From positions 190,911,555 to 190,975,554 of the forward strand of contig NC_068981.1 in assembly GCF_001194135.2 (NCBI RefSeq): DNA of 64,000 bases, given 5' to 3'. Below the pieces are notes generated by a model, which had not been told where the DNA came from, made no database searches, and worked only from the letters and a program-made list of their open reading frames with translations. The first letter of the stretch is position 1. The number at the start of each line of letters is the position of its first letter. Shown here piece by piece: positions 1 to 64,000 of the stretch. Source of the stretch: Octopus bimaculoides. Lineage: Eukaryota. The translations under genes and the position numbers were made by a program.

Positions 1-342
1 GACCAGTGACATGAATTTAGATAAGTCAAGTAGGAATTGATGCACTGATTGACATTGGAGAAAAAAATTCTATATGAACTGGAATTTGCCTCTAAGGGGG
101 ACGAAAAACAGAAAGCAAAGAAACTGGTTGGAATTGTTTGCAATTAACAAAGAAAAAGGAGATAATTTGAAGAAATTATCAAAAATTTATTTCTTTGAAA
201 ATGGAATTTTCTGCTTAAGGGAAAAATCTGATTTTAGTTAGGAAGCAAAATGGAAGCTGTTAATAGCGTCCAGATTAGAATGGCTTAAAAATTATATATA
301 AAAAAAAGTACTGAAGAATCCAAAAGTTTGTGTGGACAAATC

Positions 343-373
<31 letters not shown>

Positions 374-891
374 AAGTATTGTCACTTTGGTTTCATTGTT
401 TGCTTAATAGGAAGAACTAACTTTGTATTTGTTAGTGAGAGAATGTGAATATGTAATCAAAATTGGTTATTGATTATATTTCATCTAAACATGCTTTGCG
501 ATATTTTCTATTGATTACTTTGTCATGAGCACAGGTATATTGGTAATTTTGACAGGATATGGCTATCATTGTCTGCTATAAAATAGTGTTTATATTTTGG
601 TATATATTTATATAAATTCATGTATATATTTTTGTATTAATAGTTTATGGGATGTAAATGGGGGGAAAAGGAAACTTGTTTATGCAAAATTGGGAAACAA
701 CAAAGAAAATTGCTGTGTTGATTGCATGGCTTTTAAGATTTTGTTTGCAATTCCCCACTTTCATATGTTAGTCCATTTTTACTTTTAAATTTTATTTAAC
801 ATAAAATTTAGTCCATTAAAGTTGTCGGTTAACAATCTAAAATAATAGACTAACCCTGACACAGCAAAAACCAATTTATTATTCCATTTAC

Positions 892-991
892 CTGACTAAT
901 TTTATTTATGGTTGAAAAACTGCTGCCATAAAAAAAGGTTCCTTCGTCTGACAACAGATGTAAAATCTCTGAATTAGCTAAATGATCCTTG
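892..991 (-). CDS. Candidate internal exon of an unidentified host gene (xKDHLANSEILHLLSDEGTFFYGSSFSTINKISQ)
   Basis: Minus strand reads ttttctttgttctcttatag|CAAGGAT...AGTCAG|gtaaat. 100 bp, only one of three frames open. No protein family recognised. Confidence 0.5.
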
Positions 992-1237
992 CTATAAGAG
1001 AACAAAGAAAATGTTTTTATTAAAGTCAAATTGTTTGTGCATTTAAATATTTGTAAATAGTAAAAGTAATTATGAGCTGGAAAATTGAAAATCTGCATTT
1101 CTAATGCATTATCTGAAAAGAGAATTACTGCTGTTGTTTTTATTACCAACTGAAGAATTTATTTTAAAAGTAAAACCTGGAATCCAAGGGAACGGTTAAA
1201 TATTACAGTTGTACACAAAGTTTTTCTGTATATTTTT

Positions 1238-1403
1238 ATCATCACCATCGTCATTGTTTAACATCCATTTTCCATGCTGGTGTGGATTAGAGAGTTCAGC
1301 AAGAATCAACAAACCCCAATCTCCAATATCTGCTTTCTACAGTTGGATACCCTTCCTAATGCCAACCACTCTAGAGTGTATTGAGTGCTTTTTTGTAGCA
1401 TTG
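1238..1403 (-). mobile_element. Family B (RTE-type 3' tail) copy
   Basis: (CAT)n-like tail followed by tttaacatccattttccatgctgg...ggatacccttcctaatgccaaccactct. Confidence 0.8.
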
Positions 1404-2133
1404 TGATGTCTTTGGTCATCATTGACAATGATGGGCAAACTTATATAACCATTATGTGATACCAAGTATATCCCATGGAGCAATATCATATCTTAAAATA
1501 TATCAACATCATATTCAATGTGACATCTTGTTTAATACCAGGACAAAATTCTTTTTTTGACACTGCGTAAAATCTTTTTGTTTCATGACTATAAATGTTG
1601 TCACTTCTCTTTTTCTTCGTTTTTTTTTATTTTTATTTAAATCAATCACAATTGGAATTCTATCAGCACTTTGTATATAATTTGATCCAAAAACTAACTT
1701 TAGTTTTGGGCACTTGTATTAATTATGTTAGGAAACTTAATTAAGAACACTTAGAGTATTAAATAAGTCCAAAAACTATATCTTTCATATTCACAGTTAA
1801 TTGAGATTGCATGTGGAAAAGAATATTTCCAAATATTTTTAAACATTATAGAAATTCACTAATTACCATTTCCTAATGTTTGTATGTTTGCAGTAATTAT
1901 GACAAATGTATTTATATTTTCAATATATTTAATAATTTGTTTTGTGGTTCAGTGATATTTTCAAAACCATATTGAACATTTGTGAAAGAATTTTATGTTT
2001 ATTTCTTAATTTTGCTCCTATGAAACCAGTGAGCAGTCTTTGCTTGCTGCTCAACTTGTTACATATAGCAGCCAAATTGCCCTCATAATACTTTTAGAGA
2101 GTAAAGAAAAGAGTAAGATAGCAGAATCTTTAG

Positions 2134-2672
2134 CATCATCATCGTTTAACATCCACTTTCCATGCTGGCATGGGTTGGATGGTTTGACTGAGGGCTGGTG
2201 AGCCAGAGGGCTGGTGAGCCAGAGGGCTGGTGAGCCAGAGGGCTGGTGAGCCAGAGGGCTGCACCAGGCTCCAATTCAATCTGGCAATGTTTCTACAGCT
2301 GGATGCCCTTCCTAACACCAGCCACTCCGAGAGTGTAGTAGGTGCTTTTTATGTGCCATCAGCATGAGGGCTAGTCAGGTGGTACTGGCATCAGCTACGC
2401 TCGAATGGTGATTTTTACATGCCATCGGCAAAGGACCAGTCAGCCAGCACGGGCATTGACCACGCTCAAATGGTGCTTTTTACGTGCCACCAGCACAGGT
2501 GCCAATCAGATAGTACTGTCATCGGCCATGACAACGACTTCACTTGCCTCAACAGGTCTTCACAAGCGCAGTTTATTGCCCAATGATTGAAGCATACTCT
2601 TAAATGGGCCAGTTATGCTGTATTGGCATAGGCTAGTTACAGTCTCACTTGGCTTGCCAGGTCTTCTCAAGA
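2134..2672 (-). mobile_element. Family B (RTE 3' UTR) copy with internal 16-bp tandem expansion
   Basis: catcatcatcgtttaacatccactttccatgctggc...gctggatgcccttcctaacaccagccactcc, with degenerate internal subrepeats. Confidence 0.85.
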
Positions 2673-3162
2673 ACAACATATAAACTTCATAGCAGTATTT
2701 CTTCTGACTCTTAACATTCTGAGCTCAAATCCTGCCAAGATCAACTATGCTTTCATCCCTTCTGGGTTGACAAAATAAAGTACCAGTCAACTACTGTAAT
2801 TAATGACTTGTCCCTTCCTCCCTCCTGTCAAAATTGCTGGCATTGAATCCTGCAATGGACCGGTGTCCTGTTCAAGGTCAATGACATAATCTTGGTCACT
2901 TATACATCATGGAAAACCATAGGTGACCAGCTTGAGTCCTTGGGCTCAAGAAAGAAAAAGAAAACATTGAGTAATGAAGTCTTAGATGTACAAAAAGATG
3001 AAATAGTCTTAAATGGAATTTCTTTAATCATAGGTTAATGACTGTTGAAAATACGAAATATATTGGAGGGAAACAAATTATCCCAGCAACGGTTAGCAAG
3101 AATGCCAGATGTATTTTGGCTTATTTCTCTATTCCATTTATATTTCAATTTTGGTGAAGGTG

Positions 3163-3420
3163 CATAGCTTTGAGGTTTGGGTACTGCACTCATACTTGCC
3201 AGGTCATGGGTTCAATTCTTAGACTGAGTGGCATGTTCTGTTCTTGAGCAAAACACTCCATTTTACGTTGCTCTAGTTCATTCAGCTGTAAATGGGTCAC
3301 CCGGTGACAGGATAATCTTCTGATCAAGTGGAATGTTGGTCTGCTTGTCCAGCCAGTGGAGTGGTGGTCATTCAAAAGCTAAAACAATGCAAAGCACATT
3401 GTGACCAGCAATGTATGACA
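3163..3420 (+). mobile_element. tRNA-headed SINE, family C-type head with variant tail
   Basis: B-box-like gggttcaattc, then ttcttgagcaaaacactccattttacgttgctctag. Confidence 0.65.
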
Positions 3421-4309
3421 ACAAAGGTGTCTTGCTGTAGGGGAGATACATAGTTACACCACATTACCAGAGAAAGGGGATGACAGTGAGGACGTGTCAG
3501 GAGATACTCTCAAGTTACAAGAAGACAAACGGTTTGGATGTGTAAGGAAATTTGGGGGAGTATGGGAAGTGACAGATGAATAGGGTCTTGTTGGTACCGT
3601 GGTACTATGATATTTCAAGTTTAATAAAAATTTCAGTTCCAACATTAATGTCGGTTTGTGAAAGCATCTGAGGTTCTGAGACTCAAACCCTCCTCCCAAA
3701 TAAAATATGTAGGAAATGGTTTTAAAACAAACGAAATTACATTATTCTAAACTGCCATTGCAGATTATGAGTGTTGTACTTTATGACAATATTAGATGCT
3801 TTTATATGCTTCGATGTTATTAAAGGATAGAGACAGGAAGATTGCCAATGAAATCATGCAAAAGAGAACCACACAAAGAAACAATATTTACTAAAATCGT
3901 TTGATTTGGGAAAGATTTAAAAAGAAATATCTTTTTAATAAGGAAATAATCCAAAGAAATTACTTGGGCATTTTATATATTTATGTCAATAATCCTCAGA
4001 TTAATTTAGGAAATGTTATTTAACATACTCGGATATTTTATCCTCAAAATAATAGCCATTAGGGTAATATATCATTTACAACGGCACAGAGATTGAGTTT
4101 TGCTTTTTGCTTTTTTTTTTTGCATAGTTGTATGGTTAAGAAATTTGCTTTGCCAAAACAGGATTTCAGGACTGGCTCTGCAGCATGGCGCCTCGGAAAG
4201 GTGTTTGCTTCTGTAGCTCAGGGCTGACCAATATCTTGCAAATGAATTTGGTAAATAGTAACTGTGGAAGCTTCTCATTTGTGTGTGTGTATATATGTAT
4301 ATATATGAG

Positions 4310-4480
4310 GGCGCAGGAGTGGCTGTGTGGTAAGTAGCTTGCTTACCAACCACATGGTTCCAGGTTCAGTCCCACTGTGTGGCACCTTGGGCAAGTGTCT
4401 TCTACTATTGCCTCGGGCCAATCAAAGCCTTGTGAATGGATTTCATAGACAGAAACTGGAAGAAGCCCGTTGTATATCTT

Positions 4481-4522
<42 letters not shown>

Positions 4523-4657
4523 TGTGTCTGTATTTGTGTGCCTGTGTTTGTCTCCCACCCCCAACATTGTTTGACATCCGATGGTGGTGTGTTTATGTTC
4601 CTGTAACTTAGCAGTTCGGTGAAAAGAGACCGATAGAATAAGTACTAGGCTTACAAA
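4310..4657 (+). mobile_element. SINE family A (tRNA head, CORE-like segment, central (TG)n)
   Basis: ggcgcaggagtggctgtgtggtaagtagc...ggttcagtccc...ggcaccttgggcaagtgtcttct; many copies in this window. Confidence 0.85.
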
Positions 4658-4748
4658 CATGAAAAATAGATGTTAAATGGTGATGATGATAATGATCTTA
4701 CTTTTTTGAGCAGAGCATTTTTGAAATCTTGTGACTTGTGCTTTTGTA

Positions 4749-5045
4749 ATCATCATCATCATCATCGTTTAACATCCGTTTTCCATGCTGGCATGGGTTG
4801 GACAGTTTGACTCAGAACTGGCAAGCTGGGAGGCTGCACCAGGCTCCAATTTGATCTGGCAAGGTTTCTACAGCTGGATGCCCTTCTTTATGCCAACCAC
4901 TCCAAGAGTGTAGAGGGTGCTTTTTACATGCCATCAACATGGGGGCCAGTCAGGTGGCACTGGCATCGACTACACTCAAATGGTGCTTTTTACATGCCAC
5001 TGGCACAGGAACCAGTCAGGTAGTACTGGCATCAACCAGCAGTAC
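4749..5045 (-). mobile_element. Family B copy
   Basis: (CAT)n plus gtttaacatccgttttccatgctggc...ctggatgcccttc. Confidence 0.85.
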
Positions 5046-5878
5046 TTAAATGTAAAGTAATATAGAACTGTTTTGAATATAGTGTCAAGAAAAAAGAAAT
5101 TACAATTCAATTGAATAAATACAAGTTATAGCCCTCCATTTTAGCAAAAATGCTACCAGCAGATTTAAGCTATTTGTTACCAAGCCAGTATTCACCTCTA
5201 TAACTTTCTGTTCAAAAACCTATAAAAATATATTTCTTGCTCACAAACTGATTTGCTATTGGCAGAAATTAACCTCGTAATCTCCCTCCTGCTTCAGAAA
5301 CTCCATACTAATCTGATTTTCATTTTGGCAGAATTCTTAAGGTCAAATCTTTTGCCTTTTTTTAACTATGGGAATTTGGCAAACTTTTCAGTAATTTGGT
5401 TCTGTTATTGCTCAGAATAAATAAACTTTAGTTCTGCTGTGAAAAGTCTTTTGATTTCAGAACTGGAAATTTATGTAGCAAATATATAAAGCTTCTTGTT
5501 GTTGTTATTGTTGTATAGCCCCTGGTCAGACCTGATTGAGCAGACCTTTGTATGATCTTAGGCATTCTAATTGTGATCGTCCTATCTTTTACCTATCTGC
5601 AAGGAAACCAACACCGCATTATCCTACATGTATCTTTCCTAAAGATGGTAGAATGTTAGTTTAGGAAGATTTAGCTGCTATTTCTTGTAAGTTGTGCAAT
5701 GCTATTACATATTTTTCTAACCTGTTAACATAGCTCTCAAGTTCCAACCAACTGTTGATTATATTTTGATTGTATACTGTATTTTCCAATCTTATTTTAT
5801 CCCATATAACTCACTAATCAAATCCAATTGTAATGCAACTACATGTTCTCTCTCTCTTTCTCTCTCTCCTTCTCTCCT

Positions 5879-5926
<48 letters not shown>

Positions 5927-6669
5927 ACACATACATCAACCATTTCTTTTATATACAATTCTAAGCACTCACATTTCTATAATTCATTTCAAATTATCTT
6001 GGAAATAATGTTGCATTTAAGAAGTTTATTTAAGATCTGACATGAAGCTATGTTAACTTATATGATGACTTACAATCAACAGACCCACAGTTCTTACAAT
6101 TCAATCTGTTGCACTTTCTGAAATATTTGACAAAAGTACTTCTAAGGTTTATTCATTCATCTGCCATGATAGTGTTCCTACAGTCCAAAACATTTTCATA
6201 AGATTGTGCTGAACATCCATGCTTGTTTTCACACCTTTAATTAACCTTTGTTTCATGCACTCTAAGTAATATAAAGCTTTCTTTTCATAAGTTCCAAGTT
6301 ACTCTGGTAGTTGAAAAATGTTGGGAACATGTATCATATACGATAAATGGTCCTCAAGGAAATCTGTCCCCTGTATCCCATGATACACAGGATAGGCAAA
6401 GGGATAAGTAGTCAACTGGTCCCTTCCCCAAACCACTTCTTATTGACATCCATTCTTTATTCTTACCATCATCACCACTACATGTATTCTACAGCATTTT
6501 CCCATCATTCACTCCCGTCTTGAGTATATTCATCTCTCATTCTTCCCCGACTCTTGCAAACTTTAACCCTCCCCGCCCATCCCCTTTCACTCAATCCCTC
6601 TTCTATCTTTTATCTTTTGCTTGTTATTTATATTATTATTTAATTGATTGGCACGCATCCATTTTCAAG

Positions 6670-6701
<32 letters not shown>

Positions 6702-6710
6702 ATTCATATA

Positions 6711-7567
6711 TTGGGTCATCCCATAAATAATGCGGTCTTTCCAGGTAGTAATTTTACATTGTCCTTATTTTTAGTGCAAGATTTGAAGAGTGCAGTTCGA
6801 TTTTAACAGTTATTTTTTCAAAGCTGCAATGGAATTTACAAAGAGCCATATTTGGCATATTTTGCTTTATGAGTTCAATAAAGGCAACAGTGCAACGGAA
6901 AGTGTGAGGAATATTAATGCAGTATATGGGGATTGGACAATAAGTGTAAGCCAGTGTCAGCGGTGGTTCCTGAAATTCCAAATCAGAAACTACAGCCTAG
7001 AAAATGTGCCTCATCCTGGAAGATCTGTAGAGCTAGACAAGGATGTCCTGCAAACCCTGATGGAACAAGATCCTATCATAAATGTTGAGGAACTAGCAGA
7101 GAAGCTAGGATTTGGTCAGTCAACCATTTGTCAACACTTGCGCTAAAAGGAAAACAACCATTTTTGGTTTCAAGACAAAAGGTGTTCTTTCATCAGGATA
7201 ATGCTCGGCTCCATATAGCGAGAATGACATTCCAAAGGCTGGAGCAGTTTCAATGGGAAATGATGCCCCGCCCACCATATTCGCCAGACATTGCCCCATC
7301 TGATTATCATTTATTCCAGTCTTCAAAATCATTTGGACGAGGAAAAAATATGAATTCTGTAGACAAGGTCAGAACAGTACTGGAAGAGTATTTTTGATCA
7401 CAGACAAGTGAATTTTGGAAGTGGGGCCTTGCAAGTCTACCAGATAGATGGGAGAAAATTGTAGAAAATGAAGGAGATTATATTTCAAATTGAAAAAGAA
7501 GTTTGTTTATCTTAACTTTGAAAAATAAAAGAAGTATAAAAAAACGCATTATTTATGGGAGGACCCA
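6711..7567 (+). mobile_element. Internally deleted mariner transposon 1
   Basis: TIRs tgggtcatcccataaataatgcg and cgcattatttatgggaggaccca, TA-flanked, transposase remnants inside. Confidence 0.92.
6829..7493 (+). pseudogene. Mariner (DD34D-type) transposase pseudogene
   Basis: N-terminal HTH region MEFTKSHIWHILLYEFNKGNSATESVRNI and C-terminal HQDNARLH...PPYSPDIAPSDYHLF. Middle of the catalytic domain is missing; stops and frameshifts present. Confidence 0.9.
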
Positions 7568-8113
7568 TATATATATATATATAGATATAGATATACACAA
7601 AACATATATATGTATAAAGCATATTCATATATGTAAGTATATATGTGCATATACATAAATATATGTATATGTATATATGTAGATATGTGTGTATGTATGT
7701 TTTATGAGTAATGTCTGTTAATTACTTTGTTGTTTTTTTGTTAATGAATGTTTTATTCTACATATTTCATTCATCTTCTTACAGCAACCATTAATTATTT
7801 TACAAAATCATCATAATGTATTGAAATAAATCTGGTTAGCCAGAAAATTATGGTTTTCTGTCATGTTAATTATAATCACCATATTTTATATTGCATTAAA
7901 CTTAGAAAATATTTTCTTACTTTTTTGGTTGCATAGATTCTGTGTAATTGGGAGACTTATTAATGTGTCTTATCTGATTTATAAAGTTTCTGAAACTGTT
8001 ATATATGTATGTAATATATAATTGATTCTTATTTTATCACTGGAGTCTTAAGTATCTCAACAAGAAAATAAACACATGGTTTAGTTTAATATAAATGAAG
8101 TTTTTCATAAATA

Positions 8114-8964
8114 CATGGTCTGATCAATAAGTATCTAGACTGTTGCCATAGTAACAAAGCTATAGCATGCAGAGTGAAGCCGCTTGTTACAGATTGACCT
8201 TGAACTCTGCTGTGCATGCGCACTAAGTTTTAATGTTCTAACTCTCTTCCGCTGATTACAGCAGTGCTTGGAAGGAATGTGTGTAGCTTGTGATCATCGC
8301 ATTGATCATCAATCTGCATCGAATTTTACCAAAAGCTTGGCGATATCTGCTCAGAGGCCTTCGCAAAGTTGCAGAAAGTGTATGGAGAGGAGTGTATGAG
8401 CCAAAACAATGTTGATAGTGACAAACGTTCTGGGAGACCCACAACCAACAGAACTGAAGAAAATATTGCAGATGTGCATGAAGCTGTGAGGGGAAATCGT
8501 CAAATCACCATCCATAAACTATCAGTTGATGTGCAGATTAGTTACAGTTCAGTTCAGACCATTATCACTGAAGATGTAGGTATAAGACGTGTGCCTGCCA
8601 AGTTTGTACCAAAACTGCTTTCATCTGGCAATGCACCTGCTTATTCAGCACAGCTTGTGTACCAGTTTCTGGCTAGGTACAACATTCCCCAGGTTTGATT
8701 ATCATCATATTCCCCAAATTTCACCCAAATTTGCGACTTTTTCCACTTTCCAAAAATCAAACCCCGCTTGAAAGGAAGATTTCAGAATATCAAGGAAATT
8801 AAAGTGAATGAGTTCCAGGAATGCTTCCATCAATGGAAACAGCACTGGATTAAGTGTGTTGTTTCCGAAGGAGACTACTTTGAAGAAGATTAAATGCCAA
8901 ATTGGTATGTGTTGTAGTTTCGTTTTTATAGCACCAGTCCAGATACTTAATGGTCAGACCTATG
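8114..8964 (+). mobile_element. Internally deleted mariner transposon 2 (different lineage from 1)
   Basis: TIRs catggtctgatcaataagtatctagactg and cagtccagatacttaatggtcagacctatg; TA at 8112-8113 and 8965-8966. Confidence 0.9.
8340..8893 (+). pseudogene. Mariner transposase pseudogene
   Basis: QKVYGEECMS..RSGRPTT..FVPKLL fused to (D)NAPAY; YSPNFTQICDFFHFPKIK resembles YSPDLAPCDFFLFPKLK; ends WIKCVVSEGDYFEED*. Confidence 0.88.
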
Positions 8965-8997
8965 TAGATATCTAACTTTCTCTCTCTGTACATACTT

Positions 8998-9190
8998 ATA
9001 AACATCATTACCATCATCATTGTTTTTAACATCCACTTTTCCATGATCACATGATTTGGACAGATGTTGAGGCAGGTTTTCTATCACTGAATGCCTTTCC
9101 TGTAACCAACCCTCATCAGTTTGCATGGAAGCTAATATCTCCCCATGGCCAGATATTTTCACAGAATATTGGCAATGAAAGAGGACATAA
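8998..9190 (-). mobile_element. Family B-related variant tail
   Basis: catcatcattgtttttaacatccacttttccatg...atgcctttcctgtaaccaaccc; similar copies near 15320, 18440 and 33620. Confidence 0.6.
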
Positions 9191-9231
9191 TTTGCATGAC
9201 AGTGATGCTCATATAGCTTTGATCCTGATAG

Positions 9232-9425
9232 ATACAAACACACACACACACACACACACACACATGACAAAGTTTTGCACAGTTTGTCTCAGATTCACTC
9301 ATGAGGCTTTGGTTGACCTGAGGCTATAGTACAAGAGGCATGTCCAAAGTGTTGTACAGTGGGACTGAACTTGAGATGATATGGCTTTGAAGCAGATTTA
9401 TTAACCACTCGCACATGCTTGTGTC
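9232..9425 (-). mobile_element. SINE family A, 5' half
   Basis: Reverse complement of the family A head and CORE-like segment. Confidence 0.7.
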
Positions 9426-9461
9426 CCTCCACCCCATATACATACATACACATATATATAT

Positions 9462-9655
9462 AGGTGCAGATGTAGCTGTGTTGTAAGAAGTTTGCTCCCC
9501 GGCTATATAGATTTGGGTTCAGTTCCACTGTGTGGTACGTTGGACTATTACCTTCTTTTACAGCCTCAGGCTGACCAAGGCCATGTGAGTAGATTTGGTA
9601 GATGGAAACTGAAAGAAGCCTGTCATATATATATATATATGTGTGNNNNNNNNNN

Positions 9656-9707
<52 letters not shown>

Positions 9708-9930
9708 TATGAGTCTGTCTGTCTGCCTTTGTCCCCTACCACCACTTGACAACCAGTGTTAGTGTGTTTACATCCCTATAACTTAGTGTTTTGGCAAAAG
9801 AGAAAAGGAGATTGCTAGAATAGTGACTGGCTAAAAAAAGTACTGGAGTCAATTCATTCAATTAAAAAGATTTTTCAATGTGGTACCCCAGCATGGCTGC
9901 AGTCTAAGACTGACACAAGTAGAAGATAAA
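9462..9930 (+). mobile_element. SINE family A, near full length
   Basis: Head, CORE-like segment, (TA/TG)n, 3' tail ending cacaagtagaagataaaa. Confidence 0.8.
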
Positions 9931-10754
9931 ATATATGTGTGTGTGTGTATGTGTGTGCGTGTGTGTGTAGAGGAATGAAAGAAATTGGATTATTCCAGGC
10001 CTTTGTAAAACTAATAGAACACATTACATAAGATCATACAAACTTATTGTCTGATACATTTGTCTGTATTTAACAACCTGTATTGATTAAAATAGTTTTG
10101 AGTTTTAGTTACGTTTTATTAAATAGTCCTCAGTCCTCCTGGAAACTTTGGCTAATTTATTATTCCATTGCTGTTGAAGAGCTTTTACCTGATTGCTAAT
10201 TAAATATCAGATGTTAAGCAAATTAACTGCATCATTTCAGAGACATACTTGGCTAGCTACCAGCAAAATTTCTACTTGAATACAATATGATCAAAGAACA
10301 TAAGGCTTGGAGGTTGTTCCAAATTTATGTACCATTCCATTTATGCTATGCTCATGATTCTCTACTTGTCGAAGAGATTCACTTTGATGTTGGTAATGAA
10401 GACTGTTTAAAATTTCTCATAAAAATCTTGTTATTCAAGAGTCTTTCAGACCTACTTTTATATCATCTTTAATAGTCTGATGAAATTTTAATTCTTTTAT
10501 TCTAACAATCCCTGCCTGTCTTTTTATATCATTCATTTACCATTCTTAAAAATGACGTAACAAAACATTTTTGTAAGTCAGTAATATATCAATTATTTCA
10601 ATTTGACATGATTAATTAGCATTATATCATGTATATTAAATTTGTTTTTTTTTTTGTATGTACCAAATTATTTTGTTATTAAAACTCTTTATTGTATGAT
10701 ATCAATCATATTTATGTAAATAAATCTATCTTTATGTGAGTGATGTTTTTTATC

Positions 10755-11135
10755 TTTTACTTGTTTCAGTCATTAGACTGTGGCCATGCTGGGGCACTTC
10801 CTTGAAGAAGTTTTAAGTCAAATTGATTGACCCCAGTACTTATTTTTATTTTAGATGTGGTACTTAATCTATTGACCCCTTTTGCTAATTTACAGGGATG
10901 TAAACACACCAACACCAGTTGTCAAGCAAGGGTGGAGGACAAAGGCACACATAGATCTATATATATATATAATGGGCTTCTTTCAGCTTCCATTAATCAA
11001 ATCCATTCACAAGGCTTTGGTCAGTCTGTGGCTATAGTAGAAGACACTTGCCCAAGGTGTTATGCAGTGGGACTGAACCCAGAACTATGTGGTTGGGAAG
11101 CAAGCACCTTGCTGCTCTGCCATACCTGCACCCTT
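10755..11135 (-). mobile_element. SINE family A
   Basis: ttttacttgtttcagtcattagactgtggccatgctggggcac...gacacttgcccaaggtg. Confidence 0.8.
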
Positions 11136-11453
11136 ATGTAAAGAAAATATTTCAGAATTTTAAATCAAGCCTTCTACAATTGAGATAGCCAGTAAGTTGT
11201 TGTTTAACTTGTAAGAAACAGCAGAGAAATCTCCCTCAATTCCTACCCTTACAATATTGTGAATGCTATTGAGGTATTTTCTCGTAGTCTAAGGCATCTT
11301 TAAATTTTTGGTTTTAATCAAATATTACCTATATATGTGGTAAATAACAAACCAATGTAAGGGTTTTTATGTGATTACTCAACATGATAGAAATAAGAAC
11401 TAAATCAGCCTTAAAAGACACTGTATTATCAGAAAATAGAGAAGATATATCGG

Positions 11454-11517
<64 letters not shown>
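11454..11517. repeat. (AAT)n microsatellite, left flank of the Dong-like insertion
   Basis: Direct reading. Confidence 0.95.
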
Positions 11518-12695
11518 GGAAGCTGACAAATACAAACAAGAAATCAATCTACCTAACAAATACGAAGAAGAAGAAGAAGAAACAACAAAAGCTATAAAAC
11601 AAATGAAATCCAAACTAAAACTAGAACAGCAACGGACCNNNNNNNNNNNNNNNNNNNNNNNNNNNNNNNNNNNNNNNNNNNNNNNNNNNNNNNNNNNNNN
11701 NNNNNNNNNNNNNNNNNNNNNNNNNNNNNNNNNNNNNNNNNNNNNNNNNNNNNNNNNNNNNNNNNNNNNNNNNNNNNNNNNNNNNNNNNNNNNNNNNNNN
11801 NNNNNNNNNNNNNNNNNNNNNNNNNNNNNNNNNNNNNNNNNNNNNNNNNNNNNNNNNNNNNNNNNNNNNNNNNNNNNNNNNNNNNNNNNNNNNNNNNNNN
11901 NNNNNNNNNNNNNNNNNNNNNNNNNNNNNNNNNNNNNNNNNNNNNNNNNNNNNNNNNNNNNNNNNNNNNNNNNNNNNNNNNNNNNNNNNNNNNNNNNNNN
12001 NNNNNNNNNNNNNNNNNNNNNNNNNNNNNNNNNNNNNNNNNNNNNNNNNNNNNNNNNNNNNNNNNNNNNNNNNNNNNNNNNNNNNNNNNNNNNNNNNNNN
12101 NNNNNNNNNNNNNNNNNNNNNNNNNNNNNNNNNNNNNNNNNNNNNNNNNNNNNNNNNNNNNNNNNNNNNNNNNNNNNNNNNNNNNNNNNNNNNNNNNNNN
12201 NNNNNNNNNNNNNNNNNNNNNNNNNNNNNNNNNNNNNNNNNNNNNNNNNNNNNNNNNNNNNNNNNNNNNNNNNNNNNNNNNNNNNNNNNNNNNNNNNNNN
12301 NNNNNNNNNNNNNNNNNNNNNNNNNNNNNNNNNNNNNNNNNNNNNNNNNNNNNNNNNNNNNNNNNNNNNNNNNNNNNNNNNNNNNNNNNNNNNNNNNNNN
12401 NNNNNNNNNNNNNNNNNNNGAATGTGGAATCTAAAAACAGAAACAATTCCTATCATAGTAGGTGCCTTAGGTATAATAAAAAAATATTCAGACAAATACA
12501 TAACAAAAATAGCAGGACTTACAAATATATATAACATACAGAAAATTGCACTACTGGGTACTGCACACATCCTACGCAAAACACTTTCAATACAGTAAAC
12601 ATAAGAGCACCACAGCAAACCACAGCACATACCCAAGGCGCACAGAGCTGCGCTCGGTAGTGAAGTGAAAGCACGTTATAAAAATAAAACTACTG
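11518..12695 (+). mobile_element. 5'-truncated R4/Dong-clade (RLE) non-LTR retrotransposon inserted in (TAA)n
   Basis: C-terminus MWNLKTETIPIIVGALGIIKKY...IQKIALLGTAHILRKTL* resembles R4/Dong/Rex6 C-termini. Short 3' UTR then (AAT)n at 12696-12717. Middle is a 781-N gap. Confidence 0.8.
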
Positions 12696-12714
12696 AATAA
12701 TAATAATAATAATA

Positions 12715-12751
<37 letters not shown>

Positions 12752-12956
12752 TGCACACACACACACACGTACATACATACACTTTATATACAATACATAA
12801 TAGTGTACTTGGAGGAAGGAAAAAAGTGGCCAATCTTGGAAACCTTCAATCATAGACCTACTTGTTGTTCAGGACTGACAGAAGCTTAGGCAACATACAT
12901 TCTACATTCATTTGGCATAAATTCTTCTTTGTTACATTCCTATACCATTGTTAGCG

Positions 12957-13090
12957 AACGGGGTGGCCTAGTGGTTAAGGTCAGTAGCATACGATTACAA
13001 GGTCTCTGGGTTCAATTTCTAGACTAGGCAGTGTATTATTTTTTTTAGCAAAGTATTTCATTTTGTGTCGCTCCAGTTTACTTAGCTGTA
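12957..13090 (+). mobile_element. SINE family C head
   Basis: ggtggcctagtggttaagg (A box) and gggttcaattt (B box). Confidence 0.65.
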
Positions 13091-13137
13091 AATTAGCCAG
13101 AGTACTAGTGTTGCTCTTTCTGTCTCCCTCTCAGTCT

Positions 13138-13156
13138 CTTTCTCTCTCTCTCTCTC

Positions 13157-13243
<87 letters not shown>
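13138..13243. repeat. (CT)n microsatellite
   Basis: Direct reading. Confidence 0.95.
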
Positions 13244-13245
<2 letters not shown>

Positions 13246-13362
13246 AGCTGTCATATCCTGGATGTTCTGCTGGACCAAGAGTGCATCTATGTGTACTCAG
13301 GACAACATAAACACTGAGAACTATTACTGAATGCATATTTATTGATGTTAAGCCATACTTAC

Positions 13363-13480
13363 TTGCAAGTGACAGTCAGGTGTACTATACATTATTCCAT
13401 AGTTTCCAAACGAGTTTAGGTTCTTACCAAACACACAGTTTTTCAGACAAACTATAAAGCTGTTTGAGCAAAATAGTATA
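13363..13480 (-). CDS. Weak candidate exon (alternative donor at 13428)
   Basis: tttttcataatagttgcag|TATACT...; donors CAA|gtaagt (118 bp, open frame ILFCSNSFIVCLKNCVFGKNLNSFGNYGIMYSTPDCHLQ) or TTG|gtaaga (53 bp, YTILLKQLYSLSEKLCV). Confidence 0.25.
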
Positions 13481-13919
13481 CTGCAACTATTATGAAAAAG
13501 TTCACNNNNNNNNNNNNNNNNNNNNNNNNNNNNNNNNNNNNNNNNNNNNNNNNNNNNNNNNNNNNNNNNNNNNNNNNNNNNNNNNNNNNNNNNNNNNNNN
13601 NNNNNNNNNNNNNNNNNNNNNNNNNNNNNNNNNNNNNNNNNNNNNNNNNNNNNNNNNNNNNNNNNNNNNNNNNNNNNNNNNNNNNNNNNNNNNNNNNNNN
13701 NNNNNNNNNNNNNNNNNNNNNNNNNNNNNNNNNNNNNNNNNNNNNNNNNNNNNNNNNNNNNNNNNNNNNNNNNNNNNNNNNNNNNNNNNNNNNNNNNNNN
13801 NNNNNNNNNNNNNNNNNNNNNNNNNNNNTATATATATATATATGGAAAACGAACATTAAATGATATATGTGTGTGTTATAATTTCATTACTTGGTCATGC
13901 TCTACCAAGTAACCTTTAC

Positions 13920-13994
13920 TCCTTATGGCAACCAAATTCACTGACATTTTCCCAACACTCTTGGATTGGCAGACGTAAGATCTTCCTATTTTCC
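13920..13994 (-). CDS. Weak candidate exon (xENRKILRLPIQECWENVSEFGCHKx)
   Basis: aattacttgtttcag|GGAAAATAGG...AAGGA|gtaaag; 75 bp; phase compatible with the 118-bp candidate at 13363-13480. Confidence 0.25.
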
Positions 13995-14960
13995 CTGAAA
14001 CAAGTAATTTTATGAGACTGAATTAGTCTGAAGAAAACCAATTAATCCGTTAATTAACCTGCAAATAGGTACTTTTTTTTTAATTGGTAATTTTATAAGA
14101 GTATAATGTTATTTGAGCATTCTAGGCTAAGATGAATTACTAAGTGACACCATCTGCATGAAAAACAATAGTTAAGCTTGTGGTGGATGGTGTCTCAGAA
14201 TAGATAAGCTCAATATTTTCTTTATTTTAAAATTATGTCAGTTTTTCATGAAATAGCATAACATCTTTTGATTGATTCATTTTTCACAACTTCAGTAAGT
14301 ACAGTAGAGTTAATTCTTTACTGAGGAGGTCAAATAAACCTGAAACTTGTTTTGAGTTGTCTCCCTTGATTGTTGAAATTACTAAAATGATATTAGCCAT
14401 TGAGATCATACATTGTCTTATCTTTACCACATGAATATATCTAATTGGATCTTAGATGTTTGAAAGAGACCATATTTATGAACTACTCTTCCTCTTTTAT
14501 CTGGCTATGTTATCAGTCATTAAATGAGGTTATCTTGGAAGTCTTATAACAGACAGAGTAAAATAAAAGTTTTGTATGGTTTCTAACTTATAATCTTTCA
14601 TTGCAACAATTTTCTTCATCAGTTTCTATGAAATAAGGGTTATAAAGTATAATATAACCATTTCCCTAGAGCTAATGTCATTGTCGAGCATCATGTTGAT
14701 GATGTAAGATGTTTTAAACATCAAATGTAAACATTAGTTATAACACCATCTTTCTGAGAGAAATTTGCATAAAACTTGCTGGTGTAGAACCATGGGAAGT
14801 AAATCAAACATAACATTAAATAATGGGGTTTAGTAACGCAATTTAACGCCAAATAATAGATTTACACAGAAGCTGATACCAGAGAATAATAGAGATTGTT
14901 AAGCATTAAAATTATCCAAGTCATGTTTCATCTCATGTAATTTTCTAACTATTCTGTTAC

Positions 14961-15020
<60 letters not shown>
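14961..15020. repeat. (TTA)n microsatellite
   Basis: Direct reading. Confidence 0.95.
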
Positions 15021-15021
<1 letters not shown>

Positions 15022-15424
15022 TAATATTATTATTCATTATTACTGTAGCAGATTCTACAGTATCGTGCTAATTTATTGTGGTCTATGGCATCTTTCAATT
15101 CTCAGTTGTATCCCATACACTATTATTAATGCTAAGCAAGCATTTTAGGAGAGTCACTGTAATCATAAATGTCTATAGAAAAATGATGAACTAATGACTG
15201 AGTGTCAATGTGGTTGGTTTCATGAGCTCTTGGAAATAGTGACCAAATCACCTTCAAATCACAACCTGTTATCTTCAAAAAGGAAGGATAGCAGATAATG
15301 TAAGTCTGGTTCTAATATCATCATCATTGTTTTAATGTCCACTATTCTATGCCTGTATTGGTCAAAGAATTCAAGGAAAATAGTTTCTACTACTGGATGC
15401 CCTTCTTGTGGCAGGTTTCTCACT

Positions 15425-16025
15425 GGAGCAAAATCCTGCTTCGGTGTATTTTTACTGTTAGAATGTCATAGTAGTGTTTGTAATTCAGTTCAGAACAAAT
15501 TGCAGGAGGGACTTCGGTTGGAAAGAACTGTTCCAATCTCCTCCCATTTTCTCTTCTATGTTTACATCCTGGGTCTACCTCTTCCACAGGTACCCTCAAC
15601 CGCAAGGCTGAAACATACACATATACTTGATGTTTTTACTCAGGAGGACAGACTCAGTATTTCCCACCAGGTAAAGAAATTGAAATATCAGGACTTAGTA
15701 GATGAGGCTCTTGTCAAGGGTTGGCATACAGCCTCATTCCCCATCGACGTCAGTTGCTGTGGCTTTCCACTGTGATCAGTGAGCTGTTTCCTACAGAAGA
15801 TAGCTCTGCAACACAGACAACTGAAGAAAGCCATCAAGGAAAAGGCATGGCAACTAAAACTAGCTCAAAATATCTATGATTGATAAGAGATCACAAGTGT
15901 AACCCTTTCACAGGTGAAGACTAGCTCAGTCCTCACTGCTCAACTCAGGTGAAACATACAGGCTAAGGAGTGAAACACTTATGACCTTGAGATACCTGCT
16001 GACAGAAGGGTCTCTAGTGTTGCAA
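15425..16025 (+). mobile_element. Decayed Hero-clade (RLE) LINE 3' end
   Basis: KKLKYQDLVDEALVKGWHTASFPIDVSCCGF resembles the Hero-type KYxDLxxExxxxGWxxxxxPVEVGCRGF motif; putative 3' UTR follows. Confidence 0.65.
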
Positions 16026-17054
16026 TGGATTTAGAAGGGCTTGCAAAAAAATAAAAAACCCTCAGTAGCTCCTGCACGGGGCAAAGTGTATCTGATGCTT
16101 ATTTCACCTATCAAAGAACTTCCACTCAAAGATATTAGTCAACATTATATTGTTGACTTAAGTGCTACGCAGTATTTGAACCTGGAACCATGTTGCAAAG
16201 CATACTTCTTAATTGCAAAGCCAAGCCTGCACCCATTAAGCATGATGTTATGGCATTATAAAGAAATATATCTTACAATGCATTATTTATAATGATATCA
16301 CCATCTTTGCTTAGTAATTAACCAATTACTTCTAATTAATTCATTATCATTGTCACCGGCTGCCAAGTTACTTTTTGAAACCTTCTTATGATACCATTTT
16401 TTTTCTGGAAGAGTTTTTACTGGAACATGTGAATGAGTGAAATGTGTGCATTGTTATATTGGACTAAATATTGGAGCAGATGAGAAACAATATGACTTTT
16501 GTACAAAATTGCACTTTGTAATTAATATAATTACTGTCATTTGCTAATCATTAACAGATTTCCCTCTTTATCTCAAGCATATTTTTAAAAGAACAAGAGA
16601 TGAAATGTGAAAAAAAATCTTTCTATGACACACGCATTTTATTTTTCAGCTGCGTTGATGCAATACAGTATACGATGCACATTTTTCAAACAAAGGAAAA
16701 AGAAAGTCTCAAAATAAAATGACCCTGGGTTTTGTATGCAAGATTGATTTAAACCTCAAATGCTTTAATGCACTAAAAACGTTTCTCCTGAATATGCTCT
16801 GCTGAAATTAAGGTGCATCTAAAATGCTTGTGTGTTTTTTTATGCCATCAAATACAGTAATTCCTTTTGATTATTTACAAAGCCTTTTAAGGGACTCTAA
16901 ATGAAACTTTGTAACATCATTCAGGTTCCTTCAAATAGTTTCACATAGAAATAGTTCTAATTTTGGCACAAGGCTAGCAATTTTCATGGAAGAGATTTGG
17001 TCACTTGCACCAGTCCTAGCACTTGGCCTGGCTCTCTGACAGTTACGGCGACAA

Positions 17055-17350
17055 ATGTTGTTCCAGTCGATCCAATCAATACAGCAGCTTGCTTGTGGAG
17101 TTAACTTGCAAGTGGCTGAGCACTCCACAAACCTGCATACCATTAATGTAGTTCTCAGGTAGATTCAGTGGAACAACAGAATGTGACAAGGCTGGCCCCT
17201 TTGTAATTACAGGTACCACTCATTTTTGCCTACTGAGTGGACTAGAACTATGTGAAATAAAGTGTCTTGCTCAAGGACACAAAGTACTGCCAAGAATTGA
17301 ACTTGTGATCTTACGATCATGAGCCAAATGCTCTAACCACTGAGCTACCT
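17055..17350 (-). mobile_element. SINE family C
   Basis: ttccagtcgatccaatc...gtgtcttgctcaaggacac...tctaaccactgagc. Confidence 0.8.
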
Positions 17351-17749
17351 GTCTTCATTTGACTGGTACTTTATTTTATCAACCGCAAAAGGATGAAAGA
17401 CACAGTTGACTTCAGTGAGATTTGAACTCAGATCATTAAAAAGTTTAAGTTGAACATAAAATTGTATTGGCCTCATCTGTTTAGGATACGCTGCAAAGAC
17501 CATAGCTACTTCACTGTCTCACTGCCAAAACAAATTAAATCAAAAACAAGGATGAACAGAATTGTAGGTAATCAAATATTAACCATTAAATAAATTTCTT
17601 GTCTGAAATTTACAGAAATTTTATTGAGAAGTTTACCAAACATGTTGGCTCCAGCTGAAGAAAATTGGTTAGCATTCTATTCCCTGTGTTCTATGTTGAT
17701 ATAGGAATGAATATTATTATATCAGTAAGTGGAATTGACTCAAACTCAC

Positions 17750-17831
17750 CAAGACAGACAACACTGTTTACTATTCTGCTGTCGCCAGAATTGGTATTAA
17801 AAAATGTCCATACAAACATGCAAAAATATTT
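17750..17831 (-). CDS. Weak candidate exon (KYFCMFVWTFFNTNSGDSRIVNSVVCLx)
   Basis: ctttgtgctgcag|AAATAT...CTTG|gtgagt; 82 bp; one open frame. Confidence 0.25.
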
Positions 17832-19439
17832 CTGCAGCACAAAGTTTTCAATATTTTCAGTGAATTGCAATAATTAATTTTAGAAAATAAGATAGAATTT
17901 AGCTTAGAAAAAAAAATTGAAAAAATGTTTCTTTTTGTTGGAATATTTTTCTAGTGTTAAGAAACATTGTCCTAAACAGGACTGTGTTATAGTATCTGAT
18001 ATAGACAAACTAGTTATCTAATATAGAATGGAGACTTTTGGCCTCCAGAGACACGGAAATTCTGATGGAATCAAGTAGATGTTTTCCATGATAAATTCAT
18101 TTTTTGTAATTGTCTTTGATTTTGTTTTTGCTGATAAACTAATTATTGTAACTTTGTGTGACGTTTAATTAGACACATCAATCATATCACAACTTATTGT
18201 AAACCAGGAGGATGTTAGGTGTGTCTGGTTGGGAGCTGCAAGTCAGTGGGGGAAGGATTTTTCAATAATGTTTTCACACCATGGAAATGTGGAGCATGCA
18301 GTGATGGGAGTTGTACGCTTGGTGTGTTTGTATGGATCGGGATGTGAAGAGGGTGAAACATGTTTGGCACTGGTGCAGTTCTCCTCTTCAGTAGTAAGGT
18401 AAAACTAAAAGGCAATAAAAGAACTACTAGTGAGGGACAATCATCATCATCGTCATCATCATTTTAACATCTACTTTCTCATGCTCATATAGGCTGGATG
18501 GAATTTGTTGTGGTGGATTTTCTAAGGCCAGTTGCCCTTCTTGTTGACAACGCTCACCTATTTCCAAATAAAGTAATACTTCACTGTGAGCAAATATATT
18601 TTGAGGCAAAATTAACTGCTATTTCTAGTAGATAGAGGAACCATGTAGAGGTAATTTTATTGGCTTCTTAATCAGTTAGTGTAGATAGATGCTACACATA
18701 ATGACTAGTGTATCTTATCTGTTACAAGGTCAGAAGAGACACCCCCACCCCCCGCTGGCCAAACTGATTCACAAACTTTTTGAAGTAGTCAAGATAGTTT
18801 TAGGAAAGTTAGTTCAGAATGGGAGGTCGCTTAAATACAGTCTGTGTATGTGTCACAAAAACCAAAGACTAATGAAGTGCATGGCTAAAAATTAAATCAC
18901 CCACTTCACTTGATTTCTTTCCGTTTCTTTTAGAAAGATCTTGTAAATGCTCTCTCTACCCTGTAGTCTGGTGGATATAAAATGTAAAGTAGACCAGGTG
19001 TAAATGGAGCTTATGACATTGTTATAGCAAGATTAGTTTTAGCAGAAATTTCTGTGAAGAATTTCAAGTACAGCTAGGGTTAATTCTTCAGCTTACTCCT
19101 CCTGTTCATTAGATTGCTTAATTCTATTATGCAAGATTATAAAACGATGAAGACTGGATGTCTTGGGGGATTACCCAATTCACATAGTTGATAATCTGAT
19201 TCTTGGAGCTGAATCTGTCAAGCATTTAAAACATGATTTGCATTGCATCTATAACGCACACACACACACACACTACAACATGCTCAACTATGACCATGTC
19301 ACTTCTTTACAATGGCATCCACATAATTTCATTTCATAATGGAAAGCACGAGTGAATTAGGAATGTCGAGGCTGTGGTTTATATCTATCCCTATGTCTTT
19401 CTTTCTCTTCTTCTTTATATAGGTGTGTGTGTGTTTGTG

Positions 19440-19832
19440 TGTGTGTATCTGCCAGAGACCTTCCGTGATATGTTGTGCTTGAGAAGACACGTCAAGCCAA
19501 GTGAAATCATAGTTGAGGCTGTTGCCAGTGTTATGTAAATGGGACCTGTGAAATTGTAATCATGACTGTTGTCAGTGTCTTGAAAATGGCACCTGTGAAA
19601 TTGTAGTCATGGCTGTTACCGGTGTCATGTAAATGGCACCCATAATGGTGGCAGGTAAAAAGCACCCATTATACTCTCGGAATGGTTGGCATTAGAAAGG
19701 ACATCCAGCCATAGAAACCATGTGAAATTAGACTGGAACCTGGTGCAGCTCTCTGGCTTACCAGTTCCAGTCAAACTGTCTAACCCATGCCAACATGGAA
19801 AGCAGACAGTAAATGATGATGACAATGATGTG
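19440..19832 (+). mobile_element. Family B copy
   Basis: ggttggcattagaaaggacatccagcc...ccaacatggaaagcagacagtaaatgatgatg. Confidence 0.8.
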
Positions 19833-19854
19833 CATATATGTGTGTGAGTGTGTG

Positions 19855-19891
<37 letters not shown>

Positions 19892-19894
19892 ATA

Positions 19895-20106
19895 TATATA
19901 TAAATCATTATTATGATTGACCGTTGACTGAACACTATTCAATTTTTTTTCTCTGTGTTTTTCTCCTTGTCTCCGTATTCTTTCTGTTGAAGAGCGTAGC
20001 TCGAAACGTCAAAGACTTTCCGTATTCCCGAGCACCATACTAATACATCCTTTTGTTATTTACACCACCTGTCCTCGTCTATTGTTGTTTTTTCGTACAT
20101 TCTCCC

Positions 20107-20108
<2 letters not shown>
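19895..20108 (+). mobile_element. Penelope-type terminal repeat fragment with hammerhead-like motif
   Basis: ctgttgaagagcgtagctcgaaacg in a pyrimidine-rich segment ending at (TA)n. Confidence 0.45.
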
Positions 20109-20139
<31 letters not shown>

Positions 20140-20249
20140 GTTAATCAATATGTCCTTTGAAAATAAAGTGTACAGGATTTCAGATAAATGCTCTTGATAT
20201 GAGAAATAACTAAAGCCTTAAAGGTATTTACAGATTCAATTAGAGTGAT

Positions 20250-20583
20250 TATATTAGAAAGTAAAAGTAGGAGAAATTATATCATAAAAGTCACAGGAGA
20301 GATACGTCCGTAATATAAACACTATTGTATTAATAAATAAATATATAAAGTATAACTATGATCATTTAAAACGTTTTGAGAGATGTTACGATCGTTTCAT
20401 GAATATACTACCTTTTGAAAGTTAGTATATTCATAAAACGATCGTAAGATCTCTCAAATCTTTTTAAATGATCGTAGTTATACTTTATATATTTATTTAT
20501 TAATACAATAGTGTTTATATCACGGACGTATCTCTCCTGTGACTTTTATGATATAATTTTTCCTACTTTTACTCTCTAATATA
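20250..20583. repeat. 334-bp palindrome (fold-back or MITE-like)
   Basis: Arms 20250-20416 and 20417-20583 are reverse complements with no indels and about 10 mismatches by manual count. Confidence 0.95.
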
Positions 20584-20646
20584 TGTGTGTGTGTGTATGC
20601 ATATATATGTATATGTGTGTGTGTATATTTATTTATTTATTTATTT

Positions 20647-20718
<72 letters not shown>

Positions 20719-20989
20719 TTATATATATATACACACATTTATATATATATATATATACAGAGCAGGGCATAAGTCCGTTAATCGTTAATTGACAAAGTTA
20801 ACATTTTCATTAACAGCTTAGATTTTAAGTTAACTTCGAAAATCATTATCAGACTAATTACCTTCTCTTACATTTAGCTTCTTTTAACTCAAGTCCATTA
20901 ACCCAAACATTTCAATAAAACCAGTATATGTTTAAAAATTTCTATTGTTTTCAGATTGTTTGATCATATTTAATATTGTACGCATCATT

Positions 20990-22240
20990 CTTTCAATCCC
21001 GATATAACGCCACATATTATAAATAACTTGTAGGACCTCGTTTGGCCCTGCCTGAATTTGAAACCAAATCCACCCACTTGTTGCTTGCAAAGACAGCAGG
21101 AAATTTCTTTGTCCTGTCAAGAGGGAACAGTGATTGATGTGTTTCCACTTGATCCATGACCTTGCTCTGTCATAGAGAGTTCAAATGGACAGCAAATAAC
21201 CTACATTAGTATAAGCTATGCTTATAATGGTATATCCATCTTTCTAGCTGGAATTCAATTATTATGAATGCCAGTGCTCTGTAAGTGAGAAATCAGAGAG
21301 AATCTTGACCGCCACACTGTGAATGATTCTTGACTGCTGCTCAAGGCAGACAACTATAGCAGCCAGAACTGGCTTTTTTCTTTCAGAAAGCACAGAACTG
21401 GGAGAAAATTAACTGAGGTGGATGTCAACAGAGAACATATTGACTGCCATAAAGTAGAAAAAATAAATGGAAGGAAAAAAGTTGGTAAATATTTCAGTGT
21501 GAATGCAAATAGCTGTTACATGGTAGCAGGGCATGCTAGAAATAGCAGCCAAATCTTTCCTTTTCTGGAAAAAGGAGCCATTTACACATGATTTCAATGT
21601 CTCATTCATTGAAAGCATGTAAAATAACCTGGAAAAGAAAAAAGACCCATGAAACAAAACTCCCTTGGTGGGAAACTTCAAGGTCCCAACCTTTCAAGAC
21701 CTACCTCTATATATATCAGTTTGACAACTCAGCCTCCACAGTATTCAAATTTTGTAGGTGTAGAACATGTCCAATTCTGAAGGATGGAGACTGCTAAACT
21801 GTCATTAAATACATGTGAGAAAGGAGCAAGACAATCTGTGATTTGCTATACTTGCAAAGACCCACTCAGATAAGTCAAATTGCAACCATAAAGGCATGTC
21901 CTTTTATGTCCATGCCCCTTTCCAGTTCCAACACACAATTTGCACCCCGCAATCCACCAACAAACCTCTCCACAATCCATGTTCACCAACTGCAGCATTC
22001 CCCTACACACTTTTCCTCACATACCTACATGCACACAATATCTCCATCAAATCTCTTCCCCACAGCTTATCTTCTACCTTCCTCTACCTGTGCCCACCCA
22101 TCACTCCTCCTTTATCTACCATTCTCCTCTCATAATCTTGTGACCCCACCCACACACACCCTCTCCACACTCGCCTTTACCTCCACCTTCTCTCACTCTC
22201 CACGCACTCTTCACCTGAAGCAGCCATGTTTCCCCCTCTA
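20990..22240 (+). mobile_element. Highly decayed Penelope-like element remnant
   Basis: Scattered motifs TSFGPA (cf. MGTSFGPAYA), EFKWT, and STVFKFCRCRTCPIL (cf. PLE Cys linker), then a C/T-rich tail related to 40860-41280. Confidence 0.35.
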
Positions 22241-22489
22241 ATGCAAGATTCCTTTTTTCTGTCCCTCAATTCTACCCTGGCCCCTTAATAGCTGGCATCA
22301 GGAAGGGCATCCCAGCCATTGGAAACCATGCCGAAACAGAGAGCAGGGATTAGTGCTATCTTCTGACTTGGCATTTCCTGTAGAACCATCCAACCCATGC
22401 CAGAATGGAACATGGGCGTTACATGATGATGATGTTAGTCTAACCAAATGTCTGCAGTTCTTTCTTTTATTTCTTCACTTACTACTCAC

Positions 22490-22524
<35 letters not shown>

Positions 22525-22682
22525 ATAGATTCTTCCCAAACTAGACTGCAGTAATTAAGCGTTGCCTGAGCTTAATTAGGTTACCTGCAAAGAAAACCAG
22601 ACAAGCAATCCCCAAAGACTGAATCCACACACACTTTCCACTTTACAAGAATGAAGGACGACCCAGAATAATAAGAGAAACA

Positions 22683-22806
22683 TCATCATCATCATCATCA
22701 TCGTTTAACGTCCGCTTTCCATGCTAGCATGGGTTGGACGATTTGACTGAGGACTGGTGAAACCGGATGGCAACACCAGGCTCCAGTCTGATTTGGCAGA
22801 GTTTCT
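22683..22806 (-). mobile_element. Young family B tail running into a gap
   Basis: Sequence identical by eye to the tail at 57215-57340. Confidence 0.9.
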
Positions 22807-23465
22807 NNNNNNNNNNNNNNNNNNNNNNNNNNNNNNNNNNNNNNNNNNNNNNNNNNNNNNNNNNNNNNNNNNNNNNNNNNNNNNNNNNNNNNNNNNNNNN
22901 NNNNNNNNNNNNNNNNNNNNNNNNNNNNNNNNNNNNNNNNNNNNNNNNNNNNNNNNNNNNNNNNNNNNNNNNNNNNNNNNNNNNNNNNNNNNNNNNNNNN
23001 NNNNNNNNNNNNNNNNNNNNNNNNNNNNNNNNNNNNNNNNNNNNNNNNNNNNNNNNNNNNNNNNNNNNNNNNNNNNNNNNNNNNNNNNNNNNNNNNNNNN
23101 NNNNNNNNNNNNNNNNNNNNNNNNNNNNNNNNNNNNNNNNNNNNNNNNNNNNNNNNNNNNNNNNNNNNNNNNNNNNNNNNNNNNNNNNNNNNNNNNNNNN
23201 NNNNNNNNNNNNNNNNNNNNNNNNNNNNNNNNNNNNNNNNNNNNNNNNNNNNNNNNNNNNNNNNNNNNNNNNNNNNNNNNNNNNNNNNNNNNNNNNNNNN
23301 NNNNNNNNNNNNNNNNNNNNNNNNNNNNNNNNNNNNNNNNNNNNNNNNNNNNNNNNNNNNNNNNNNNNNNNNNNNNNNNNNNNNNNNNNNNNNNNNNNNN
23401 NNNNNNNNNNNNNNNNNNNNNNNNNNNNNNNNNNNNNNNNNNNNNNNNNNNNNNNNNNNNNNNNN

Positions 23466-23667
23466 TACCCTGACTGGCTCCTGTGCTGGTGGCACATAAA
23501 AAGCACCCACTACACTCTCGAAGTGGTTGGCGTTAGGAAGGGCATCCAGCTGTAGAAATACTGCCAGATCAGACTGGAGCCTGGTGCAGCCTCCTGGCTT
23601 CCCAGACCCCAGTCAAACCGTCCAACCCATGCCAGCATGGAAAACAGATATTAAACGATGATGATGA

Positions 23668-23670
<3 letters not shown>
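23466..23670 (+). mobile_element. Family B copy
   Basis: gtggttggcgttaggaagggcatccagctgtagaaa...attaaacgatgatgatg. Confidence 0.88.
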
Positions 23671-23720
<50 letters not shown>

Positions 23721-25930
23721 CATAAATATAATGAAATTATATATTTGTTTGTCTCTCACACATTCTCTCTCTCTCTCTCTCTTTCTCTTCTCTGTCTCTT
23801 TGTTAATATACTTATTTAAACGTGTCATACCAAAATTCCCCAAAGAAGATATTTAAGTTACAAATTCAATTCAATTCATAGAAATAAATCAAGCTTTACT
23901 CATCAGCAAAGAGAGTTAATGTACTTAATTTTACTTCAGTATGTAAATATTAGCAAGTTATCTACACATGCTAGTTACAATCTAGGCTCTTTATTTATTA
24001 TCTAGACTCTTTGGTTATTATCTACACTCTTTAGCAATGGTTGCATACTCTCTGTTCTAATTAATTTGATAAATTTCTTCAGATAACTACAGTTTGTTAT
24101 CTTTTCATACAATTTATAATTATTGATTATTCAGCCTGAATAATTCAGTATTCCCTATTGATTTATTTTCTAATTATGGATTTTTAATTATTAATCTCAT
24201 TACAGTTTTCTTTCAGATAATATTGATAATTGTATAAAAGTTATAGCCAACCAAATTGATAAAGTGTCGCTAATATGATATTTAATTCTCATTGGCTCGC
24301 TCCACTTAGCTATATAAAGTTATTGTGGATGAGTTACAGAGGGAACTTCAATGTTACTACCCTATTTGCTGGAAACAATCACCAAACATCCCTTAAATCA
24401 CACTCTACTGTCTTTAGAAAGGAATGAACACATTAACTAACTGGGATTCTTTTGGTTACAACAACGGGGGTTTCAGTTTGTCTGATCAGTGGAAGTGCAA
24501 GTGGCTGCAAACTCCCTAATTTTTCAATAGATTACTCCTGCTCATTAGCATATAAGAGCCCCTAAAGTTAACTAATCCTTAAAGCTTTTGTCAGAACAGG
24601 TATGGATGTGTGGTTTAGAAATTTGCTTGATGGATAAATGTCTTCTATTGTAGCCTTGGGTTAGTCACCCCATATCCTGGTTGGTAGATGGAAATGAGAA
24701 GCTTGACAGAGGCACCATTTCTGCTTTTGGAATGATAAACTTAATGCAATGTCCAATTTAGTATGACCACCTATTCCACTGATTCCTTTTGGTGGAGCCC
24801 ATTTTATTACAATCATTTGGGTCCCAGTCTTTGATCTAGAGATAACTTTCCCATCCCCTCCCCTTCCCTTTGGAAGCCTTGAAAAGGTCATGAATGCTGT
24901 TGTTTCTTCCTTGACTAAATCCATTAAAATAAAAACTTAAAACAAAACACAACCCCTAACATTGGTCGTTGTTACTCAATTACAGTAGCCAACATAGGGT
25001 GCCTCTATGTGGTTGCTTGATCTGCTAAAAATGGCTACTAAATTATCTCTAAATCAAACTGTACCAGCTTAATTAAAGAAGGACATACTGGATAATGTTG
25101 TTTTAAACACATAAATGGAAGAAAAACAGGGGTAGGATGCTTCTGAGCATAGGGCTTCGAAATTAGAACTGAGCTAAGTTTCAACTATTACAGCATATTC
25201 TTGGTGTCCACCACACTACTTTGTCCAACCCATACAAGCATGATAAAATGTACATTAAAATGATGATGAGAAGGAATTTGCCTTTTATGAATAACACAAT
25301 TGTTACTACCAATTGTCATCTTATTCATATCTTTGAGGGATAATTTTTATTTTTAATCATTCTTTGTTCAATAGCAATAGTTTATCATATCTGACTTTCA
25401 TTAGTGAAAGTTCGTTAAGCATGTACAACATATTAAATATATTGAATTTCGTAGGGAGGGGTGGGCGCTTTTTGTTTTTGCTTTTTTGGTTTTTTTGCAT
25501 AGTTAATTTTGGAGAACACAATGAAATTCATTATGGATTTTAGAGCTTTAAAAAAAAATGGATTTTCCCTTATACATTACTTTTTCTTTTCCTTTGCAAT
25601 GAAATTAGTTTTGTTTTAAATATTCATTCAGAATGTGTTGATGTATTTGCAAATAGAAATGAAACAATATCACATATGTTCATTGTAACATTGTTCTATA
25701 AACTCACTGAAAAACACAACTGAGGCACTCGAATGTTACAACTTGCTCAGTTTATTTTTAATGAATTACATGGTTATTGTCTAACAACTTAAATAAGAAT
25801 CACAAGATGTTCTCTTTCTCAAGAGAATCTCATTCTTTATATATCAAACAGAGAAAATCTAATAATTTCCCAAGTAAAATTTAGTTGCTTAATATAAAAG
25901 TACATCTTCTGTTTTGTGTTGAAATTTTTA

Positions 25931-26149
25931 CCCTTCTGTTATCATATTTCTGTTGAAATATGTTTCCTTTGTTTCAAATGATTTTGAAAACAATCAAGAA
26001 TTTATCAAGATAATTTTGTCATTAAACTGGTGTTTGGATCATAAAACCTTTGATCAAAGCTTCATATTAATTCAATTTAGATTATTTTGAAACAAAAATT
26101 TTGTTTGATAGAGCCAAGGATAGTTCTTGGCAAATTGGTATAAAAACAG
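25931..26149 (+). mobile_element. piggyBac-type (TTAA) MITE, family 2
   Basis: (ttta)cccttctgttatcatatttc...aaacag(ttaa); inverted sibling at 37523-37730. Confidence 0.55.
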
Positions 26150-26579
26150 TTAAACTTTATGTTCATGTAGAAATATATTTCACATGTATGTCCTATCATG
26201 AAGGTGCTTGGGCTAGTGGTTAAAATATTGGGCTCATAATCAAGCTGTTGTGGTTTCAATTCTTGGACTGGACAACAGATTTTGTCTTTGAGCAAGGCAC
26301 TTCATTTCACATTGCTCTTTCTCTCTCTCTCTCTTTTTTTTTTTTTTTTGTCTGTCACATCCTGAAGATGCTTCTGAGTCAACATTGGGCAGGGCTGAAA
26401 AGGAGTTTATTTGTACTGACAACTATCCAGGCACCTAAACCATTGGTGCAAATATGGAACATGTGGCCAAACCATTCTCACCAGTGAGAGTAATAGATGA
26501 CTATACCACCTTTATTGTACAACCTTTCTTTGCTAAAAGTCAACATTAATAGGCACAGGTGTGGCTGTGTGGTAACAAG

Positions 26580-27091
26580 TTAACTTCCTTCCTGCGCATG
26601 CGTTGGTCAGTGTTTTCTTTGCACTGCTAGGAGTCACGTCATTGTATACCAACGTCGTGAATTATTGAAAAGGTGAAGTACAACTACCAGGTAAGACATT
26701 TGTTTTTTGGGGATTCAGTGGGGGTTTGTTGCTTATGTTTATTTATTTTTGTTGAATAAGAAATCTCCACTGAGTTCCACACATTTGTCTGCCTGTGGTT
26801 GTGTTTAAAGTCTCACTTAGCGGTGAGAAGAGTGTTTTGGGGGTGTGTCCCTCCGTCTATAATTGTGCTTACTTTTTACCAGTTTTGTGTGACTGTTTTG
26901 TGCCCTTACCAAGAGGATTACTGAGTAGGCCAGGAGTACCAGGACGGCCAGAATAGTTTGCTGTGTTTTTTTTAACTGTTTCTTGTCTTCTTCCTTCCTT
27001 CTTGCATTTTTGTTTTTTTTTAACTCTGTGAACTTTTGTTTTTTGTGAACTTTTTCAAAAATAAGAAACATGGCAAAGAAGACAAACAACA
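26580..27091 (+). mobile_element. Unclassified 512-bp insertion with 15-bp TSD
   Basis: Flanked by ctgtgtggtaacaag (26565-26579) and ctgtgtggtaagaag (27092-27106); A-rich 3' end. Confidence 0.65.
26593..26695 (+). promoter_or_regulatory. Promoter-like motif cluster with 5' splice site inside the insertion
   Basis: tgcgcatgcg (NRF1-like) at 26593-26602, cacgtca (CRE-like), CAG|gtaag at 26690/26691. Confidence 0.3.
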
Positions 27092-27595
27092 CTGTGTGGT
27101 AAGAAGCCTGAGGGCTTGTTGGTCGGTGGGCACCAACATCCTTCTCATCTTTATCATTATGTTTTCATTTCATCTCATTTTGTCTACGTCCAACCCACAA
27201 GCTTCTTACTCTGTGTAAGGTCTTTATTACCAGTTTAATGAAATAAAGAAGCTTGTTTCTCAACTACATGTTCCTGGGTTCAGTCCCACTGTGGCACCCT
27301 GGGCAAGTGTCTTCTACTATAGCCTCAAGCAGACCAAAGCCTTGTGAGTGGATTTGTTAGTTGGAAGCTGAAAGAAGCCCGTTGTATGTGTGTGTCTGTG
27401 TTTGTCCCCCAACTACCACTTGACAACCGATGCTGGTGTGTTTATGTCCTTGTAACTTAGCAGTTTGGCAAAAGACACTGATAGAATAAGTACTAGGCTT
27501 ACAAAGAATAAGTCCTGTGGTTGATTCATTCGACTAAAGGTGGTGCTCCAGCATGGCTGCAGTCAAATGACTGAAACAAGTAAAAGAATAAAAGA

Positions 27596-27629
<34 letters not shown>

Positions 27630-27856
27630 CTGTTCAGGTGCCTTTGTGTCTGTTTTTCTCCTACCACTGCTCAGCAACCAGAGTTGGTGTGTTTATGTCC
27701 CCATCACTTGGCAGTTCGATAAAAGAGACTAGTAAGATAAGTACCAAACTTTAAAAAAAATAAGTATTGATGTTAATTCCTTCAACTAAAATTCTTCAAG
27801 GCAGTGCCCCAGCATGGCCGCACTCCAATGACTGAAACAAGTAAAAGATAAAAGAC
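27630..27856 (+). mobile_element. SINE family A, 3' half
   Basis: tggtgtgtttatgtccc...cagcatggccgcactccaatgactgaaacaagtaaaag. Confidence 0.75.
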
Positions 27857-28279
27857 AAACGATTGATTTTATTATAAATCATACGATGTTTCTTATTCCA
27901 TGTTTATAAATTAGAACTTGTTTGTTTAATTTTATTTGAGCACTAAGATTCCAAGTTCTTGATTAAATTTGAATTATTTAATATATTGAAATCAAAGGAT
28001 AATTAAGTGTATCAGCATGAAGAGAATTACATGTTATAAATATGTGCATGTAGAGGTAAACACAATGTTATTTGTTGGCTTTTTTTTTCTTTTTGGTTGA
28101 TACTGCATATACATTTGTTTACATTTGTCAAAGTTTCACAAAAAATAAATTAGGTTTACCTGAATACATATTTAAAAACTTTCATATACACTGTTTACGG
28201 CAATCATAATTAATTTAATAAATGTAATATGGGGATTACGTTTTTTAGCTGGAAATTAATATAAATAAACATATTCACA

Positions 28280-28560
28280 TAACTGGCACTCCGTCAGTTA
28301 CAATGACGAGGGCTCCAGTTGATCCAATCCAGGGAACAGCTTGCTCTTGAAATTTACATGCACTCCACAGAAAGGGAGATTCAGTGTGACACAGGATGTG
28401 AAAAAGCTGGCTCTCTGAATTACAGGTACAACACATTTATGCTAGCTGAGTGGACTGGAGCACCATGAAATAAAGTGTCTTGCTCAAGGACTGCCTGGAA
28501 CAGAACTCACGACCTCATGATTGTAAGCTGAATGCCCTAATCATTAAGGCATATACCTTC
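28280..28560 (-). mobile_element. SINE family C with internal deletions
   Basis: tggcactccgtcagttac...gtgtcttgctcaagg. Confidence 0.75.
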
Positions 28561-29321
28561 TCCAATCAATTTTCCAATCGTAAATTATTACAAGCATACA
28601 CATTCACATAACTTGCTCTCCGTCAGTTACAATGACAGGCGTTCCAGTTGATCCAATCAACAGAACAGCTTGCTCTTGAAATTTACATGCACTCCACAGA
28701 AATGCACACACACATTTGGCTTCATATATCATTGCAAACCTATTGAAGCTGGCATGTGATCCTCCAAAAAGCAACACATACCCAATTAACTATAGTTACC
28801 ACACCAAAGCAATAGTATATGAATGGAAGTCAGCTCTGAAAGCAAGAAGAGAAGAACAGACATCAAAAAATATATTAGAATGGCCAAAGGACAATTCAAA
28901 AGAAGTTGCTATCCACATCACCACATTAAGGCATAAAAAAAAAGTCTGCAGTTACATTGAAATACATCTTGTCTACTGAAAGAGAACACAGAGAGTACAA
29001 TTGTGTGGAGAACTAAAGAAATGTAGTCAGCCATCCATCAGTTGAATGAAAAGATGCACTACAGGGATAATATATACAATATTGCAACTTACAAAAGCTT
29101 CTGACTATTTGAGCTACTGCTCAGAATAATTTGGACCATGCAGACATTTCTCCAAGTTTTTGTTGAAGTGCTGGCATCCCACAAGTCCTCAAGACTAATC
29201 AGTTCTTTTATACTTTTCATCCTAGGACCCTGTTATTTCCAACAAACTACAAGATAATTGTATTTTGTAATTTATGTATAATTGTTAATATTTTATCTAC
29301 ATGCTCGTGTATCAGTTGCAT

Positions 29322-29392
<71 letters not shown>

Positions 29393-29439
29393 TAGCATTA
29401 TTTTATACTTACTTTTAACTGAAAAAAAAAATGGAATGC

Positions 29440-29735
29440 ACTGGACATTGTGAGTGTTTATTGAGAGAAAACACCTAAAGCTCCACAAGGCTCCAGCAAG
29501 GACTGGTGGCGAAACCTGCTGTACTCTTTCACCACAACTTTCTCTCACTCTTTCTTCCTGTTTCTGGGCCGGCCTTGTCACACTCTGTGTCACGCTGAAT
29601 CCCTGCAAGAACTACATTAAGGGTGCACGTATCTATGGAGTGCTCAGCCGCTTACACATTAATTTCATGAGCAGGCTGTTCCATTGATTGGATCAACTGG
29701 AACCCTCGTCATCGTAACCAATGGAGTGCCATGAC
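29440..29735 (+). mobile_element. SINE family C variant
   Basis: cattgtgagtgtttattgag...gccttgtcacactctgtgtcacgctgaatc...aatggagtgcca; sibling at 37760-38070. Confidence 0.8.
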
Positions 29736-29884
29736 ATAATATACCACTTTAAAGAGTAACTATCACTTTCAAAGTATCCACAGTTAGCGGACATTTAGAT
29801 CTGAGCACATGACAAAAAAGATTCCTCCAGCATATGAATAGATCCATGTTTACCATTTGAGAAATCCTACTGGAGTAACTCTGT

Positions 29885-29958
<74 letters not shown>

Positions 29959-30379
29959 GTGTTTTGAAAAAAGAGTTGATCAGAAGTGGAGAATCTATGG
30001 CCTGCTAGGTATATGCAGTCTTTGAAGCCCTTAAGTGTATCCTTTTGTAAGATGTATAGATTTTGCATTTAAAAAATATCTTTCAGTTAGGAAACTTGCA
30101 AAACAAATACATAAACATAACCTTTTTGTTTATTTCACATTATAAATATATTTATTCTCATGCTTTTCAATTCCTCAAGAAAGCACATTAATTGGTCATT
30201 TTATATTTTTATGTCTAACTTTAATATTCATAATTACATTTTCATAAGAAATCTAATTACATTTTTCTGTATATTTAATAAAATTCTTTAATGAGGCCTT
30301 ATTAGATTACATTTAATTCAATGTTGTCCTCATATGCAAATAAATATATAAATAGAAAGAAAGAAAGAAGTGTTCTCAC

Positions 30380-30455
30380 CTCTGTAGCCTACATAGTGGT
30401 GAACTTGATATATTGTTAATCTTGTATGTTGCCTTATTTTTCATTCTACCTTAAT
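30380..30455 (-). other. Splice-flanked candidate exon containing an ATG (MKNKATYKINNISSSPLCRLQ)
   Basis: ttcttaatctgcttaaaattttag|ATTAAGG...CAGAG|gtgaga; all frames closed upstream of the ATG. Confidence 0.2.
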
Positions 30456-30543
30456 CTAAAATTTTAAGCAGATTAAGAAACAGTTGCACACTTATATGTA
30501 TAATTAAATAGAAGGAAGCAATAATAATAATGATAATGATAAT

Positions 30544-30578
<35 letters not shown>

Positions 30579-30580
<2 letters not shown>

Positions 30581-31135
30581 GCCCTGATGCAGTACTAGGC
30601 AGTGACTCTCATGGTTTCTGAGTTTAACTTATTGAAGGTATTAACATGTATATGGTTTACCTTGGTAATATAAACAGGCAACAGCGAATATTCTGCTCAG
30701 TACCACAGATTTGCTTGTCCGTTGCTTGACTTTAACCAGTTGAGCATGTCCCTTAGTGGCTGACAATATGTGCATCTCTTACCAAAGGCAGGAGAAATGG
30801 GGGAGCATCATAGCCATGTGTTGGGATGGATTCTTTGGGGATTTTGTAACTCAGTCTTGGAAACATGGGTGTTTTGTTTATCATCATTAAACGACCCTTA
30901 TTCAGAGACTTTTTTCAGTAGGATGTGCTGTTTGACTTGAAAAAAATTCTAATTGGGCCCCATCTGCAAGATCATGCACTGTTTAGCTTGATATAAGGTC
31001 ACCATGTTGTGCACATTTGGTTGTGGTGCATGTGCCCGGTGAACCCTTATCAGACGGGTAGTCATGATGGGTATATTGGGCTTCGTATGTTTGTATCCCA
31101 GCATCACTTTGATGGCATATACTGCTCTCTCACTC
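30579..31135 (+). mobile_element. About 555-bp non-coding interspersed element embedded in (AAT)n
   Basis: GC-richer block between (AAT)n ending at 30578 and (AAT)n starting at 31136; no ORF. Confidence 0.6.
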
Positions 31136-31648
31136 AATAATAATAATAGTCAACCTGTTTATTCATCTCCACACCATTTTGCCATTATTCATAGTCTGTG
31201 ACTAAGGTGTATATTTTATGATGTGGCTATGGGTAGGTTTTGTCTCAAATAAATTAAAAGTGACACCTTCTTTAGAAAGTTAATACAATTTGAACTTACA
31301 TCCCCCACCCTTCCCTCAGAAATTGTTACTGTAATGGCTTTCAATATCAAATAGATCATACTTGCTTATTTTTGGTATCTGGGTGAAAAAAAAAAGTATA
31401 CGAAAAAATTCTGTTCTTAATTATTTCATCTTTGTAGTTAGCTTTGGTGTAAATATTGTTTCAAAATATGTTTGTCTTTACAGACATGACTGACATATTT
31501 TTTCATACTTTGGTGCAAGAACTCGCTGAAAAGTAATGCTATATTTAATAATGTAGTTCATGTAGAACTCAAATTGTGCCCTCACAGACTGCTTTCTACA
31601 GGCCCTCTCAGACTGCCGAAGTTGATGTAGATGGGGTTTGATTTGAAT

Positions 31649-32103
31649 TTCTTATTTCTTTATTGCCCACAAGGGGCTAAACATAGAGGGGACAAACTAG
31701 GACAGACAAATGGATTAAGTCGATTACATCGACCCCAGTGCATAACTGGTATTTATTTAATCGACCCCCAAAAGGATGAGAGGCAAAGTCGACCTTGGCA
31801 GAATTTGAACTCAGAACATAGCGGCAGACGAAATACCACTAAGTATTTCATCCAGCCTGCGAACGTTTCTTATTTCTTTATTGCCCACAAGGGGCTAAAC
31901 ATAGAGGGGACAAACAAGGACAGACAAAGGGATTAAGTCGATTATATTGACCCCAATGCGTAACTGATACTTAATTTATCGACCCTGAAAGGACGAAAGG
32001 CAAAGTCGACCTCGGCGGAATTTGAACTCAGAACGTAGCGGCAGACGAAATACTGCTAAGCATTTTGCCCTGTGCGCTAACATTTCTGCCAGCTTACCAC
32101 CTT
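31649..32103 (-). mobile_element. SINE family E head-to-tail dimer
   Basis: Two copies of ttcttatttctttattgcccacaagggg...gaatttgaactcagaac; tRNA-like A/B boxes on the minus strand. Confidence 0.9.
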
Positions 32104-32406
32104 AATTTAAATTTCTGCAAATTGATTCTGTAGTGAATGTGAGAGAGCAAGGAGAGAGTTCTAGAAAGGAGCAGCATCAGTAGATTGATTGGTTTAAGTG
32201 TTTATTGGGAAGTTCGGAGAATGAAATCAAATAGGGAGTACAAGTGGAGGGGAGGAAGGTCCATCAGGTGGGGGTAGAGAGGGTGCCGAGAAGGAAGTAT
32301 CTAAGATTACATGAATTCAATGCTCCTCTTCTTTATTTCAGAAAGGAAGTTGTGATTTGAAGGAGATTCCATGATTATTTCTAACTGTTCAAATGACTAC
32401 CTAGGG

Positions 32407-32535
32407 CAGTGGTTCTCAATCTTTTTAATATCTGAGCCAGATCCAAAACCCGGATTTTGCGGGGCAGTGGGGGGTCGTGGTGGACACCAAGAAAAATAAA
32501 ACACAAATCAAGTAAAGAAAAATTTATTTATAGAG
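32407..32535 (+). mobile_element. Truncated hAT-type MITE (same family as 60582-60766)
   Basis: cagtggttctcaatctttttaatatctgagccagatccaaaa shared with the 60582 copy. Confidence 0.7.
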
Positions 32536-32679
32536 GGAAGAGCATTGAGAATTGAATTCATAGCTTTATAACCAGAGTCAAATCCCCTAACCACTAAACC
32601 ATGAGCCTTCACTACTACTACCATCACTATCATTAATATCAGTTTGGTCCATGTGTTTATGTTGGCACAAGACTTCATT

Positions 32680-33078
32680 CTTTTCTACTCTCAGCACAAG
32701 GCCCAAAATTTTGGGGGAGGGGGGGCCCAGTCAATTAGATCAATCCCAGTATGCAACTGGTACTTAATTTATCGACCCCCAAAAGGATGAAAGGCAAAGT
32801 TAAACCTCGGCAGAATTTGAACTCAGAACGTAAAAACAGATGAAATACCACTAAGCATTTTGCCCAGCTTGCTAACAATTCTTATTTCTTTACTGCCCAC
32901 AAGGGGCTAAACATAGAGGGGACAAACAAGGACTGACAAACTGGTACTTAATTCATCGACCCTGAAAGGATGAAAGGCAAAGTCAACCTTGGCAAAATTT
33001 GAACTCAGAACATAACGGCAGACGAAACACCACTAAGCATTTCGCCCGGCATGCTAGCATTTCTGCCAGCTCGCCGCC
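32680..33078 (-). mobile_element. SINE family E dimer flanked by one 18-bp TSD
   Basis: ttggcacaagacttcatt at 32662-32679 and 33079-33096. Confidence 0.9.
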
Positions 33079-33759
33079 TTGGCACAAGACTTCATTAAAA
33101 AGTTCCTCTTGCAGCACCAAAGTTTTAAAACTTGTGCAGTTTGTTTCCTTTACATAAAATGGATAGCTATATTTGTATTTCTTTCGCAAATAATTCTTTC
33201 AAGACTATGAGAATTCATATTGCTAAAATTATTCCAAAATATTAAAATATTCTTTATTTATATTTATGTTGAAATTGAGTATTGATTTTGTTTGATTGTT
33301 TGGAATAAATGAATAATAATAATGTTGAGAAATGTCAAAATCTTCATTTTGAATATTATTTTTTAAAATAATGATATTTCTACTGAATATTTATCTAATA
33401 GTCAGTAAAGCTATTTATATAGTACTTCACCTCTTTCAGGTATGCAAAACTCAAGAAATCATTCAAAGAACAGCATAAAGAAAAATAAAATATTGAATTA
33501 AATCATTGATTCTCATAACTGAACTAAAATATATCCATTGTATGAACAGAACAAAAAGCCTGTATGTCAGTCCTTGTTTACATTAGAAATAACAGCCAAA
33601 TCTTCATGGAATCATATTTTTGTCATCATTATCATCATCATCATAGTTTTAACAGCTACTTTTCCATACTTGCATAGGCCAGACAGAGTTTCCAAGCAAG
33701 ATGATATTTCCCCATAGCCAGAGATGTTTCCACAGAATATTTCAAATGAACAGCACTGC

Positions 33760-33941
33760 TTGTATAACAGTGCCGGTGGCACGTAAAAGGCACCCACTAC
33801 ACTCTCAGAGTGGTTGGCATTAGGAAGGGCATCCAGCTGTAGAAATTCTGCCAGATCAGATTGGAGCCTGGTGCAGCCATCTGGTTTGCCAGTCCCTAAT
33901 CAAACCATCCAACCCATGCTAGCATGGAAAGCGGGCGTTAA

Positions 33942-33978
<37 letters not shown>
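33760..33978 (+). mobile_element. Family B copy
   Basis: gtggttggcattaggaagggcatccagctgtag...(GAT)n. Confidence 0.88.
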
Positions 33979-33979
<1 letters not shown>

Positions 33980-34138
33980 ATATATATATATATATAGATA
34001 TGTNNNNNNNNNNNNNNNNNNNNNNNNNNNNNNNNNNNNNNNNNNNNNNNNNNNNNNNNNNNNNNNNNNNNATATATATATATATATATATATAAATACA
34101 TGATATATGTATATAGATATATATATATGTATATAATC

Positions 34139-34480
34139 ATCAGCATCATCATCATTGTTTAACATCCGTTTTCCATGCTGGCATGGGCTGGACGGTTTGA
34201 CTGAGGTCTGGAAAGCCAGCGGCTGCACCAGGCTCCAGTCTGATCTGGTAAAGTTTCTACGACTGGATGCTCTTCCTCATGCCAAGAACTCCAAGAGTGT
34301 AGTGGGTGATTTTTACGTGATACTGGCATGGGAGCCAGTCAGGGGGTACTGGCATCGACCACGTTCTGATGGTGCTTTTTATGTGCCACCAGCACAGGAG
34401 CAGTCAGGTGGGCCTGGCATCGGCTATGTTCGGATAGGGCTTTTTCTGTGCCGCTGGCACAGGAGCCAGTCAGGTGGCCC
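34139..34480 (-). mobile_element. Family B copy, inverted relative to the 33760 copy
   Basis: (CAT)n gtttaacatccgttttccatgctggc. Confidence 0.88.
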
Positions 34481-34494
34481 TGTATTTGTTATAT

Positions 34495-34890
34495 ATCTTT
34501 TATTCATTAGTTCTGTCAGTCATTTGACTACAGTCATGCTGGAGCACTGCTTTGAAGGGTTTTAGTTAAACAAAGCAACTCCAATACTAATTTTTTTGTC
34601 TGTTACTTATCCTATAAGTCTCTTTTACTGAACCGCAAAGTTATGTGAGTGTAAACAAACCAACACTGGTCAGCAAGTGATATGTATGTGTAGGAGGGAA
34701 ACAGACATAAAGACACACACACATGACAGGCTTCCACACAGTTTCCATCTACCAAATTCACTCAGAAGGCATCAGTTGGTTTAAGGCTTCCATAGTAGAC
34801 ATTTGCCCAAGGTGCTGCACAGTGGGACTGAACCCAAAACCAAGTGGTTGCAAAGCAAGCTTCATAACCACACAGCCATGCCTGCACCCA
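34495..34890 (-). mobile_element. SINE family A
   Basis: Reverse complement of tail to head. Confidence 0.75.
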
Positions 34891-35760
34891 TGATAAGATA
34901 TTTTCTTTAAGAAGAAGCTTATGACGTCATAACACTTCCTCGTGATTTATTCAATATACAACAGTTAAAGAAATATCGAAACTCACTGTTCTGTGGAATA
35001 TTCAGCCATTTACATATAATGTGACAAGGCTGCTTCTTTTGAATTACTTTCAGCAAATGACAGTTCCATTCATTGAATAACTAGAACTCACATTGTCAAA
35101 GCCAATACAAGATCCATCATGGTAGCATAGTGTTACTCACAATTATAATGGATGGACATTATAACATGTTATTTCTGAAAGCAAAAATAATATTGATTAA
35201 TGCTCACTGTAAAATATAGGGAGGGAAAAATCCTAAAAAACGAATTTCATCATATCAGTTACTTACTATTTTAAAGACATATAGATCTCTCTTACACTTT
35301 CTTATTTTATGTTTCAATATTATATGCAGATTTTTACTTTCAATTTCAACAATTTCACGTTTCATTAATTTTTCTCATATCCTTTGTCATTTATCAGTAA
35401 AAATACTTTTATTTATTTATTCATTTTCTTAACAGAAGTCAATGTTACCTTATTTCTAATTACCGAATTTCAGAAAAAAATTTTCCTTTAAATTCCATCT
35501 CAGTTCAATTTATTTCCAGTGCAACTTCTACATTAAATATTTAAGATGCATGCACACAAAAGTTAATGAGTTATTTAGAGCTCAAAGTCATGTGAACAAA
35601 CAGACATTTGTTATGCACAAACGAGCATTCTTGCATTCATGCACTCACAAACGTGCATCCAAACGTGCATATTATAATCAGTATCCAAGCGTATTTAGCA
35701 AACTTATATTGCCAATATTTATCTTTCTAATTGAACAATGTGTATGTGTGTGTGTATGTA

Positions 35761-35838
<78 letters not shown>

Positions 35839-36489
35839 AAGAGATAGATAGATAGAGAGAGGGAGAGATCTATTTATATGTACACATGTTAGTGTATATG
35901 TGCATGTGTGTCTATGTATGTAGATCGATTGGTAAATTGCTTCCAATTTTCAATCATTTGTTACTTTTCCTTTATTGAATGCAATTGCATTGGTGGCTTT
36001 GGAAGTAGTTTTCTGTCTTTCGTTTTAGTCTATTATTGCCATTGCTGACTTGTATTTATTTTACACACAAGCAAAATGGTAAAGAGAATCTATTTAAGAT
36101 AGTCACATTTTTTTATTACATCGTTGAAAGAACCATTTATGTGTTTTAATTTTGGTTTCTGAAGCATCACTCTAATGGTAAAGAAAAAATCCACTTTTCA
36201 TCTCAGTGGTCTTAGGTTTGATCTTTACTGCACAGCACCTTCGGCAAATGTCTTCTGCTCTCGAATCATGGTGTGTGTGTGCATGCATGTTTGTATCATC
36301 ATCATCATCATGTAGTGTCCATTGTCCATGTTGTCATGGGTTGGATGGTTTGACCCAGCATGGCCACACTCTAGTAACTGAAACAAGTAAAAGATGCGAG
36401 ATAAAGGTACTGTTTACACGAAAACAATGTCATTTGTTTTTTTGATATTCTGTGAAAAACTTGCTCAACCATTGAGTTGTTTATGTTTG

Positions 36490-36810
36490 AAGGAACAGAA
36501 GGAATAGCTAGCAATCCGTCGGTTATGATGATGAGTGTTCTAGTTGATCCAATCAACAGAACAGCCTGCTCATGAAATTAAAGTGCAAGTGGCTGAGTAC
36601 TCCTCAGACACACATACCTTCAATGTAGTTTTCAGGGAAACTTAGCATGACACAGAACATAAGGCTGGTCCCTTTGAAATACAGGTACTAATCACTTTCA
36701 CCAGTTGAGTGAAAGAAAGTGTCTTGCTCAAGGACAGAACGTGCCACAAGGAATTGAACTCTCGAATTCATACTCACAAGCCAAATACCCTAACCACTTA
36801 GGAGATCACC
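36490..36810 (-). mobile_element. SINE family C
   Basis: ttctagttgatccaatc...gtgtcttgctcaaggac...ccctaaccact. Confidence 0.75.
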
Positions 36811-36825
36811 TTCACCATAGAGGAA

Positions 36826-37095
36826 ATATTTCTTTATTGTCCACATGGGGCTAAACATAGAGGAGATAGACAAGGACAGACAAAGGATTAAGTCAGTGAC
36901 ATTGAACCCAGTATGTAACTGGTACTTATTCAATCGACCCCGAAAGGATGAAAGGCAAAGTCAACCTCGGTGGGATTTGAACACAGAATGNNNNNNNNNN
37001 TCAACCTCGGTGGGATTTGAACACAGAATGAATTACTGACAGATGAAATATCACGAAGGATTTCACCCAGTGTGCTAACGATTCTGCCAGCTTGT
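36826..37095 (-). mobile_element. SINE family E monomer
   Basis: tttctttattgtccacatggggctaaacatagagg...attctgccagctt. Confidence 0.8.
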
Positions 37096-37522
37096 TTCGT
37101 TATCCATAGAGAAAATATTAGCTGGCTTGTCAGCAGAGGGTTGAAAAGAAGACCATCAGGCCATAGAAAATCCACCTCATTAAAATGATGATCAGATCCA
37201 CACACATTCTTTCTCTCTCTCTCTCTCTCTCTCCCTCTATCTCCCTCCTCTCTCTCTCTCTCTCACTCTCTCCCNNNNNNNNNNNNNNNNNNNNNNNNNN
37301 NNNNNNNNNNNNNNNNNNNNNNNNNNCTCTCTCTCTCTCTCTCACTCCCTCCCTCTATCTCCCTCCTCTCTCTCTCTCTCACTCTCTCCCTCTATCTCCC
37401 TCCTCTCTCTCTCTCTCTTTCTGTGAGCCTTACTCTGAAACTAAATCATAAAGAACTTTCTTCAGACTAATATTAATCATTTCAAACATAGATACAATTA
37501 ATTCTGTATGTTTTACATTCAA

Positions 37523-37730
37523 CCCTTCTCATACCAACCCACATGGTACTGCCTCTGTTTATACAATGCAAACTTCCTGATTTAAACTGATTTGAATTAG
37601 TATCTTCCATCAATATTTCATGTTAATTTATGTTCCAGACATCAGCTTAACAATAAGAGTCATATTACTAAACTTTTCATTAATTAAAACAAAGGGAATG
37701 TTGTTCAACACAAATATGGCAACAAAAGTG
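37523..37730 (-). mobile_element. piggyBac-type (TTAA) MITE, family 2
   Basis: ccctt...aaagtg(ttaa); reverse-complement similarity to 25931-26149. Confidence 0.55.
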
Positions 37731-37759
37731 TTAAAAAGTATTGCAGTACTGCTGGTAGA

Positions 37760-38070
37760 GTCACAATGGCCCAGTGGTTAGGGCAGCGGAGTCGTGGTCA
37801 TAGGATCGCGGTTTCAATTCCCAGACCAGGCATTGTGAGTGTTTATTGAGCAAAAACACTTAAAGCTCTACGAGACTCCAGCAGGGAGTGGTGGAGAACC
37901 CTGCTGTACTCTTTCACCACAACTTTCTCTCACTCTTTCTTCCTCTTTCTGTTGTACCTGTAATTCAAAGGGGCCAGCCTTGTCACACTCTGTGTCATGC
38001 TGAATCTCCCCGAAAACTATGTTAAGGGTACATGTGTCTGTGGAGTGCTCAGCCACTTGTGCATTAATTT
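37760..38070 (+). mobile_element. SINE family C variant with intact tRNA-like head
   Basis: tggcccagtggttaggg...ggtttcaattccc. Confidence 0.82.
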
Positions 38071-38217
38071 CGAGAGATGAGGGAGAAGAGTGTGTATAAC
38101 TGAAAGACAGGCTTATACTCTTGTTCTCATTAGAGATCAATCAAACTGTAGTTAATAAACAGGTTTAATCCTAACCCTATGCTGGCAGTAGAAAGCTAGC
38201 ATTAATTAATGTGGTGA

Positions 38218-51231: not shown

Positions 51232-51769
51232 NNNNNNNNNNNNNNNNNNNNNNNNNNNNNNNNNNNNNNNNNNNNNNNNNNNNNNNNNNNNNNNNNNNNN
51301 NNNNNNNNNNNNNNNNNNNNNNNNNNNNNNNNNNNNNNNNNNNNNNNNNNNNNNNNNNNNNNNNNNNNNNNNNNNNNNNNNNNNNNNNNNNNNNNNNNNN
51401 NNNNNNNNNNNNNNNNNNNNNNNNNNNNNNNNNNNNNNNNNNNNNNNNNNNNNNNNNNNNNNNNNNNNNNNNNNNNNNNNNNNNNNNNNNNNNNNNNNNN
51501 NNNNCTGATAGTTAGCAAGGTGAGACACACATAAGAAGGAAGGAAACAAAGGACCACTGATGAGGTCACAGAAGTGTGACAAAAGAACTCTGGCCGAAAT
51601 AAAATTAAGATTAATGTAATATAAAGCTGAAGCAAATTAACACCAAATATACAGTGTGTGTGTTTTTATTGGCTAAACTGGCAATATGACCATCCCCAAG
51701 TACAACAACATCTGTTTCAACACACGATTTCACATCAAAAATCTTGCAAAACAAATATATATATATATA

Positions 51770-51935
51770 TATACGACGGGTTTCTTTCAGTTTCCATCTA
51801 CCAAATCCACTCACAAGGATCGGCCAGAGATTATAGTAGAAGACACTTACCCAATGTGCCATGCAGTGGGACTGAACCCAGAACCATGTAGTTGGTAAAT
51901 GAGCTACTTACCACACAGCCACGCCTGCACCTATT
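51770..51935 (-). mobile_element. SINE family A, 5' half
   Basis: gggtttctttcagtttccatctacc...ccacacagccacgcctgcacc. Confidence 0.82.
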
Positions 51936-52485
51936 ATATATATATATTACTTTCTAGATTACGAAATGAAAGAAGGGTTCATTAGCATGTTCCTCATACT
52001 AACCTCAGGTCCGTCCTAATTAAGCAGAGCTTTGAGCACCAATATTCTAGCTGTGACCATTCCCAGTTCATTTCTGACACATGGCAGTTTATCTAGAGGA
52101 GGGATTTCAAAGAAATCTAACTCATTATTACTTCTGCTAAAAAAAATGCATGCTACAATAACTGAACAGACCTTCTTTTTCCTTGATGCAATTTTTGTTT
52201 CTTCTCTAAAAATTCTTTAAAATATTGATTACATTTGAAAAGTAATAGAAAAGTTTCATATCAACTCATAATTATACATAATCAAATTAGCTACTGCACA
52301 TTATTCATTGATCAAATTAATTAGTATCATTTTTAGAATTAAGGCCCTTCTCTTCGTTCATATTTACCTACTTTAAAAATAACTTTTAGATATTTCAAAA
52401 TTGCATTTTTTCCAACATATTCATAGATCATCCAGTTTTAAACTGAAGCAAGTTTGTCTCATTTTTCTCTAAATTCCCCCTTCAG

Positions 52486-52517
52486 GCTGTATGTTCTTTG
52501 GTTAGTTTGGAATCTGA
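52486..52517 (+). other. Candidate 32-bp micro-exon
   Basis: tttttctctaaattcccccttcag|GCTGTATG...TCTGA|gtgagt; two frames open (AVCSLVSLES or LYVLWLVWNL). Confidence 0.2.
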
Positions 52518-54461
52518 GTGAGTTTTTCAATTTTATTAAGATAATATTTATTTTTAAAAAATTGAATTAAATATAATGTAGTTTTACATTATACGTAAGT
52601 AAATTTAATCTGTTGTTACAGCTTCGTTAATTTAATGAAGTTCGTTTAAAAGTATAAAAGTAACATTTTAATGTTTATGTAATTTTTAATTTCATAGAGT
52701 AAGCTTTACTAATTGTCAATGATGAAGTTAGCCCCAGGAGTGCTTTGATTAAGCAGGCTTCTCATCATCATGCCTTGTTATACATTTGAGGTATCCAGGA
52801 CTATACAATCCTGTACGTCTTACCTTCTTTTTTATATGATACTTTACAGGCATGGCCGTAGATTCAGAGGTCACTTCATAACCATATGGCTTCAGGTTCT
52901 ATCCCACTGCATGGCATTTTGGCCAGATATCTTCTACTGTAGCCTTAGGCTAACTACTGCTTTGTGAATGGAATTGGTAGCTGGAAACTGTATAGATGCT
53001 TTTTTGTGTGTGTGTATGCACACACACACACTCACATGTACATCACATTGCTGAACAAAAAATGGTGGCACCAAGATTTCCTATAAACATGTCCTGTTTA
53101 CTTCTAAAACAACTTGGTGACCAGAAGGGCATCAAGCCATAAAATACTGTCTCAAAAGAATCTTTGTCCAACTCAAGCCAGCAAAAAAAAAGACAGCATA
53201 AAACAAATGGAACATCTAGGCATTTTCTGAGGGAGATTTGGCTATTATTTCTAGGTTGAGCTACCCCATAGTGACTTCTCTCAGTGATTTGGCTTGTTAG
53301 TTTTATACAGACATTCTGATCTAATATGTCAGATATTTCCTTTTTGTTTCAAGTGAAATTAAACATGGAATACTTTTATACTGTTAATTGAAAGGCCTCT
53401 TAATTTCCTACATGTTATAGATTTTAAATGTTTTAAATTTATTAGAATATTAAACATGTGCTGAATGTATTCGCTGTTTGATGACTCTGGTTCTATATAG
53501 CAGTGAGATATGATCAGAGATGCAGAGTTTCAGTGTTTTGATCATTGTTTAGAAAATAATTTTTACTTATAAAACCGCATATTGTAAGGATGGATGGATG
53601 GATGGTACGTTTTATAGCTTTGATCTTTTGAAAATTTTATAACATTGAAAACATTGCTAGTTATTTAAAAACAAAAACAAAACGAAAACTTATTAATTTT
53701 TGAAGCAGTGTTTTTGTTACTCTGTGTTATTGCAAAACTTGAATGAATGTAATCGGCATTTTAAATATTTACAGCTGTCTAATAAAGTTATAAAAGTAGT
53801 AAAATAAAAAGAAATACTTTTTAAAAAAGGAAGAGTTATTTTCATAATTTTAGTCTCTTAGGTTCTGATATGTTTTCCAAATTTATATTGGAATGTAATT
53901 TAGAGAGTGATTTGTTTTTTGTATTATTTTTGTTGTAAAAATTCCTCAAGAATGATTACAATGGTAGTCTTTGACATTACATTCCCATGTCCTGGGAATC
54001 TTTTTTTTTTTCTTATTTTTAATGGGATTTAAAAACAAAAAAAGTCCATAAAACTGGAATTTATATCTAATCTTTCATAATAATTAAGTAAATAATCTGT
54101 ATTACTTAAAGTAGATTAATAATAAATGGTTTGCTAAATTTACATATGATTTTATTTTTAAATCTTTCACACTGAAAATGTTTAACTAGGAAAGAAAAAT
54201 ATTAAAGTATATTGGTAAAATTTATACAATGAGCTGCTTATGTGTAAAAGAAAACTAGATATGTTCTCTACAAATTATGTTTAGGCAAAAATGTATTCAA
54301 AAGTATTTGTATAAAATATATGCAAGGCTGGTTCTTTTATGTAATAACCAACATTTTATAGATTATTCTAATCATTTCAGATAGTTTCTTTATTAGTGAG
54401 ACTCCATGTGAAAATAGTTCGTTTATTTTCTGTCTATTTTCCATGCTGTCATAGTGTAGGC

Positions 54462-55085
54462 CAGTGGTTCTCAACTGAGGACCATATGGCCCCAGGTGGG
54501 GTCCATATAATGTTTTTGGGTGTCCACACTAGCAAAATAGTAAATTAGGAATCCACAGTAATATTTTAAGGGCCAATGGAAAGTTTTGATTTAAATCAGT
54601 GGTTCCCAGACATTTTTGGTCAGCCACTCCCTTGACACCCAGGCCACATTCCTAGTGCCCCCACCCCAACTAACCATCACAAACATAGACCTCTTTCTGA
54701 AGCAAATTCAAAGCAACTGTATTTAACAAATAAAACTTAACCTAATGAACCCATTATTTTGTTGTTTTTACATGAATTGCTACCCCATTATTGCCCCACT
54801 TTTCTTCAACACTCCCTTGGAATTTTCCACCCCGCCCCAGGGGAGCAATACCGCCCACTTTGAGAACCACTGATTTAAATGTATGTATTGCAAGGAGCAT
54901 CTAGGTCTCTTTCTCTAACATCTTACATAGTTCAGCCTACACAAGTTAATGGATGAATAGCAAAATAAGAATCTTGAAATAACATCTCAAAAATTAGTTT
55001 TTAAACATCAAATAGTTGTAGGGGTCCACCAGAGTAAAATAGTAGATAAAGTGGTCCAAAGGTGAAAAACGGTGGAGAACCACTG
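54462..55085. mobile_element. hAT-type MITE (outer)
   Basis: Ends cagtggttctcaac and ggagaaccactg; TSD degenerate. Confidence 0.75.
54597..54872. mobile_element. hAT-type MITE (inner, nested)
   Basis: Ends cagtggttccca and tgagaaccactg; perfect 8-bp TSD atttaaat at 54589-54596 and 54873-54880. Confidence 0.9.
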
Positions 55086-55617
55086 TGATAGATATATATA
55101 TTATATACGAGGCATTGTTTTACAGCCAGATGCTCTGCCAGTTGTTAATCCTTGCAAGTAAGGGGTTATTATTTTTTTTTTTTAATATTCCTCATTTCTT
55201 TACATGCACAAAACCAGCAGACAATCTGTTGCCAGGAAAAACAACATTACTACTTTCTAGATCTGCAATTTTCAGAGAAACACTAATGTAATATATACAA
55301 TCATACATGCACACATATGCACATGCTCTCTCTCACTCACATACACACACACACACGGCTTCTTTCAGTTTCTGTCCTGTCCACCAAATCCACTCATAAG
55401 GCTTTGGTTGGCCCAGAACTAGAGCAGAAAATAGCTTACAATGGGACTGAACCCCAAAAGCACATGATCAGGAAGGCATATGTACAAACATAGCCTGTTA
55501 CATTCTCTCTAAGATTCTGTAAATCATTTATCTTCCAGATCTATGATGCCAGATGAAGACCATTTTTCACAAATGCATTAATATAGAAAAATCATGCATA
55601 TACTTATATAAATCTGC

Positions 55618-55654
<37 letters not shown>

Positions 55655-55664
55655 NNNNNNNNNN

Positions 55665-55700
<36 letters not shown>

Positions 55701-56402
55701 CTATATATATATATGTATATATATATACACACATCCATGCAGTAATCAATACAGTAAGTAAAAAGTCTAGCATGTTCGATATAAAGTTGAGATAGAATCT
55801 CTTATTTTGGTGCTGTATATAATATATTGTCCCTTTCTTGTAAAGAAAATTCTTGGCAACGTTATAGAATTCGGCATGTAACACACTATTGAGGTTTATT
55901 AAAATATTTTCTTTTTCCTCTGAATAAAGCTACATGAATGTTTCATGGTTAATATTATTGTACCAAAGTATGTCACATATTACTTTGCTCTCTTTTTTTT
56001 TTACCTCCATCATACATATTTTAGATCTCAGTGGAATTAGACCCTTTATTAGATGTAGTTTCAGAACTTTATGATGCAATATTTTACCTATTATCTTTCC
56101 GTGACTGTATTAAACTATATTTGTTATACTGAATATTTTCTGTTGGAAACCATGTGCACATCAATTCTTACATTTAACTACAAGTGTTTTAATAGATTAT
56201 GTGTTAAACATTCAATCATATTCTAAGCATATTTCTTTCTCGTAGTAACAGAATTGGGTTGATATTGATTTACTTCTTTCCTCCTTAGAAACTTTAGATT
56301 TTTTTCCTCTCTACAAAAGGGAAATATTGGCACTGTTTATGTCTTTTTGTGAGGAAGTCACTACGAAACTTTGAAAAGAAATATTGTGCAAAAATATATT
56401 CT

Positions 56403-56450
<48 letters not shown>

Positions 56451-57071
56451 TCATATATGCTAGAATTATTTGGCAGCAACAAGGTAAAACAACTATCTCC
56501 TAAAATTATTTTATTTAATGTTATATATTGACTTGATAAAGAATTTAGTTGGCAGTGATTGTGAATTTTAAAATAGAAACGCTGAGAAAAGTTCCCCAAA
56601 CACAGACATGAGAAATTCAAGGGAATCCGGCCAAGACTATGCTTACTAACCTAAACAAAAAGCAAACAAGGAAAATATATTTTGAATTATTCATGACCAT
56701 AAAGCTAATATCTCTGTTTTACTTTTGCATTGAAGACATTATTTCATTCATTAAATACTTAAATCATAGCTAATTGTATGTCTATCTTCACCTAGTTACT
56801 TGTTCGTTATGTATGTAACAGGATTTGTCAAGATTTGCTTCTCAGGCCTCCAAGACATACATACAGAATCCTTGGAGTGTTCTTTTCCTATTTTATGGTT
56901 TGTTAGGTGAAGGACAGTGCACTTTGTCTTTTGCAGAACTTCTAAGTCTAGGACAGTGATAGAAAAGGAAGTGTATCCCTCAGATGGGAGGCCTCATCTG
57001 AATGCTTGTAACCCTAGGGTACATTTAGTGAACTCCTCTGAAGGTATACAAGAGCCAGGTGATGGCATTAA

Positions 57072-58143
57072 CTCTTTAGCATTTAAATCAGATGTATGAG
57101 GCCTAAGTATTTTATTTTCATGTTCAAACTGGACAGATATGGCCTCTCACACCTGTCCTACAATGTCATTCTAAAACAATCACATCATATAAATCTCAAA
57201 GCTATGAGAGAGACATCATCATCATCATCATCATCGTTTAACGTCCGCTTTCCATGCTAGCATGGGTTGGACGATTTGACTGAGGACTGGTGAAACCGGA
57301 TGGCAACACCAGGCTCCAGTCTGATTTGGCAGAGTTTCTACAGCTGGATGCCCTTCCTAACGCCAACCACTCAGAGAGTGTAGTGGGTGCTTTTACGTGT
57401 CACCCGCACGAAAACGGCCACGCTCGAAATGGTGTCTTTTATGTGCCACCCGCACAAGCCAGTCCAGGGGCACTGGCAACGATCTCGCTCGAAAATCCTA
57501 CAGGAGCCAGTCAGGCGGTACTGGCAACGGCCACGCTCAAAATGGTGCATCTCATGTGNNNNNNNNNNNNNNNNNNNNNNNNNNNNNNNNNNNNNNNNNN
57601 NNNNNNNNNNNNNNNNNNNNNNNNNNNNNNNNNNNNNNNNNNNNNNNNNNNNNNNNNNNNNNNNNNNNNNNNNNNNNNNNNNNNNNNNNNNNNNNNNNNN
57701 NNNNNNNNNNNNNNNNNNNNNNNNNNNNNNNNNNNNNNNNNNNNNNNNNNNNNNNNNNNNNNNNNNNNNNNNNNNNNNNNNNGTTCCCTCAACTGTTAGG
57801 GTGTGGCACTTTTTCACGCAGCTATCCTCCTCCATTCTCACCACATGTCCATACCAGCGCAATCGTCTCTCTTGCACGCCACAACTGATGCTTCTAATGT
57901 TCAGCTTTTCTCTCAAGATACTTACACTCTGACGGGTATTCACATTGACATTACACATCCAACGGAGCATACTGGCTTCATTCCTTGCGAGCTTACGTAT
58001 GTCCTCAGCAGTTACAGCCCATGTTTCACTGCCATGTAGCATGGTTGTTCGTACGCATGCGTCATACAGTCTGCCTTTTACTCAATTCAAAACAGTGTTG
58101 ATAAATAGGGATTACATTTAACAGTAATCTGGATGCTAAGGGG
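57072..58143 (-). mobile_element. piggyBac-type MITE, family 1, interrupted by an RTE LINE
   Basis: ttaa|ctctttagcatt at 57068-57083 and gatgctaagggg|ttaa ending at 58147; halves at 57072-57214 and about 58083-58143. Confidence 0.8.
57215..58082 (-). mobile_element. 5'-truncated RTE-clade LINE
   Basis: Stop-free VKGRLYDACVRTTMLHGSETW...ERRLRWYGHVVRM (57783-58080), gap, then family B 3' UTR and (GAT)n tail. Confidence 0.9.
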
Positions 58144-58216
58144 TTAAGCCTGACTATAGATTAGGCCTACTTAATCCATATCCATATCTGTATTTCAGTA
58201 ATATTATGTCAATTAG

Positions 58217-58251
<35 letters not shown>

Positions 58252-58329
58252 TAAATTCATATTTCTACACAGGATACAATGGTTTTGTTGAAGTAATTGA
58301 TCTTATGATTGCTACCTGTTGTCAGTCAT

Positions 58330-58625
58330 CCAACATGGAGCAAATATCTATGCTTCATATTCATGGAAATAGTTTTGAACTCCATCCAGTCCACACTGTA
58401 AAGTGGTTGGCATTTGGAAGGGCTGTAAAAACCATGCCAGAACTGACCTCACCTGTGCTGGTTCCACATATAATGCACTCAATCAACTCTGTGGGGTGGT
58501 TGGTTTTAGGAAGGGCATCCAGCCATAAAAATCATGCCAGTCTTCCGACTGGCCAGCTCCTGTGAAATCGCCCAACCCATGCCAGCATGGAAGGTGGGTA
58601 TTAAACGATGACAATGGTGATGATG
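58330..58625 (+). mobile_element. Family B copy with partially duplicated core
   Basis: Two gtggttgg...ggaagggc segments, tail ttaaacgatgac. Confidence 0.65.
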
Positions 58626-58729
58626 ATGAACTATGCAGTATATAATCCCTCACCTCAACATCACAACATTGTGTCTCATTGATTAGAATAAAATCTCAAG
58701 AACTATATTGTCAATAGACTGGATATAGT

Positions 58730-58767
<38 letters not shown>

Positions 58768-59849
58768 CGTACGTACACGTATGAATGTACGTATGTATGT
58801 GCATGCGTTTGTGCATGTGTGTGTGTGCACGTGCGTGTGTGTGCACGTGCGTGTGCGTGATGTCTGTTACTCCCTTTTAAGCAATGTCATTACTCTTAAA
58901 CATGAGTAAGACAGATGTGGCCTTTCAGTCCTTCTAGGGACCTGCACACTTTTGCACAGGTGTGGCAATACTGGGCACCACCTGCAAAACGTGCTCAAAG
59001 AGCTGACCACTCATGCTGATATATGCTTTCATCTGTCATGGAATTTTTCATTGAGTGTTTTGCCTCTTTCAGCTTCAGCCAGCCATCACATACAACATGT
59101 AATAAAAATGCTAACCATCAGACAATGTCTGTGTCTAAAAGTTTTTAATGTAAGTTGCACAGAGCCAGTCCCACTCTTTAAACAATGTAAGCATTTGGCC
59201 AAAAAGAAAAACTAGTCTACATCATTGGATGCAAATAGATTCAAGAGTTATATCAGATTTGTCCTTCTCCTAGAGAAATGGCTAAACAAAGACCAAGGGT
59301 GTCGCACTCCCAGCTGTTGGATGGTTATTAATTCAACTGAGTTCATTTCACAGGTTTTTGTTTTTCACTCTGCTGGGTGTCCAGTGAAAACCACCCTCCT
59401 TATGAAGCAGTTTTAGTAAGGTTACTGGTTTCGTAACTGATGGTCTGACTATGTTACATGTTACTACTAATACTAAAAATGACCTGACATTGCACACACA
59501 CATCTCTCTCTCCTTCTCTCCTCCCCCTCTCTTTCTCTCTCCATATCTCTCTCTCTCCATCTCTCTCTCTCTCTCTCTCTCTAAAGCAGTAATTATCATA
59601 CGAGTTAATTATCAATTTTTGCAGATGGGAAAAATAGTACCAACTAAAATAATCCTGGAGAATCCATATTTCATGCATCTTCATAAACTTTCAATTTATT
59701 CCAAGAGAAAAAATATGTTTTGAAGGTCATTGAATTTAATATGTTCTGTTATTAAGGTCAGTGACTTTAATAACATATTTTCTGTTTGGATCAATTTAAT
59801 TAATTATGGAATGTGGATACCAAAAAGTGTGCAAAAATGAAATCTTAAA

Positions 59850-60260
59850 TTCTTCTATCCTTTTACTTGTTTTGTTGATTGGACTGCGACCATGCTGGGG
59901 CACTGCCTTGAACTGTTCAATCAGTCAGACGGAACCCAATACTTAATTTTCTTTTTAAGTTTGATATTTATTCTGTCTCTTTTGCTTTGCCATTAAGTTA
60001 CAGAGAGATAAACAAACTAACACCAGTTGTTAACCAGTGGGCAGGTACAGGGACAATCACAAAGACATGCACATGCCGACATATACATTCATGCATGTGA
60101 CAGGCTTCCACACAGTTTCTGTCTACCAAATTCATGTCATAAAGCATTAGTTGGCCCAGAGCTGTTGTAGATGTTTGCTCAAAGCATTGCACAGTGGGAC
60201 TGAACCCTAATCCATATGGTTGCAAAGTCACCTTAACCAAACAATCATACCTACACCTAG
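59850..60260 (-). mobile_element. SINE family A (old)
   Basis: ttttacttgtttt...catgctggggcactgcc...cagtgggactgaaccc. Confidence 0.7.
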
Positions 60261-60581
60261 AAATGCTAACCTTCAGCACCAGTTAACTGTAAATATCCTG
60301 CTATTTCCCTTTCATTTATAAATTACTAGAATAGGCATATATCACATTTTGCAGAGCAAGAACAGTCAATTAAAATGACTCCCTGTGATTAGTATAAGCT
60401 TATTCTATCATATACCTCAACCTCAGCAGCTTCAGTTACTATTTCACCTGTTTCTCTTGCCACAATATGGTTATTTCTCCAACACTAGAAGAGTTTTGTA
60501 CCTATGACCCTGTTCCATAATGTGTCTGTGAAGCTCCTCTTGATCTGAACTCTTGCACAATCTGTTTTTGTATCTCTAGAG

Positions 60582-60766
60582 CAATGTTTCTGAACCTTTT
60601 TAATATCTGAGCCAGATCCAAAATCTGGGGATTTTTAGAGGGCTGCACAAAAAAAAAGAAAGAAAATAAAAGCAAGTCAATTAAAGAAAAATTTATTATA
60701 TTTATAGAAGAAAGATTATCAAGGGCTGCTGGAAGGATACTTGAAGGCCACATTTGAGAACTAATG
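60582..60766 (+). mobile_element. hAT (Charlie-like) MITE with perfect TSD
   Basis: caatgtttctgaac...ttgagaactaatg; 8-bp TSD ctctagag at 60574-60581 and 60767-60774. Confidence 0.85.
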
Positions 60767-61376
60767 CTCTAGAGGCTTTCTAGACCTACTTTCATCGTTA
60801 CTGTAAGAGCTCTTCAGAAAAGCAGTGTGGAGAAACAACCTTCTTTTGTTTAGCAATTATTAATAAATAGAAACTTTACTTCTTAGCTTCAGTTGTTTCT
60901 GAAATACCTGATTAATAAACTTCCAACTATCACAGATGAAAGAGATAAAAAGAATTAAGTTTCATATTAAAAAAATATATATTTATATATATATACATTT
61001 ACTTTTCTTTCGGCTGATGTCTCAGGTTAAATTCTTTGTGGATTCCTATTTGACAGTTGTTTTACAAATTTTATATTTACATTAAGTTTAATAAGTTATA
61101 TAACTTTATTTTGTTGTGATTTTGTGGTATTCTAATTGTCATATCATTTTCGTTTGATTTTACCAATTTAGTTTTACATTTCATTTTAGTTACTTTAATA
61201 TATTCATCTGCTTTTTAGTGTATCAATGTGAATACACCATTGGCTTGTCTCATGTCTTAGAATCTTCAAAATAGTGGTTGTGATATGAAATGAGAACAAA
61301 CTGCATTCATAAAATTTCAATTTCCGTATATTTTTTATAAGCTGCAACAAAGTATCGGCAAATGAAGTTTATAAAT

Positions 61377-61607
61377 GGTGATATTACACTTAGATTTCAC
61401 TGTTCTGCTATTAAAAAAGGTGATAATACATGTAAATTTCACTGTTCTACTATTAAAAATGCATAATCACACTTAGATTTCACTGTTCTACTATTAAAAA
61501 AGGTGATATTACACATTTTACTGTTTCACCATCAAAAAGGTGATATTACATTGAAATTTTACTGTTCTACTATCAAAATGATGATATCACTCATAGATTT
61601 TGCTGTT
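61377..61607. repeat. About 41-bp minisatellite, about 6 units
   Basis: Unit ggtgatattacacttagatttcactgttctactattaaaaaa. Confidence 0.9.
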
Positions 61608-61699
61608 GATTGGCATATATTAGTGTTTCAATTTATGATGCATTATTGTCTTATTTGATTAATTTACATGGCACTGTATCTGTTATTAGTAGCCGCTGT

Positions 61700-61910
61700 T
61701 AAGGTAGCAAGCTGGTAGGATCGTTAGCACATTGGGTAAACTGCATTTCATCTCATTACCTTCTGATTTCAAATTATGCCGAGGTTGCCTTTTCCTTTCA
61801 TCCTTTCGGGGTTAATAGACTAAGTTCCAGTTGAATACTGGGGGTCAATGTTATCGATTTATACCCTCCCCAACATTGCTGGCCTTGTGCCATAACTTTA
61901 AATCATTATT
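61700..61910 (+). mobile_element. SINE family E
   Basis: aaggtagcaagctggtaggatcgttagc...cctttcatcctttcgggg. Confidence 0.7.
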
Positions 61911-61932
61911 AGCAACTATTCTTTATTATCAA

Positions 61933-62374
61933 GTTGCAGGAGTAGTTGTGTGGTAAGAAGCTTGCTTCCCCTTGTGGGCAATAAAGAAATAAGAAGCTTG
62001 CTTCCCAACCACATGGTTCTGGATTCAGTCCCACTGCATGGCACCTTGAGCAAGAGTCTTCTACTATAGCCTCAGGCCAACCAAAGACTTGTGAGTGGAT
62101 TTGGTAGACAGAAACTGAAAGAAGCTTGTCGTATATATATATTATATTATATTATATTATATTATATTATATTACAGGCATTACTACACGTAAATGCCTC
62201 ACGCTATGAGGGACTCTTAAAGTCAAAACTACCTTAATAAATATACAGTGTACCGACAACGAGGGAATATAACTTGGAAGTCACCTCTTAAAAACAGATT
62301 CAGCCGCAAATCACATGATTTCATAGTTAGTGTACATAATCCACTTTCTAATCATCAGACACACAAACATATAC

Positions 62375-62447
<73 letters not shown>

Positions 62448-62600
62448 TCCCTGTAACTTAGTGGTTCGGCCAAAGAGACTGATAGAATAAGTACTAGGCT
62501 TACAAAGAATAAGTCCTGGGGTCGATTTATTTGACTAAATGTCGGTGCTCCAGCATGGCCGCAGTCAAATGACTGAAACCAACAAAAGAATAAAGAAAAG
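61933..62600 (+). mobile_element. SINE family A carrying two secondary insertions
   Basis: Head 61933-62130 (19-bp insert at 61971-61989), foreign block 62135-62370, tail to about 62600. Confidence 0.85.
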
Positions 62601-63004
62601 AAAGAATGTTACTTTTTAGTTTGCTCCTTCCAAATCTACATAAATATATATACTTAACCTAACATTAAATTATTCTTGAGGGAATGACAGTTGAATGTGA
62701 AACTAATCATATTATAGCAACTGGTTGACAGGCATTGATGCATACATAGCATTCTTGTTGCTAAGAAGGGTTTCTGTTCAGTGAAATATAACTTAAGATT
62801 ATAATCGCACATTATGACAATAACCAACAAATCATATTGTTTGGGCTCTATGATCCGATCTGCCATTGAACTTCTTTTATTGCTGTGTTTTAAAAGTGCC
62901 TTGTCAAAAAACTGTTGTTTATTTTCTTGATCTAAATTCTCATAAAATATGGTGTCTGATAATAACGTATCTATTCATTCTTAATGGATCTGTTCACTCT
63001 GGCA

Positions 63005-63230
63005 AAGGTGGTACACTGGCAGGATCGTTGGCTTACTGGGAAAAATGCTTAGTGGAATTTTGTCTGTCTTTATGTCCTGAGTTCAAATTCTGCCGAGGTC
63101 AGCTTTGCTTTTTGTCCTTTCAGAGTCAATGAAATAAGTACCAGTTGAGGACTGAGGTTGCTTTAATCAACTTACACCCCACGGCCAAAAGAATAATTTC
63201 TGGCCTTGTGCCAAAATTCAAAATCAGTAT
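63005..63230 (+). mobile_element. SINE family E
   Basis: aaggtggtacactggcaggatcgttggc...gagttcaaattctgccgagg. Confidence 0.75.
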
Positions 63231-63551
63231 TCATTCTGGCAGCATCAAATGTGAATAGCTAATCACTTTTGCTTTCAGGAGCTGGAGAATGACTCTTCCC
63301 ATCAGACAACATGTTCATAACACATGGGATTTACCCCTTCACTGATGTAAGGGGTCTTTGAGATACCAGTCTTCTTTTTGTGAGATTCAACAGTCCAGCC
63401 ATGGGGTAGCTTTGACTGAGGAGACATACAAGATTGAAACACCACAATCTCTCAAAATCTTCTCATACTGGTGAACTATGTGTTATGAACACATTACCTG
63501 AAGGGAAGGGGCATTCTCTGGTGATGAAAAACATCATCAACCAAATATTGA

Positions 63552-63761
63552 CCCTTTAGCATTACTGTGACGTAATGCTTATTTATTCACATTGTCTTGA
63601 ATTAATCATGCATTATTTGATAGCTTCAACATTTCAATAGTGTGGTTGTTTATTTTTAGAATGACATTATAGGTTAAGTGTGAGAAGCTGGATCTGACCC
63701 GACTGAACATAAGACAGGCAGAATCTTTGGGCTGGATGTGGCTGGTTTAAATGCTGAAGGG
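63552..63761 (+). mobile_element. piggyBac-type MITE, family 1
   Basis: TIRs ccctttagcatt and aatgctgaaggg; degenerate TTAA flanks. Confidence 0.75.
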
Positions 63762-64000
63762 GATATATTCATATATGCCAGAATATATCAAGAATGAATA
63801 GATTCATTATTGATTGGATTCTTGCTGTTCTCCATTTATCCTCTGAATTTTTATGATGTAAAATACTTTATATTTTAGTATACTTCACAGCATTTGTGAG
63901 GTATATTAAGACACATTCTGGTTGCTTACTTTCTGATTACATATCTTGCTGAAGCCAACTTCAGAGTTAGTAAAGTACCAGTCAAATACTGGCATTCATT

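Follow-up and report, generated by a model that had tools for sequence, protein, structure and literature searches.

The question raised by this locus is whether a long palindrome lying among the microsatellites of an Octopus bimaculoides chromosome is a mobile element, a local rearrangement of the DNA, an error of assembly or a source of hairpin RNA. The palindrome, 334 bp long with a composition of 75% A+T, occupies positions 20250-20583 of the window, by which is meant the whole stretch of 64 kb that was analysed, a region of 34% G+C with one SINE present in at least 12 copies bearing (TG)n(TA)n tails.

When the mirrored positions were counted base by base about the axis 20416/20417, complementary bases were found in 157 out of 167 pairs (94.0%) with 0 indels and no spacer, which confirmed the two 167-bp arms with about 10 substitutions and ~94% identity that a sequence-only reading had described. 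A detection of inverted repeats returned the arms as 20250-20415 and 20418-20583 (166 nt, 95% complementary), and a reverse-strand blastn alignment of the palindrome with itself covered all 334 nt with 0 gaps. With simple repeats masked it ranks first among the inverted pairs of the 64-kb window, in line with its earlier designation as the strongest structure there apart from the SINEs. Past 20249/20584 the next mirrored positions are unpaired in ten cases out of ten and the edges of the palindrome are thus sharp. Further out only microsatellites show reverse-strand similarity, and for that reason an extended, degraded palindrome reaching into the flanks was rejected. The features of the palindrome and its surroundings are collected in Table 1.

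Table 1. Coordinates of the palindrome, its parts and associated features within the window
Feature	Position	Strand	Remarks
Internally deleted mariner, ~860 bp	~6711-7567		TIRs TTGGGTCATCCCATAAATAATGCG / CGCATTATTTATGGGAGGACCCA; Mos1-type HTH_48 domain
(TA)24 tract	19855-19902		further left of the palindrome
(AT)16 tract	20107-20139	.	110 bp left of the palindrome
Left arm	20250-20416	+	167 nt, 75% A+T, 5 CpG
Left terminal TATA	20250-20253	.	candidate TA or TATA target site duplication (TSD); sequence read directly, putative role as TSD
Centre of symmetry, CCTTTT/GAAAGT	20411-20422	.	mismatched pairs at offsets 0 and 5; no true spacer
Right arm	20417-20583	-	reverse-complementary counterpart of the left arm; 10 substitutions, 0 indels; 5 CpG
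Right terminal TATA	20580-20583	.	mirror of 20250-20253, abuts the (TG)n tract; read from the sequence
Compound microsatellite (TG)n/(TA)n/(TATT)n/(TA)~78	20584-20757	.	outside the palindrome

The mismatches between the arms are situated at offsets 0, 5, 18, 31, 42, 44, 57, 104, 143 and 157 from the centre, six of them being of the transition type and four of the transversion type. They are weighted towards the centre, with 7 of the 10 within the inner 58 of the 167 positions (Fisher p = 0.033, binomial p = 0.025), a marginal significance obtained with a cut-off picked post hoc. Within the left arm four perfect mini-palindromes are packed into 46 bp at 20358-20403 (ATGATCAT, AAAACGTTTT, ACGATCGT and TTCATGAA), and in the mirrored part of the right arm (20430-20475) three of the four are broken by 4 of the 10 arm differences, which indicates four or more derived changes in the right arm. 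Palindromes of 8 bp or longer number 5 per arm, compared with ~1.5 expected from the composition according to a rough estimate. Internal direct repeats of the IR/DR type could not be found in the arms, the best one being 7 bp (GAGAGAT) and hence below the mean best (~8) of 300 shuffles preserving mononucleotide composition. The coding capacity is nil, the longest ORF with a start codon being 22 aa and the longest stop-free frame 45 aa.

Folding of the palindrome as RNA gave energies of -227 kcal/mol for the plus strand (z -27.9) and -223 kcal/mol for the minus strand (z -36.4), while as DNA it gave -144.5 kcal/mol (z -32.6), and no shuffled sequence folded as well, whether as RNA or as DNA. 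Scores between -28 and -36 rule out chance as the source of the palindrome. The predicted RNA of either strand is a ~165-bp stem with ten mismatches or wobbles and with a predicted 4-nt loop, a 3-bp stem and then a 1x1 internal loop at the centre, so the modelling of both strands agrees with the ~165-bp hairpin potential proposed earlier. In other animals long dsRNA hairpins are known to undergo hyper-editing by ADAR or cleavage by Dicer and, by analogy, RNA from the palindrome, if transcribed, is a plausible substrate of ADAR or Dicer. A hairpin on single-stranded DNA is also plausible. The further suggestion that the duplex could extrude a cruciform appears doubtful, for in the human PATRRs extrusion needs central symmetry together with an AT-rich centre (PMC1851657), and here the mismatches at offsets 0 and 5 as well as 6 G/C in the central 20 bp (20407-20426) disfavour easy extrusion.

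The palindrome opens with TATATTAG and closes with CTAATATA. With TA as the TSD, the start of the element proper would be TATTAG or TTAG. As TA is self-complementary, a duplication of TA or TATA would merge into the palindrome itself, and the surroundings are TA-rich as well; a non-palindromic flanking duplication of 2–8 bp was searched for beside 20250-20583 and none was present. The compound (TG)n/(TA)n tract begins at the very base that follows the right end and is likely to represent the insertion context of the palindrome. Together with the two tracts on the left side (Table 1) it bears out the TA-rich ends near (TA)n/(TG)n tracts that had been pointed out before.

When analysing the CpG content, an observed/expected ratio of 1.99 was obtained for the palindrome (10 CpG, 5.0 expected), the highest among 1141 tiles of 334 bp, as compared with 0.29 for the window (551 observed, 1915 expected) and a tile median of 0.25 with a 99th percentile of 1.13. 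This is a level ~7 times that of the local background, and a single arm, which at background depletion would be expected to hold ~0.7 CpG, holds 5. Among the neighbouring repeats the ratio is 0.17 for the SINE and 0.37 for the mariner, and the 110 bp directly to the left of the palindrome (20140-20249) contain 0 CpG. A ratio of 1.99 in a window of 0.29 suggests that the arms have spent a short time in a CpG-eroding environment, or have been protected from it, and the palindrome accordingly looks younger or more newly arrived than the surrounding copies, or less exposed to CpG decay. The unique segment at 19906-20106, located between two (TA)n tracts, is CpG-rich as well (9 CpG in 173 bp), and this segment and the palindrome may be two young insertions at a hot spot of microsatellites or else one small patch of unmethylated DNA.

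Both arms and termini were used in searches for copies and relatives. Within the 64-kb window neither the arms nor the 20-nt terminus recur, and no solitary single arm was found. A 22-mer identical in both arms had 0 matches among metagenome, viral and prokaryote genomes, collections that are nearly without octopus DNA. A degenerate terminal 20-mer hit 11 metagenome loci, all of them chance matches with the similarity confined to ~20 bases. A second inner probe gave 0 matches in viral contigs and blastn against plasmids returned just AT-rich Buchnera noise. The three longest stop-free frames of the arms had no match in a set of 5.8 billion proteins. An ORF of the SINE, used as a control, had equally none, and a blank for a repeat with at least 12 copies in the window shows that junk ORFs from this organism are missing from the protein set. 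The terminal hairpin or concatemer junction of a virus was likewise considered and rejected, there being no viral genes or matches nearby.

The reading that is preferred, to which we assign a probability of roughly 0.55, is that the palindrome belongs to the MITE-like, non-autonomous DNA transposons of the fold-back type and was inserted at a TA, with a Tc1/mariner transposase as its possible mobiliser. Its palindromic structure, sharp edges, TA termini, unusually high CpG content and want of coding capacity were observed directly; its mobility, its probable transposase family and its mode of origin we infer. MITEs are non-coding and under ~800 bp, and here there are 334 bp without any start-codon ORF above 22 aa; terminal inverted repeats make up the element in its entirety, with 157/167 positions paired, and the abrupt loss of symmetry at both ends is as expected of a discrete unit. 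TA is the target of Tc1/mariner elements, and the TIRs of mariners are 30–40 bp. An element with this target preference is found in the same window, since the mariner listed in Table 1 has clear TIRs, is active-looking, and is flanked by TA and embedded in (TA)n tracts on both sides. Octopus genomes are also reported to contain many Tc1/mariner and MITE families (PMC13282606).

According to the proposed mechanism a transposase supplied in trans would have cut and pasted the palindrome, which would have landed at a TA dinucleotide beside the TA/TG microsatellite, and insertion at TA would make a Tc1/mariner-type enzyme the likeliest mobiliser. The arms may have arisen when one end of a transposon was copied back on itself, by way of a hairpin or of template-switch repair, and not through mere deletion of the interior; with 167 bp they exceed a mariner TIR several-fold, which points to one end being copied back together with its subterminal sequence and not to two TIRs joined. 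A read-through transcript of the host would fold the palindrome into an imperfect dsRNA hairpin of ~165 bp. At its present locus the palindrome probably does nothing.

Several observations stand against the fold-back MITE. There is one copy in 64 kb, and no relative turned up in the collections searched, which hold nearly no DNA of this organism. The putative terminus TTAGAAAGTAAAAGTAGGAG had no match at 3 mismatches or fewer to the TIRs of the two mariner-like elements of the window, the only possible partners compared, and the ends are unlike those TIRs, the arms are 167 bp and no IR/DR repeats are seen. Sleeping Beauty poorly mobilises MITE-like substrates consisting of long IR/DR arms alone (PMC5224488). 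An IR/DR-type Tc1 element cut down to its long inverted repeats was in turn rejected as a candidate, the direct repeats of the transposase-binding type, of which such elements have two within each arm of ~200 bp, being absent from the arms. The youth of the insertion may also be questioned, as the high CpG content could reflect a locally unmethylated patch that includes the CpG-rich segment 19906-20106. The original proposal of a Tc1/mariner MITE consisting entirely of TIRs is weakened by the arm length, the mismatch to the TIRs and the lack of IR/DR repeats. It had been offered side by side with a fold-back duplication; the structure fits both, and the TA ends, the high CpG content and the TA-sited mariner lean to a recently arrived mobile element.

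The duplication itself, a single-copy local inverted duplication giving a PATRR-like, non-mobile AT-rich palindrome, is the explanation that survives best after the fold-back MITE, although we regard it as unlikely. In such a case ~167 bp of local sequence would have been copied back at the fragile (TA)n/(TG)n tract, by a template switch during replication or in the course of fold-back repair, and the 6% difference between the arms would be later drift. The single copy in the 64-kb window agrees with this, as does the location of the palindrome next to long self-complementary (TA)n, which is hairpin-forming and break-prone, and so does the structure with neither spacer nor indels. Central symmetry drives palindrome instability (PMC1851657), and the accumulation of 7 of the 10 mismatches in the inner 58 positions looks as if survival requires an asymmetric centre; this enrichment is, however, marginal and was defined post hoc, and 6 G/C in the central 20 bp exceeds the 1–3 of the PATRRs. 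The duplication also fails to predict the exact TA/TATA ends, and arms copied from old local DNA would not be expected to have a CpG ratio of ~2 where the window has 0.29 and where the adjoining 20140-20249 is without CpG. That the locus is a unique, young and CpG-rich hairpin, whether as a fragile palindrome of the PATRR type or as a gene for a long hairpin RNA that supplies the siRNA/ADAR pathways, is considered improbable.

A functional hairpin-RNA locus (hpRNA/endo-siRNA, miRNA precursor or ADAR target), which would be compatible with the other origins, is given very little weight. Both strands are predicted to fold into a very stable stem of ~165 bp, and there is precedent for miRNAs arising from palindromic repeats (PMC1784062) and for hyper-editing of such repeats, octopus leading the list (PMC5625713). 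On the other side, this stem is far longer than an animal pre-miRNA, and a search of the palindrome with the Rfam 15 covariance models revealed no family at the gathering score. The best sub-threshold matches were MIR162_1 (30 bits vs 75) and mir-232 (26 bits vs 67), both generic hairpins, and all such matches lay at 24–30 bits against gathering thresholds of 67–75.

Inverted pairs that arose from separate copies do occur in the window. One pair of SINEs at 45704-46050 is placed tail-to-tail with almost no spacer and is 74.5% self-complementary with 12 gaps, and in a second one (33780-34003 / 34098-34319) the copies are 94 bp apart across a run of N. The SINE tails of (TA)n are self-complementary, and new copies may therefore insert in either orientation into older tails; such pairs are potential further sources of dsRNA. 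By the same route two separate ~167-bp repeat copies could have been inserted head-to-head to give the palindrome, and an arm divergence of 6% would be typical of two members of one family. We nevertheless find this highly improbable, as the arms are of equal length with zero spacer, no indel and exactly mirrored outer ends, whereas the SINE pairs are gapped and 74–82% identical, and as no solitary arm is present in the window. An artefact of the assembly or library, for instance a chimeric fold-back read or a gap-closing error, is also highly improbable. In its favour, the scaffold is of draft quality, with N runs at 12 places in the window, and microsatellites, at which contigs are prone to end, flank the palindrome on both sides. 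Such chimeras and errors, however, produce identical arms, and a divergence of 10 substitutions with 0 indels fits neither the error profile of long reads nor a haplotype-level difference and argues against an artefact; the nearest run of N is at 22807 with none within 2 kb.

The region 19906-20583 has the layout unique block – (TA)16 – unique block – palindrome and thereby a surface likeness to a Helentron or HINE. The 3' stem-loop palindromes are 5–10 bp in HINEs (DINE-1-like) and 16–20 nt in canonical Helitrons, and Helentrons and HINEs are recognised by subterminal inverted repeats of 12–15 bp and by insertion at TT or between A and T without duplication (PMC4067079). This candidate was rejected, as a palindrome of 334 bp is too large and no subterminal inverted repeats link 19906 to 20583.

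The closest named relative of the mariner in the window is a SETMAR-like protein of Octopus sinensis. The DNA identity to the copy in that species is 80%, and the same Octopus sinensis locus also matches the SINE of the window at 82–83%. This mariner is furthermore 86% identical to a contig from the JGI metagenome sample 3300002938, a contig without the SINE. A second transposase-like fragment is found at 8100-8900, with an ORF at 8306-8695 and a possible end near 8110 (GGTCTGATCAATAAGTATCTAGAC), and gave no Pfam match. Close to the tracts on the left side of the palindrome a 47-bp unit is repeated 2.6 times (19519-19640), and as the SINE copy at 19595-19833 begins at its 5' side with the last of these units, it is the head of the SINE that has been tandemly multiplied there. 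Fragments resembling the C-terminal part of a reverse transcriptase occur at 57371-58042 (minus strand) and 11384-12598 (plus strand), with LRWYGHVVRM... and ...IPIIVGALG... among their residues; both are interrupted by runs of N, which places LINE-type elements at the assembly gaps. The sole Rfam match of the window at gathering score is tRNA-like (17289-17348, minus strand, 32.9 bits) and lies inside a repeat with 4–5 copies in the window, where it probably marks the head of SINEs of a second, tRNA-derived family. Among the 211 non-repeat stop-to-stop frames of the window none looked convincing as a host exon, and a 132-aa ORF of the window is not on record.

The palindrome, striking and real as it is, is most likely an ordinary case of an already known kind of element. 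Hyper-editing gives its strongest signal in the octopus lineage, where loci capable of forming long dsRNA are also exceptionally dense (PMC5625713), and as a palindromic repeat can give long dsRNA from a single copy, self-complementary elements would matter somewhat more in these animals. Should the palindrome be a MITE, one more family would be added to the cephalopod repeat library, of use for masking and for interpreting clusters of hyper-editing. Should it be single-copy, it would be a rare non-human case of a long, spacer-less AT-rich palindrome surviving in a genome and a natural substrate for the study of palindrome stability. A unique hairpin locus, if true, would deserve notice because cephalopods are exceptionally rich in long dsRNA and in RNA editing. 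Neither the MITE nor the single-copy outcome would overturn current understanding.

Among known systems PAL/PALTA of C. elegans, Angel of zebrafish and FB of Drosophila are hundreds of bp long, consist largely or wholly of inverted repeats and use TA or TTAA targets. They are likened to the octopus palindrome by description only, and FB differs in that its arms are tandem repeats whereas the arms here are without tandem repeats.

The human PATRRs (11q23, 17q11, 22q11) are near-perfect, spacer-less and AT-rich palindromes of 190–600 bp that are situated in unique DNA, are difficult to clone and readily form hairpins or cruciforms, with 1–3 G/C in the 20 bp of the centre (PMC1851657). In its 334 bp, 75% A+T, 94% symmetry and lack of spacer the octopus palindrome resembles them, but the very AT-rich, symmetric centre is replaced by one with 6 G/C and two central mismatches, and PATRRs are single-locus and not transposons.

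Closer in kind to the fold-back MITE is Made1 (MiHsmar1), a human MITE derived from the mariner Hsmar1 and the source of the hsa-mir-548 family, which in 80 bp consists of two 37-bp TIRs and a 6-bp spacer (PMC1784062). It is a near-perfect palindrome that forms a tight hairpin whichever strand is transcribed, and a mariner transposase mobilises it in trans (PMC1784062; PMC5224488). The near-perfect symmetry, the lack of coding capacity and the hairpin from either strand, predicted in the octopus palindrome, are shared features, and the TA target of Made1 has a candidate counterpart in the TA ends here, while Made1 is made of the TIRs of its partner and the octopus palindrome has 167-bp arms, no spacer and ends unlike those of the mariners in the window. 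A Harbinger-type repeat of Xenopus tropicalis is palindromic and heavily hyper-edited by ADAR without a neighbouring inverted copy (PMC5625713). It belongs to PIF/Harbinger, with a 3-bp TWA duplication, whereas the ends of the octopus palindrome fit only a self-complementary TA or TATA; the likeness lies in a single copy which, being itself roughly a palindrome, makes long dsRNA in Xenopus and, if transcribed, would do so in the octopus.
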